Source: Escherichia phage vB_EcoS-101114BS4. From it: 45,251 nt of DNA. The translations under genes were made by a program, and so were the position numbers. The DNA lies in sequence record NC_073061.1; one strand, given 5' to 3'. A model generated the notes under the pieces. That model was not told the origin of the DNA. It saw nothing but the letters and a program-made list of their open reading frames with translations, and searched no databases. Shown here one piece after another: positions 1 through 45,251 of the stretch; within the stretch, counting starts at the first letter, position 1, and each line of letters opens with the position of its first letter.

Positions 1-127
1 GCCAGACGGCAGCATGTCCGCTATAGACCCGCGCTCGGTAATACTGAAATGAGCGCGACTATCCGTGATATGCTTATGCATAACCGCTTTGAGATAGGCG
101 GGCGAGTATTCTGCAATTACTTCGTGG
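1..127. repeat. Terminal direct repeat, identical to 45125..45251 (terminal redundancy or circular assembly overlap)
   Basis: Bases 1-127 (gccagacggcagcatgtccgctatag...ttcgtgg) recur exactly at the window end; the last CDS (44544..45176) runs into the repeat. Confidence 0.9.
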
Positions 128-173
128 CGCGTGCTTGGGCGCGCCATATCGGAAAACCAGTAGGGGCAATACG

Positions 174-461
174 ATGCTATACGATTTGATATTTTGGTTT
201 GGTTTGGGGTGTGCGTCACTCTTTGTTGTGGTGCTGGCGCTGTTGGTATGGCTATTCCTGGTATGGCCCGCGGTGGAAGCAGCCAGCATTACCCGCATGA
301 CGTTCAAGATATACAAGCGCCGAGGCATAACGGAACACCCGACCAGGTTGCGCATGTGGTGGCTATGGTATCGGGATATGATTGGCGGTCGAAGGTTTGA
401 GGCCATCCGGTCATCCGGGTGGGAATGGAAAGGCGTCGGCAAGTGGTCCATTTTCGATTAA
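174..461 (+). CDS. Small membrane protein, possibly lysis-associated
   Basis: ATG at 174 (MLYDLIFWFGLGCASLFVVVLALLVWLFLVW...); hydrophobic N-terminal helices; directly upstream of holin and endolysin. The overlapping minus ORF 74..451 is rejected. Confidence 0.5.
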   Translation: MLYDLIFWFGLGCASLFVVVLALLVWLFLVWPAVEAASITRMTFKIYKRRGITEHPTRLRMWWLWYRDMIGGRRFEAIRSSGWEWKGVGKWSIFD

Positions 462-478
462 ATATGCAAGCGTGATAT

Positions 479-513
479 AGTCCCAGTGAGCTAAAACTTA
501 CTGGGACTTTTTT
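479..513 (+). terminator. Intrinsic terminator-like hairpin abutting the holin start codon
   Basis: agtcccagt / actgggact 9-bp stem followed by tttttt, with ATG of the next gene at 514. Confidence 0.55.
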
Positions 514-804
514 ATGGATAAGCTAAACGAGTGGTTATTCGCCCTCGCGTGTCTTGCAGGTGGCTTCGTTGGCGCTCGCATTCACGGTGAGGCAACGAAA
601 GGGCCGCTAAATTTTGTGTTGTTTATCGTGGTCGGCTTCTTGTGCGCCGTGTTTGGGGCACCAGCTATTGCCGAGTGGTTTAATCTAACCGGACCGAGAA
701 CTGTCGCCGGTCTTGGCTTCGTAACGGCAATCTTCTGGATGCCGGTCGCCGCCAGAATCCGTGAAGCAATTTCCTCGTTCCGTCTGCCGGGGAATGCAAA
801 ATGA
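514..804 (+). CDS. Putative holin
   Basis: 95-aa protein with predicted transmembrane helices (LFALACLAGGFVG..., FVLFIVVGFLCAVFGAPAI...), charged C-terminus, just upstream of the endolysin. Confidence 0.55.
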   Translation: MDKLNEWLFALACLAGGFVGARIHGEATKGPLNFVLFIVVGFLCAVFGAPAIAEWFNLTGPRTVAGLGFVTAIFWMPVAARIREAISSFRLPGNAK

Positions 805-1040
805 TTATCGCCATCCTGTTATTAGTGATCGGGGCTTCGTCGCTGTATAACGTATACGCGCCATCCGTCCAGGATGGCATTTGCGGACGGGTGCTCTACC
901 TGCTTACAGCAATGACCTGTATTATTGGCCTGATGCAAACGGGGGACGTATCGAATACAGTCTGGTCCGTGCTAATCTGGCTATTCGCATTACGCACACT
1001 GCGTAATGCTGTTTTAAATGGGGTAAAACATGCGATTTAG
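801..1040 (+). CDS. Small membrane protein (second holin or antiholin candidate)
   Basis: ATGA overlap with the upstream stop; 79 aa with two hydrophobic helices; overlaps the endolysin start. Confidence 0.5.
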   Translation: MIIAILLLVIGASSLYNVYAPSVQDGICGRVLYLLTAMTCIIGLMQTGDVSNTVWSVLIWLFALRTLRNAVLNGVKHAI

Positions 1041-1521
1041 TGACAACGGTCTAAGATTTACGGCAGCGTGGGAGTCGTTCAGCCCAGTGCCGTATTTCGC
1101 GACTAAGAAGGAGCAGGCCCGCGGCTTGTACACCTGGGGCTACGGTCATACTGGCACTAATCCGCCACAGAGCATTACCCGCGCGGAAGCGCTGGAGCTA
1201 CTCAAGCGTGATGTGGCGTATGCCGAGAACTGGGTGAACAAGTACGCACACCCGAGCATCAATCAGGCGCAATTCGACGCGCTGGTGGATCTGGTAATCA
1301 ATGCCGGTCAAGGTCCGATCGTACCGGATAACATTGCCAATGACTTCGATGACGCGGTGCGCCTGGGTGATTGGGCCAAAGTCCGTGCTACGCTGCCGCA
1401 GTTCCGCAAGCAAGGCGGTGAAGTGCTCAAGGGCCTGGTACGTCGTGCAATCGGCAGACAGGCGCTATTCGATGGTAAGCAGTGGGACGTTGCCGAGAAA
1501 ATCGGTCGTAACGCGGCATAA
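1030..1521 (+). CDS. Endolysin, lysozyme-like (GH24-type)
   Basis: PVPYFATKKEQARGLYTWGYGHTG resembles the catalytic region of phage lambda/P21-type lysozymes as I recall them; 163 aa; sits in the lysis cluster. Confidence 0.75.
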   Translation: MRFSDNGLRFTAAWESFSPVPYFATKKEQARGLYTWGYGHTGTNPPQSITRAEALELLKRDVAYAENWVNKYAHPSINQAQFDALVDLVINAGQGPIVPDNIANDFDDAVRLGDWAKVRATLPQFRKQGGEVLKGLVRRAIGRQALFDGKQWDVAEKIGRNAA

Positions 1522-1537
1522 TAAGAGGAAACACAGT

Positions 1538-1705
1538 ATGTTAAAAAGTATTCTTGATCATAACGCGGACGCGCTTGCCGCACTGGCTAAAACGGAAGAC
1601 CCAGGCGCGCGCGCCATTATCGCGGACACTATCAGTCATGCGGGTGTCTTTGACGTGAAGCTGCCAAGCCCGCCACCGCCGGAAGAACCAGGCCCAGCGG
1701 CATAA
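1538..1705 (+). CDS. Small hypothetical protein with a proline-rich C-terminus
   Basis: ATG 1538, 55 aa (MLKSILDHNADALAALAKTEDPG...LPSPPPPEEPGPAA); no signal peptide or lipobox, so not called a spanin. Confidence 0.3.
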   Translation: MLKSILDHNADALAALAKTEDPGARAIIADTISHAGVFDVKLPSPPPPEEPGPAA

Positions 1706-1711
1706 ACACGA

Positions 1712-1736
1712 AGCCCGGTTAATTCCGGGCTTTTTA
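1712..1736 (+). terminator. Rho-independent terminator
   Basis: agcccgg-ttaatt-ccgggct hairpin followed by ttttt. Confidence 0.7.
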
Positions 1737-1740
1737 TTGC

Positions 1741-1780
1741 TTGACTTGCAACCAACATAGGGTCCATACTGCAACCAATC
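1741..1780 (+). promoter_or_regulatory. Sigma70-like promoter carrying two direct GCAACCAA motifs
   Basis: TTGACT (1741-1746), 17-18 bp spacer, CATACT; GCAACCAA at 1748 and 1771; 20 bp upstream of the ATG at 1799. Confidence 0.45.
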
Positions 1781-1798
1781 AACGAGAGGAGTAATACT

Positions 1799-2011
1799 AT
1801 GGAACCTGAATTTTTCTGCGCGATTATGTGCCGCACGTCTGCCACGCATTTGATTAACCCGGACTGGCGCTACGATGTTTTCCTGATTGATGGTCGATAT
1901 TACATCATGGACGAGTACGGGAACTGGGCTGAAGTGTACCGCTTCAGCGATACTATGCGTGTTTGGATGACAATTGACGGATTTAGCGCCGCGTTCACTG
2001 ATTCGGAGTAA
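1799..2011 (+). CDS. Hypothetical protein
   Basis: 70-aa ORF with GAGG RBS upstream. Confidence 0.5.
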   Translation: MEPEFFCAIMCRTSATHLINPDWRYDVFLIDGRYYIMDEYGNWAEVYRFSDTMRVWMTIDGFSAAFTDSE

Positions 2012-2159
2012 CACACTATGACACGTAATGATATTTGGGTACTGGCTATCTGGTCCACCGCAGCATTCATCGGTATGGCTATTTGCGAATTGTTATAGCC
2101 CGCCGCCATAGGGACCGTGGTATATTGTCTTCGGTCCCATAATCAGGAAGTAAATTAAT

Positions 2160-3302
2160 ATGCACCCGCAAACTAAAATTACCGACGAGCAATTGATCGC
2201 TGAATTGCAATCTGGCACTACCTCGAAAGATATTGCGAAGAAATACGGCCTTTCCCTTCGTAATGTCTATATGCGCAAAGCCCGCCTGTCGAAGAAAGGT
2301 ATTGGACACGGCAACGATGCTGTAATCCGTAAGCGCGTTGCCGATGGCTTCGGCGTTAAGCGTGTATCCGCCCTGGTGCGTGGCAATGGCGAAGAGGTCA
2401 TGTCCTGGGTCATCACCGAGCAGGACAAGGAGCGCCAACTTGAAGCAATGCGCGCCGTTGTCGAGGGTATGAACAGCGAAATCACACCGGCAGCACCAGT
2501 GAGCGCTCCGCCAGTCCCGATCCAGGCGCTTGACCTGCTTAACCTGTATACCGTGTCGGACTTCCACCTGGGAATGTTGGCATGGGGCGAGGAGACTGGC
2601 GAAGACTGGGATATGGCAATCGCCGAAGACCTTTTCTACCGCTGGTTTGTCGAAGCCTTCGCCCGCGCGCCGGACGCTGGCACTGCCGTAATCAATATCC
2701 TCGGTGATATGGCCCACTTTGACAGCCTCGACGCCGTTACGCCAGCCAGTGGTCACGTACTGGATGCCGATACCCGCTACCAGAAGTTGGTCCGCTACAT
2801 GATTCGCATGGTGCGCAACGTGGTTGAACTGGCGCTGCAAAAACACCATAAGGTCAAACTGCTAATCGTCCAGGGTAATCATGATGAGTCCGGTATGATT
2901 TGGCTGGCTGAAATGTTCAATACCCTGTACGAGAACGAGCCGCGCGTTGATGTGGACACGTCACCGGACGTATACAAAATGGTGCAGCACGGCAAGACAA
3001 CGCTGTTCTTCCACCACGGGCACAAAGCACGCTTTGACGCTATTGAGCCGGTCATGATTTCTAAATTCAGACAGGCTTTCGGGTCCAGTGAGTACAGCTA
3101 CGCGCACGTGGGCCACTTGCACCACCAGAAGATTGTCGAATCCCGTAACATGATTGTTGAACAGCACCGGACCCTTGCCGCGAAAGACGCATATGCAAGC
3201 CGTGGCGGTTGGATGTCCGGTCGCAGTGCAAACGTCATCACCTATAGCGCCAACTACGGCGAAGTAGCGCGCTTAACCATTAGCCCGGAAATGTTGAAAT
3301 GA
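2160..3302 (+). CDS. HTH domain fused to a calcineurin-like metallophosphoesterase
   Basis: N-terminal helix-turn-helix-like segment (TSKDIAKKYGLSLRNVYMRKARL); metallophosphoesterase motifs SDFH (DxH), GDMAH (GDxxH), GNHDE (GNHD), HHGH. Confidence 0.6.
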   Translation: MHPQTKITDEQLIAELQSGTTSKDIAKKYGLSLRNVYMRKARLSKKGIGHGNDAVIRKRVADGFGVKRVSALVRGNGEEVMSWVITEQDKERQLEAMRAVVEGMNSEITPAAPVSAPPVPIQALDLLNLYTVSDFHLGMLAWGEETGEDWDMAIAEDLFYRWFVEAFARAPDAGTAVINILGDMAHFDSLDAVTPASGHVLDADTRYQKLVRYMIRMVRNVVELALQKHHKVKLLIVQGNHDESGMIWLAEMFNTLYENEPRVDVDTSPDVYKMVQHGKTTLFFHHGHKARFDAIEPVMISKFRQAFGSSEYSYAHVGHLHHQKIVESRNMIVEQHRTLAAKDAYASRGGWMSGRSANVITYSANYGEVARLTISPEMLK

Positions 3303-3511
3303 TTAGACAAGTATTCATGAGCACGCAGGCCACCCGCCTGAAAGAGCTACGCAAACAGCTTGAAGGCTTGCGCCGATTCGAACGAACGGCAGCGGCAATA
3401 GGCATGACTATCAGTGAGCGGATCGAGATACTATCGCAAATACGCTACACAGAAGGCGCTATAAGCGAAGTAGAAAGCATGTTGACCAGATACTACGGTC
3501 GCGCCGTTTAA
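3299..3511 (+). CDS. Hypothetical protein
   Basis: 70-aa ORF overlapping the upstream stop (ATGA); start uncertain. Confidence 0.4.
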   Translation: MIRQVFMSTQATRLKELRKQLEGLRRFERTAAAIGMTISERIEILSQIRYTEGAISEVESMLTRYYGRAV

Positions 3512-3518
3512 TCCTCCC

Positions 3519-3544
3519 AGCCCGCCGATTTGGTGGGCTTTTTT
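3519..3544 (+). terminator. Rho-independent terminator
   Basis: agcccgcc-gattt-ggtgggct hairpin (one G-U pair) followed by tttttt. Confidence 0.65.
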
Positions 3545-3628
3545 GTGCCTGTTATAATCCCCCTTAGATGGCTGGGCCGTCTCCTATGTTGCCGATGGTC
3601 GGCGCATATGCATAAAAGGGCTTATATC

Positions 3629-4180
3629 ATGGCAGAAATCAAAGTTAAAGGCCGTCGTGCCAAACTGGACGGACGAGTAGCAGTTACCCCGCGCCGTAAA
3701 CCAGGCGAGCAAACAGAACACACCAATCTTGGACCCGAGATCGAATACGGCAAACGTCGTAAAGGCGGCAAATGTGGACGCCCGACCGACTACCGCACCG
3801 TGTATTGTGACCAGCTTCGTCGCTATTTTGCTGATGCCGTAGCCTGGCAGATCAACTACTCCGACAAGGGCGCTGCGCAAGTAATCCCTCACAACAAGAT
3901 GCCGACTCTCGGTCGCTTTGCCGCGGATATTGGCGTTGGCATCGCTTGCCTGTATCGCTGGGCGCGTGCACATGAGGAGTTTGCCGAAGCGATGGCGGAC
4001 GCTATGGAGTTGCAGAAAACTTTCCTGATGGAAGCTGGCGGCGTGACCATCGCGGCGGGCTTCGCAACGTTCCTGCTTAAAGCCAACCACGGCATTCGTG
4101 ACGATGCTCCGCTGGATGACGACGAAGATGATAACGGCGACGTCGTTGTCGAACCTACCGGCAAAGGCCAGGGTGAGTAA
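3629..4180 (+). CDS. Terminase small subunit
   Basis: 183-aa protein with acidic C-terminus (DDDEDDNGD) immediately upstream of and overlapping the large terminase; central HTH-like segment. Confidence 0.6.
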   Translation: MAEIKVKGRRAKLDGRVAVTPRRKPGEQTEHTNLGPEIEYGKRRKGGKCGRPTDYRTVYCDQLRRYFADAVAWQINYSDKGAAQVIPHNKMPTLGRFAADIGVGIACLYRWARAHEEFAEAMADAMELQKTFLMEAGGVTIAAGFATFLLKANHGIRDDAPLDDDEDDNGDVVVEPTGKGQGE

Positions 4181-5565
4181 TGCGTAACTATGCGGCAGAA
4201 CACCGCGCACTCGAACGCGCGATCGCAAAGCGCAACCGACCGCCACGCCCTACGCGCGTTGCGCAGGCCGTCCGCCTGTATCAGCCTGATTGCCTACCGC
4301 ACCAGGTGGAATTACTGCGCGACACTAAGACTAAAATCCTCGGCCTTTGCTCCGGCTTCGGTGGCGGAAAGTCATGGGTCGCGGCGCGTAAGGTCATCCA
4401 GCTTCTCACACTTAACCCCGGTCATGATGGCATCGTTACAGAACCGACTATTCCACTCCTGGTTAAAATCATGTACCCGGAGCTTGAGAAGGCATTCGAC
4501 GAGGCTGGATTCCGGTGGAAGTTCAACAAGCAAGACAAGATTTATAGCGTGCTGGTGAAAGGCAAATGGACCCGCGTTATTTGTGAGTCAATGGAGAACT
4601 ACACCCGCCTGATCGGGGTTAACGCCGCGTGGATTGTTGCCGATGAGTTCGACACCACTAAGCAAGACGTCGCTATGGCGGCATATCACAAATTGCTTGG
4701 TCGTCTGCGTGCGGGCCTGGTGCGCCAGTTCGTCATCGTATCCACGCCTGAAGGCTTCCGGGCGATGTACCAGATTTTCGAAGTGGAGAAGGATAGCCAG
4801 AAACGTTTGATCAGGGCGAAGACTACCGATAATCACCACTTACCGGCAGACTTTATCGACACGCTGCGGAGCCAGTACCCGGCAAACCTGATTGATGCAT
4901 ACCTGAACGGCCTGTTTGTCAACCTTACGTCTGGCGCGGTCTACAAGATGTTTAACCGCGAAGAGAACGCCAGCACCGAGGAAGTGCAACCGGATGATAC
5001 GCTGATTATCGGTATGGACTTTAACGTAACGAAAATGGCGGCGGTTGTGTACGTCAGACGGCAGCACACTACCGAGAACAAGGAGTTCCGCGACGAGATT
5101 CACGCAGTGGATGAATTCGTGGACCTGTTTGATACCCCGGCTATGATTGAGGCGATCGAGGAGCGCTACCCCGATCATTGTGCTGCCGGTCGGGTCGTCG
5201 TTTACCCGGATAGCAGTGGCAAGTCTCGTAAGACTGTTAACGCATCGTCGTCCGATATCGCGCAACTGGAAGACGCTGGCTTCGAGGTGGAGTATGACAG
5301 CGTCAACCCGCCTGTAAAAGACAGATTGATCGCGATGAATACGATGATGTGCAACTCGAAGGGCGTGCGCCAGTATTTTGTCAACCTGGATAAATGCCCT
5401 ACACTAGCGAAATGTCTGGAACAGCAGGTTTATGACCTGAAGAAAGGCGAGCCGGATAAAACCGCCGGTGTGGACCACATGAACGATGCCGCGGGCTACC
5501 CTGTTGCGCACCTGTTCCCAGTGATTCGACCTATCGCCGTTGTTCCAACTGTAGACTTCTACTAA
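4180..5565 (+). CDS. Terminase large subunit
   Basis: 461 aa; Walker A-like LGLCSGFGGGKSW near the N-terminus, acidic nuclease-type C-terminal half; canonical position before the portal. Confidence 0.85.
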   Translation: MRNYAAEHRALERAIAKRNRPPRPTRVAQAVRLYQPDCLPHQVELLRDTKTKILGLCSGFGGGKSWVAARKVIQLLTLNPGHDGIVTEPTIPLLVKIMYPELEKAFDEAGFRWKFNKQDKIYSVLVKGKWTRVICESMENYTRLIGVNAAWIVADEFDTTKQDVAMAAYHKLLGRLRAGLVRQFVIVSTPEGFRAMYQIFEVEKDSQKRLIRAKTTDNHHLPADFIDTLRSQYPANLIDAYLNGLFVNLTSGAVYKMFNREENASTEEVQPDDTLIIGMDFNVTKMAAVVYVRRQHTTENKEFRDEIHAVDEFVDLFDTPAMIEAIEERYPDHCAAGRVVVYPDSSGKSRKTVNASSSDIAQLEDAGFEVEYDSVNPPVKDRLIAMNTMMCNSKGVRQYFVNLDKCPTLAKCLEQQVYDLKKGEPDKTAGVDHMNDAAGYPVAHLFPVIRPIAVVPTVDFY

Positions 5566-5575
5566 GGAAACGACC

Positions 5576-7096
5576 ATGACCGTTAACGTTGACAACCAGC
5601 ACCCACTCTATGCGCGCATCGCGCAGGAGTGGAAAATGATCCGGGATTGCGTAGCGGGGGAGCGCGCCGTGAAGGCGTGCGGCCCCTTGTACCTGCCACA
5701 TCCCGCCAGTGGCGATAATACCGACCCGAAAGCACGGGCGCGATATAAGGCATATAAGCAACGCGCTGTATTCCTGAACGCCACCGCACGCACGCTTAAT
5801 GCGCTGTTAGGCGTCGCCTTCGCTAAGCCGGTAAGTCTGGACCTTTCCGGGGCGATGGCTGACCTGATTGATGACGTAGACGGCAGCGGAATGCCACTGC
5901 CGCAACTCCTGCGCGGTGCTATGTCGGAAGTGCTGCAATCGGGCCGCGCGGGCTTTATGGTGGACTACGACCGCCAGGCTAACTTTGATGAACTGGGTAA
6001 CGTAGTGCCGCAGACCGCCGCCGAGATGGCGACGCACCGCCCGCTTATCCGCCTGTATACGGCAGAACAGATCATCAACTGGCGGCAGACCCACGGGATT
6101 GACACGCTAATCGTGCTGAAGGAAACGGACGAAATCAGCACCGAAGACCCGGACGACTTTGCAAACCACGAAGTAACGATCTGGACTGAATTGCGCATGA
6201 TTAACGGCGCGGCACACGCCCGCCGCTGGTTTTACAACGCAGACACGTCCGAGGTGCAGATGGACTTGCCGCGTGGCTTCACCCGCACCGAGCTTGTGCC
6301 GCTGGTGGATGCTGCCGGTCGAGCGCTTACTCAACTGCCATTTTGCTGGTGCGGTGCGGTGGACAACAACGCAACGCCTGACGCCGCGCCGCTGGCGGAT
6401 ATTGCATCCATCAACATTAAGCACTACAACGCTGAGGCGGACGTTGCCGAGATCGCGCACATCGTGGGCCAGCCTACCCTTGTCGCCACGGGCTTGACTC
6501 AATCATGGGCCGACAAAAACCTGAAGGGTGGGATTGCTCTCGGCGCGACTAAGGGCGTTATCCTGGGCCAGAACATGGACGCTAAACTGATTCAGGCCGA
6601 GGAGCGCAACTTGTCTGTTGCACTTTGTGAGCGCCGCGAATTGCAGATGGCTAAACTGGGCGCGGCCCTGGTTGAGAAGGGGACTGCACCAAAGACGGCA
6701 ACGGAAGCGGCATACGATGCGCAGACTGACAATAGTATCCTGTCGCTCATTGCCGGTAACGTTGAGAAGGCTTTCAACCGTGCGCTGCAAATCGTCCAGC
6801 TATTCACGGGTGATACCGCGGACCAGCGCGTGACGCTGAACAAGTTCTACACCGAAATCACGGTTGACGCGCAGCTTATGACCGCAATGATGGCTGGTGT
6901 TCAGACCGGTACGGTCCGACTGGCTGACTTCATCAAGTGGATGATGGCGCAGGGCGTTATCGATGACTCGCAAACCGTAGAGCAGGTGGAAGACGAATTG
7001 CGAAATCAGAATCCATTGCCTCAAATGTCCCCTGATGCGGTAGAATCTACCGAAGAAGACCCGGACAAGGTAGCGGACAATGGCGAGAACAATTAA
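5576..7096 (+). CDS. Portal protein
   Basis: 506-aa ORF directly after the large terminase, acidic C-terminal tail; assigned by size and synteny. Confidence 0.7.
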   Translation: MTVNVDNQHPLYARIAQEWKMIRDCVAGERAVKACGPLYLPHPASGDNTDPKARARYKAYKQRAVFLNATARTLNALLGVAFAKPVSLDLSGAMADLIDDVDGSGMPLPQLLRGAMSEVLQSGRAGFMVDYDRQANFDELGNVVPQTAAEMATHRPLIRLYTAEQIINWRQTHGIDTLIVLKETDEISTEDPDDFANHEVTIWTELRMINGAAHARRWFYNADTSEVQMDLPRGFTRTELVPLVDAAGRALTQLPFCWCGAVDNNATPDAAPLADIASINIKHYNAEADVAEIAHIVGQPTLVATGLTQSWADKNLKGGIALGATKGVILGQNMDAKLIQAEERNLSVALCERRELQMAKLGAALVEKGTAPKTATEAAYDAQTDNSILSLIAGNVEKAFNRALQIVQLFTGDTADQRVTLNKFYTEITVDAQLMTAMMAGVQTGTVRLADFIKWMMAQGVIDDSQTVEQVEDELRNQNPLPQMSPDAVESTEEDPDKVADNGENN

Positions 7097-8183
7097 TCAA
7101 CATATGGCGGATCGCATGATTCGCCGTCACATCTTCACCCAGCGCCTGAGCAATGACCAGGCGCGGCGGGTGTTGGCTATGTGGGAGAAGTTCCGGCCCA
7201 CGTTACTTGGCAAGCTGACCGAGTTACTTGATGGCAAAAAGTCCATGAATAACAAGGCACTGACCACACTGTTAACGCAAATCGACAAGACCGTCAAAAC
7301 GGAACTGCGCACCGAGTTTAAGGCGCTGGCTGAAAGCCTTCAGGAGTTTGCCGACACCGAGGCTGATTATCTTGCCGATACATTAACGGCAGCGATCCAG
7401 CCTGCGGTAGCCGTACCGGCTGTTGAGGTTGTTGGCGTAGTGACTGGCGCGCAGATTGCAGCCACGGCTATGAAAAACCCGTTCCAGGGAAACACCATGA
7501 TGCAATGGCCTGATTCACTTTCTGAGTGGACCAGGACGCAGATCGGGAATCAGGTGCGCGCTGGATTCATCCAGGGCAAGCCGACTATGGAAATTATCGC
7601 GGACGTAAAGCGCGCTCTCGGCGGTCGTAGCGCGCAAGCTATCTCAAGTGTTGTTAAGTCCGCAGTAAACCACTATGCGGCGACCGCCCGCGAGTTAATG
7701 GTGAAAGCTAATGACGATATTCTCGAAGGTCGCCAATGGTTGGCTACATTGGATACGCACACATCACCAATGTGCCAGCTACGCGATCGCCTGTTTTATC
7801 CTGTTGACGTCACTCCCGACACCAAAGGAAAGCGCGGCGGGAAAGTGGTGGCTGGATCACAATATGGCGCTGGTCCGGGCAAGCTACATTATTGCTGCCG
7901 TTCGACGGAGACGTGGAAAGTTAAAGGCATGGAAGATTGGCCCAGTGGTAAGCGTCCGGCACTGAAGGCTGACGCGGGTCGATTGCTGAGTGAGCAGGTC
8001 GACGCGCAGACTGATTTCTTCTCATGGGTGCAGCGCCAGCCGCGCCATATTCTGGAGGAATTATATGGGGTGCAGCGCGCAGACCAGATTATGCGCGGCG
8101 TGAAAGTGCCGAAGATGTTCACCGATACCGGCGAACTAATGACTATCGCACAGCTTAAAAACCGGGGGTTATGGCGTGATTAA
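7080..8183 (+). CDS. Head morphogenesis (minor head) protein
   Basis: 367-aa ORF overlapping the portal 3' end; position typical of F/gp7-like head morphogenesis proteins. Confidence 0.55.
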   Translation: MARTINQHMADRMIRRHIFTQRLSNDQARRVLAMWEKFRPTLLGKLTELLDGKKSMNNKALTTLLTQIDKTVKTELRTEFKALAESLQEFADTEADYLADTLTAAIQPAVAVPAVEVVGVVTGAQIAATAMKNPFQGNTMMQWPDSLSEWTRTQIGNQVRAGFIQGKPTMEIIADVKRALGGRSAQAISSVVKSAVNHYAATARELMVKANDDILEGRQWLATLDTHTSPMCQLRDRLFYPVDVTPDTKGKRGGKVVAGSQYGAGPGKLHYCCRSTETWKVKGMEDWPSGKRPALKADAGRLLSEQVDAQTDFFSWVQRQPRHILEELYGVQRADQIMRGVKVPKMFTDTGELMTIAQLKNRGLWRD

Positions 8184-8484
8184 ATATGCAGCGATTGGAC
8201 TGGTTATCGGTCTGGCGGTTGGATTCTGGCAGGGTGATTCCTACCGCACTGGCGTTGTGGCGCAAGAAGCGCAAGAAGCGCAAGCGAAAGCCCAACGGCA
8301 GCAAACTAAGGTTGTTGAGGGGTCGGTGAAGGCTGAGCAGGCCCGCGACGTGGAATACCGGACTATCACGAAAGAGGTTGTAAAATATGTTACGCGTCCT
8401 AACCGTCCTGATTGTAGTTTTGATGCTGAGCGCGTGCGGATCAAGCAAAGCGCCATCGACGCCGCTAACCGAGTCGGTCTATAG
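8176..8484 (+). CDS. i-spanin (Rz-like)
   Basis: GTG start; N-terminal transmembrane anchor IKYAAIGLVIGLAVGFW then charged, coiled-coil-like periplasmic region; the lipoprotein gene is embedded out of frame in its 3' end. Confidence 0.6.
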   Translation: MIKYAAIGLVIGLAVGFWQGDSYRTGVVAQEAQEAQAKAQRQQTKVVEGSVKAEQARDVEYRTITKEVVKYVTRPNRPDCSFDAERVRIKQSAIDAANRVGL

Positions 8485-8617
8485 ACCGCCTTGCACCTTT
8501 GAGAATGCATCGGCAGATCCAGACGAAGACTTGCTGGTTGATGTTAAAAATATGGAATGCGGGGCTAAGCTAAGGGCGCAAGTGCTGGAGTTGCAGAAAA
8601 TAATTCGGGGGCCGTGA
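8387..8617 (+). CDS. o-spanin (Rz1-like outer membrane lipoprotein)
   Basis: MLRVLTVLIVVLMLSACGSS signal peptide with lipobox LSAC; starts inside the i-spanin gene in another frame. Confidence 0.65.
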   Translation: MLRVLTVLIVVLMLSACGSSKAPSTPLTESVYRPPCTFENASADPDEDLLVDVKNMECGAKLRAQVLELQKIIRGP

Positions 8618-8630
8618 TGGCCCCTTTTTT
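8607..8630. terminator. Terminator, possibly bidirectional, between convergent genes
   Basis: gggggcc-gtgat-ggcccc hairpin followed by tttttt on + and by a T-rich tract on -. Confidence 0.7.
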
Positions 8631-8635
8631 GTTAA

Positions 8636-9151
8636 TTACAAACGCATCGGCATGATAACTAAAAAGGCACCTCCTTTGAACAGCACGCGTGTTGCCTTGT
8701 CTACTCCCTGAAATTCCAGTTTTAAGCCCTCAAACTTATGGTCGAACAATTTAGCAATTTTGCAGGCGTCGGACAGGTATGCCCCTTTAAACCCGATAGC
8801 CTCCACTTTATTGCTGACGAAAGACGTAACTCTTCTCCAGTCTGGAAATCGTCCGTCTACAATCTCGATGGGTATGGTAGCTATTAATACGTCTTTACTA
8901 TCGAAGAACGCGGCGGAGGTGCCGTCTATGTTGCAGTATTCGAATTTAGTAGGTAAGCGGCCTTTAATTGATACTATTTTACTTTCACCTTCTGGTACAA
9001 CCGCAGACCCGCAGAACAAACGGTGACCGTCTGTAGCCACGATGTATCCTTTCTCGTCGAAAAATACACCATTTAGGAAGTATCGGACGTCATTAGTTGC
9101 GGCGCATATCGTAGCGGCTTTAAGATCGGCGTAGTTAACTTTAATCATTTT
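8636..9151 (-). CDS. Truncated DnaN (beta sliding clamp)-like protein
   Basis: Motifs DVRYFLNG, VATDGHRL, VDGRFPDWRRV and C-terminal VIMPMRL match what I recall of E. coli DnaN domain II and its C-terminus; start taken at MIKVNY (GAGG RBS), alternative start at 9190. Confidence 0.6.
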   Translation of the reverse strand, partial: KMIKVNYADLKAATICAATNDVRYFLNGVFFDEKGYIVATDGHRLFCGSAVVPEGESKIVSIKGRLPTKFEYCNIDGTSAAFFDSKDVLIATIPIEIVDGRFPDWRRVTSFVSNKVEAIGFKGAYLSDACKIAKLFDHKFEGLKLEFQGVDKATRVLFKGGAFLVIMPMRL

Positions 9152-9205
9152 AATTTCCTCGTGGTTATGTAGACGATAATTCGGGGCCATTACAGCCCCC
9201 TTTTG

Positions 9206-9970
9206 TTAGCGCGGAATACCGCAGATTTCGTTTAACGTCTTCACATCCAGCGCTACTGCCGTTGACTTCGGCTTGTCCGGGTATGGAATGAATTGTTCAA
9301 CTTCAGGCCACGCCGCGATCAGCTTCTTGTCAGTATTGTGCATATCCAGCACGCCGGTAACGGTTAGTTTGAACGCGTCATACTTCGCACGCAATTCACG
9401 GCGGGCCTTGTCGTTGTGGTCCAGGCGCTTGCAGAAATCATGCTCTGCCGGGTAGTCTACGCGACCGCGTGGTAGATATATCGGCAGCGCTTTTCCGTCC
9501 TCATCCACTTCACATACTGACGCGAGCATAATTTCCTCGTACCCCGGTACAATATCGCTAACGTCAGGCGCGAGCGTATTCATATATTTTTCTTCCCAGT
9601 ATCCGCGGTGCTGGCGGTAGCGGTATCCGTCGCCGCTCATATGCAGGGTACGGATGTTACCGCCTGCGTTGATTTCGAAAGTGGAGCAGTAAACGCGTCC
9701 AATGCCTTTCTGACGGTCTTTGTTATAGCTATACGTCGCCTCGTCGGTGTAAACGCTGACGCCGTACATCTGCGACTGGTTATCGCGGATTTCTGCGATA
9801 TATGCGCGTAGCTCGGCGAACGTGTGAATGCCTTCTGGCATACAGTCCAGCGTAATTGCGTACGCCAGGTCGCGAGAGGCCATCATGATTGATTTGGCTT
9901 CAGTCGCGATTTCGTGGTCGCGCAGGATGTTAGCCAGAATCTGGTTTTTAATGTCTTTTGTCAGTCTCAT
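9206..9970 (-). CDS. Hypothetical protein, co-transcribed with the DnaN-like gene
   Basis: 254-aa ORF starting MRLTKDIKNQ with GAGGA RBS; no motif recognised; antisense to the flanking structural genes. Confidence 0.6.
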   Translation of the reverse strand: MRLTKDIKNQILANILRDHEIATEAKSIMMASRDLAYAITLDCMPEGIHTFAELRAYIAEIRDNQSQMYGVSVYTDEATYSYNKDRQKGIGRVYCSTFEINAGGNIRTLHMSGDGYRYRQHRGYWEEKYMNTLAPDVSDIVPGYEEIMLASVCEVDEDGKALPIYLPRGRVDYPAEHDFCKRLDHNDKARRELRAKYDAFKLTVTGVLDMHNTDKKLIAAWPEVEQFIPYPDKPKSTAVALDVKTLNEICGIPR

Positions 9971-9990
9971 TTGTGTTTCCTCATTGTTGG

Positions 9991-10017
9991 TGTGCAACCA
10001 ATATAGTGCAACCAATA
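9991..10017. promoter_or_regulatory. Divergent control region with two direct TGCAACCAAT motifs
   Basis: TGCAACCAAT at 9993-10002 and 10008-10017, between the minus-strand start at 9970 and the scaffold start at 10120. Confidence 0.5.
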
Positions 10018-10119
10018 CCTGTATTGCAAGCGAATTTTGCGATTATTTTTATCGCTGATAATATTAAAGGCGTGAAGTCGAGCGGGTGGCCCGCTCTGCC
10101 ACGATCCCAGGGGGATAGC

Positions 10120-10824
10120 ATGGAAATTACTAAAGCAGAATATGACGCGTTGCCGGAAGGTATGAAGGCGCTTTTTGTTGCCAATGGCGACGGGTATAAA
10201 TCAACATTTATGTCCGCTGAGGAAGTACAGGCGGAAATCAAGGGTCTGAAAGACAACAACGCAAAGCTGGTGAGCGAGAAGAAAGCAGAAGCTGAACGCC
10301 GCGCCGAAGCCGAGCGCCTTGCGAAAGAGAAAGAGGAAGCCGCCGCGCGCAAAAATGGCGACCTCGAAGCGATCGATAAATCCTGGAAGGATAAGTTGGC
10401 AAAACACGAAGCTGACACATCGGGGAAAATCGAATCCTATCGCAAGCAGATCCACGACCTTACTATCGGCAGCGCTGCCAAAGACCTGGCATCGAAGCTA
10501 TTTGGTAAGAATGCTGGCATCATGCAACGCCACGTAATGGAGCGCCTCGCGCTGGAAGACGGTGAAGACGGCAGCTTGAAAGTGCGTGTCTTGCAGGATG
10601 GCAAACCGTCCGCGCTGACTATGGACGAGCTTGAAAAAGAGTTCCGTAATAACGCTGATTTTGCATCCGTCCTGGCTGGCACGCCCGCCGGTGGCGCTCC
10701 GAGCAAACCGACACAGGTTATCGAAGATGCGAAGTCTAAAATCACGATGGGCCATAGCTTCGGTATCACGGACCTGACGAAACAGGCAGGGGATATCATC
10801 GCTAAGATGGGCGACGACGAGTAA
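10120..10824 (+). CDS. Scaffolding protein (putative)
   Basis: 234 aa, charged and coiled-coil-rich (AEAERRAEAERLAKEKEEAAARK), directly upstream of the major capsid gene. Confidence 0.6.
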   Translation: MEITKAEYDALPEGMKALFVANGDGYKSTFMSAEEVQAEIKGLKDNNAKLVSEKKAEAERRAEAERLAKEKEEAAARKNGDLEAIDKSWKDKLAKHEADTSGKIESYRKQIHDLTIGSAAKDLASKLFGKNAGIMQRHVMERLALEDGEDGSLKVRVLQDGKPSALTMDELEKEFRNNADFASVLAGTPAGGAPSKPTQVIEDAKSKITMGHSFGITDLTKQAGDIIAKMGDDE

Positions 10825-10828
10825 GCAG

Positions 10829-10853
10829 ATCGCCCGCGAAAGCGGGCGATTTT
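10829..10853 (+). terminator. Terminator-like hairpin
   Basis: atcgcccgc-gaaa-gcgggcgat perfect hairpin followed by only ttt. Confidence 0.45.
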
Positions 10854-10921
10854 GCGAGCGCGTAAATCTAAGGTAACATTAACGTCACTGGGCGAATGCT
10901 CACAACTCAAAGGATTTCGAT

Positions 10922-12016
10922 ATGTCTTTAACAGTGTTCCAGCGTAAACTCGTTACCGCGGTTACGCAAATGATCCCCGACAACCTGAACGTGTTCAACG
11001 CTGCCGCTAATGGCGCTGTTGTTCTCGGTACAGGTGAAGTGCTGAAGGACGTTGTAGAAAAAATGTCCGTCGGCTTGATCGCCAACCTCGTTACTGACCG
11101 TAACGCATATGCGCCTGTTGGCACACCGGCAACCGCTAAAGTGCTGGCGCGTATGCTGACTAACTCGGTTAACCTCTCCGCGAAAGTGGGTCCGGTAGCA
11201 ATCACTAAGGCTATGATGGCTAAGATCGAAACCAACGTTAACAGCGTTGCGGCTGAGATTGCGGCACAGGCTACTCAAGCGATTATGCTGCATTACCTGA
11301 AAGCTGGTATCGGCGCAAGTAAAGCGGCGATCGAGAGCAACGCAGCGGCAGCATACACCCAACCGGCGCGCGTTGATGGCGTTGGCGGTCGTACCTTCCC
11401 TACCCTGGCAGACTTCCCGCTGGCGGCTTCTAAGTTCGGCGATCAGGCGTCTTTGATTAAGTCCTGGTTTATGGACGGCGTTACCTGGGCTAACTTCATT
11501 GCCTATCAGGCACTGCCTTCCGCTGAGCAGGTATTCGCGATCGGCGATCTGCAAGTAATGGGTGATGGCCTGGGCCGTCGTTTCATTATCTCCGATGCCG
11601 CTGCCGATGCTATGGGCGCTGGCAAAATGCTGGGTCTGGTCCCTGGCGCGGTTGCAGTTACCACCAACGGCCTCGATATGCTGGCGCAGGAAAAAGGCGG
11701 TAACGAGAACATCGAGCGCTGGTGGCAGGGTGAGTTCGACTTCAACGTGGCTGTTAAAGGCTACCGTCTGAAGGCGTCCGCTCGTACCCCGATCGAAGGC
11801 GTCCGCTCTTTTGCCCTGGGTGATATCACCACTAAGGACAACTGGGAACTGGATCAGGGCCAGGTAGACAACGCTCCGGCAACCGTCCAGGACGTTGGCG
11901 GCGAAAGCGATACTAAAGGCCGTCGTAAGGCGCAGACCGCACAGGCCGTGCCGACCCGTAACATCAAGGAAACGGCTGGCGTACTGGTTACGCTGACCGC
12001 GACCAGCGCGTCTTAA
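10922..12016 (+). CDS. Major capsid protein
   Basis: 364-aa ORF after the scaffold gene, followed by a strong terminator; assigned by size and synteny. Confidence 0.75.
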   Translation: MSLTVFQRKLVTAVTQMIPDNLNVFNAAANGAVVLGTGEVLKDVVEKMSVGLIANLVTDRNAYAPVGTPATAKVLARMLTNSVNLSAKVGPVAITKAMMAKIETNVNSVAAEIAAQATQAIMLHYLKAGIGASKAAIESNAAAAYTQPARVDGVGGRTFPTLADFPLAASKFGDQASLIKSWFMDGVTWANFIAYQALPSAEQVFAIGDLQVMGDGLGRRFIISDAAADAMGAGKMLGLVPGAVAVTTNGLDMLAQEKGGNENIERWWQGEFDFNVAVKGYRLKASARTPIEGVRSFALGDITTKDNWELDQGQVDNAPATVQDVGGESDTKGRRKAQTAQAVPTRNIKETAGVLVTLTATSAS

Positions 12017-12033
12017 TCGGCGCACATCCCAAA

Positions 12034-12059
12034 GGGGCGGGCTTATGCCCGCCTTTTTT
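12034..12059 (+). terminator. Rho-independent terminator
   Basis: ggggcgggc-ttat-gcccgcc hairpin followed by tttttt. Confidence 0.8.
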
Positions 12060-12074
12060 ATAGGAGCGAATAAA

Positions 12075-12575
12075 ATGTATGGCGACCCGCAAACCTTTAC
12101 TGATTATGCCGCAGCGCGTGGCGTTGAAATTACGCTGGGCGATGCAACGCGACACCTTACCATCGTTAATGACTTCCTCAACGGCCTCAACTGGATCGGC
12201 GAACAAGCCGACCAGACCGGAATCGACGCATGGCCCCGCATTAATTACCCGTCAGACGGTAAGCCGGTGCGAGACACGCTCACTGAAGTTGTGGCGGTAG
12301 TGCCTGCCGGGCAAATCGTAGACTTCGCATCAATCCCTGTTGCCGTTGAGCAAGCCGTTTACCGGCTGGCGCTGTTGGTGGCGGACGATATTGATATTTC
12401 TCCGATCGGCGGTGGCAAAGAGACTATCCGCGAAACGGTTGGCCCAATCACGATGGAGTATGACCCCGCTACAATCGGCGGATACGTGGCGTTCCCGTGG
12501 TGGGATGGCTTGCTGGGCTACTGGGTGAACGTAGACGGCAACGCTTCAGGTAACTTTGACGTATACAGGGGCTAA
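12075..12575 (+). CDS. Head-tail connector / head completion protein (putative)
   Basis: 166-aa ORF (MYGDPQTF...) first after the capsid terminator; assigned by synteny. Confidence 0.5.
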   Translation: MYGDPQTFTDYAAARGVEITLGDATRHLTIVNDFLNGLNWIGEQADQTGIDAWPRINYPSDGKPVRDTLTEVVAVVPAGQIVDFASIPVAVEQAVYRLALLVADDIDISPIGGGKETIRETVGPITMEYDPATIGGYVAFPWWDGLLGYWVNVDGNASGNFDVYRG

Positions 12576-12676
12576 TATGAATCCGGCTGTTATTGCAGCG
12601 TTGCTGGCAGCGCTGGCGACGAAAGAGAAAGAGGAAGAACCAGTACCGCCGGAAGCACCGGCGCGGGAGGAAGACG

Positions 12677-13030
12677 ATGGCGGGCTTTGACTACGCGGGC
12701 TTAAAGCGGAAAGTTAATCCGCTGATTAAAAAATTCGGCATGACAGTTACCGTGACGCGTCCCGGATCTGTTGACCGCGTTAACGGCGACGAAGTGGTAA
12801 TCCCGCCGACCTCGTTTGATATCATCGGACTGCGTGAGGAGTACAAGCCACGCGAGATCGACGGTACCCTGGTCATTGCCGGTGATGTTAAATTCTTATG
12901 CCAGGCGGTGGAGCAATTGCAGGTAGGCGATCTGGTTAACCTGAATAACACAGACTACCGGGTCGTTAATACTAACCCCCTGCAACCGGCGGGCACGACC
13001 ATGCTGTTTCAATTACAGCTAAGGGGCTAA
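12677..13030 (+). CDS. Head-tail joining protein (putative)
   Basis: ATG at 12677 (MAGFDYAGLKRK...), 117 aa; the K/R-rich upstream extension in the ORF track is treated as non-coding. Confidence 0.5.
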   Translation: MAGFDYAGLKRKVNPLIKKFGMTVTVTRPGSVDRVNGDEVVIPPTSFDIIGLREEYKPREIDGTLVIAGDVKFLCQAVEQLQVGDLVNLNNTDYRVVNTNPLQPAGTTMLFQLQLRG

Positions 13031-13031
13031 C

Positions 13032-13625
13032 GTGGCTGAGGTCTACTCGTTCGCCGCTACCATTGCAACATGGGTAGATAAGACGAAGGAGAACAACGAC
13101 AAGGCGGTGCGGGCGACCGGTATGCAAATACTCGGACGCCTGATTGAGATCTCCCCGGTGGGCGACCCCCGCCGGTGGAAGATTAACAAGGCTTACGCGA
13201 TGGCCCGCCAGCACGCGAACAAGGTGAACGCCGCACAGCGGCGCAAGAATGGCGGCAAACTGAAGCGCGGGCAGAAGAAGCACGCCAGTGTGCTCGTATC
13301 GTTCAAGACTAAAAACGGCAACGTCACGTTCCGCCAGCGTGGCTGGGCCGCGAAGAATTACACCGGCGGGCGCTTCCGGGGAAACTGGCAGGTGTCTTTC
13401 GACCGTCCGGCTGTTGGCGCTGTTGACCGAGTGGACAAGGCCGGAACGGCAACATTAGCCGCAGGGCGTGATGTGCTGGCGCATTATGATTCTGGCGAAT
13501 ATGGGTCGATCTGGTTTACTAACAATGTGCCGTATGCGCAGCGGCTTGAGTATGGCTGGAGTAAACAAGCGCCCGCGGGGATTGTTCGCGTCGTAGCGGC
13601 AGAAATCAATTCGAAGGTGAAATAA
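13032..13625 (+). CDS. Neck / tail completion protein (putative)
   Basis: GTG start, 197 aa, between connector genes and the major tail gene. Confidence 0.5.
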   Translation: MAEVYSFAATIATWVDKTKENNDKAVRATGMQILGRLIEISPVGDPRRWKINKAYAMARQHANKVNAAQRRKNGGKLKRGQKKHASVLVSFKTKNGNVTFRQRGWAAKNYTGGRFRGNWQVSFDRPAVGAVDRVDKAGTATLAAGRDVLAHYDSGEYGSIWFTNNVPYAQRLEYGWSKQAPAGIVRVVAAEINSKVK

Positions 13626-14047
13626 TGAGCAATACTCTAATCCGCAAGGCGCTTAACAGCGTAGTTGAAGAATTATCGGTAAGCCTGAGCACTAACCAGC
13701 GCCCGATCAAGGTTAACTGGGAGAACGTGAAGGGCGACCACGCTATCGGCAATGGCGTGTACCTGGAGCCGTACTTGCTTCCGGCACCGACCCAGTTTGT
13801 TGGCATTCAGCAGAAGGGCCGGATCTACGCAGGCGTGTATCAGGTTGCCGTAGTGTTCCCCGCGGGCACTGGCACACAGTATGCGAGCGAACTGGCGGAC
13901 GCCATCGCGACGTCAGACAAATGGCAGGGCGTCAAGATTACCGGCGCTACCTTCCAGCTTCAGGACGCGCCCTACACCAGTTCGGTGATTGAAGATATCG
14001 ACCGCGCCCGCATCGTGGTATCGGTCCTGTATAACTGTTGCGCCTGA
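13625..14047 (+). CDS. Tail terminator / tail completion protein (putative)
   Basis: 140-aa ORF overlapping the upstream stop (ATGA), immediately before the major tail protein gene. Confidence 0.5.
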   Translation: MSNTLIRKALNSVVEELSVSLSTNQRPIKVNWENVKGDHAIGNGVYLEPYLLPAPTQFVGIQQKGRIYAGVYQVAVVFPAGTGTQYASELADAIATSDKWQGVKITGATFQLQDAPYTSSVIEDIDRARIVVSVLYNCCA

Positions 14048-14108
14048 TTTGGCGCAATTCTGCGCGTGCTGTATCATTAATCCGTATATCTAAACAGGAG
14101 CTTTCATT

Positions 14109-14834
14109 ATGGGTTATCAACTTCCTAACGGGTCTAGCGTCCAGATTGGGTCCGTACTGGGCGACGGCATCGCTGTTACGGCAGCTACCAACGCCACCGC
14201 GTCGATCTCTGACCTCGCTACCGGTTGCGTTATTACCTGCGCGGAATCTCATGGTCTGGTTGTTGGTGATGTGGTTATGTTCACTAAAACCCCGTGGGTC
14301 CGTGCGCTAAACCGCGCGTTTATCGTTGGCGCAGTGTCTACCAACGATGTGACGCTGGCGCGCTTCGACTCCTCGGACGTCACCAAATATCCTACCGGTG
14401 CTTTTGCAGTAGGCACTCCGGGTGAAGTGGTGAAGGTGTCGAGCTTTATCGACTTCCCGTTTATCACCAACGTTGCCGTGTCGGGTGGCGACCAGCAGAC
14501 GACTACCTTCCAGCCGTTGCAGGTGAACACCGCGATCAGTCTGAACACCACGAAAAACCCGTTGGTCCAGACGTACACCTTCACCCACGACGAAGAAGAC
14601 CCGATCCGCCCTATCCTGGAAGACCTGGACGATACACAGAAAACCACTGTTATTAAGTTCACGAACCCAGCGGCAGCAAGCGGCAAAGGTGAGATCCGTA
14701 TTTACCCGGCAAAGGTATCTTTCCAGAAGATTCCATCCGCTGAAGTAAACAACGTGGAAACGGTACAATCCACTCTGACCATGCAGTCTGATATGGTTAT
14801 CTACCGTAAGGATCTGGTCGAGGCACTGTCTTGA
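14109..14834 (+). CDS. Major tail (tube) protein
   Basis: 241-aa ORF with AGGAG RBS, followed by a terminator and the chaperone/tape-measure genes. Confidence 0.7.
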   Translation: MGYQLPNGSSVQIGSVLGDGIAVTAATNATASISDLATGCVITCAESHGLVVGDVVMFTKTPWVRALNRAFIVGAVSTNDVTLARFDSSDVTKYPTGAFAVGTPGEVVKVSSFIDFPFITNVAVSGGDQQTTTFQPLQVNTAISLNTTKNPLVQTYTFTHDEEDPIRPILEDLDDTQKTTVIKFTNPAAASGKGEIRIYPAKVSFQKIPSAEVNNVETVQSTLTMQSDMVIYRKDLVEALS

Positions 14835-14864
14835 TTTGGTCGCTTAAATAGCGAGTGTTAATAT

Positions 14865-14887
14865 GGGGCCAGCACGGCCCCTTTTTT
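14865..14887 (+). terminator. Rho-independent terminator
   Basis: ggggcc-agcac-ggcccc hairpin followed by tttttt. Confidence 0.7.
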
Positions 14888-14903
14888 ATTGGAGAATATT
14901 ACA

Positions 14904-15266
14904 ATGGCTAAAGCACCACTCTTCACACTTGACCCTAAGCCGACCTTTAAGCTGCCGATTGAGATCCCGCGCCCTGGTGAGAACGAACCAGGCAAGATGA
15001 CGTTTACCGTCCGCCACCGCCCGATCGACGAGTTTTCGCAGACCATGCAGGACACCGAACGCAAGCTATCGGAATATGACGACAATGACCCTGACGGCTT
15101 TAACGTTATGGTTGAGGCCATCATGCACGTCGCTGAAGGCTGGAATCTGCCAGACCAATTTAACGCTGAGAACGTCCGCCGTCTGGTAGTCAACTACCCC
15201 CGTGCGTTCGGCGTGTTCCACACCTCGTACTACCTCGAATTGATGGGACTACGTGAAAAAAACTAA
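14904..15266 (+). CDS. Tail assembly chaperone (lambda G-like)
   Basis: 120-aa acidic protein (GGAGA RBS) between major tail and tape measure genes; ends next to a slippery heptamer. Confidence 0.7.
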   Translation: MAKAPLFTLDPKPTFKLPIEIPRPGENEPGKMTFTVRHRPIDEFSQTMQDTERKLSEYDDNDPDGFNVMVEAIMHVAEGWNLPDQFNAENVRRLVVNYPRAFGVFHTSYYLELMGLREKN

Positions 15267-15580
15267 TTGAGGCGGCGCGACGCTTTTATGGCCCGCCGCC
15301 ACCCTCCGAAGATGTAGCCGCAAGTTTATGGGGCGCGGCCCCCGAAGATGTTTGCCCGTCTGTTGCGCTATGGCCCGACAACGCGAAGATAGTCGCAGTC
15401 TTCACAGATTGCTCTACGCAATGGCGCACCGGATTCGGTGGGGCATACGGCATCGACTACGGAGTTCTGGAGTGGCTATTTAAGATGCACGGCATCGAAA
15501 ACGAGCAACGTGCATTTAAAGATATAAAGCTAATGGAACGGATCGCGCTTGACGAAATGGCGCAACAAAACCCCGCATAA
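14904..15580 (+). CDS. Tail assembly chaperone frameshift product (lambda GT-like), made by a -1 shift near 15257..15263
   Basis: The -1 frame stays open for about 105 codons after the slippery site (KKLIEAARRFYGPPPPSEDV...QQNPA) and stops at 15578-15580. Confidence 0.65.
15257..15263 (+). other. Programmed -1 ribosomal frameshift slippery heptamer A_AAA_AAC
   Basis: aaaaaac in X_XXY_YYZ register three codons before the chaperone stop; conserved G/GT architecture of tailed phages. Confidence 0.65.
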
Positions 15581-15583
15581 TGA

Positions 15584-15750
15584 AGCGGGACAAGCGGGAC
15601 GTCCCGATCTGTCCCGTTTTGCCCCGCCCCCTGTAAAACTGCATATCTACTCACTTTCATTGCATAAACTCAAAGCGGGACAAGCGGGACGTCCCGATCT
15701 GTCCCGCCCCCTAAATATGCATACCTATTCAGATTTCGTGCATAAAACAA
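15584..15750. repeat. Two tandem units of about 90 bp, each with GCGGGACAAGCGGGAC, the palindrome CGGGACGTCCCG and TGCATA motifs
   Basis: aagcgggacaagcgggacgtcccgatctgtcccg occurs at 15584 and 15674; palindromes at 15595-15606 and 15685-15696. Confidence 0.85.
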
Positions 15751-15907
15751 ACGGGACAGAAAGCGGGACAAACAAGGGGCGGGACAAAGCGGGACAGCAC
15801 CCCGTCCCCGTCAGTGCTGCCGCGGGTTTCAGCCGATCGGGACAGGCGGGACAACTCCCAGTCTTTCAGACTAGACGGGGGTCAATGGCCCCCCTCGTCT
15901 GAGACTG
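15750..15907. repeat. Copy A of a duplicated iteron-plus-hairpin element (copy B at 43319..43527)
   Basis: Four to six GCGGGACA direct repeats followed by the imperfect long hairpin cagtctttcagactagacgggggtcaatggcccccctcgtctgagactg (15859-15907). Confidence 0.85.
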
Positions 15908-15976
15908 AATAAGGTTTGTTTGAAATTCGCTGATACAATGTCAATCGGCAACTGCATAAAAAAAGGGGACTGCATA

Positions 15977-18622
15977 ATGGCAGATCAAGCAGCAGGCATC
16001 ACGCTAAAGGCGGATGTTGCACAAATCAGAACGGCGAATACGGTGCTGGACTCATTCGCGCAGAAGTCCGAAAACACCGAAAACAAGGTCAAGAAATTAA
16101 ACGACACCCTCGGCAACTCAAAAAAGGTGACGAGTGACGCCGCGGGCGGAATGGGGAAGCTGGCAACTGAATCGCAGCGGGCCGCCGATGGCATGACGAA
16201 GCAGGAGCGACTTGCCAACCGCTTAGGCATGTCGACCAAAAACCTGGGCTTCGCATCGCGTAACGCCGCATTTCAGTTACAAGATATCGCGGTCACGCTC
16301 GAGATGGGTATGCCGGTGCACCGCGTCATGATTCAGCAGCTACCGCAGTTAACCGGGGCATTCGGTGGACTGGGTAACACGCTGCGTTATGTTGCTGGCT
16401 TTCTCGGTCCGGTAGGGATCGGCCTTGCTGCGGTAACGGCAACGCTAGGCGTAGGCGTGGCTATTACGTCCCGCGCAGAAAACCAGGTAGCGGCGCTGAA
16501 TAAGACGCTGGCGCTATCCGGTAACATCTCGGGCCTCACCGCTAACCAGATCCTGGTGCTGTCGGAGAACGCCGAACGAATGGGCGGTTCATTCAGCAAG
16601 ACGCGTGACACAATTCAGGCGCTGGCGGCGGCAGGTGTGAAAGCGGGTGCTGACTTCGGCGCGCTGGCGAAAGTAGTGAACGACTTCGCGAAGGTGTCTA
16701 ATCAGCCGATCGCCGACGTGGTGGAGTCCATCTCCAAATTGTCCAACGACCCGGTGGGCGGCTTGCGCGCACTGGCGGACAAGTATCACGTCGTTACCGA
16801 GGCGCAGATCCAGCAGGTGCAGTCACTGGTTACGACGGGTCGCGAAACGGAAGCGGTTGCGCTGGCTAACAAAACCGCAGCGGCGTCGTTCACCAGCATG
16901 ACCAACGAGATCAAGTCCAACATGGGTACGCTTGAGCGGTCGATGAACGTCGTAACATCGGCAGCTAAATCTATGTGGGACGCCATCCTGGATGTGGGCC
17001 GCGCGCAGTCTTCGAATGAATCCGAGATGAAAGCGCGTGAATCATTGCAGCGCATGACCACGGCCTACTACGCTGAGATGAAAGCGGTCAACGCTGCCGG
17101 TGGGGTAATGACTGAGGCGCAGAAAGCACGAATTAACATGCTTTATAGCGAACTGGTTGCACAGGAAAAAGTAGTAGCGTCGCTTACCCTGCGCAACCGT
17201 GCGGAGCGTGACAACGCCAGCGCCGCGGACAAATCAGCGAAGGCGAACGAGGAGGCCAACCGCACCGCCCGCGACCGTGCCGCGTTCGAGAAGGAATTTG
17301 CCACCAACGCTAAGAAGCGCGCCGACGAGATCGCCCGCCTCAATTTGCTGAATAAGCGCGGTGTGATTAACGAGAAAGAACTGGCTGAGGCGGTGAAGCA
17401 GGTCAACGAGCGCTACAAAGACCCCGCACCGAAGAAGGCGGCAGCAATTCGCGTCGATGCCGGTGTTAAAATGCTGGAGGTCGCGCGGAGCGAACTGGCA
17501 CAGCTTAAGGAGTCCGGCAAGCAGATCGAGGCCAATGCCACAACGCAGACCCGCACGCAGCGCGCACAGGCCGCGTTGAATAAGCTGGTGGCGGATAATG
17601 AGCAGATGGTCGCAGCAAGCAAGGAGCGCACTCTAACGGCAGCAGAAAAGCAGCAAATGGCTGAGTTCGAGGCGGTTAAAGCGGTACGAGAGCAGATCGT
17701 CGAAGAAGCCAAATTGCTGGACGCGAAAGAGAAGCAGATCAAGGCACACGCCCAGGTCGAGGCATTCATCAAGAACCAGAATGCCGAGCTAAGGGCCACC
17801 GCTGCGGGCTATGCGCTTTCCACTCGCGAAGCGGCTAACCTGCGCGAAGAATTACAGCTAATTGACCGCCTTCAGCGTGTCGGGGCTAACGATACCGATA
17901 TCGACAACGCGGTGTCTAAACTGCGCGAAGTGCAGGAAGCACAGACCGGTGCTAACGCCTCGTTGTGGGATGGCTTCAGCCGCGGGCTTAAGGATAGCGT
18001 GGATGAAATGGGGAACGGCTACACGCAGATGACGTCACTCACAAAATTCACGTTCGGCGCTATGCAGGACACGATGAACGAGTTTTTCGAGACGGGCAAG
18101 CTGAACGCGAAGGATATGGTTAAGTCCATCCTGAGCGAGTTAATCAAGCTGGCTACCTCACAGGCGTTTAAGTCCATCGTTAGCGCTTTCGGTGGGGACG
18201 GCGGCAAAAACGGATTGTTCGGCGCTATCTTCTCTGGCCTTACTAAGAACGCGGACGGCGGAGCGTACGCAGGGGGCAATCTCGCGGCCTATTCGGGGCA
18301 AGTGGTAAGCCAGCCTACCTTTTTCAGTTATGGCGTTCAGGCGTTCGCTAAGGGCGCTGGATTGATGGGTGAGGCGGGGCCTGAGGCAATCATGCCACTG
18401 AAGCGCGGGCCGGATGGGAAACTGGGCGTTGCCGCTGCCGGTGCTGGTGGGGGTGGGATGATTGTAACAACCAACGTGAACATGGGTACCGGTAAGACGG
18501 ACACCAGTGTGAGCGGACCGGACCCACGCACCGCGCAGGCGTTCGGAAAGCAAATCACCGAGTCGGTCAAGGCCGAGATCGTGAAAGCGACGAAACCGGG
18601 TGGAGTACTTTACAAACGATGA
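15977..18622 (+). CDS. Tail tape measure protein
   Basis: About 880 aa, alpha-helical Ala/Gln/Glu-rich coiled-coil-like, Gly-rich C-terminal region; start chosen at ATG 15977 with AGGGGA RBS. Confidence 0.85.
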   Translation: MADQAAGITLKADVAQIRTANTVLDSFAQKSENTENKVKKLNDTLGNSKKVTSDAAGGMGKLATESQRAADGMTKQERLANRLGMSTKNLGFASRNAAFQLQDIAVTLEMGMPVHRVMIQQLPQLTGAFGGLGNTLRYVAGFLGPVGIGLAAVTATLGVGVAITSRAENQVAALNKTLALSGNISGLTANQILVLSENAERMGGSFSKTRDTIQALAAAGVKAGADFGALAKVVNDFAKVSNQPIADVVESISKLSNDPVGGLRALADKYHVVTEAQIQQVQSLVTTGRETEAVALANKTAAASFTSMTNEIKSNMGTLERSMNVVTSAAKSMWDAILDVGRAQSSNESEMKARESLQRMTTAYYAEMKAVNAAGGVMTEAQKARINMLYSELVAQEKVVASLTLRNRAERDNASAADKSAKANEEANRTARDRAAFEKEFATNAKKRADEIARLNLLNKRGVINEKELAEAVKQVNERYKDPAPKKAAAIRVDAGVKMLEVARSELAQLKESGKQIEANATTQTRTQRAQAALNKLVADNEQMVAASKERTLTAAEKQQMAEFEAVKAVREQIVEEAKLLDAKEKQIKAHAQVEAFIKNQNAELRATAAGYALSTREAANLREELQLIDRLQRVGANDTDIDNAVSKLREVQEAQTGANASLWDGFSRGLKDSVDEMGNGYTQMTSLTKFTFGAMQDTMNEFFETGKLNAKDMVKSILSELIKLATSQAFKSIVSAFGGDGGKNGLFGAIFSGLTKNADGGAYAGGNLAAYSGQVVSQPTFFSYGVQAFAKGAGLMGEAGPEAIMPLKRGPDGKLGVAAAGAGGGGMIVTTNVNMGTGKTDTSVSGPDPRTAQAFGKQITESVKAEIVKATKPGGVLYKR

Positions 18623-18629
18623 TAAAATG

Positions 18630-18657
18630 GCCCTCACATACAACGTGGGGGCTTTTT
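18630..18657 (+). terminator. Weak terminator-like hairpin after the tape measure gene
   Basis: gccctcac-atacaac-gtgggggc hairpin followed by ttttt, then ATG at 18659. Confidence 0.4.
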
Positions 18658-18658
18658 C

Positions 18659-19258
18659 ATGGCACAAGGTACAATCACACTAACGAACGGAAGTAAGACC
18701 GTCACGGGCGCGGGGGCGGCGTTCCTGAGCGAGATCGGGAAGGTCCGCGTATTTGCCCGCATCGACGGCAACGACTACACCGGCAAAATTGCAGCATTCA
18801 ACTCTGATACAGTCATCACCCTGGTGGATAACTGGGCCGGTCCGACAAAAGCCGGTGCAGCCTACGAGCTAATCGAAGCGCACGACCCGCGATCAAACGA
18901 ATGGCCCTATTACTGGCACATGCAATTGCAAGGTGGCGGCGACGTGCAGTTGGCTTTCCGGTCGGAGGAATTGCAATTCGGCAATGGCTACGGGCAGAAC
19001 ATCGCGGATGGCCCGAACGCCGAGACGAAACAGTTCCCCGTGCAATTCATCGGACTGACTACTGACAAGTGGTGCGACCCTAAACTGGTGTACAACTTCC
19101 TTCGCGGGCATTTCGTCAAGCCGTTTGTAGTCACCGCGCCTGATGGTGAAACAGGTTTATTCGTGGTCGAGCGTTCGAGCTTGTCGTACACTGACAACGG
19201 ACACTACACGGCAACGGTATCCGCCACCCTTAAGACTGCTATTGGATTTGTAAGATGA
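18659..19258 (+). CDS. Minor tail protein (lambda M position)
   Basis: 199-aa ORF directly after the tape measure gene; N-terminus MAQGTITLTNGSKTVTGAGAAF resembles the N-terminus of the fibre gene at 26136. Confidence 0.6.
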   Translation: MAQGTITLTNGSKTVTGAGAAFLSEIGKVRVFARIDGNDYTGKIAAFNSDTVITLVDNWAGPTKAGAAYELIEAHDPRSNEWPYYWHMQLQGGGDVQLAFRSEELQFGNGYGQNIADGPNAETKQFPVQFIGLTTDKWCDPKLVYNFLRGHFVKPFVVTAPDGETGLFVVERSSLSYTDNGHYTATVSATLKTAIGFVR

Positions 19259-20043
19259 ATAAACTCTATCGTGAGGCGACGCGCTTTGACCCATCGGGCC
19301 GCGTTCGCCTGATTCACATTGATGCGCAGGACGTGGAGCCGGGCGACGGCGCGATCGGCGCGGGCCACCATTATTTCCATTACTGCTTTATTCCGCACAC
19401 TGCCGAAGATATTGCTGCCGCTGGGGGTGACGAGGGCAAGCTAAAGCCAAAATCTATCTTCTTCGGCGGGCAGGAGTTCGAATTTTGGCCCTTCGATTTG
19501 TCTGGCCTCAACTTCTCCACATCAACGGCAGCAGAACCGCAGCTAACCATCGTCGATATTGGCGGGATTATCACCCGGCTGTCACTGAATCACGACCAGC
19601 TACTGGGCGCGAAGGTTGAAATCATCGACACGTTTGCGAAGTTCCTGGACAACGGGCCGGATCCAGACCCGACTCAGAAACGTGTCCAGGAGTTTTACAT
19701 CGACTCACAGGTCGGTCGCAATCCGGGCAAACAAATCACCTTCGCATTATCCTCACCCGCGGATATGGAGGGGCAAGTCGTCCCGCGCCGCCAAATCATG
19801 AATATGTGCGAATGGGCGCTCAACGGGAAGTATGCCAGCGGGGACGGGTGCACGTGGAACCTTGCACAACCAGGCATCAAGTATTATGACGAACGCGGTA
19901 ATGAAGTCATCGCGATGGAGATGGACCGGTGCGGCGGCTGTTTGTCCGACTGTTATCTTCGATTCGGACAAGGGCTTGCAGATCCGAAAGCGGCGGTACT
20001 GGATTACGGCGGCTTTCCGGGGTCCAGATTAATTAAGGGGTAG
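19255..20043 (+). CDS. Minor tail protein L-like
   Basis: 262 aa; C-terminal cysteine cluster (CEWALNG...DGCTWN...MDRCGGCLSDC) as in lambda gpL; synteny M-L-K-I-J. Confidence 0.65.
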   Translation: MNKLYREATRFDPSGRVRLIHIDAQDVEPGDGAIGAGHHYFHYCFIPHTAEDIAAAGGDEGKLKPKSIFFGGQEFEFWPFDLSGLNFSTSTAAEPQLTIVDIGGIITRLSLNHDQLLGAKVEIIDTFAKFLDNGPDPDPTQKRVQEFYIDSQVGRNPGKQITFALSSPADMEGQVVPRRQIMNMCEWALNGKYASGDGCTWNLAQPGIKYYDERGNEVIAMEMDRCGGCLSDCYLRFGQGLADPKAAVLDYGGFPGSRLIKG

Positions 20044-20045
20044 TC

Positions 20046-20786
20046 ATGTTAACGAAAAAGGTTAAGAGCGATATCGCCGCACACGTTGCGGCATGTCTGC
20101 CGGAAGAAGCGTGTGGCCTGGTTGTCATGGTGGGTCGTAAGCAAGTATTCATCCCGTGCCTGAACGTATTCGAAGACCCTACCGGCGCGCGCTCGCGTAA
20201 GGACGCGTTTACAATTAGTGATATGGCATGGATGGACGCCGAGGATATTGGTGACGTCGTGCGCGTAGTCCACTCACATCCAGGCCAGCGGGAGTTAACC
20301 CCGTCATTGGGCGACGTTAACGGATGCAACGGCAGCGGCATTGTGTGGACCATCGCCAATGAGTATGGCGACTTTATCGAGATCGACCCGGAAGACCCGC
20401 CGCTGGTAGGTCGCCGATTTGTTCTCGGAATTACGGATTGCTATGGCCTCGTCATGGACTGGCACAAAAAACAGGGCGTGATTCTGCCTGACTTCCGCGT
20501 GCCGTATAACTGGTGGGAAATGGGCGAAAGCCTGTACATGGATAACTGGTATGATGCGGGATTCAGGGAGTGCGAGGAGAATACACCGGGGGCAATGGTC
20601 ATCATGCAGATTAGCGCGCCAGTGCCTAACCATGCTGGGATCTTCCTTCCGGGCAACCAACTACTACACCATATCTACGGCAGCTTGTCGAGCGTGGTCC
20701 CCTTCCGGGCAGGATTTTTCCGCGACAATGTGGTTAAATGGGTGCGTCATAAAGACTTACCTGGGGATATTACAGAATGGCAATGA
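20046..20786 (+). CDS. Tail tip assembly protein K-like (MPN/JAMM plus NlpC/P60-like)
   Basis: VVRVVHSHPGQRELTPSLGD (JAMM-type HSHP motif) and a downstream Cys/His region; 246 aa; synteny. Confidence 0.75.
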   Translation: MLTKKVKSDIAAHVAACLPEEACGLVVMVGRKQVFIPCLNVFEDPTGARSRKDAFTISDMAWMDAEDIGDVVRVVHSHPGQRELTPSLGDVNGCNGSGIVWTIANEYGDFIEIDPEDPPLVGRRFVLGITDCYGLVMDWHKKQGVILPDFRVPYNWWEMGESLYMDNWYDAGFRECEENTPGAMVIMQISAPVPNHAGIFLPGNQLLHHIYGSLSSVVPFRAGFFRDNVVKWVRHKDLPGDITEWQ

Positions 20787-21394
20787 CCACATTTAAATTG
20801 TACGGCGTCTTAGGACGTCGTTTTGGTAAAGTGCATAAGCTGGACTGTTTCACACCTGGCGAGGGTATCACCGGCCTATGCGTGAAGTTACCAGGCTTAC
20901 AGGACTTTCTAATGTCGGCCCACCTGAACAGCATGATGTTCAAGGTGCGCAAGGGCAAGCACACAATGACCAGCTACGACGAGTTGGGCGAGTTCCACGG
21001 CGACCGCGTAGTTACCATCGCGCCAGTCATGACTGGTGCTAAAAGCGGACTTGGACAATTGCTGGCGGGCGTAGCTATCGTGGTGGCGTCGTTCTATACC
21101 GGTGGGCTTGCCGCTGCCGCTTTCGGTGCTTCCGCTGCGACCGCTGCCGCTATTGGAACGGCGACGTTTTCGTTCGGTATGTCGCTTGCGCTGGGCGGCG
21201 CTATGCAATTGCTGTCACCGCAGCCGAAAGGATTGCAGACACGGCAGGACGTGGATAACAAGGCGTCGTATGCGTTTGGCGGGCCTGTAAACACGACCGC
21301 GCAAGGTACGGCACTTGGTGTATTATGGGGCGAGCGTGAGATCGGCGGCGCTATTATTTCAGCCGGAATTGTAACCGAGGATTTGAACGAATGA
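20777..21394 (+). CDS. Tail assembly protein I-like
   Basis: 205-aa ORF with Gly/Ala-rich hydrophobic C-terminal half, between the K-like and J-like genes. Confidence 0.6.
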   Translation: MAMTTFKLYGVLGRRFGKVHKLDCFTPGEGITGLCVKLPGLQDFLMSAHLNSMMFKVRKGKHTMTSYDELGEFHGDRVVTIAPVMTGAKSGLGQLLAGVAIVVASFYTGGLAAAAFGASAATAAAIGTATFSFGMSLALGGAMQLLSPQPKGLQTRQDVDNKASYAFGGPVNTTAQGTALGVLWGEREIGGAIISAGIVTEDLNE

Positions 21395-24300
21395 CGATTG
21401 TATACGACGTCACGGGTCATAAAGGCGGCGGTGGCAAACAGCACACCCCACAGGAGACGCCTGATAGCCTGCATTCGCTGGCTAAAATCCGCATCTTGCT
21501 CGCACTGGGCGAGGGCGAATTTGAAGGCATTCCCGACCCTAACGAATTACGGCAGCGTGTATACCTGGACGGCACACCGATCCAGAACGCCGACCTGTCG
21601 GATAACTTCCCCGGCGCGCGTGTGGAGTTCCGCCCCGGCACGCAGCACCAGGATGTGATTCACGGTTTTTCAGCGGTGGAAAGCGAGCAAACAGTAGGCG
21701 TAAAACTGGAGAACGGCGCGCCGTGGGTGCGCCAGATTTCGGACACCAGTTTGGACGCCGTGCGCATTCGAATCGGTATTCCGGCCCTGTACACCAACGA
21801 AGATAATGGCGACCTGGTGGGCGGGCGCATCGACTATAAAATCGTTGTGTATACCGACAATGCTGATCCGCGGGAGTTTACATTCGCTGCCGTTGGTAAA
21901 ACAATGTCGCTGTATGAGCGCGATCACCGAATCGAATTACCGCCGAACGTTAACACCGGCTGGCGCGTGGAGGTGCACCGCACAACGGCAGACTCCACAT
22001 CGGCAAAAGTGGTCAACGATATTCAGGTACAATCCATTACTGAGATTATCGACGCCCGCCTGCGATACCCGCTAACCGCGCTGTTGTTCGTGGAGTTCGA
22101 TGCTAAGGCGTTCCAGAACATCCCGCGTGTGTCCATCAAGTGCAAAGGCCGCAAAGTGCTGGTGCCGAACAACTACGACCCGATTAATCATACCTATTCT
22201 GGTGACTGGGACGGCACATTTAAACGCGCCTGGACGGATAACCCTGCGTGGCACTGGTACGATATTTGTATTACTGAGCGCTTCGGCCTCGGTCGTCGTG
22301 TCAAGCCACAAATGCTAAACCGTTACGCACTCTACCAGATTTCGCAGCGCTGCGATCAGATGGTCAGTGACGGCAACGGCGGTCAGGAAATCCGATTTAA
22401 GAATGATATGTACATTCAGTCGCAGACCGACGCCTGGACCGTGCTGAAGGATTTAGCGGCTATCTTTGCGGGCATGACCTGGTGGGGCAACCAGATGTTG
22501 AATATCGTCAGTGACCAGCCTGTCGCAGCGGTATCGCATACTATCACCAACGCCTCGGTCATTGATGGTCGATTCGACTACGCATCGGGAAGCCAGAAAA
22601 CTCGGTATTCCACGTTCTCGGTAGCCTACGGCAACCCGAAGAACCACTATGATGACGCCATCGCAACGGGTCAACGTGTCGAACTGGTGCGCCGCCATAA
22701 GATTAACCGCCTTGATATCACGGCGATCGGCTGTACGCGAGAATCTGAAGCGCAACGCCGCGGGCACTGGGCGCTAATCTCCAACCAGCTTGACCAGCAA
22801 GTCAGCTTTAAGGTTGGCATGGAGGGGTTATTCTTTATTCCGGGGAGCGTAGTCGCGATCGCAGATACTAACATTTCTGGCGGCTTCGAGACACGCGGCG
22901 GACGCCTGTTGTCAGATCCAGGCACGCGCACCGTGCTGAACACGGACAGCGAAATCACGTTCCGCCCTGGTGATAAATTCCTGGTGCGCACCGATAGCGG
23001 TAATGTGGAGACTCGCGAGATTGCCAGCGTCAACGGCAACCAGGTCACGCTAAAAACCGCACTGGACTCCGACCCGATTCCCGATCAGCCGTTTTGCGTT
23101 GATGGCGATGATATCCAGTTGCAGAAGTTCCGCATCACAGACCTGGAATATGACGACGCTACCAGCACTTTTTCGGTGCGCGGGATTGAGTACAACGATA
23201 GCAAATATGATGCCGTTGATAATGGCGCGCGTCTTGATCCGGGTATCTTCACTCAAGTGCCGGACGGCGTGATGAAGGGGCCAGAATCCGTTACTATCAC
23301 CCCGTCGCAGATTTCATCGCAAGGCCAGCTAATCACCAACGTAGATATTGTTTTTCCGCCGGTGAAGGATGCCGTTGTGTACGAAATCCAGTGGCGACGT
23401 ACCAGCTTGCAGAATCTGGAAGTACAGTGGGGCAACGACTGGGTTAACATCCCCCGCACGGCGTCGAACGGCGCGCACATCCCGAACGTGTTTTCTGGTA
23501 ACTACCAGGCACGCGTCCGCGCTATCGGTATGGGCGAGATTTCAGCCCCGTGGGTGTCATCCGAAATCACGCCGGTCGAGGGCCGTCTTGGCGGGCTAAA
23601 CGCGCCAATCATTACCAACGCGATTTCGGGCCTTCATCAAATTTTGTGGAAGTGGAATCACAACAACGCCGCGACGGATATTTCGTATACCGAGCTTGAA
23701 GTGCGCAAGCTGGGTGAGACTGAATGGAAATTCTTGACCAACGTCCCATATCCGGGGTCAGACTATGCGCAAACGTCGCTGGAATTCGGGATCTACCAGC
23801 AGTTGCGCGCACGCGTAGCGGATAAAATCGGCAACCTGTCGGACTGGTCAGACCCGTTTGACGGTCAGGTGAGTGACAAAGTTGACGAGTACATGCAGGG
23901 GCTTGATGACGAGTTCTTGACTTCCGAGGACGGTAAACACTTCCAGGAAGCAATCGACACCATTCCACAAGGCATTTACGAGGCCATGCTCACCGACGCG
24001 CAGCAGTTGTTTAACGCCCGCTCCGAGTATCAAGGGATTTATGCGGAAATCAAGGTGGCGTACAACGTTGCGGTGGACGCAAACGAGGCCGTAGCGCAAC
24101 TGGAAACGCTGATCGGCACGCGCCTTGACGATGCGGAAGCGTCAATCCACACGTTGCAGACTGCGCAAAGCACGCACGAACAAGCGTTCGCCCAGTATCA
24201 ACAAACTGTTGCCGCTAAGTTCGGGGAACAGGAAGCTGCCATCCAGCAGGTACAAACGGCAACGGCAGACGTAGCGGGCGCGCTGGCTGAGTATAAGACC

Positions 24301-24837
24301 CAGGTAGCGGCACAGTTCGGTCAGCAGTCCGCAGCGATCGAGCAGAAGATGACGTCTTCGTTTAACCATGCTGGCGGTAGCGCCACCTACAGCCTTAAAG
24401 CTGGCGTGACGTATAACGGGGCTTACTATGATGCCGGTATGCAGCTTTCCGTTGTGGCGGAAGGTGGCGCGGTTAAATCTCGCATCGCGTTCAAGGCGGA
24501 CCAGTTCTACATCATGCACCCGTCGAATGGGTCGCTTTCGTCCGCGTTTATCGTCGACGGCGGTCAGGTGTACATTGACACGGCGCGCATCAAGAATGCG
24601 TCCATCAACTTCGCACAGATCACGGACACGCTGCAATCCAATAACTGGAATCCGGGTAACAGCGGCTGGCGAATCGCGAAGGATGGCGGGGCGGAGTTCA
24701 ACAACGTAACGGTACGCGGCAACTTGTTCGCGACTACGGGTAATTTCGGATTCTCCGGCGGGTCCGTTACGATCGACGCAACGGGCGTCAACGTGCCATT
24801 ACCTGGAGGGGGAAGGGTTAAAGTCGGGACGTGGTAA
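21391..24837 (+). CDS. Central tail fibre / host specificity protein J-like
   Basis: 1148-aa ORF at the J position of a lambda-like tail tip module. Confidence 0.8.
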   Translation: MTIVYDVTGHKGGGGKQHTPQETPDSLHSLAKIRILLALGEGEFEGIPDPNELRQRVYLDGTPIQNADLSDNFPGARVEFRPGTQHQDVIHGFSAVESEQTVGVKLENGAPWVRQISDTSLDAVRIRIGIPALYTNEDNGDLVGGRIDYKIVVYTDNADPREFTFAAVGKTMSLYERDHRIELPPNVNTGWRVEVHRTTADSTSAKVVNDIQVQSITEIIDARLRYPLTALLFVEFDAKAFQNIPRVSIKCKGRKVLVPNNYDPINHTYSGDWDGTFKRAWTDNPAWHWYDICITERFGLGRRVKPQMLNRYALYQISQRCDQMVSDGNGGQEIRFKNDMYIQSQTDAWTVLKDLAAIFAGMTWWGNQMLNIVSDQPVAAVSHTITNASVIDGRFDYASGSQKTRYSTFSVAYGNPKNHYDDAIATGQRVELVRRHKINRLDITAIGCTRESEAQRRGHWALISNQLDQQVSFKVGMEGLFFIPGSVVAIADTNISGGFETRGGRLLSDPGTRTVLNTDSEITFRPGDKFLVRTDSGNVETREIASVNGNQVTLKTALDSDPIPDQPFCVDGDDIQLQKFRITDLEYDDATSTFSVRGIEYNDSKYDAVDNGARLDPGIFTQVPDGVMKGPESVTITPSQISSQGQLITNVDIVFPPVKDAVVYEIQWRRTSLQNLEVQWGNDWVNIPRTASNGAHIPNVFSGNYQARVRAIGMGEISAPWVSSEITPVEGRLGGLNAPIITNAISGLHQILWKWNHNNAATDISYTELEVRKLGETEWKFLTNVPYPGSDYAQTSLEFGIYQQLRARVADKIGNLSDWSDPFDGQVSDKVDEYMQGLDDEFLTSEDGKHFQEAIDTIPQGIYEAMLTDAQQLFNARSEYQGIYAEIKVAYNVAVDANEAVAQLETLIGTRLDDAEASIHTLQTAQSTHEQAFAQYQQTVAAKFGEQEAAIQQVQTATADVAGALAEYKTQVAAQFGQQSAAIEQKMTSSFNHAGGSATYSLKAGVTYNGAYYDAGMQLSVVAEGGAVKSRIAFKADQFYIMHPSNGSLSSAFIVDGGQVYIDTARIKNASINFAQITDTLQSNNWNPGNSGWRIAKDGGAEFNNVTVRGNLFATTGNFGFSGGSVTIDATGVNVPLPGGGRVKVGTW

Positions 24838-24844
24838 ATGAGAA

Positions 24845-24866
24845 GGGGCCATCCGGCCCCTTTTTT
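24845..24866. terminator. Terminator (bidirectional) between convergent J-like and RBP-like genes
   Basis: ggggcc-atcc-ggcccc hairpin followed by tttttt; nearly identical sequence recurs at 27669..27690. Confidence 0.75.
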
Positions 24867-25830
24867 AATACATGTTAGGTATGACGAGTAACGGGGTTGG
24901 GACGGCTATGTTGCGGTTAGGCATCTGGAATTGCTGCCGTGAGTAGTTACCGATTACGCGATTACGCGCCGCACTAACCACGTTGCCCGCCATGCGTATC
25001 CCGTTCATTCGAACGTGGTTGTAGCCGCTGTTGTTCTCAATGAGCGCGCCGGTATATGAAAGCTGTACGAGGCTATTACCGATATTCTGACCGCCGGTGC
25101 CGATATTAATTACCGAATTGAGCACAAACGGCTTGTTAACGGTCGAGAACGTGACCTGCCCCTGGTTGTTCGTCATGGTGATACCAGTCCCCGGTGATGG
25201 AGGCGTATTGTTGAAGATAACCAGATCCAAGTCCACTTCGGCCCCGACGTCATCAATCCCGCCATAAGACGAATTGCGGACGATGATACTACTACCATCG
25301 AAGCCTACCGATACGTTGCCATTATCCCAGCGCGCGAACGGGATACCGCCCACAGGCAAAGGCATACTACCGTTCACGTGCACGCGCTGCGCGTAGCGGC
25401 AGGTCATTAACCGGGACACGTTGGAAATCGCGGTGAAGTCTGTCGAGTTCGCCACCAGTAAGCCCGCATTGCGTGACCCCACCGGCAGCACTTCCATAAT
25501 TATACCAGCCCATTGCGGGAGGCCGCTGTATGCGTTATGCGCGTCCGCGCCTCGAAGGATAATTCCACTATCCCCGTTGCGCTGTACCGACGTCACGTAG
25601 AACGGGTCGGGGAGAACCAGCGTCTGGTCGAACACCTCAAGCACTTCTACCGGGCGCGTGAGTGCAACGACAAGGTCCGACCCTGGTGTTAGCGGGGTAT
25701 TAATGGTCAGCGTCTTGTCGGACTGGCAGCGCTGATCAAACGTAGTGCAGTATGACGGAGCGCGCAAACCGGCAGTTATCTCCATAATCGGTCGTCCGTC
25801 GTTGTAGTCGATGAGTATTCCAGCGCCCAT
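24865..25830 (-). CDS. Putative receptor-binding protein (tail tip RBP)
   Basis: 321-aa Asn/Gly/Ser/Thr-rich protein antisense to and directly downstream of the J-like gene; start at MGAGILIDY with GGAG RBS; function inferred from position and composition only. Confidence 0.4.
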   Translation of the reverse strand: MGAGILIDYNDGRPIMEITAGLRAPSYCTTFDQRCQSDKTLTINTPLTPGSDLVVALTRPVEVLEVFDQTLVLPDPFYVTSVQRNGDSGIILRGADAHNAYSGLPQWAGIIMEVLPVGSRNAGLLVANSTDFTAISNVSRLMTCRYAQRVHVNGSMPLPVGGIPFARWDNGNVSVGFDGSSIIVRNSSYGGIDDVGAEVDLDLVIFNNTPPSPGTGITMTNNQGQVTFSTVNKPFVLNSVINIGTGGQNIGNSLVQLSYTGALIENNSGYNHVRMNGIRMAGNVVSAARNRVIGNYSRQQFQMPNRNIAVPTPLLVIPNMY

Positions 25831-25832
25831 TA

Positions 25833-26054
25833 TTACCACTCCCGTGATTTAACAGATACAGTGCCTGAGAAATTGCCGTCGCTATCGGCAGATAGGCCCG
25901 TGAAGCGCATGTCCACGTCCCCGGCAGGGACTTTTTGCCCGTCAACGTAGCGTAACATGCAGCTACCGTAAGCAACCGTAATGCAATCGCCGTTGTTGCG
26001 TTCTACAGCACAACCGGACAAAAGGACCGCACAAATCATAATTAAAGTTTTCAT
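25833..26054 (-). CDS. Small lipoprotein, candidate superinfection-exclusion protein (Cor/Llp-like by context)
   Basis: MKTLIMICAVLLSGCAV signal peptide with lipobox LSGC; 73 aa; immediately upstream of and overlapping the RBP-like gene. Confidence 0.55.
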   Translation of the reverse strand: MKTLIMICAVLLSGCAVERNNGDCITVAYGSCMLRYVDGQKVPAGDVDMRFTGLSADSDGNFSGTVSVKSREW

Positions 26055-26135
26055 GTTATCATCTCCTATATTTGGTTGAGTTTTAGTATTGCACCGCTCA
26101 ATCAAGAATGCAACCAATTTTAAGAGGATTCAGCT
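26055..26135. promoter_or_regulatory. Divergent control region between the lipoprotein and lateral fibre genes, with a TGCAACCAAT motif
   Basis: GCAACCAA at 26110-26117 and a degenerate copy (ttggttga) at 26073; 18 bp upstream of the ATG at 26136. Confidence 0.45.
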
Positions 26136-27662
26136 ATGGCAGCGGGTACTATCTTATTAACCAATAACAGCCGGTCGGTAACGGGGACCGGTACGACGTT
26201 TTCGGCGTTCAAAGCCGGTGATTTCCTTTCTGTCGTAGTGGGGCAAGTCCCCTACACTATCGCGGTTGAATCTATCGAAAGCAACACCGGGCTTACTTTG
26301 GTGCTGCCGTTTGACGGCCCAACGGCATCCGGCCTCGCATGGGATGGCGTTGCGCGCGATACCATGTCGCTGGCAACGATGGGCGTAACAGTCCAGGCAC
26401 AGAAAGCACTGCGTATGCTTATTGCGGACGAGAACAACTGGCGTGCAATCTTCGGCGACGCTGAAGAAATCACAGTTACGTTACCGAACGGCACAGTGAT
26501 GCAGGGTATGTCGTGGGGCTACCTGTCGCAGCTAATGAAGCAGATCGACCCGGTGGAAATGCTCAACCTGCAACAACAAGCCGCCGCATCTGAGGTCGCA
26601 GCGAAAGGATACCGCGACGAGGCCGAAGGCTTCAAGAACGATACTAATACCATCAAGACGCAAACCAACCAGATTAAGACTGATACGCAGGCGATCCACG
26701 ACGCCACCAATACGATCAAGACGCAAACCGACCAGATTAAGACCGATACGCAGGCCATCAAGGACCAGACCAACCAGATTAAGACTGACACTGGCGTTAT
26801 TCGAGATCAGGCCAACACGGCGAAGACTGACGCACAAGCGGCCCGAGATGCAGCGCAGGGATACCGCGACGAAGCCGAAGGCTTCAAAAACTCAATCGAC
26901 CCCACTAAGTTCATGCAGAAGTCGCAGAACCTGGCGGACGTTGCCGACAAGTACGCCGCGCGCAACATTCTGGGGGTGGGCGATGACAGTATCGTTAAAC
27001 ACGCAACATTACGCCTGAACGGTGGCGAATCATTAACATTCAATGAAGTGGAGGCTAACGGCTTAATTCTATCAAACGCCTCGATGGGAATCGACAATTG
27101 GGTAGGCTTCACCATGCATAAATGGTACGCCGACTGGACACGCGCAGGAATTGTGCGTGCGGGTGACACCCACGTGTCAGACTACCGCATCCACGTGTGG
27201 AAGAATGGGGCTACTGAGGCGCTATTCCGCTTCCTGCCGGACGGGCGTCTGATTCAGGGTAACAGCGGCAACCCATCGTCGGCGGAGTTTCAGAAAGCAC
27301 CGCTATCAGACCGGGACGTGAAGAAAGAAATCCAATACACGGACGGCGCGGAAAGTTACAACCGAGTACGGCAATGGCTACCAGCAATGTTTAAGTATAA
27401 GGAGTCGGACGTACAGCGTTACGGCCTTATCGCGCAGGACCTGGCCATGATTGACCCGGAATATGTGCACTTGCTGCCAGGACACGGAATCTACGAGGAC
27501 GTTGTTGTTGGCGTGGACGAGGAAGGGAACGAGATTGTCGAGCAAAAGGAGATCGGATACACCGACGATGTGCTGTCGCTTGACAGTAACGTGCTGTTGA
27601 TGGATCTATGCGCCGCCTTCGTTCACCTGTTGCAGAAAGTAGAAAAGCTGGAAGGTAAGTAA
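26136..27662 (+). CDS. Lateral tail fibre with C-terminal intramolecular chaperone-like domain
   Basis: 508 aa; shaft repeats (TNTIKTQTNQIKTDTQAI); C-terminal segment with SDRDVKKEIQYTD...YGLIAQDL resembles the autoproteolytic chaperone domain of phage fibres and endosialidases. Confidence 0.65.
   Translation: MAAGTILLTNNSRSVTGTGTTFSAFKAGDFLSVVVGQVPYTIAVESIESNTGLTLVLPFDGPTASGLAWDGVARDTMSLATMGVTVQAQKALRMLIADENNWRAIFGDAEEITVTLPNGTVMQGMSWGYLSQLMKQIDPVEMLNLQQQAAASEVAAKGYRDEAEGFKNDTNTIKTQTNQIKTDTQAIHDATNTIKTQTDQIKTDTQAIKDQTNQIKTDTGVIRDQANTAKTDAQAARDAAQGYRDEAEGFKNSIDPTKFMQKSQNLADVADKYAARNILGVGDDSIVKHATLRLNGGESLTFNEVEANGLILSNASMGIDNWVGFTMHKWYADWTRAGIVRAGDTHVSDYRIHVWKNGATEALFRFLPDGRLIQGNSGNPSSAEFQKAPLSDRDVKKEIQYTDGAESYNRVRQWLPAMFKYKESDVQRYGLIAQDLAMIDPEYVHLLPGHGIYEDVVVGVDEEGNEIVEQKEIGYTDDVLSLDSNVLLMDLCAAFVHLLQKVEKLEGK
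26608..26892 (+). repeat. In-frame tandem repeats inside the fibre gene
   Basis: 63-bp unit (accatcaagacgcaaaccaaccagattaagactgatacgcaggcg...) repeated about 2.6 times, flanked by two copies of ggataccgcgacga(g/a)gccgaaggcttcaa. Confidence 0.8.
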
Positions 27663-27668
27663 TGAGAA

Positions 27669-27690
27669 GGGGCCATACGGCCCCTTTTTT
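27669..27690. terminator. Terminator (bidirectional) between the fibre gene and the end of the leftward operon
   Basis: ggggcc-atac-ggcccc hairpin followed by tttttt. Confidence 0.75.
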
Positions 27691-28264
27691 AGTTTGAGTT
27701 TTCCCAGTCCATTTTGCGCCGTACTAACGGGCTTTCGTAATATTCCTTGCCCTCCACTTCCACCAGAGGCCAGTCGTTGACAATCACGTATGGTTCCGCA
27801 ATATCCTCAATCACGCCGTGTGCGCTATGTTGCCCGAACGATACGCCCACCAGGATAACACCGGCAACCCGACGGGTGAGATACTCGCGAGCGCAACGCG
27901 CCTCTACCAGTCCGCGACGGATGCCGCTGGTGGCTTTGACCTCGTAGGTCCAGACGGCATCAATCATGTGCTCACGGAAGTCGGGGCCGGACTTAACCTT
28001 GCGTTTACCGACCATGATAATATCGCCGCGGTCGATAGTATTGGCGCTAAACAGGCCGGTACGCATAAGCAAGCCTTGCGGGATACAACTACGCCCGCCT
28101 GCCTGCCCTTCAAGGTACATGCCAGCAAACATCTCGCCCAGCACACCGACAAGTCGGCTTTGCTTGCACGCGTCAGACTTTAATCGCCACTGGTCAAACT
28201 CGACGCTCGCCAACATTGCCGCTATGTGGAATTGTTTACCGGTTATTTCGTATTCGCCGTACAT
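27689..28264 (-). CDS. Hypothetical protein, possible PD-(D/E)xK-type nuclease
   Basis: 191 aa; segment GPDF...IDAVWTYEVK is compatible with a PD-(D/E)xK core but is weak evidence. Confidence 0.45.
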   Translation of the reverse strand: MYGEYEITGKQFHIAAMLASVEFDQWRLKSDACKQSRLVGVLGEMFAGMYLEGQAGGRSCIPQGLLMRTGLFSANTIDRGDIIMVGKRKVKSGPDFREHMIDAVWTYEVKATSGIRRGLVEARCAREYLTRRVAGVILVGVSFGQHSAHGVIEDIAEPYVIVNDWPLVEVEGKEYYESPLVRRKMDWENSN

Positions 28265-28306
28265 TGTGAAGCCCTCATTGCTGCGGGCCGAAGCCCGCTA
28301 TTAGAA

Positions 28307-28900
28307 TTATTTAAGTGCGCTAGTCACCAGTGTTTTTTCCATATTGCGGAAGTCTTCCGGCGTCATGAGTATTTTGGACCCATCCTCGCCAGTGAGCACT
28401 ACCATAGGCTGGACTTCTTGATCTGCCACACCGAAATTGGCAGCTTTAACCGTCTTTCCGAACGAGGCCACCGTATCCTCGGCAACGCGCATTGCACTGT
28501 TATACGCATTAATCTCGCCATCCAGGCGCACGGACAGGTCCGAAGGCTTGAACGCGCCGCCGGTCTTGATAGGCCAACCTTTGAGGCTGTCGAATTGCGC
28601 TGCCGTTGTATCGATCTGAATCTCGTCATGCACGGTCATGTAAGACTCGCCCAGCAAAGCGGAATACGCAACCAGATCAACAATATTGTCTTCCTGGTGC
28701 TTACGGTGCTGGCGCACCAGCTTCAGGCAGATCAGGAAGGTCCAGGCTTCTTGCTCGGTAAGGTCGCGACCGGTAAGCGCGTTAAACACGGCAGCGATTT
28801 GCTTCGCGCTGCGTTCTTCTTTCGCGTTGTCATAGCCGTTTTCTTTCCCGCGCTGTTCCATAGTGGTGGCGGCGTTCTTGCAGTATTCAAATGCTTTCAT
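28307..28900 (-). CDS. Hypothetical phage protein
   Basis: 197 aa with AAGGAAA RBS; the N-terminal 85 aa resemble a widespread phage family of unknown function (not verified). Confidence 0.55.
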   Translation of the reverse strand: MKAFEYCKNAATTMEQRGKENGYDNAKEERSAKQIAAVFNALTGRDLTEQEAWTFLICLKLVRQHRKHQEDNIVDLVAYSALLGESYMTVHDEIQIDTTAAQFDSLKGWPIKTGGAFKPSDLSVRLDGEINAYNSAMRVAEDTVASFGKTVKAANFGVADQEVQPMVVLTGEDGSKILMTPEDFRNMEKTLVTSALK

Positions 28901-28950
28901 GATGTTTTCCTTTTAGTGGGGGCCGGATTGCCCCGACGCGTTAACTATAG

Positions 28951-28972
28951 TGCAACCAACCTATTGGTTGCA
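28951..28972. promoter_or_regulatory. Perfect palindrome TGCAACCAA-CCTA-TTGGTTGCA (candidate operator)
   Basis: 9-bp inverted arms with a 4-bp spacer, overlapping the stop codon of the HAD gene and 50 bp upstream of the next start. Confidence 0.6.
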
Positions 28973-29431
28973 AGTAAATTTTGCTACGTTTATAGAATAA
29001 ATTTTCGGGACCAGATCGCCGCACGCGCGACGGATGGCTTCGATATTCTTCGGGCAGTCTTCAATGATGACCAGTTCGGACACGTCCGCATAGCACACCA
29101 TTTTGAACACCGCGCACGCCTTAAACTCTGGCGGCGGGGTGTCATCCAGCATGTGGCGCATAAACAACCGGCCCACCGGGAAGATCTCCAGTTGCTCGGC
29201 GGTGGTGTCCCAACATTCGCGCTGCCGGTTTGTCAGATACGCGATCTCGAAGCCTTGCTCTTTGTACATGCGCAACAGCGGCAGCATATCCATGTTAAGG
29301 TCTTCGCGTACGTGTGCTTTGTGCCACTTCGCCCAAAAGGTTGATTTGGTTTTTATGCCGGGCACCAGGTCAGCACGCGCATCACTTGAACCATTAATAA
29401 CGCCATCCAGATCACAAATCAGTAGTTTCAT
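28961..29431 (-). CDS. HAD-superfamily phosphatase, 5'(3')-deoxyribonucleotidase-like
   Basis: N-terminal HAD motif I LICDLDGVI; 156 aa. Confidence 0.55.
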   Translation of the reverse strand: MKLLICDLDGVINGSSDARADLVPGIKTKSTFWAKWHKAHVREDLNMDMLPLLRMYKEQGFEIAYLTNRQRECWDTTAEQLEIFPVGRLFMRHMLDDTPPPEFKACAVFKMVCYADVSELVIIEDCPKNIEAIRRACGDLVPKIYSINVAKFTCNQ

Positions 29432-29652
29432 TTTAAGCTCTCAATAAGGGTGTGTCGGGCGCTTCGCGCAGTAAAGGAGTTGCATACGAAGTGGCAACGT
29501 TTGGTTATGACAAGCCAACCGGTAAGGTCCAGGCCCATGATGGATTCGGGTCGGGATACACGCATCACGCGGTCGCGGCGCGGGTCAATGGAGAAGTCCC
29601 GTTGCATTTGGTCCACTACCGCGGGGTCGCGGTCAACGACTAAGATATTCAT
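29428..29652 (-). CDS. Hypothetical protein
   Basis: 74-aa ORF with GAGAGAG RBS, translationally coupled (ATGA overlap) to the downstream gene. Confidence 0.5.
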   Translation of the reverse strand: MNILVVDRDPAVVDQMQRDFSIDPRRDRVMRVSRPESIMGLDLTGWLVITKRCHFVCNSFTARSARHTLIESLK

Positions 29653-30118
29653 GTAGTTCTCTCTCGCTCATTATTTCAATTTGTGCGCTGCCGTTTGGCG
29701 GCGCTTCATCAAATATTATCAATTGCTGGCACTTGTTATTGCTCGGCCCAACTTCGCCGGTCACAGCATGGATGAATCGCACACGCCAGTCCAGAAGAAT
29801 TATCATATTGGCAGTCTTCCGGGCCAGCTTCGCCCACTTCGTTGACGTGTCCTGATTCAGTAGCATGACAGTACGGCGTCCGTGCGCAGCGCACTCGACC
29901 CACGGCAGCGGATCGGAGTACGGCGGATTGCACCACTTCCACCCTTTCAACTCTGACCAGTCCGCCTCAAGCGCGCTATGCTCCGCCGTGAAGTAGCGCG
30001 GTAGCAGGTGATTGGTGTCGCTTGCCGCCATATCGTAACGGAATCGGTATTTCTTACGAAGCGGTTTAAATAAAGCTGGCGGCGTACGCCAGCTATCTTT
30101 TTGCTCACTCTTCGTCAT
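29633..30118 (-). CDS. DNA N6-adenine methyltransferase, phage Dam-like
   Basis: WCNPPYS (motif IV N-PP-Y) and upstream WRTPPALFKPL, about 160 aa, consistent with the short phage Dam family; start chosen at the ATG at 30118. Confidence 0.6.
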   Translation of the reverse strand: MTKSEQKDSWRTPPALFKPLRKKYRFRYDMAASDTNHLLPRYFTAEHSALEADWSELKGWKWCNPPYSDPLPWVECAAHGRRTVMLLNQDTSTKWAKLARKTANMIILLDWRVRFIHAVTGEVGPSNNKCQQLIIFDEAPPNGSAQIEIMSERELHEYLSR

Positions 30119-30569
30119 TCTGCGGGTCCAGTGCGTATAGGGCAATCTTTTCGTATTTGCCGACTATGCGATGCACGCGCTTTGCGTCCTCTTCACTACG
30201 TGGGCGCGCATCCGGGTAGTAGCTACCCGTCTGAGTATTGTGCCACGCCACAAGCACCAAATCTTTACGATCAACCTTAGACTGTCTACCTTTAGGTCGC
30301 ACGTACTCCTCCGCACGTTTGCAATGTTCCCGCAGCCCTTCGGCAGTGATGCGGTTTAGCGCAACGCTGGTTGTGTATCCGGTGCGCTGCATAATCCCCA
30401 TCAATTCGAAAAGCAGTTCGAAGCGTTCCTCTAACTCCCGGCGCACTTTCTTCTCTCCTTCATATAGCGCCTGGTTGGTGTCCGCCAGCGCGTTCGCGCG
30501 TTCGGCCTGTTCACGGGCTTCGAGGCATTGCGCGGCCCAGTATGCTTTTTCTTCTTGTAAAATTTTCAT
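30105..30569 (-). CDS. Hypothetical coiled-coil protein
   Basis: ATG at 30569 (MKILQEEKAYWAAQ...) with GGAG RBS; the GTG at 30611 lies inside the terminator hairpin and is rejected. Confidence 0.55.
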   Translation of the reverse strand: MKILQEEKAYWAAQCLEAREQAERANALADTNQALYEGEKKVRRELEERFELLFELMGIMQRTGYTTSVALNRITAEGLREHCKRAEEYVRPKGRQSKVDRKDLVLVAWHNTQTGSYYPDARPRSEEDAKRVHRIVGKYEKIALYALDPQNDEE

Positions 30570-30588
30570 CGTGTTGTCTCCAGGTATT

Positions 30589-30613
30589 AAAAAGGGCGTC
30601 CAACCGGACACCC
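30589..30613 (-). terminator. Internal intrinsic terminator in the leftward operon
   Basis: On the minus strand: gggugucc-gguu-ggacgccc hairpin (one G-U pair) followed by uuuuu. Confidence 0.55.
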
Positions 30614-30623
30614 TTAAGATAAT

Positions 30624-30648
30624 GCAACCAATCTAATTACGCAACCAA
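30624..30648. promoter_or_regulatory. Pair of direct GCAACCAAT motifs
   Basis: GCAACCAA at 30624 and 30641 (17-bp spacing) between the stop of gene 30650..30973 and the internal terminator. Confidence 0.5.
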
Positions 30649-30649
30649 T

Positions 30650-30973
30650 TTATTCATAAAAATTCGGGTCGCGCGCTACATCTACCAGATAAAGGTTGCT
30701 CATTCGGTTGCCGTAGTGCCCTGGCGTGCGCTGGCGACACACAACTGCGAAGCCTGGAGGGATTGTATTGCCGGTTTCGATAATCCACGCCACGCGCGCG
30801 CCAGACAGCTTCTTGCCGTTGCATTCGATACGCGTACCGCCATCGGCAGTGTTAAGGTTGCCAATCTTGCAGCCGGTGGACTTCAGACGGATGACGCCGG
30901 TCTTACTGTCGTAGGTGAATAGTTGGTTAGTCATTGCGACCGAAAAATCGATGGCTTCGAATGTAGTGTTCAT
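30650..30973 (-). CDS. Hypothetical protein
   Basis: 107-aa ORF with GAGGA RBS; a C-terminal H..N..N pattern is too weak to call an HNH nuclease. Confidence 0.5.
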   Translation of the reverse strand: MNTTFEAIDFSVAMTNQLFTYDSKTGVIRLKSTGCKIGNLNTADGGTRIECNGKKLSGARVAWIIETGNTIPPGFAVVCRQRTPGHYGNRMSNLYLVDVARDPNFYE

Positions 30974-31665
30974 TTTAAATTTTCCTCATTGACTGCTATT
31001 GCGAAGCCGCGCGGAGTGAGCGACCGGATTAATTTGGTGCGGGCAGATTTGCCACCGAGGCGACTATACTGCTTCGAGTACCCTTTTTCAACGAATACCG
31101 GCTTTTTCTCCGGCATACGAAAGCCATTGCCAGTCCATAAACAGGTCAGCTTTGGGTATGAATCGCGGTCGTTGATGTATTCCGGGAACAACGGATGTAC
31201 GTCATCCTCCGGCAGATAGCCGCCATATTCCCACGGATCAAACGAGTGGTCTGGCTTGCGCCACTGGGTGGATAGCACACTGCGCGGATTCTCAATCATA
31301 TATGGCACTTCAAAGAAGTCACCCAGGTAAGCGGCAATCTTCGCGGTGCGCACTGCCTTAAGCTGAAAGGCGGGGTCTTTCGCACGCTTGCACGGGAAAG
31401 CTGGCGCACCGCTCACCGCCAGATCCGTACACGGCGGAAACGCGTAGATAATATCCGGCGTGCCGAAATCGCCATTCATCGCGCGGTCCACGAAGTCCAG
31501 ATCGATAAACTCGTTACGATAGCGGATACCGCGACCATAAATCCGGTAGTCAAGGTAAGACCCGTGATCGGCTTCCGAGTAGTTGAAACAGTAGCATTTA
31601 TGCCCCATCTCGGCAGCGCGCTCTATCATCAAGCCGCTGCCGTCAAATAATGACCAGATAATCAC
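30970..31665 (-). CDS. Compact C5-cytosine methyltransferase-like protein
   Basis: GTG start with AGAAGG RBS; motif I SLFDGSG, motif IV FPPCTD (catalytic Cys), motif VI-like ENP; only 231 aa, leaving little room for a target-recognition domain. Confidence 0.55.
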   Translation of the reverse strand: MIIWSLFDGSGLMIERAAEMGHKCYCFNYSEADHGSYLDYRIYGRGIRYRNEFIDLDFVDRAMNGDFGTPDIIYAFPPCTDLAVSGAPAFPCKRAKDPAFQLKAVRTAKIAAYLGDFFEVPYMIENPRSVLSTQWRKPDHSFDPWEYGGYLPEDDVHPLFPEYINDRDSYPKLTCLWTGNGFRMPEKKPVFVEKGYSKQYSRLGGKSARTKLIRSLTPRGFAIAVNEENLK

Positions 31666-33086
31666 TTGCGCACCTTCTTAGCTTTCATGTATTCCATCAA
31701 GTCGTCCTGGATGTCGCGCTTACCATCGCGGCGGTCCGCCACCAGTTCGTCCAGTGTCCCGCGTGCCTGGATAATATAGACGAATACCGGTCGAGGGTGC
31801 CCGGCTTGCATCTGGCGAACTGGCCCGATACGCTCCACGATCTGCGCAAAGTGCTCATAGTTCCACGTATCCGAGAAGATAGCCAGGTGATGACCGCCGT
31901 CCTGCAAGTTAAGGCCGTGACCAGCCGATGCCGGGTGTGCGAACATGATGGGAATCTCGCCCCTGTTCCACGCTTCCATATCCTTATTGCCCTGCTTACC
32001 CTTACCCATCGCAACGCCGTGGGGAAACTTCTTCTTCAGACGTGCCAGGTCGTGCTTGTACTGGTACGCAACGAGCAACGGCGCTCCGTTCAACTCCTCT
32101 ACGATACTTTCCAGCGCGTCCAGCTTGGCGTCGTGAATCTTCTCCCACTCGTCGGTCCGCTCTCCGTCTTCGTCCACCTTATACACGGCACCGGATGCAA
32201 GCTGAAGGCACTTGATGGTCTTAGCCGCAGCGTTCGCCGCTTCCACTGTTCCGCTTTCCAGTTCGGCAAATAGCTCACTCTCAAACTGGTCATAAATCTT
32301 GCGGGCTTTCTTCGGCAGGTCCACGACAACCGGCGTGTAGATTGGCTTGTCACATCCGAAGTATTCAGCCGCGTCCACGGTAAGGGATACATCGGACAGG
32401 CGCTGTTGGATCTCCTTCTCGGAGTTCTTTAGCGGGGCGTGCTGCATAGTGAAGCTGCCTGGCTTAACAGGCTTGCTAATAAACCAGCGATCGGTGAATG
32501 CCTTATAGCTACTGCCGAGTCGTTCGCCACCGTCGACAAACCACGTCTGGCCCCATAGGTCTTTCAGTCCGTTTGGTGCTGGTGTGCCGGTCAGGTTAAT
32601 CCAGCGCCTGACGTGCTTATGTGCGATCGCCGCCAGTGCGCGTGCGCGCTTACTGCCTTGCTTGCTGCGATAGCCTTTCAGCTTAGTGGATTCATCGGCA
32701 ACAACGACCGTAAAAGGCCACTCGTCGCCGCAATACTCGACAAGCCACTCAACAACATCGTAGTTGACACAAACCACGTTAGCGTTGCTCTCAAGCGCCG
32801 CAATGCGGTCCTTCTCTGGCCCGGTGCCGTCTACTACCAGCAGGGCGGGGAATCTCCATTTTTCTTGTTCCGGGGGCCACGTACCGGACGCAACGCGCAG
32901 CGGGGCCAGCACCAGTACGCGGTCCTCCTGGTTGGACAGGATGCCAGTCTGGAACATTTTGTTTAGCGCCCACATAGTCGCGCCGGTTTTACCGGACCCC
33001 ATTGTCGCCCAAATATTGCAGCGCTCATGCTTGAGAATAAACGCGGTTATCAATTTCTGATATTCGCGACGTCGGAATCGTGCCAT
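31662..33086 (-). CDS. SNF2/DEAD-like ATP-dependent helicase
   Basis: Walker A ATMGSGKTG, DExx box VVADESTKL, NLTGTPAPN; 474 aa from the ATG at 33086. Confidence 0.75.
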   Translation of the reverse strand: MARFRRREYQKLITAFILKHERCNIWATMGSGKTGATMWALNKMFQTGILSNQEDRVLVLAPLRVASGTWPPEQEKWRFPALLVVDGTGPEKDRIAALESNANVVCVNYDVVEWLVEYCGDEWPFTVVVADESTKLKGYRSKQGSKRARALAAIAHKHVRRWINLTGTPAPNGLKDLWGQTWFVDGGERLGSSYKAFTDRWFISKPVKPGSFTMQHAPLKNSEKEIQQRLSDVSLTVDAAEYFGCDKPIYTPVVVDLPKKARKIYDQFESELFAELESGTVEAANAAAKTIKCLQLASGAVYKVDEDGERTDEWEKIHDAKLDALESIVEELNGAPLLVAYQYKHDLARLKKKFPHGVAMGKGKQGNKDMEAWNRGEIPIMFAHPASAGHGLNLQDGGHHLAIFSDTWNYEHFAQIVERIGPVRQMQAGHPRPVFVYIIQARGTLDELVADRRDGKRDIQDDLMEYMKAKKVRK

Positions 33087-33090
33087 ATCT

Positions 33091-33309
33091 TTATTCCGCC
33101 TTTTTCCAGACTTCGGTTTCACTGTTCCAATTCCTCTTTGTGGCGTCGTAGTTGGTGGCGTGTCCAATGTGCACACCGGTCGCGCGGAAGCTCTTAAACT
33201 TCTGCCAGCACACTGTCAACGGCAGCGGGTAATTCATGCCTGCGATAAACCATACGCGATCGCCAGGTTTGCACTCGCCCAGCTTGGTGAGTCGGTAATG
33301 TTCTTTCAT
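33091..33309 (-). CDS. Hypothetical protein
   Basis: About 72 aa; start at the third in-frame Met for RBS spacing. Confidence 0.45.
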   Translation of the reverse strand: MKEHYRLTKLGECKPGDRVWFIAGMNYPLPLTVCWQKFKSFRATGVHIGHATNYDATKRNWNSETEVWKKAE

Positions 33310-33351
33310 CGTCATGCCTCCAAAAATGGCGGGACAAGCCCGCCGTATTGA

Positions 33352-33525
33352 TTATTCTTGTTCTGCGCGATAGCGGCGCTGCCGTTCACGTTCTTTCTTA
33401 TTGCGGCACGATTTGCACTCGGCCCGATGCCCGTCTGGACTGCGCGCAGTCTTTCCGGTGTATTTGTGGAACTGGGATAGCGGCTTGATGCAGCCGCAGT
33501 TACTGCAACGTTTTTCTTCAATCAT
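33352..33525 (-). CDS. Zinc-ribbon protein
   Basis: 57 aa with CSNCGC...CKSC (two CxxC pairs); GAGGA RBS. Confidence 0.5.
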   Translation of the reverse strand: MIEEKRCSNCGCIKPLSQFHKYTGKTARSPDGHRAECKSCRNKKERERQRRYRAEQE

Positions 33526-33565
33526 TTCTAAAATCCTCGATAGGGCTAACCGGCACACTATACCG

Positions 33566-33844
33566 CTACGCGACCAATTCAGCAACCAATAAATCGCAGT
33601 CGGCTATGTTGTCAATAACGCGAACGTCAGCACCGCGGCGGGCCATTCGCTCATGTTCTAGCACCTGGTGCGGCTTCGGTTTTCCGCCGGGGCGCTTCAC
33701 TTCGACGAATACTATGATGCCGTTGATGATAATAATCAGGTCGGGCGCACCTGCGCGCCCCTCCCATGCCAGTTTACGGCAGAATCCGCCGACCTCTTTC
33801 ACCCGTCGCATCAGGTGACTTTGTATCTTGCCTTCGGGTGTCAT
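33566..33844 (-). CDS. VRR-NUC domain nuclease
   Basis: APDLIIIINGIIVFVEVKRPGGK carries the PD-(D/E)xK signature in the VRR-NUC arrangement; 92 aa. Confidence 0.7.
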   Translation of the reverse strand: MTPEGKIQSHLMRRVKEVGGFCRKLAWEGRAGAPDLIIIINGIIVFVEVKRPGGKPKPHQVLEHERMARRGADVRVIDNIADCDLLVAELVA

Positions 33845-34032
33845 TTGGTTTGCAACTCCACGTTACGCAGACGGAGGTCTACCGGTATGTCCGATCGCCC
33901 GGTTAGCGCCAGCGCCAGGTTTTCAGGCGTGACAAGTGCCGTGATGGTCTTGCCACGTTCCAGTCTAAGGACGATGCGAATCTCGTCATCGTCCGTCGCG
34001 CCAGCGCGCATTATGCTTAATTCTGCTTTCAT
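33841..34032 (-). CDS. Hypothetical protein
   Basis: 63 aa from the ATG at 34032 (MKAELSIMRAG...) with AGGAAG RBS. Confidence 0.45.
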   Translation of the reverse strand: MKAELSIMRAGATDDDEIRIVLRLERGKTITALVTPENLALALTGRSDIPVDLRLRNVELQTK

Positions 34033-34036
34033 AATC

Positions 34037-36328
34037 TTACTTCCTATACCGATACATGATGTCGCCTTCGGCGGCAAGTGGGAAACCTTTCGCCCATATA
34101 GGCAGGTCACACATCAGCGCGCAAAGCTCCTCGGTCGTGTAATCGTCGGTGTCCGGCACTTCGGTGATCAATTCATCGTGCACTGACAGGACGATTTCAT
34201 AGCCCGCAGCTTCAACACCAGGCATGGACCATGCGAGAATATCGCGGCACAACGCCTGTACGATGTTCTCCGTAAGTTTGCCGCCGTAGGTATACTGGAA
34301 TCCCCACTGGCGCGTCGTCTGATTCTCGCCCTGATATTTGATGCGGGTACTGGTGCGCTTCTTGCCGGTGTCTTCGTCAATCTCGGTAGTGACAGACAGC
34401 GCGATTCCGGGGTAGCTCATGATTCGCCCTGACGGCAACTCAACCTTCAGCCACCAGCCCGCGGCGTTCGGGTCGTCGCGTTCCTCGTCAAAGGTGGGGT
34501 CGTGCTTCGCCTTCGTGCGCACAATCTTGAGCGCTTTCTTGCCATCCGGGCGAACGTTCGCGCCAGCCCAGTATGCCTTACCTGGATTGCGTATCGCACA
34601 TAACACCGCCTCCTCAAGCTCGGCCCAAAAGGCTACGGTCTTCGGGTGAGATTCACGCCACATACGTTTGATCGCGTCGCAGGTCAACCACACGTTTTTA
34701 GGCAGTATGTAAGTCGGGCGCTCGTCTTTCTTGCCGGGCTTCGGCGGGCGCTTCGCTTCGTTGATGCGGGCAAACTCATAACCGCGTTTAGCCGCCGCCC
34801 AAATATGATCGGGGAATGTTCCCTTCATGACGTCAGCCATTGCGTACAGGTCGAGGCCCAGGTTTTTAGCAAACTGCAAGAACGCCGCGACGCCGCCACC
34901 ATAGCCCAGTCCCAATTCACACGCCTTACCAATCTGGCGTAGGTCTTTGCGGTTGGCTTTGATGTAGTCCGGGTCAAGGCCAAACATCTTACCGGCAGTT
35001 TCACAATAGATATCGCGTCCGGCCTTAAACACCATAAGCGCGGTTTTCTCGCCAGCGATCCAGGCAAGGCCACGCCCTTCCACGTTGGAGTAGTCCGCTA
35101 CAACAAACTTCTTGCCATTAGCCGGGATAATGCACCCGCGAACGGTCGAGGCGGTTAGCTTCGATATGTCATACGCCCAGTGCGCGGTCCCGCGTAACAG
35201 GGAGTTGATGCCGTTGGTGAGCATGTGCGACCGTACCCAAAACGAGACGTCGCTCTCACCTTCGCGGCGCTTAATCTTCCCTTCGTGGTCATCACTGTAC
35301 TCGCCACGTGCCAGGTTTTGAGGCTGAAAGCCTTTACCGGCCCAGCGTAGTGTGCGCTTTGCCCCACCATACTGAAGACAACCACGGCGGCGACCATCGG
35401 CAGAAAGACCATTGACGAGCGGATTGTATTTAGTCGATGCCGTTGATGACGCGCCGAGGCGCATTTCAATAAGCACTTTGCCCTCGTCGGGGAAGTCTGG
35501 ATCTTCCAGCAAGTCATTCAGCGTGGATTTCTGCGCGTTGTGAATGGTGAACGCCGGGGCAATATCACGCAGGATTGGCAGGAAGTCATTACCGGTCAGT
35601 TTACCGCCGAACAGTTCCCAGGCTTCTTCCTTCAATTCTTCTTTGTGCACCTGCACCGCCTTGATCGCGGCGTTCGCCAGGTCAACGTCCACATAGAAGC
35701 CACGGTCGTTAATCAACTGGTCGATACGCAGGATTTCATCTTCCTTTGGTGAGTTGCCCCAGTCCGGTATTCGCCAGTAGACTTCACGCATTGCGATAAT
35801 ATCTAGCGCGGCATAGCGCAGGAATTTAGCCCATTCTTCAGGGTGAGTCTCGCGCGTGTAGCGGCGGATTTTGTAGGTCTTAGGGGTCGGCTTACAAAAT
35901 CGCTTAATCAGCGCCTTGCCTGCCTTATCCTTCGCGTGCTCTGCGTCAACGCCCAGCACCTGGCATTGCATATCGAGGCCACCCGGCAGCGCGTGACGAA
36001 AGGCCATAATCATCGTATCTTCGATCTGGCTTACCGGCAGGTCGATGCCCCACTTTTCACGGATAACCAAGCGGTCAAACAGGAGGCCGTTAGCCATCAC
36101 TATTTTTGCTTTCTTGCGGGTTACCTGGCGTAGCGCCTTGCGCAGTTCACGCGGCATCGTGGGGGATTCAGTGGCGTCCCATGTCTGCACGCGGCCCTCG
36201 TCGATGGCGTAGGTGCAAATCATAATCTCGGTGGATGGGTGTTCTGCATAGGCATACGCACCTGCTTTCTTCAGGTCCACCCCGCTATATGTCTCGGTGT
36301 CAAGAAACAGGCGTTCGAAGTCTTTCAT
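34037..36328 (-). CDS. DNA polymerase I (family A) with 3'-5' exonuclease domain
   Basis: Exo motifs LFLDTETYSG, YAALDI; polymerase motifs DYSNVEGRGLAWIAG (A), RQIGKACELGLGYGGG (B), VLSVHDELITEV (C); 763 aa. Confidence 0.9.
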   Translation of the reverse strand: MKDFERLFLDTETYSGVDLKKAGAYAYAEHPSTEIMICTYAIDEGRVQTWDATESPTMPRELRKALRQVTRKKAKIVMANGLLFDRLVIREKWGIDLPVSQIEDTMIMAFRHALPGGLDMQCQVLGVDAEHAKDKAGKALIKRFCKPTPKTYKIRRYTRETHPEEWAKFLRYAALDIIAMREVYWRIPDWGNSPKEDEILRIDQLINDRGFYVDVDLANAAIKAVQVHKEELKEEAWELFGGKLTGNDFLPILRDIAPAFTIHNAQKSTLNDLLEDPDFPDEGKVLIEMRLGASSTASTKYNPLVNGLSADGRRRGCLQYGGAKRTLRWAGKGFQPQNLARGEYSDDHEGKIKRREGESDVSFWVRSHMLTNGINSLLRGTAHWAYDISKLTASTVRGCIIPANGKKFVVADYSNVEGRGLAWIAGEKTALMVFKAGRDIYCETAGKMFGLDPDYIKANRKDLRQIGKACELGLGYGGGVAAFLQFAKNLGLDLYAMADVMKGTFPDHIWAAAKRGYEFARINEAKRPPKPGKKDERPTYILPKNVWLTCDAIKRMWRESHPKTVAFWAELEEAVLCAIRNPGKAYWAGANVRPDGKKALKIVRTKAKHDPTFDEERDDPNAAGWWLKVELPSGRIMSYPGIALSVTTEIDEDTGKKRTSTRIKYQGENQTTRQWGFQYTYGGKLTENIVQALCRDILAWSMPGVEAAGYEIVLSVHDELITEVPDTDDYTTEELCALMCDLPIWAKGFPLAAEGDIMYRYRK

Positions 36329-36495
36329 TGCTTTATCCTCACTACTGCGTCAGCGCTGCCGATCATGGAGAAGATACCATCCGACAAGGCAATCTCTTCG
36401 CCGTTGTTGCGAATCTCGGCAACGGTAAAATACTCGCCCAGCAATTTGGACCATACACGCATTCCGACTTTTACTTCACTGGCTTTAATACGCAT
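36325..36495 (-). CDS. Small hypothetical protein translationally coupled to the polymerase gene
   Basis: About 56 aa (MRIKASEVKVGMRVWSKLLGEYFTVAEIRNNGEE...); its stop overlaps the polymerase ATG (ATGA). Confidence 0.35.
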   Translation of the reverse strand: MRIKASEVKVGMRVWSKLLGEYFTVAEIRNNGEEIALSDGIFSMIGSADAVVRIKQ

Positions 36496-36510
36496 TTTCA
36501 TTGTCCTAAT

Positions 36511-36534
36511 AAAAAGCCCGCAATAAGCGGGCTT
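36511..36534 (-). terminator. Internal intrinsic terminator between the SSB-like and polymerase genes
   Basis: On the minus strand: gcccgc-uuauu-gcgggc hairpin followed by uuuuu. Confidence 0.6.
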
Positions 36535-36552
36535 GAATAGTGGGCTTTGCCC

Positions 36553-37341
36553 TTAACGGCGGCGACGTTTACGTGGTGCTTCGTCTTCGTCGTCGTCGTC
36601 CTCATCTTCGTCATCGCGGGACTTGCGACGCTTGCGAGGTTTTTCGTCTTCCTCGTCTTCGTCATCGTCATCACGACGCTTGGATTTCTTGGACTTGCGC
36701 GGCTTATCATCTTCGTCATCGTCATCACGACGTTTGGACTTCTTAGCCTTGCGCGGTGCTTCATCTTCGTCATCGTCGCCCAGGTCGTCATCGGAACAAG
36801 AAGACCCGCCGCCACCGAAGGAGTCACCATCGTCACGGAAGCGAAGACCCATCAAGCCAGCACCAAGACCTTTACCGTTGGTGTTGTTCCACGCCCAAAT
36901 ATCCAGGGACACGTTGCAATAACAACCGGAATAGATTTCCTGGCCTTCGATCTCGTCGCCGTCGATGGTCAGACCCTGTTCGGTCTGCTTCTCGCCCAGT
37001 GACGTTTGAATGTTAGGCTGTTTGAACGATTTGGCGTTGATGTACAACATGCCTTCGAATTCTTCGGTTACTTCGTCGCGCTCGTCGCCGTCACGAACTG
37101 CGCATTCCTTAGAATCCTGGGCGTAGTGGCGGTCCATCCACTTATCGGCGTTCTTCTCGGATTTCAGCTTATCGGTAAGCACTGCGCGCGCTGCCGCTTC
37201 CACTTTGTCCACCTGCGGATCTTCTTTATCAAGAAGAATCACGGCACGGTATGCCGGTTTTTGTCCATCCTGTTTAGGGGTATCACGTTCCCAAATTTTC
37301 AGGAAGCATACGCGTACATTTTTCAGGTTGACTTTAGCCAT
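36553..37341 (-). CDS. Putative ssDNA-binding protein with a highly charged repetitive C-terminal tail
   Basis: Start MAKVNLKNVRV with GAGGA RBS; position between nuclease and polymerase as in conserved phage replication modules; C-terminal 80 aa are alternating acidic and basic repeats. Confidence 0.45.
   Translation of the reverse strand: MAKVNLKNVRVCFLKIWERDTPKQDGQKPAYRAVILLDKEDPQVDKVEAAARAVLTDKLKSEKNADKWMDRHYAQDSKECAVRDGDERDEVTEEFEGMLYINAKSFKQPNIQTSLGEKQTEQGLTIDGDEIEGQEIYSGCYCNVSLDIWAWNNTNGKGLGAGLMGLRFRDDGDSFGGGGSSCSDDDLGDDDEDEAPRKAKKSKRRDDDDEDDKPRKSKKSKRRDDDDEDEEDEKPRKRRKSRDDEDEDDDDEDEAPRKRRRR
36575..36790 (-). repeat. In-frame tandem repeats encoding the charged tail of the SSB-like protein
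   Basis: About 57-bp unit repeated about three times (...atcttcgtcatcgtcatcacgacg(c/t)ttgga(t/c)ttcttgg...) giving DDDDEDxKPRKxKKSKRR repeats. Confidence 0.75.
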
Positions 37342-37395
37342 TTTCATTTCCTCATTTCGCATGTATCGGGGTTATTGTGAGCCACCCCGTTCGGC

Positions 37396-37419
37396 TTGGT
37401 TGCTAATTTACTTGGTTGC
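37396..37419. promoter_or_regulatory. Pair of direct TTGGTTGC motifs (reverse orientation of GCAACCAA)
   Basis: cttggttgc at 37395-37403 and 37411-37419 in the gap between genes 37430..37672 and 36553..37341. Confidence 0.5.
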
Positions 37420-37429
37420 GCCTAAGCGG

Positions 37430-37672
37430 TCAAGCACTTTTATTAAAAAGATTTCGTGTCACGTAGTTGGTGGCGTTCTCGATCCAGCTTAACGGCGGGC
37501 GGTCGATGTGCTTCTCAACCCAGTCGACGGCGACGTCGCTATATCCGTCGTCCAGCCAGCGGGATGGATGGCGAATCATCCAGGCCAACATTAACACGCC
37601 TTGCACGCAATGCAGGATAAATCCCAGCGCGCCGAGCATAATCATCAATACGAATGCGAATACCTTATTCAT
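37430..37672 (-). CDS. Small membrane protein
   Basis: 80 aa with N-terminal hydrophobic helices (VFAFVLMIMLGALGFILHCVQGVLMLAWMI). Confidence 0.5.
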   Translation of the reverse strand: MNKVFAFVLMIMLGALGFILHCVQGVLMLAWMIRHPSRWLDDGYSDVAVDWVEKHIDRPPLSWIENATNYVTRNLFNKSA

Positions 37673-39095
37673 TGCTTAAGTCCTCGTCAGTAGCTTCAGA
37701 CCACGCGGGGCGCGGGTCGTCGATTGGTGCCAATACCGGTTTAGCCGGTGCGCGCGTGATTTTATCACACAATTTAGCCCACACTTTCGGTTTCTCGTCC
37801 TTCAATACCTTCTCGGCATCGGTAGGACTGAGCAATGTTTCTTTGTACATTACATCGCGCTTGATCCGGGCCTTCGTGAAGATTTCAATCACTTCGCTCT
37901 CATCCGCCCACTTGCGATTACCTTCCTTACCGGCAACCATCTTGAGGCCCAGCGATTCGCCATCACCCGCCATCACCGCCTTGAATACTGCGGACTCGAT
38001 AGCCTTGATGTGCTGACGCATTGCGTCGAGGCCTTCGTATGCATTACGCAGTTCCGCCGCGCTCATAGCGCCTGGTGCCGCCTCCTTTTTGCCACGCTTC
38101 GCACGTCGTGCCGCTTTCCGGGCTTCGCGGGTCATATTGCGGTCGTGGTTGGCGCATTCTTCCTCTGTCGCCACGCTCACGTCGTCGCCCAGGTCTTCGT
38201 CGGTTGCCGTTGGTGGGGTCATCGTGTCGATGGCGGCCTTAGCGCGGGCACTACACTGATCCGCAAATCGGCACCACTGACAGGCGTCAACGCTCGGTCG
38301 GAAGTCGGCACGGGTAAGTCCCTTCTTGCCTCGGGAATACGCGTCCAGTGCCGCGACCGCTCGCTTGGACGCAAACTTAGCGAATATCTCCAGCGCTTCC
38401 ACTGTAATATCCCACTCCGACGCCCCGCCGCAATACGGCTGGAAGATTACCAGGCGAACGGTCGTAATGTCGTACATGGTTTGCAGCTTGCGCAGCAGGC
38501 CCAGCGCGTACAACATAAGCTGTTTGTTTTCTTTCGCCTCGACCTTATGTCGCCCGGTCTTCAGGTCGCCAACAATAAGCATGTACGTGCCGTCGGTCTT
38601 CTTCATGACCATGACCATATCGGCAGTGCCAAACGTCTTCACCCTGTTGCCGTCTATCTCGAAGCCAGGGTGCAAGATGCGGGTGAGATCGGCGCGCATT
38701 TCAAGCTGGACAAACTCCGCCACTTCAAGGAGCGGTCGCCAGTGGTCGATGTACGCGTCACACTGTTTCACCATATCGTCGTTGACCAGTACGCCGCCTT
38801 TCGGTGCTTTCGGGTGCGCCTTTACCGGCCCCTTACCTTCGTTCTCAACGTAACACCCTTTGTACGTCTTCGCGGATAGCTTCTTCTCTCCGGCAATGAT
38901 GCGGTTTAGCACGACTTCTGATACGGTGTGCATACTCGTACCGTTAATCGCAGCTTGCCCGGATTCGTTCGGGATACCTTTTTCGACTACCAGGGCGGCG
39001 GGGCACCCCATCCATTTTTTAGATCCCGATGGCCCGAGTAATGAGTGTTCGGTATTGCTACCGGATTGCGTTTTGCGCTTTGGTTTAATAGCCAT
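37665..39095 (-). CDS. Cas4/RecB-like PD-(D/E)xK exonuclease with iron-sulfur cysteine cluster
   Basis: N-terminal Cys (WMGCPA), IVGDLKTGRHK and QLMLYALGL nuclease motifs, then CQWCRFADQC (CxxCx5C); 476 aa. Confidence 0.6.
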   Translation of the reverse strand: MAIKPKRKTQSGSNTEHSLLGPSGSKKWMGCPAALVVEKGIPNESGQAAINGTSMHTVSEVVLNRIIAGEKKLSAKTYKGCYVENEGKGPVKAHPKAPKGGVLVNDDMVKQCDAYIDHWRPLLEVAEFVQLEMRADLTRILHPGFEIDGNRVKTFGTADMVMVMKKTDGTYMLIVGDLKTGRHKVEAKENKQLMLYALGLLRKLQTMYDITTVRLVIFQPYCGGASEWDITVEALEIFAKFASKRAVAALDAYSRGKKGLTRADFRPSVDACQWCRFADQCSARAKAAIDTMTPPTATDEDLGDDVSVATEEECANHDRNMTREARKAARRAKRGKKEAAPGAMSAAELRNAYEGLDAMRQHIKAIESAVFKAVMAGDGESLGLKMVAGKEGNRKWADESEVIEIFTKARIKRDVMYKETLLSPTDAEKVLKDEKPKVWAKLCDKITRAPAKPVLAPIDDPRPAWSEATDEDLSNE

Positions 39096-39280
39096 TATTC
39101 CACCCTTGTAAACTGGACAATTACATATTTACAGATATTAGCCATTCCCGCCTGTTCGACACGGCGGTGCACTTCATGCTGCGCATCTATCCAGCACATC
39201 GAGGCGTCATGGTTAACAACCATAAAAGAGAAGTGGTCGTTTGTTTTGTGGCAAGTTGCCAGCACGAAGAATTTAGCCAT
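39095..39280 (-). CDS. Hypothetical protein
   Basis: 61 aa from ATG 39280 (MAKFFVLATCH...), overlapping the upstream stop (TAATG). Confidence 0.4.
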   Translation of the reverse strand: MAKFFVLATCHKTNDHFSFMVVNHDASMCWIDAQHEVHRRVEQAGMANICKYVIVQFTRVE

Positions 39281-39531
39281 TATTTCGTCTCCCAACGGTC
39301 AATTACTTTTTCCTCCGACGATACGGCAAAGCGAACATATTCCAGATTGGAGTCCGCCCAAATATAGAAGTCGGGGTTAGTAAATGTGGTGCGCTTAATT
39401 TGCGCGGGGTTATCGCGGCGTTTATCTATTACGGCAACGCGTGATTTAAAGTTGCCGGTACGTTCGAATAGCCAATAATAAGGGCGCTGGTCGCGTGAAT
39501 CCACCGCCTCGATTAGCGTGAAGCGTGCCAT
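39280..39531 (-). CDS. Hypothetical protein
   Basis: 83-aa ORF (MARFTLIEAVDSRDQRPYYW...) with GAGGA RBS. Confidence 0.5.
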   Translation of the reverse strand: MARFTLIEAVDSRDQRPYYWLFERTGNFKSRVAVIDKRRDNPAQIKRTTFTNPDFYIWADSNLEYVRFAVSSEEKVIDRWETK

Positions 39532-39544
39532 TGTCTCGTCCTCT

Positions 39545-39571
39545 AAAAATAGGCCCGCAGATTAGCGGGCC
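39545..39571 (-). terminator. Internal intrinsic terminator in the leftward operon
   Basis: On the minus strand: ggcccgc-uaaucu-gcgggcc hairpin followed by uauuuuu. Confidence 0.6.
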
Positions 39572-39579
39572 GGATAATA

Positions 39580-39705
39580 TTAATCTTCACCGCCGAGTTG
39601 TCTATAAACCTCGTCCGGGTCGTCGCCTCTTTCTTCGCAGAAGGCGGTGAATGCCGCCCAATTTTCTGCTATGAAATCGAGCGTGATTCTCATTTCATAG
39701 TCCAT
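39580..39705 (-). CDS. Small acidic hypothetical protein
   Basis: 40-aa ORF (MDYEMRITLDFIAENWAAF...) below the ORF-track size cutoff, ending at the internal terminator. Confidence 0.3.
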   Translation of the reverse strand: MDYEMRITLDFIAENWAAFTAFCEERGDDPDEVYRQLGGED

Positions 39706-39709
39706 TATA

Positions 39710-40228
39710 TTAATCTTCTAATTCGAAATAAGTTTCGACGATTGCTTTTAATTCCTGGTGGAACTCTTCCACGTCGTCATCTTCCAGCTTGGCAACGGAT
39801 TTAATTTCGAATTCTTCCAGCAGGTCGTCAAATTCGTCGTTTGCGTCGTCGTCATCACCGCCAGCAATAATAGCGGCATACTGCTTGATTTCGTCGCGCA
39901 TCTCTTTCAGCGGATCGGCATCTTTCTTGCCTTTACCTTTCGCCGGTGCTTTCTTAGATTTCGCCGGGGCTTCTTCTTCGTCGTCCGCGTCGTCTTCTTC
40001 TACGGCTTCTTTCTTAGCCTTGCCCTTTGCTGGCGCTTTTTTGGTCTTAGCCGGTGCTTCGTCTTCAGCGTCGTCATCTTCGACTACTTCTTCTTTTGCC
40101 TTGCCCTTAGCCGGGGCTTTCTTCGCTTCCTGTTTACCAACGGCAGCGCCAGCAGTTTCATAATGCTTAGCGATGGTTTCCAGTGCTACTACGCCGCGTG
40201 TGATCAGGTTTACGATTTGCTCAAACAT
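39710..40228 (-). CDS. Lys/Ala/Glu-rich repeat protein (histone H1-like composition), first gene of the leftward operon
   Basis: ATG 40228 (MFEQIVNL) with GGAG RBS; repeats EAPAKTKKAPAKGKAKKE; the upstream in-frame ORF extension is treated as 5' leader. Confidence 0.55.
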   Translation of the reverse strand: MFEQIVNLITRGVVALETIAKHYETAGAAVGKQEAKKAPAKGKAKEEVVEDDDAEDEAPAKTKKAPAKGKAKKEAVEEDDADDEEEAPAKSKKAPAKGKGKKDADPLKEMRDEIKQYAAIIAGGDDDDANDEFDDLLEEFEIKSVAKLEDDDVEEFHQELKAIVETYFELED

Positions 40229-40424
40229 TGTATATCTCCGATTGGTTAAGTTTAGGTGTCGGCAGTCAACTTCGTCGGTGGCCTTAACATAGTGCCAGGT
40301 TACGCGTTCTCCCTTTCGGGTAGTGGACCTGGTTATATAATCACGGTTGGGAATCCTGACACTTCGATCCGGCCCCTGCGTTGCCCCTCTCCAGTTTGCG
40401 TCCTGCATCCTGTCGACGGAGTGA

Positions 40425-40454
40425 ATAATAGATTGGTTGCAGGTGGGGTGTCAA
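40425..40454 (-). promoter_or_regulatory. Candidate sigma70 promoter for the leftward operon
   Basis: On the minus strand: TTGACA, 18 bp spacer, TATTAT; the spacer contains TGCAACCAAT; leader of about 190 nt to the ATG at 40228. Confidence 0.5.
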
Positions 40455-40465
40455 CAACTAATTTC

Positions 40466-40524
40466 AAAAAAAAAAAAGCGCCGAGGCAAAATGCGACGGC
40501 GCTAACCAATAAGAGACAATGAGA
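40466..40524 (-). ncRNA. Candidate small RNA unit (promoter, about 60 nt, intrinsic terminator)
   Basis: Minus-strand TTGAAA-N17-AATAAT (40532-40560) followed by hairpin gcgccg...cggcgc and a U12 tract (40466-40502); the transcript would contain ugucucuuauugguua. Confidence 0.3.
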
Positions 40525-40573
40525 CGTGATTATTATTACACGCGTGCGCGCCCGTTTCAATATACAAAAGGAG

Positions 40574-40602
40574 TTGACACCCTGCAATTTTAGGTGTAGT
40601 TT
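40574..40602 (+). promoter_or_regulatory. Candidate sigma70 promoter for the rightward operon
   Basis: TTGACA (40574-40579), 17 bp spacer, TAGTTT (weak -10), 30 bp upstream of the ATG at 40634. Confidence 0.4.
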
Positions 40603-40633
40603 CGTTGGTCATTAACCAATAGGAGACAGAACA

Positions 40634-40963
40634 ATGCATATCAACGACGCTATCGAAATGTTAACTAAGACCGTAAGCGGTGAGACAAGCCGGTCCTGGG
40701 CTTATACCGATGCCGTTGGTGCGGCGTTATTTGAAATCGAACGCCTGCGCAGTGTCGAAAAAGAATTGCGCGCCAAGCTGGAATTACTCAACGGTACGGC
40801 AGCAAGCAAGCTGCAAAAACACAATGAAGAAATGGAAGAATACAAAAAGCAGGTTATCCGTTTACGCGACGAGGGCAAGTCCTGGGCGATGATTGCCGAG
40901 TTGACCGGAATTAATCAGAGCACCGTGCGCTCCTGGGTACGCAATAATAAAACTTCTAAGTAA
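40634..40963 (+). CDS. Putative transcriptional regulator with C-terminal HTH
   Basis: 109 aa; C-terminal SWAMIAELTGINQSTVRSWVRN is HTH-like; first gene of the rightward unit. Confidence 0.5.
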   Translation: MHINDAIEMLTKTVSGETSRSWAYTDAVGAALFEIERLRSVEKELRAKLELLNGTAASKLQKHNEEMEEYKKQVIRLRDEGKSWAMIAELTGINQSTVRSWVRNNKTSK

Positions 40964-40973
40964 GGCAACGGCA

Positions 40974-43238
40974 ATGAGCTTAATTAAATTCGCAGTAACA
41001 AGACCCGCTAAAAAAGGCGAAAAAGCCAGGGCGGAAAACTTCGAGATGACCACTGATGAGTTTTTCGAATTTATCAATGATGCGAAAGAAATCTCCTCGG
41101 TGCACATCAACAAGACTGAAGATAAAGCCGAGTATGCGCGCCGCAAGCGTAAGGCCGATGGCATCGTGGCCTATACCAATGATGGGTTACGCCGCAAGAC
41201 CAGTGCGGTCGACCGCTCGATCCTGTTCTTCGATATTGACCGCACCGACACCCGCACATTACGCCGCTGCCGTAAAGCGTTCACCGACGCTGGTCTGGAG
41301 CATGTATTCCACACCACGACCGGCGACCGTCACCCACTGAAAGGCGGCACACGTTGCGCCCGTTTCCTGGTGCTCACTGACAAGCCTGTACCGGCTGAAG
41401 ACCTGGGCCGCGTCCAGTATGCGCTATTAGACCAACTGGGCCTGTCAGATGTGGACTTCGACGATTGTACGAAAGACACCAACCGCCTTATGTACCTGCC
41501 TCACCAGCAGTCTGTCATAAAGTGCCACTACGGAAAGCGCGCCCGTGTCCGTCGTCTGCTTCGCCTGGCTGACAAGCTGGGAGTGGAGAAAGAGGAAGTG
41601 CGCCGCGAACTGACCCAGGGCGCCGATGGCGTGGCGGACGGCATTCTGGATTGGTGCTTCCAGGCTGGCTTTGAACCACTGTCATCCGGTCGCGGTTATG
41701 AAGTGCCTTGCCCGAACGAGCACCTGCATAGCGGCGGCGGGTCGACGGCTATCATGGTTAAGGATGGCGAGATCCGTTTCAAGTGTATGCACACCGGCAA
41801 CGAATGCTGTTCCGAACTGAATAAACACCAGCACCTGGCGCTGCGTCTGATCGGCATCCCGGACCACTTGAACGTTGAACCGCACAACATGTCACGCAAG
41901 CAAATCGCCGCCATCCTTCCGGGACTGGACGACGAGGAAGTGGAATCATGCTATGAACATATTGTTGATGCGGTCGGCGACGGCGACGAGTACGGCGAAT
42001 GCACCGACGCTGACCTGGACAACGAACCTGTTGCACTATTCAGTAAGCACGACCCGATCATCGAAGGCCTGGTCAACTTCAAATCGACCTGGTATCTTGC
42101 CGGTGAGTCGAACATTGGTAAGTCGTTCTACGTGCTGGGCCAGATGGCGTCCGTATCTGCCGGTATTCCGTTTGGTGGCGCGAAGGTCGTCCAGTCGCAT
42201 TGCTTCTATTTCGACGCGGAAGGTGGCGAAGCCTCCAACCAGCGTAAGGAAGCACTGCAGATTAAATACGAGCACGACCTCGACAAGCTGCACATTATCG
42301 ACCTGCAATCACGCGGCTGGGATATTACCAGCAAGTCAGGCTTGCGCGAGGTTATCAGCTTTATCAACCGCACCGCTAACGGGGAGCCGGTTGGCCTGGT
42401 GGCCTTCGACTCACTCAACCAGACTGTAGCGCTGCGGTCCGCTGATGCCAAACCGTTCGACGAGAACAACGCCAGCGATATGGGCGAAGTGGTCAAGGCG
42501 CTGAAGGCCATTGCGGAAAATACAGGCGGCAGTGCGGGCGTCATCCATCACCCGGCTAAGGGTGCAAACGGCAGCAGATCCCCACGCGGGTCCGGCGCGC
42601 TTCATGGTGCTGTCGATTCTGCGTTCTTCCTGGAACAGCCGGACGATAATCAGCCAGGCCAACTCAACCTGTATCACGAAAAATCCCGTAACGGCATCAA
42701 GCAAGCGCCGCGTGGCTTCGTCCTGCTCAAATGCAAGGTGAAGGTGGATCTCCGTAAGTCCGAGGCGTTCGAAGCCCACCAGTCCACCAGCACCGGTCCG
42801 GACTTCGGCGATGTGGTTGCCGGTTGGGACGTCAAGCCAATTGCATCCACGCCACGCGACGAGACTCTCTACCTCGTACCGGTCGCCCTGGCACCGTTCG
42901 CTGTCGAACAGGCTAAGGCCGCAGGCAAGGCCGCAGTTAAGGAAGAGAACACCGCCGGACCGCGCAACGAAAAAGAGAAGGTGCTTTATGCGGCACTGGA
43001 AAAACTGATGGAAGATAACCCGGACCATACTGGATTCAGTAAATCGGCAATTGTCCGCCAGGCTGGACTCGCGAAAGGCGGAACATCGACGAAGGCAATC
43101 GACGATATGGTGGAGCGCGGCGTGCTCGGTTTTTATACAGATCCACACACCGGGGCCATCTATGGGTCGTCGAATCTGGTCATCAAATCGGATATCCCAA
43201 TCACGCTTTCGGCGACCGATGATGACCTGAAAGATTAA
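40974..43238 (+). CDS. Primase-helicase (primase/polymerase N-domain, zinc-binding region, P-loop helicase)
   Basis: 754 aa; ILFFDIDRTD, cysteine-rich CPNEHLH...FKCMHTGNECC, Walker A GESNIGKS, Walker B-like LVAFDSL. Confidence 0.7.
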   Translation: MSLIKFAVTRPAKKGEKARAENFEMTTDEFFEFINDAKEISSVHINKTEDKAEYARRKRKADGIVAYTNDGLRRKTSAVDRSILFFDIDRTDTRTLRRCRKAFTDAGLEHVFHTTTGDRHPLKGGTRCARFLVLTDKPVPAEDLGRVQYALLDQLGLSDVDFDDCTKDTNRLMYLPHQQSVIKCHYGKRARVRRLLRLADKLGVEKEEVRRELTQGADGVADGILDWCFQAGFEPLSSGRGYEVPCPNEHLHSGGGSTAIMVKDGEIRFKCMHTGNECCSELNKHQHLALRLIGIPDHLNVEPHNMSRKQIAAILPGLDDEEVESCYEHIVDAVGDGDEYGECTDADLDNEPVALFSKHDPIIEGLVNFKSTWYLAGESNIGKSFYVLGQMASVSAGIPFGGAKVVQSHCFYFDAEGGEASNQRKEALQIKYEHDLDKLHIIDLQSRGWDITSKSGLREVISFINRTANGEPVGLVAFDSLNQTVALRSADAKPFDENNASDMGEVVKALKAIAENTGGSAGVIHHPAKGANGSRSPRGSGALHGAVDSAFFLEQPDDNQPGQLNLYHEKSRNGIKQAPRGFVLLKCKVKVDLRKSEAFEAHQSTSTGPDFGDVVAGWDVKPIASTPRDETLYLVPVALAPFAVEQAKAAGKAAVKEENTAGPRNEKEKVLYAALEKLMEDNPDHTGFSKSAIVRQAGLAKGGTSTKAIDDMVERGVLGFYTDPHTGAIYGSSNLVIKSDIPITLSATDDDLKD

Positions 43239-43318
43239 TTTTTGCGCGCATTGGTTGCCAAATTGAGTGTTTTTAGCTGGTCGCATTGGTTGCCGTGTAG
43301 TGTAAATATAGTGAATAG

Positions 43319-43527
43319 TTATGCAGTTTTATTGCATAAAGTAAGCGGGACAAAAAGCGGGACAGACAGGGGGCGGGACAAAGCGGGACAGCACCCCTGT
43401 CCCGCCCCGGATGGCGCGGCTTGCAGGGGGGCGGGACAGGCGGGACAAACCCCAGTCTTTCAGACTAGACGGGGGTCAGTTGGCCCCCCTCGTCTGAGAC
43501 TGCATAAAATCCGGGATTGCATAATGT
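43319..43527. repeat. Copy B of the duplicated iteron-plus-hairpin element, flanked by inverted TGCATAA motifs
   Basis: Six GCGGGACA repeats (43345-43450), hairpin cagtctttcagactagacgggggtcagttggcccccctcgtctgagactg (43453-43502), ttatgcag at the left and ctgcataa at the right edge. Confidence 0.85.
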
Positions 43528-43718
43528 ACGGCAGCATGATGTGAATTGCTGTCGTCGACGAACTAGGCAACCAATGCGAGTTGCAAAATGGAGAGTGAAA
43601 AATGCAGTTTGCAGTTACAGCGGATAGGGATCGGCTTTTTCATACGCATGATTAATATTGGTTGCAATCAGCCTGGCACCTTGCTAGATTGGTTGCTCAC
43701 CAACATGAGGACTGAACA

Positions 43719-44045
43719 ATGAGAGCATTAATCTGGAATTACTCACTGGCAATGGCGGCGGCACAAGAAGCGGCGGAGTTCGCCGGTGAAGGGGCGGAAG
43801 CGGTCGAAAGACTAGCGGCAGCGTGGTCCGTTGTTCGCTTCGCGCAGCAGGCCATCGCCTGGATGCTTGAGCGCCGCTTCGACACGATGGCGGAGATCCA
43901 GCCGTTGGCGAACGCTATCCAGGACTACGCGCTTGCATTTGCCCGTGAGCGCCTGGCGTATCGCTTCGGTATTGGCGATAAGGCAGTGACAAACGTCGCC
44001 AGGATTAAAGCCCAGCGCGAACTATTCGCCCAGCTTGCGAAATAA
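43719..44045 (+). CDS. Hypothetical protein
   Basis: 108-aa Ala-rich ORF with GAGGA RBS. Confidence 0.5.
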   Translation: MRALIWNYSLAMAAAQEAAEFAGEGAEAVERLAAAWSVVRFAQQAIAWMLERRFDTMAEIQPLANAIQDYALAFARERLAYRFGIGDKAVTNVARIKAQRELFAQLAK

Positions 44046-44054
44046 GGGGCTAAA

Positions 44055-44324
44055 ATGAGCCGTAGGCGAGCTAAACAGCTTTCTTGGCACATTCCCCTGC
44101 ATTGCATACGAATATGGGCTAAGAACGCGATTGAGGGCGATTCCGTGTACTGGTGCTATCGCGATGACGTGAAGCCACTAACGCAGACTCGCTACTTGCA
44201 CCAGTTCGCAGCACAACATGATTTCTATGTGCGGACTTCCTTGCAACCAATGGGAATACGTATTACATTACGCCGGAAGCCCGCCGTTGAGCGGGTAGGC
44301 AAACACTGGAGACTGAGCAAATGA
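44055..44324 (+). CDS. Hypothetical protein
   Basis: 89-aa basic ORF; contains a GCAACCAA motif at 44243. Confidence 0.45.
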   Translation: MSRRRAKQLSWHIPLHCIRIWAKNAIEGDSVYWCYRDDVKPLTQTRYLHQFAAQHDFYVRTSLQPMGIRITLRRKPAVERVGKHWRLSK

Positions 44325-44530
44325 CGCCAATGCAAATAACGCTAATGGACGGCTTCTTACAAGGTAATATCGACCTGGACAGCTGCCGCGACTCCTACAC
44401 CTATTACGGCATCGCTACGGTATGCGACGGCGACAGCAAAACTGCCGACGAGGTCGACGAAAGCGAATGCGACCACAACCCGCAAGATGAAATCATCGTG
44501 TGCGACAAGTGCGGCACGGTTAAACTTTAA
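44321..44530 (+). CDS. Small cysteine-rich (zinc-ribbon-like) protein
   Basis: 69 aa with CDGD...ECDHN...CDKCG; ATGA overlap with the upstream stop. Confidence 0.45.
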   Translation: MTPMQITLMDGFLQGNIDLDSCRDSYTYYGIATVCDGDSKTADEVDESECDHNPQDEIIVCDKCGTVKL

Positions 44531-44543
44531 GGAGACTGAGAAA

Positions 44544-45176
44544 ATGAAATTACTATTCCGCCGTAACTCAGATGGCTATATCCTGAAGCCGATCCAGACC
44601 TTATCGAACTGGGTACGCCTCCACCACGTTGCAAGCGATAAAGTCTGGTGGGCGACTAAGGCAAAGCTGCCGGAGTACTACGAAATCCTCACACACGATA
44701 TCGAGCGCGGCGATGTGCTGCGGGATATTCGCGACGGGCAATTGTGGGTCGTGGAATACACCTACCGGCACGGCCTGCGTATGACGTCCCGCAAGGATGG
44801 CGTAGCGGGCAACATGGTCAAGGGCATGACGTACTTCGGGCTAATCAACTACGAACGAGTGGGCCGCAAGTACAGCCTGCGTGCCCGCCAGCCACATGAG
44901 CGAGCGAACGCCATAGCTGACGTCGTCAACCGCGTAACGCGTGAGGTGGCGCAGAAGATGAGCGTTGAGTTCCGCAAATCCCAGCCAGCGTATGCGACCT
45001 ACGACGCCCGCCAGGTGCAGGCCAGACTTAACAAGGCCACGCATGAGATAATTAATCACGTTGATGCCGTGACGAATGCGCAGCGCATGGCCCGCGAATA
45101 CGGCGTAGGATTCATCCGTGTCGAGCCAGACGGCAGCATGTCCGCTATAGACCCGCGCTCGGTAATACTGAAATGA
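44544..45176 (+). CDS. Hypothetical protein
   Basis: 210 aa from ATG 44544 (MKLLFRRNSDGY...) with AAGGAG RBS; its 3' end lies in the terminal repeat. Confidence 0.55.
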   Translation: MKLLFRRNSDGYILKPIQTLSNWVRLHHVASDKVWWATKAKLPEYYEILTHDIERGDVLRDIRDGQLWVVEYTYRHGLRMTSRKDGVAGNMVKGMTYFGLINYERVGRKYSLRARQPHERANAIADVVNRVTREVAQKMSVEFRKSQPAYATYDARQVQARLNKATHEIINHVDAVTNAQRMAREYGVGFIRVEPDGSMSAIDPRSVILK

Positions 45177-45251
45177 GCGCGACTATCCGTGATATGCTTA
45201 TGCATAACCGCTTTGAGATAGGCGGGCGAGTATTCTGCAATTACTTCGTGG
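45125..45251. repeat. Terminal direct repeat, second copy (identical to 1..127)
   Basis: Exact 127-bp match to the window start. Confidence 0.9.

What the first reader, a model, noticed from the sequence alone, without database searches (positions are those of the whole stretch)
43239..43718. 480-bp non-coding region after the primase-helicase gene with origin-like architecture
Directly downstream of the primase-helicase stop lie two ATTGGTTGC motifs, an AT-rich stretch (agtgtaaatatagtgaatagttatgcagttttattgcataaag), six GCGGGACA iterons, the conserved hairpin, and three more GCAACCAA-type motifs before the next gene at 43719. An iteron array next to an AT-rich tract beside an initiator gene is the classic layout of phage and plasmid origins.
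Basis: inference. Interest (0 to 1): 0.65.

Follow-up and report, generated by a model that had tools for sequence, protein, structure and literature searches.

The report
Putative two-copy iteron phage replication origin
The 480-bp gap after the primase-helicase gene of this E. coli phage (genus Dhillonvirus) really carries a conserved array of protein-binding repeats, an easily melted AT-rich tract and a hairpin. It is most likely a replication origin of a known general type, it has a second copy in the tail-gene region, and nobody has tested it experimentally.

Summary
GCGGGACA occurs 16 times in the window against about 2 expected. Seven copies lie at 43345-43447 (six direct, one inverted).

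The window is a Dhillonvirus (HK578/SO-1-like coliphage). The same layout follows the primase-helicase gene in more than 140 relatives, in seven metagenomic sister lineages, in Salmonella Cornellvirus and in Edwardsiella Eiauvirus. That layout is boxes, an AT-rich tract, an iteron array and a GC hairpin.

The iteron word changes between lineages: GCGGGACA, GTGTGGCA, GTGTGCCA, GGTGCCA, GGGGAGA. The layout stays. The primase-helicase is an AEP primase joined to a RepA-like helicase and a C-terminal winged helix. The winged helix is its most variable part.

The array plus hairpin is duplicated at 15583-15912, between the tail chaperone and tape-measure genes. ATTGGTTGC is a genome-wide promoter-associated box, not an origin-specific motif.

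Best reading, at about 0.55: an iteron origin read by the helicase's own winged helix, with a second copy comparable to SPP1 oriR or P4 crr. The SO-1 GenBank record already flags both regions as repeat regions. This is a new member of a known kind, of moderate interest, with no functional test yet.

The parts
40634..40963 (+). Small HTH protein gene (109 aa), first gene of the rightward early operon. It is the candidate reader of the ATTGGTTGC box, not of the iterons.
   Evidence: Pfam HTH_23 and Sigma70_r4_2. The HTH segment GKSWAMIAE(L/I/R)TGINxSTVRSWVRN is nearly invariant in all sister lineages, although their iterons differ.
40974..43238 (+). Primase-helicase gene (754 aa). Domains: AEP-fold primase, a Cys/His cluster, a RepA-like AAA_25 helicase, a C-terminal winged helix and an acidic tail.
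42936..43238 (+). Coding region of the C-terminal winged-helix domain and acidic tail. This domain is the proposed iteron reader.
43247..43294 (+). Two direct CGCATTGGTTGCC boxes (43247-43259 and 43282-43294).
   Evidence: The boxes are conserved in 13 relatives, but their number and orientation vary between lineages.
43295..43345 (.). AT-rich tract, the candidate DNA-unwinding element. It contains the conserved GAATAGTTATGCA and the palindrome TTATGCA-N7-TGCATAA (43319-43339).
   Evidence: It is the 2nd to 4th least stable duplex segment of the window. GAATAGTTAT is also present after the helicase gene in Shemara and the sister lineages. The 7-nt spacer occurs in both orientations among relatives.
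43345..43447 (+). Iteron array. GCGGGACA is direct at 43345, 43357, 43373 and 43383, inverted at 43398-43405, then direct at 43431 and 43440 after a GC-rich spacer.
   Evidence: The motif and the 12/16/10/9-nt spacing are conserved while the spacers vary. Other lineages carry a different word in the same layout.
43453..43502 (+). Imperfect GC-rich hairpin. Lower stem CAGTCT/AGACTG, upper stem AGACGGGGG/CCCCC(C)TCGTCT, and an invariant unpaired TTCAGACT.
   Evidence: -28.9 kcal/mol, z = -4.67. The arms are nearly invariant, with one compensatory G-C to U-A change in L030. Hairpins of different sequence sit at the same place in L031, eiAU and, more weakly, Shemara. No U-tract follows it.
43501..43524 (+). 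Two direct TGCATAA motifs closing the module that regions A and B share.
43566..43578 (-). Inverted box GGCAACCAATGCG.
   Evidence: It is conserved in SO-1 and Ioannina.
43603..43656 (+). Conserved 17-codon micro-ORF (MQFAVTADRDRLFHTHD) with a GGAG ribosome-binding site. Its function is unknown.
43657..43696 (+). Promoter-like site for the downstream genes: TTGCAA (43661), a 17-nt spacer, TAGATT (43684). It is flanked and overlapped by two ATTGGTTGC boxes.
   Evidence: Read directly from the sequence. It matches 8 of 12 positions, so it falls below the scanner's threshold. SO-1 and Ioannina have TTGCAT-17-TATATT, 9 of 12. The same box-plus-leader arrangement occurs at 9994-10016.
15583..15912 (+). 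Region A, the second copy, lying between the tail chaperone genes and the tape-measure gene. It has two ~90-nt tandem units, then the same module of four direct, one degenerate inverted and two direct iterons plus the hairpin at 15859-15907.
   Evidence: It is present in nearly all relatives ('places in record' is 2). A and B are old paralogues: A-A 90%, B-B 89%, A-B 82% identity. It is annotated as 'region A' in SO-1.

Best explanation
Region B (43239-43718) is the phage's iteron-type origin of replication, or at least the assembly site of its replication initiator.

Proposed mechanism, all inferred:
1. The 754-aa primase-helicase binds the GCGGGACA repeats through its C-terminal winged-helix domain and oligomerises on the array.
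2. The neighbouring AT-rich tract (43295-43345) melts.
3. The RepA-like helicase ring is loaded.
4. The AEP primase domain starts synthesis, possibly using the extruded GC hairpin (43453-43502) as a recognition structure. This would parallel RSF1010 RepB' at its ssi hairpins, or pRN1 ORF904 at its stem-loop.

The flanking ATTGGTTGC boxes are promoter or regulator sites, probably read by the small invariant HTH protein. They may couple transcription to initiation, but they are not the iterons.

Region A (15583-15912) is a second binding array for the same protein. It could act as a second origin or enhancer, like P4 crr, or as a fork barrier that helps the switch to concatemeric replication, like SPP1 oriR.

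Shown here: the anatomy, its conservation, the lineage-specific iteron words, and the predicted domain folds. Inferred: who binds the repeats, melting, priming, and the role of copy A.
For: 1. The iteron statistics and layout are far beyond chance.

2. Across 13 Dhillonvirus region-B sequences the 8-mers and their spacing are invariant while the spacers drift. One phage (EE09) lacks the last three repeats but keeps four repeats plus the hairpin.

3. The same order of elements directly follows the primase-helicase stop codon in sister lineages at 66-69% helicase identity, in Cornellvirus Shemara at 44%, and in Eiauvirus, although the downstream genes differ.

4. The repeat word differs by lineage: CGGGACA, GTGTGGCA, GTGTGCCA, GGTGCCA, GGGGAGA, CGCCCCG. 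This is the behaviour expected of an initiator and its iterons.

5. The neighbouring HTH protein keeps a nearly invariant HTH segment in those sister lineages. It fits the invariant box, not the iterons.

6. The helicase C-terminus is a winged helix and its most variable domain alongside the N-terminal AEP domain.

7. P0012 is 92% identical to P0009 and P0014 in the middle domain but only 49-54% in the winged helix, and their iterons differ. The window and P0012 share the iteron at 59% winged-helix identity. The residue after GG at the start of helix 3 is T in all CGGGACA lineages and S in all the others.

8. The AT-rich tract ranks 2nd to 4th for duplex instability. The other two least stable sites have no iteron array.

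9. The N-terminal domain has an AEP primase fold similar to RepB', and the helicase is AAA_25/RepA-like.

10. There are precedents for an origin just downstream of a primase-helicase-WH gene (pRN1, BPP-1; PMC4234260), for iterons read by a WH domain on a primase-helicase (P4 alpha; PMC2777425, PMC4234260), and for two similar origins with one in the late genes (SPP1; PMC6316719).

11. Both copies have kept every iteron and the hairpin since before the genus radiated. In eiAU both copies carry that lineage's own motif.
Against: There is no functional or marker-frequency evidence.

GC skew is uninformative. The cumulative minimum at 40-43 kb coincides with the switch in gene orientation.

The covariation between winged helix and iteron rests on eight related lineages and essentially one class-specific residue, so it is weak.

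Both copies lie in the same orientation inside the long rightward transcription unit, which would also suit a transcriptional or RNA element.

The hairpin arms are almost invariant, so structure is supported by only one compensatory pair within the close set.

Cornellvirus Shemara shows only one copy in the roughly 40.6 kb examined, so the second copy is not universal.

There is no DnaA-box enrichment.
Confidence: 0.55

Rival explanations
1. It is a transcriptional control module. The repeat array would be a binding platform for a phage regulator, and the hairpin a terminator, attenuator or roadblock. It would mark operon boundaries: the end of the early primase-helicase operon, and the boundary between abundant tail genes and the tape-measure gene. 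Promoters carrying ATTGGTTGC boxes would restart transcription.
For: Both copies lie between genes of the same rightward unit and in the same orientation. ATTGGTTGC boxes overlap -35-like hexamers genome-wide, and a promoter-like site sits at 43661-43689. Sister lineages carry a TATAAG-like element inside the array. A drop in expression after the tail chaperone genes is biologically plausible.
Against: The hairpin has no U-tract, and the scanner finds no terminator or sigma-70 promoter at the module. The only candidate regulator next door has a nearly invariant HTH segment while the repeats change between lineages. Linkage to the primase-helicase gene is kept even where the downstream genes differ, and Shemara has no copy at its tape-measure gene. 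Window region A carries no ATTGGTTGC box.
Confidence: 0.2
2. The conserved hairpin, with or without the G-rich repeats, acts as RNA. It could be an RNase III-type processing site, an antitermination element or a small RNA, transcribed twice within the long rightward transcript.
For: The + strand RNA folds stably, at z = -4.7 and -3.3 for the two copies. The roughly 20-bp imperfect stem resembles processing sites. Both copies are co-oriented with transcription.
Against: There is no Rfam match even at E = 1. The stem is conserved as sequence, with almost no covariation. An RNA role does not explain short direct repeats whose word changes by lineage, nor the inverted copy. The palindromic stem forms equally in DNA.
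Confidence: 0.1
3. It is a selfish or neutral repeat, either a MITE-like insertion or a recombination hotspot, with no role in the phage life cycle.
For: It is a dispersed two-copy repeat. Tandem copy number varies nearby, for example five units in Teewinot. Assemblies break inside it.
Against: Both copies sit at fixed syntenic positions in more than 140 genomes, and the analogous layout recurs in other genera. The motifs stay invariant while the spacers diverge. There are no target-site duplications or terminal inverted repeats bounding the module.
Confidence: 0.05
4. It is the packaging (pac) recognition site for headful packaging.
For: Terminase small subunits often bind repeated motifs. 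Three GenBank records end at about window 43614-43617.
Against: The genus is reported as headful, with circularly permuted assemblies conventionally opened at terS (PMC9022532). terS lies about 5 kb further along, at 3530-4180 across the end of the window. The repeat word tracks the helicase gene, not the terminase. The shared record ends may be arbitrary.
Confidence: 0.04
5. The region encodes a protein, namely the 100-codon ORF 43242-43544 that several GenBank records annotate as hypothetical.
For: There is a stop-free span of 100 codons. It is annotated in Bas83 and other records.
Against: The frame and length of the stop-free span change between close relatives, and indels are not multiples of three. 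It has a TTG start and no Pfam hit. G-rich repeats avoid stop codons by composition alone.
Confidence: 0.02

Closest known systems
Satellite phage P4 ori/crr with the alpha protein
   Same: One polypeptide carries primase, helicase and a C-terminal winged-helix origin-binding domain. Short octamer-type iterons are bound by that domain. The iterons sit at two separate loci (ori and crr). Sources: PMC2777425 and PMC4234260 for the domain and iteron statements; the existence of crr is from my own knowledge.
   Different: P4 alpha has a Toprim (DnaG-type) primase and an SF3 helicase. Here the primase has an AEP fold and the helicase is RepA-like AAA_25. There is no sequence similarity. The P4 loci are a few kb apart, not 17-28 kb, and no GC hairpin belongs to the P4 module as far as I know.
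Bacillus phage SPP1 oriL/oriR with gp38
   Same: A ~44-kb virulent pac-type siphovirus with two similarly organised origins, each made of direct repeats plus an AT-rich DUE. One lies in the replication gene cluster. The other interrupts the conserved order of late assembly genes. The second copy is proposed to stall forks and trigger the theta-to-concatemer switch (PMC6316719, PMC3485210).
   Different: SPP1 has a separate origin-binding protein, helicase loader and DnaB-type helicase, and it uses the host primase. oriL lies inside gene 38. There is no sequence relation.
RSF1010 (IncQ) oriV with RepA, RepB' and RepC
   Different: RSF1010 uses three separate proteins, whereas here they are fused into one. 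Its iterons are 20-mers. It has two ssi hairpins on opposite strands, against one palindromic hairpin here. It replicates by strand displacement, and the mode here is unknown.
pRN1 ORF56/ORF904 replicon, and Bordetella phage BPP-1/BIP-1
   Same: The operon is a small DNA-binding protein followed by a prim/pol-helicase-winged-helix protein. The essential cis element is a stem-loop immediately downstream of that gene (PMC4234260, PMC2777425).
   Different: ORF904 has an SF3 helicase. The pRN1 origin has no iterons and a ~100-nt stem-loop. Its host is archaeal.
Lambda-type ori (O protein iterons plus an AT-rich region)
   Same: Four or more iterons lie next to an AT-rich tract, and iteron and initiator specificity differ between related phages (my own knowledge).
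   Different: Lambda ori lies inside the O gene. O is only an origin binder. The helicase and primase come from the host.

Membership tests
Iteron-type replication origin (plasmid/phage theta or strand-displacement origins) | An array of at least three short direct repeats with roughly helical spacing, in which the motif is conserved and the spacers are free to vary | tested here: met
   Six direct and one inverted GCGGGACA, with start-to-start spacing of 12, 16, 10 and 9 nt. The motif is invariant and the spacers vary in 13 relatives.
Iteron-type replication origin (plasmid/phage theta or strand-displacement origins) | An adjacent AT-rich DNA-unwinding element | tested here: met
   43295-43345 is the 2nd to 4th least stable segment of 45 kb by nearest-neighbour free energy. 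Supercoil-dependent unwinding (SIDD) was not computed.
Iteron-type replication origin (plasmid/phage theta or strand-displacement origins) | A cognate initiator that binds the iterons, with specificity co-evolving with them | tested here: inconclusive
   The iteron word changes by lineage. The helicase winged helix is the variable domain and partly tracks the iteron class. Binding itself was not tested.
Iteron-type replication origin (plasmid/phage theta or strand-displacement origins) | Supports initiation of replication in cis | not testable with these tools
   This needs a plasmid replication assay or marker-frequency sequencing.
Iteron-type replication origin (plasmid/phage theta or strand-displacement origins) | Host-factor sites (DnaA boxes), as found in many plasmid origins. 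This feature is optional. | tested here: not met
   TTATNCACA with up to 1 mismatch gives 31 matches against 28 expected, and none lies in the non-coding region.
P4 alpha-type initiator system | Toprim primase plus an SF3 (D5-like) helicase | tested here: not met
   The fold is AEP and the helicase is AAA_25/RepA-like. It works like P4 alpha but is not a member.
P4 alpha-type initiator system | A C-terminal winged-helix domain on the primase-helicase, with iterons at two loci | tested here: met
   Winged-helix model. Arrays at 43.35 kb and 15.6 kb.
RSF1010-type oriV | Iterons, GC-rich and AT-rich segments, and two ssi hairpins on opposite strands recognised by an AEP primase | tested here: inconclusive
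   Iterons, an AT-rich tract, a GC-rich spacer and one hairpin are present. There is only one palindromic hairpin per module, and primase recognition was not tested.
Intrinsic (rho-independent) terminator | A GC-rich hairpin followed directly by a U-tract | tested here: not met
   The scanner reports no terminator at 43453-43502 or at 15859-15907. The tails are CATAAAATCC and AATAAGGTTT.
Known structured RNA family (Rfam 15) | A covariance-model match at gathering score | tested here: not met
   There are no matches in the window. Only chance-level miRNA hits appear at E of about 0.4.
Protein-coding gene | A reading frame conserved among relatives | tested here: not met
   The frame and length of the stop-free span vary, and there is no Pfam hit.

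The most novel reading that the evidence does not exclude
Dhillonvirus and its relatives may use a single-polypeptide initiator that fuses the three RSF1010 functions: an AEP primase like RepB', a RepA-type helicase, and a winged-helix iteron reader in the role of RepC. This protein would act on a composite origin of iterons, DUE and a priming hairpin. The origin would be kept as two ancient paralogous copies, the one inside the tail operon serving as a programmed fork barrier or second origin that drives the switch to concatemer synthesis. A separate invariant HTH protein would read the ATTGGTTGC promoter boxes and tie transcription to initiation.
Probability: 0.3. Interest if true: 0.55.

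Novelty: new member of a known kind. Interest (0 to 1): 0.4.

Why it matters
Dhillonvirus phages are among the most often isolated coliphages and belong to the BASEL collection, yet their replication has not been studied. A defined origin and initiator pair would have several uses:
- It would give a handle for engineering these phages, for example ori-based amplification or replication-dependent reporters.
- It would explain why assemblies break at these loci.
- It would offer a natural series of matched iteron and winged-helix specificities (CGGGACA, GTGGCA, GTGCCA, GGGGAGA) for studying how initiator specificity evolves.
- It would allow a test of whether the SPP1 'second origin as fork barrier' idea applies to Gram-negative siphoviruses.

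If the region turns out to be transcriptional instead, the same comparative series would define a new regulator and operator system.

Tried and rejected
- **Rfam.** Searched at gathering score and at E up to 1. Nothing was found.
- **Promoter and terminator scans.** No hits at the module in either region.
- **GC skew.** Its minimum coincides with the switch in gene strand, so it cannot locate an origin.
- **Literature.** I found no paper on Dhillonvirus or SO-1 origins or on these repeats. The SO-1 feature note is cut off after 'possible ...' in the tool output, so its wording is unknown.
- **Search with the C-terminal 115 residues alone.** It returned only two fragments. The full-length search was used instead.
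- **Second copy in a variant-iteron lineage.** The pattern GTGTGGCA-N5-hairpin gave no match in viral contigs. GGTGTGGCANGTGTGGCA gave 120 matches in metagenome contigs, and none among the returned loci checked was a relative. So co-variation of both copies is shown only for Dhillonvirus and eiAU.
- **Hairpin covariation in the close set.** It is almost uninformative: 14 of 18 predicted pairs never vary and one pair is compensatory.
- **Concerted evolution of copies A and B.** Rejected. Orthologous copies are more alike than the two copies within one genome.
- **DnaA boxes.** Not enriched.
- **Other AT-rich minima.** The sites at 39.7 kb and 26.03 kb lack intergenic iterons. The repeats at 39.8-40.1 kb are coding repeats inside a minus-strand gene.
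- **PDB sequence search.** Only a marginal RepA hit, E = 0.5.

Full report
**What is there**

The primase-helicase ORF ends at 43238 and the next ORF starts at 43719. The 480 bp between them contain, in order:
- two CGCATTGGTTGCC boxes (43247-43259 and 43282-43294);
- an AT-rich tract (43295-43345) holding GAATAGTTATGCA and the palindrome TTATGCA-N7-TGCATAA;
- four direct GCGGGACA repeats (43345, 43357, 43373, 43383), one inverted copy (43398), a GC-rich spacer, and two more direct copies (43431, 43440);
- an imperfect GC hairpin (43453-43502);
- two TGCATAA motifs;
- an inverted box (43566-43578);
- a 17-codon micro-ORF (43603-43656);
- a promoter-like site, TTGCAA-17-TAGATT, overlapped by two further boxes (43657-43696).

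GCGGGACA occurs 16 times in the window against 1.9 expected. The AT tract is the 2nd to 4th least stable duplex segment of the 45 kb. The hairpin folds at -28.9 kcal/mol, z = -4.7.

Seven more GCGGGACA copies and the same hairpin lie at 15583-15912, between the tail chaperone genes and the tape-measure gene. A module of about 190 nt is shared with region B, with the same iteron order and spacing.

ATTGGTTGC is not special to this region. The window has 15 exact copies, mostly intergenic and often paired. The TTGC of the box coincides with -35-like hexamers about 17 nt upstream of -10-like hexamers.

**Identity of the genome**

The window is a Dhillonvirus, an HK578/SO-1-like virulent coliphage. 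157 phage records match, and 142 of them cover at least 80% of the 480 bp at 76-95% identity. Nearly all have two places that match.

The SO-1 GenBank record annotates exactly these two loci as 'region A' and 'region B'. Its note reads 'direct, inverted and palindromic repeat sequences; sequence similarity with [the other]; possible ...' and is cut off in the tool output. I found no paper that discusses them. The genus is reported to package by the headful mechanism (PMC9022532).

**Comparative anatomy within the genus**

In 13 region-B sequences the 8-mers, their spacing, the hairpin arms, the boxes and GAATAGTTATGCA are essentially invariant. Spacers, the hairpin loop and the segment between the inverted repeat and the last two repeats drift. 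EE09 lacks the last three repeats.

No reading frame is conserved across the array.

Copies A and B are old paralogues. A-A identity between genomes is 90%, B-B is 89%, and A-B is 82%. Both copies have therefore been kept independently under constraint.

**Comparative anatomy beyond the genus**

The full-length primase-helicase has relatives at 66-69% identity in metagenomes and at 42-49% in other phage genera. In every case examined, the non-coding stretch directly after its stop codon has the same order of elements but a different repeat word:

| Lineage | Repeat word |
|---|---|
| Window, P0012, P0013 | GCGGGACA |
| P0009, P0014 | GTGTGGCA |
| P0010 | GTGTGCCA |
| P0011, P0015 | GGTGCCA |
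| Salmonella phage Shemara | GGGGAGA (six direct, one inverted) |
| Edwardsiella phage eiAU-183 | CGCCCCG-type |

In eiAU-183 both the post-helicase gap and the pre-tape-measure gap carry that lineage's motif, box arrays and a GACGGGGG...CCCCTCGTC hairpin. Shemara has no gap at its tape-measure gene and only one array in the roughly 40.6 kb examined.

Hairpins of different sequence sit at the equivalent place in L031 (z = -4.8), eiAU (z = -2.9) and, weakly, Shemara (z = -1.75). Within the close set there is one compensatory G-C to U-A pair and otherwise invariance.

**Who reads the repeats?**

The small HTH protein encoded just upstream (40634-40963; Pfam HTH_23 and Sigma70_r4_2) has a nearly invariant HTH segment in all the sister lineages, although their iterons differ. 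It matches the invariant ATTGGTTGC box, not the iterons.

The primase-helicase has four parts:
- a RepA-like AAA_25 helicase;
- an acidic tail.

Together with the N-terminal AEP domain, the winged helix is the most divergent part of the protein. P0012 is 92% identical to P0009 and P0014 in the middle domain but 49-54% in the winged helix, and their iterons differ. The window and P0012 share the iteron at 59% winged-helix identity. The residue after GG at the start of helix 3 is T in all CGGGACA lineages and S in all the others. This is suggestive, not conclusive.

**Mechanism proposed (inferred)**

The winged helix binds the iterons and the protein oligomerises. The AT tract melts, the helicase ring loads and the AEP primase starts synthesis, perhaps at the extruded hairpin.

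The closest functional analogues are these:
- P4 alpha with ori/crr: primase, helicase and winged helix in one protein, with iterons at two loci.
- RSF1010 RepC/RepA/RepB' with iterons and ssi hairpins.
- pRN1 ORF56/ORF904, with its essential stem-loop just downstream of the gene (PMC4234260, PMC2777425).
- SPP1 oriL/oriR: two similar origins, one interrupting the late genes and proposed to stall forks and trigger concatemeric replication (PMC6316719, PMC3485210).

This is not a member of the P4 family, because the primase and helicase folds differ.

**Rivals**

A transcriptional boundary module is the main alternative, at about 0.2. Both copies are co-oriented within the rightward unit and promoter boxes abound. 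Against it, the hairpin lacks a U-tract, the scanners find nothing at the module, and the only nearby regulator has a nearly invariant HTH segment while the repeats change.

An RNA element (about 0.1) lacks Rfam support and does not explain lineage-specific direct repeats.

A selfish repeat, a pac site and a protein-coding reading are each unlikely.

**Verdict**

The anatomy is real, conserved and far from chance. An iteron-type origin read by the adjacent primase-helicase is the best-supported reading, at about 0.55, with a second copy in the tail operon.

It is a new member of a known kind. It was already flagged as a repeat region in one GenBank record and has not been tested functionally. 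Interest is moderate. The natural series of iteron and winged-helix specificities and the two-copy arrangement are the parts most worth an experiment.

Noticed in passing
window, 15 exact sites, e.g. 1771, 9994/10008, 26110, 28963, 30624/30641, 33582, 40432, 44243 (and 40634-40963 for the protein): ATTGGTTGC is a genome-wide, mostly intergenic box, often found in pairs. Its TTGC overlaps -35-like hexamers. The box is invariant in the sister lineages and in eiAU. The small HTH / sigma-region-4-like protein encoded at 40634-40963 is nearly invariant in its HTH segment across the sister lineages. Together they look like a phage-specific system of promoter or operator plus regulator.
   Followed up: partly
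window 43319-43339: In the palindrome TTATGCA-N7-TGCATAA, the 7-nt spacer occurs as GTTTTAT in some relatives and as its reverse complement ATAAAAC in others. This is a hairpin-loop 'flip', which implies the palindrome extrudes or recombines in vivo.
   Followed up: partly
L026 (Teewinot) 1247-1500; also L003, L010, L020, L025: Some relatives carry 1-5 tandem copies of a ~56-nt unit. The unit is made of the last codons of the helicase gene, an ATTGGTTGC box and a perfect 22-bp palindrome, CGATATGGGAATTCCCATATCG. The window has none.
   Followed up: no
window 43603-43656: A 17-codon micro-ORF (MQFAVTADRDRLFHTHD) with a GGAG ribosome-binding site ends exactly at the next ATTGGTTGC box. It is conserved with partly synonymous changes in SO-1, Ioannina and a metagenomic relative. 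The overlapping 44-codon ORF 43588-43722, which some records annotate, is broken in SO-1.
   Followed up: partly
window 15583-15750: Region A has two extra tandem units of about 90 nt upstream of the shared module. Each unit is GCGGGACAAGCGGGACGTCCCGATCTGTCCCG, a C-rich stretch, then TGCATA-N17-TGCATAA.
   Followed up: no
L029 end (12370), L032 end (2951), L034 end (5151): Three independent metagenome contigs stop inside the post-helicase repeat region. This is the pattern expected when an assembler meets a sequence repeated elsewhere in the genome.
   Followed up: no
window 39772-40123 (minus-strand gene 39710-40408): The 232-aa ORF next to the divergent early region contains three or four imperfect coding repeats of 81-87 nt. 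It has no confident family assignment: PHROG 3127, function unknown.
   Followed up: no
window ~43614-43617: Three GenBank records (PTXU06, Zar3M, SP1) end at the same point inside this region. This is probably a shared, arbitrary linearisation rather than a physical end, since the genus is reported as headful.
   Followed up: no
window 43221-43238: The primase-helicase ends in a conserved acidic tail (DDDLKD, DEDLDD or DEDLEN in relatives). It is reminiscent of the acidic C-terminal tails that tether polymerases or SSBs in other phage replisomes.
   Followed up: no
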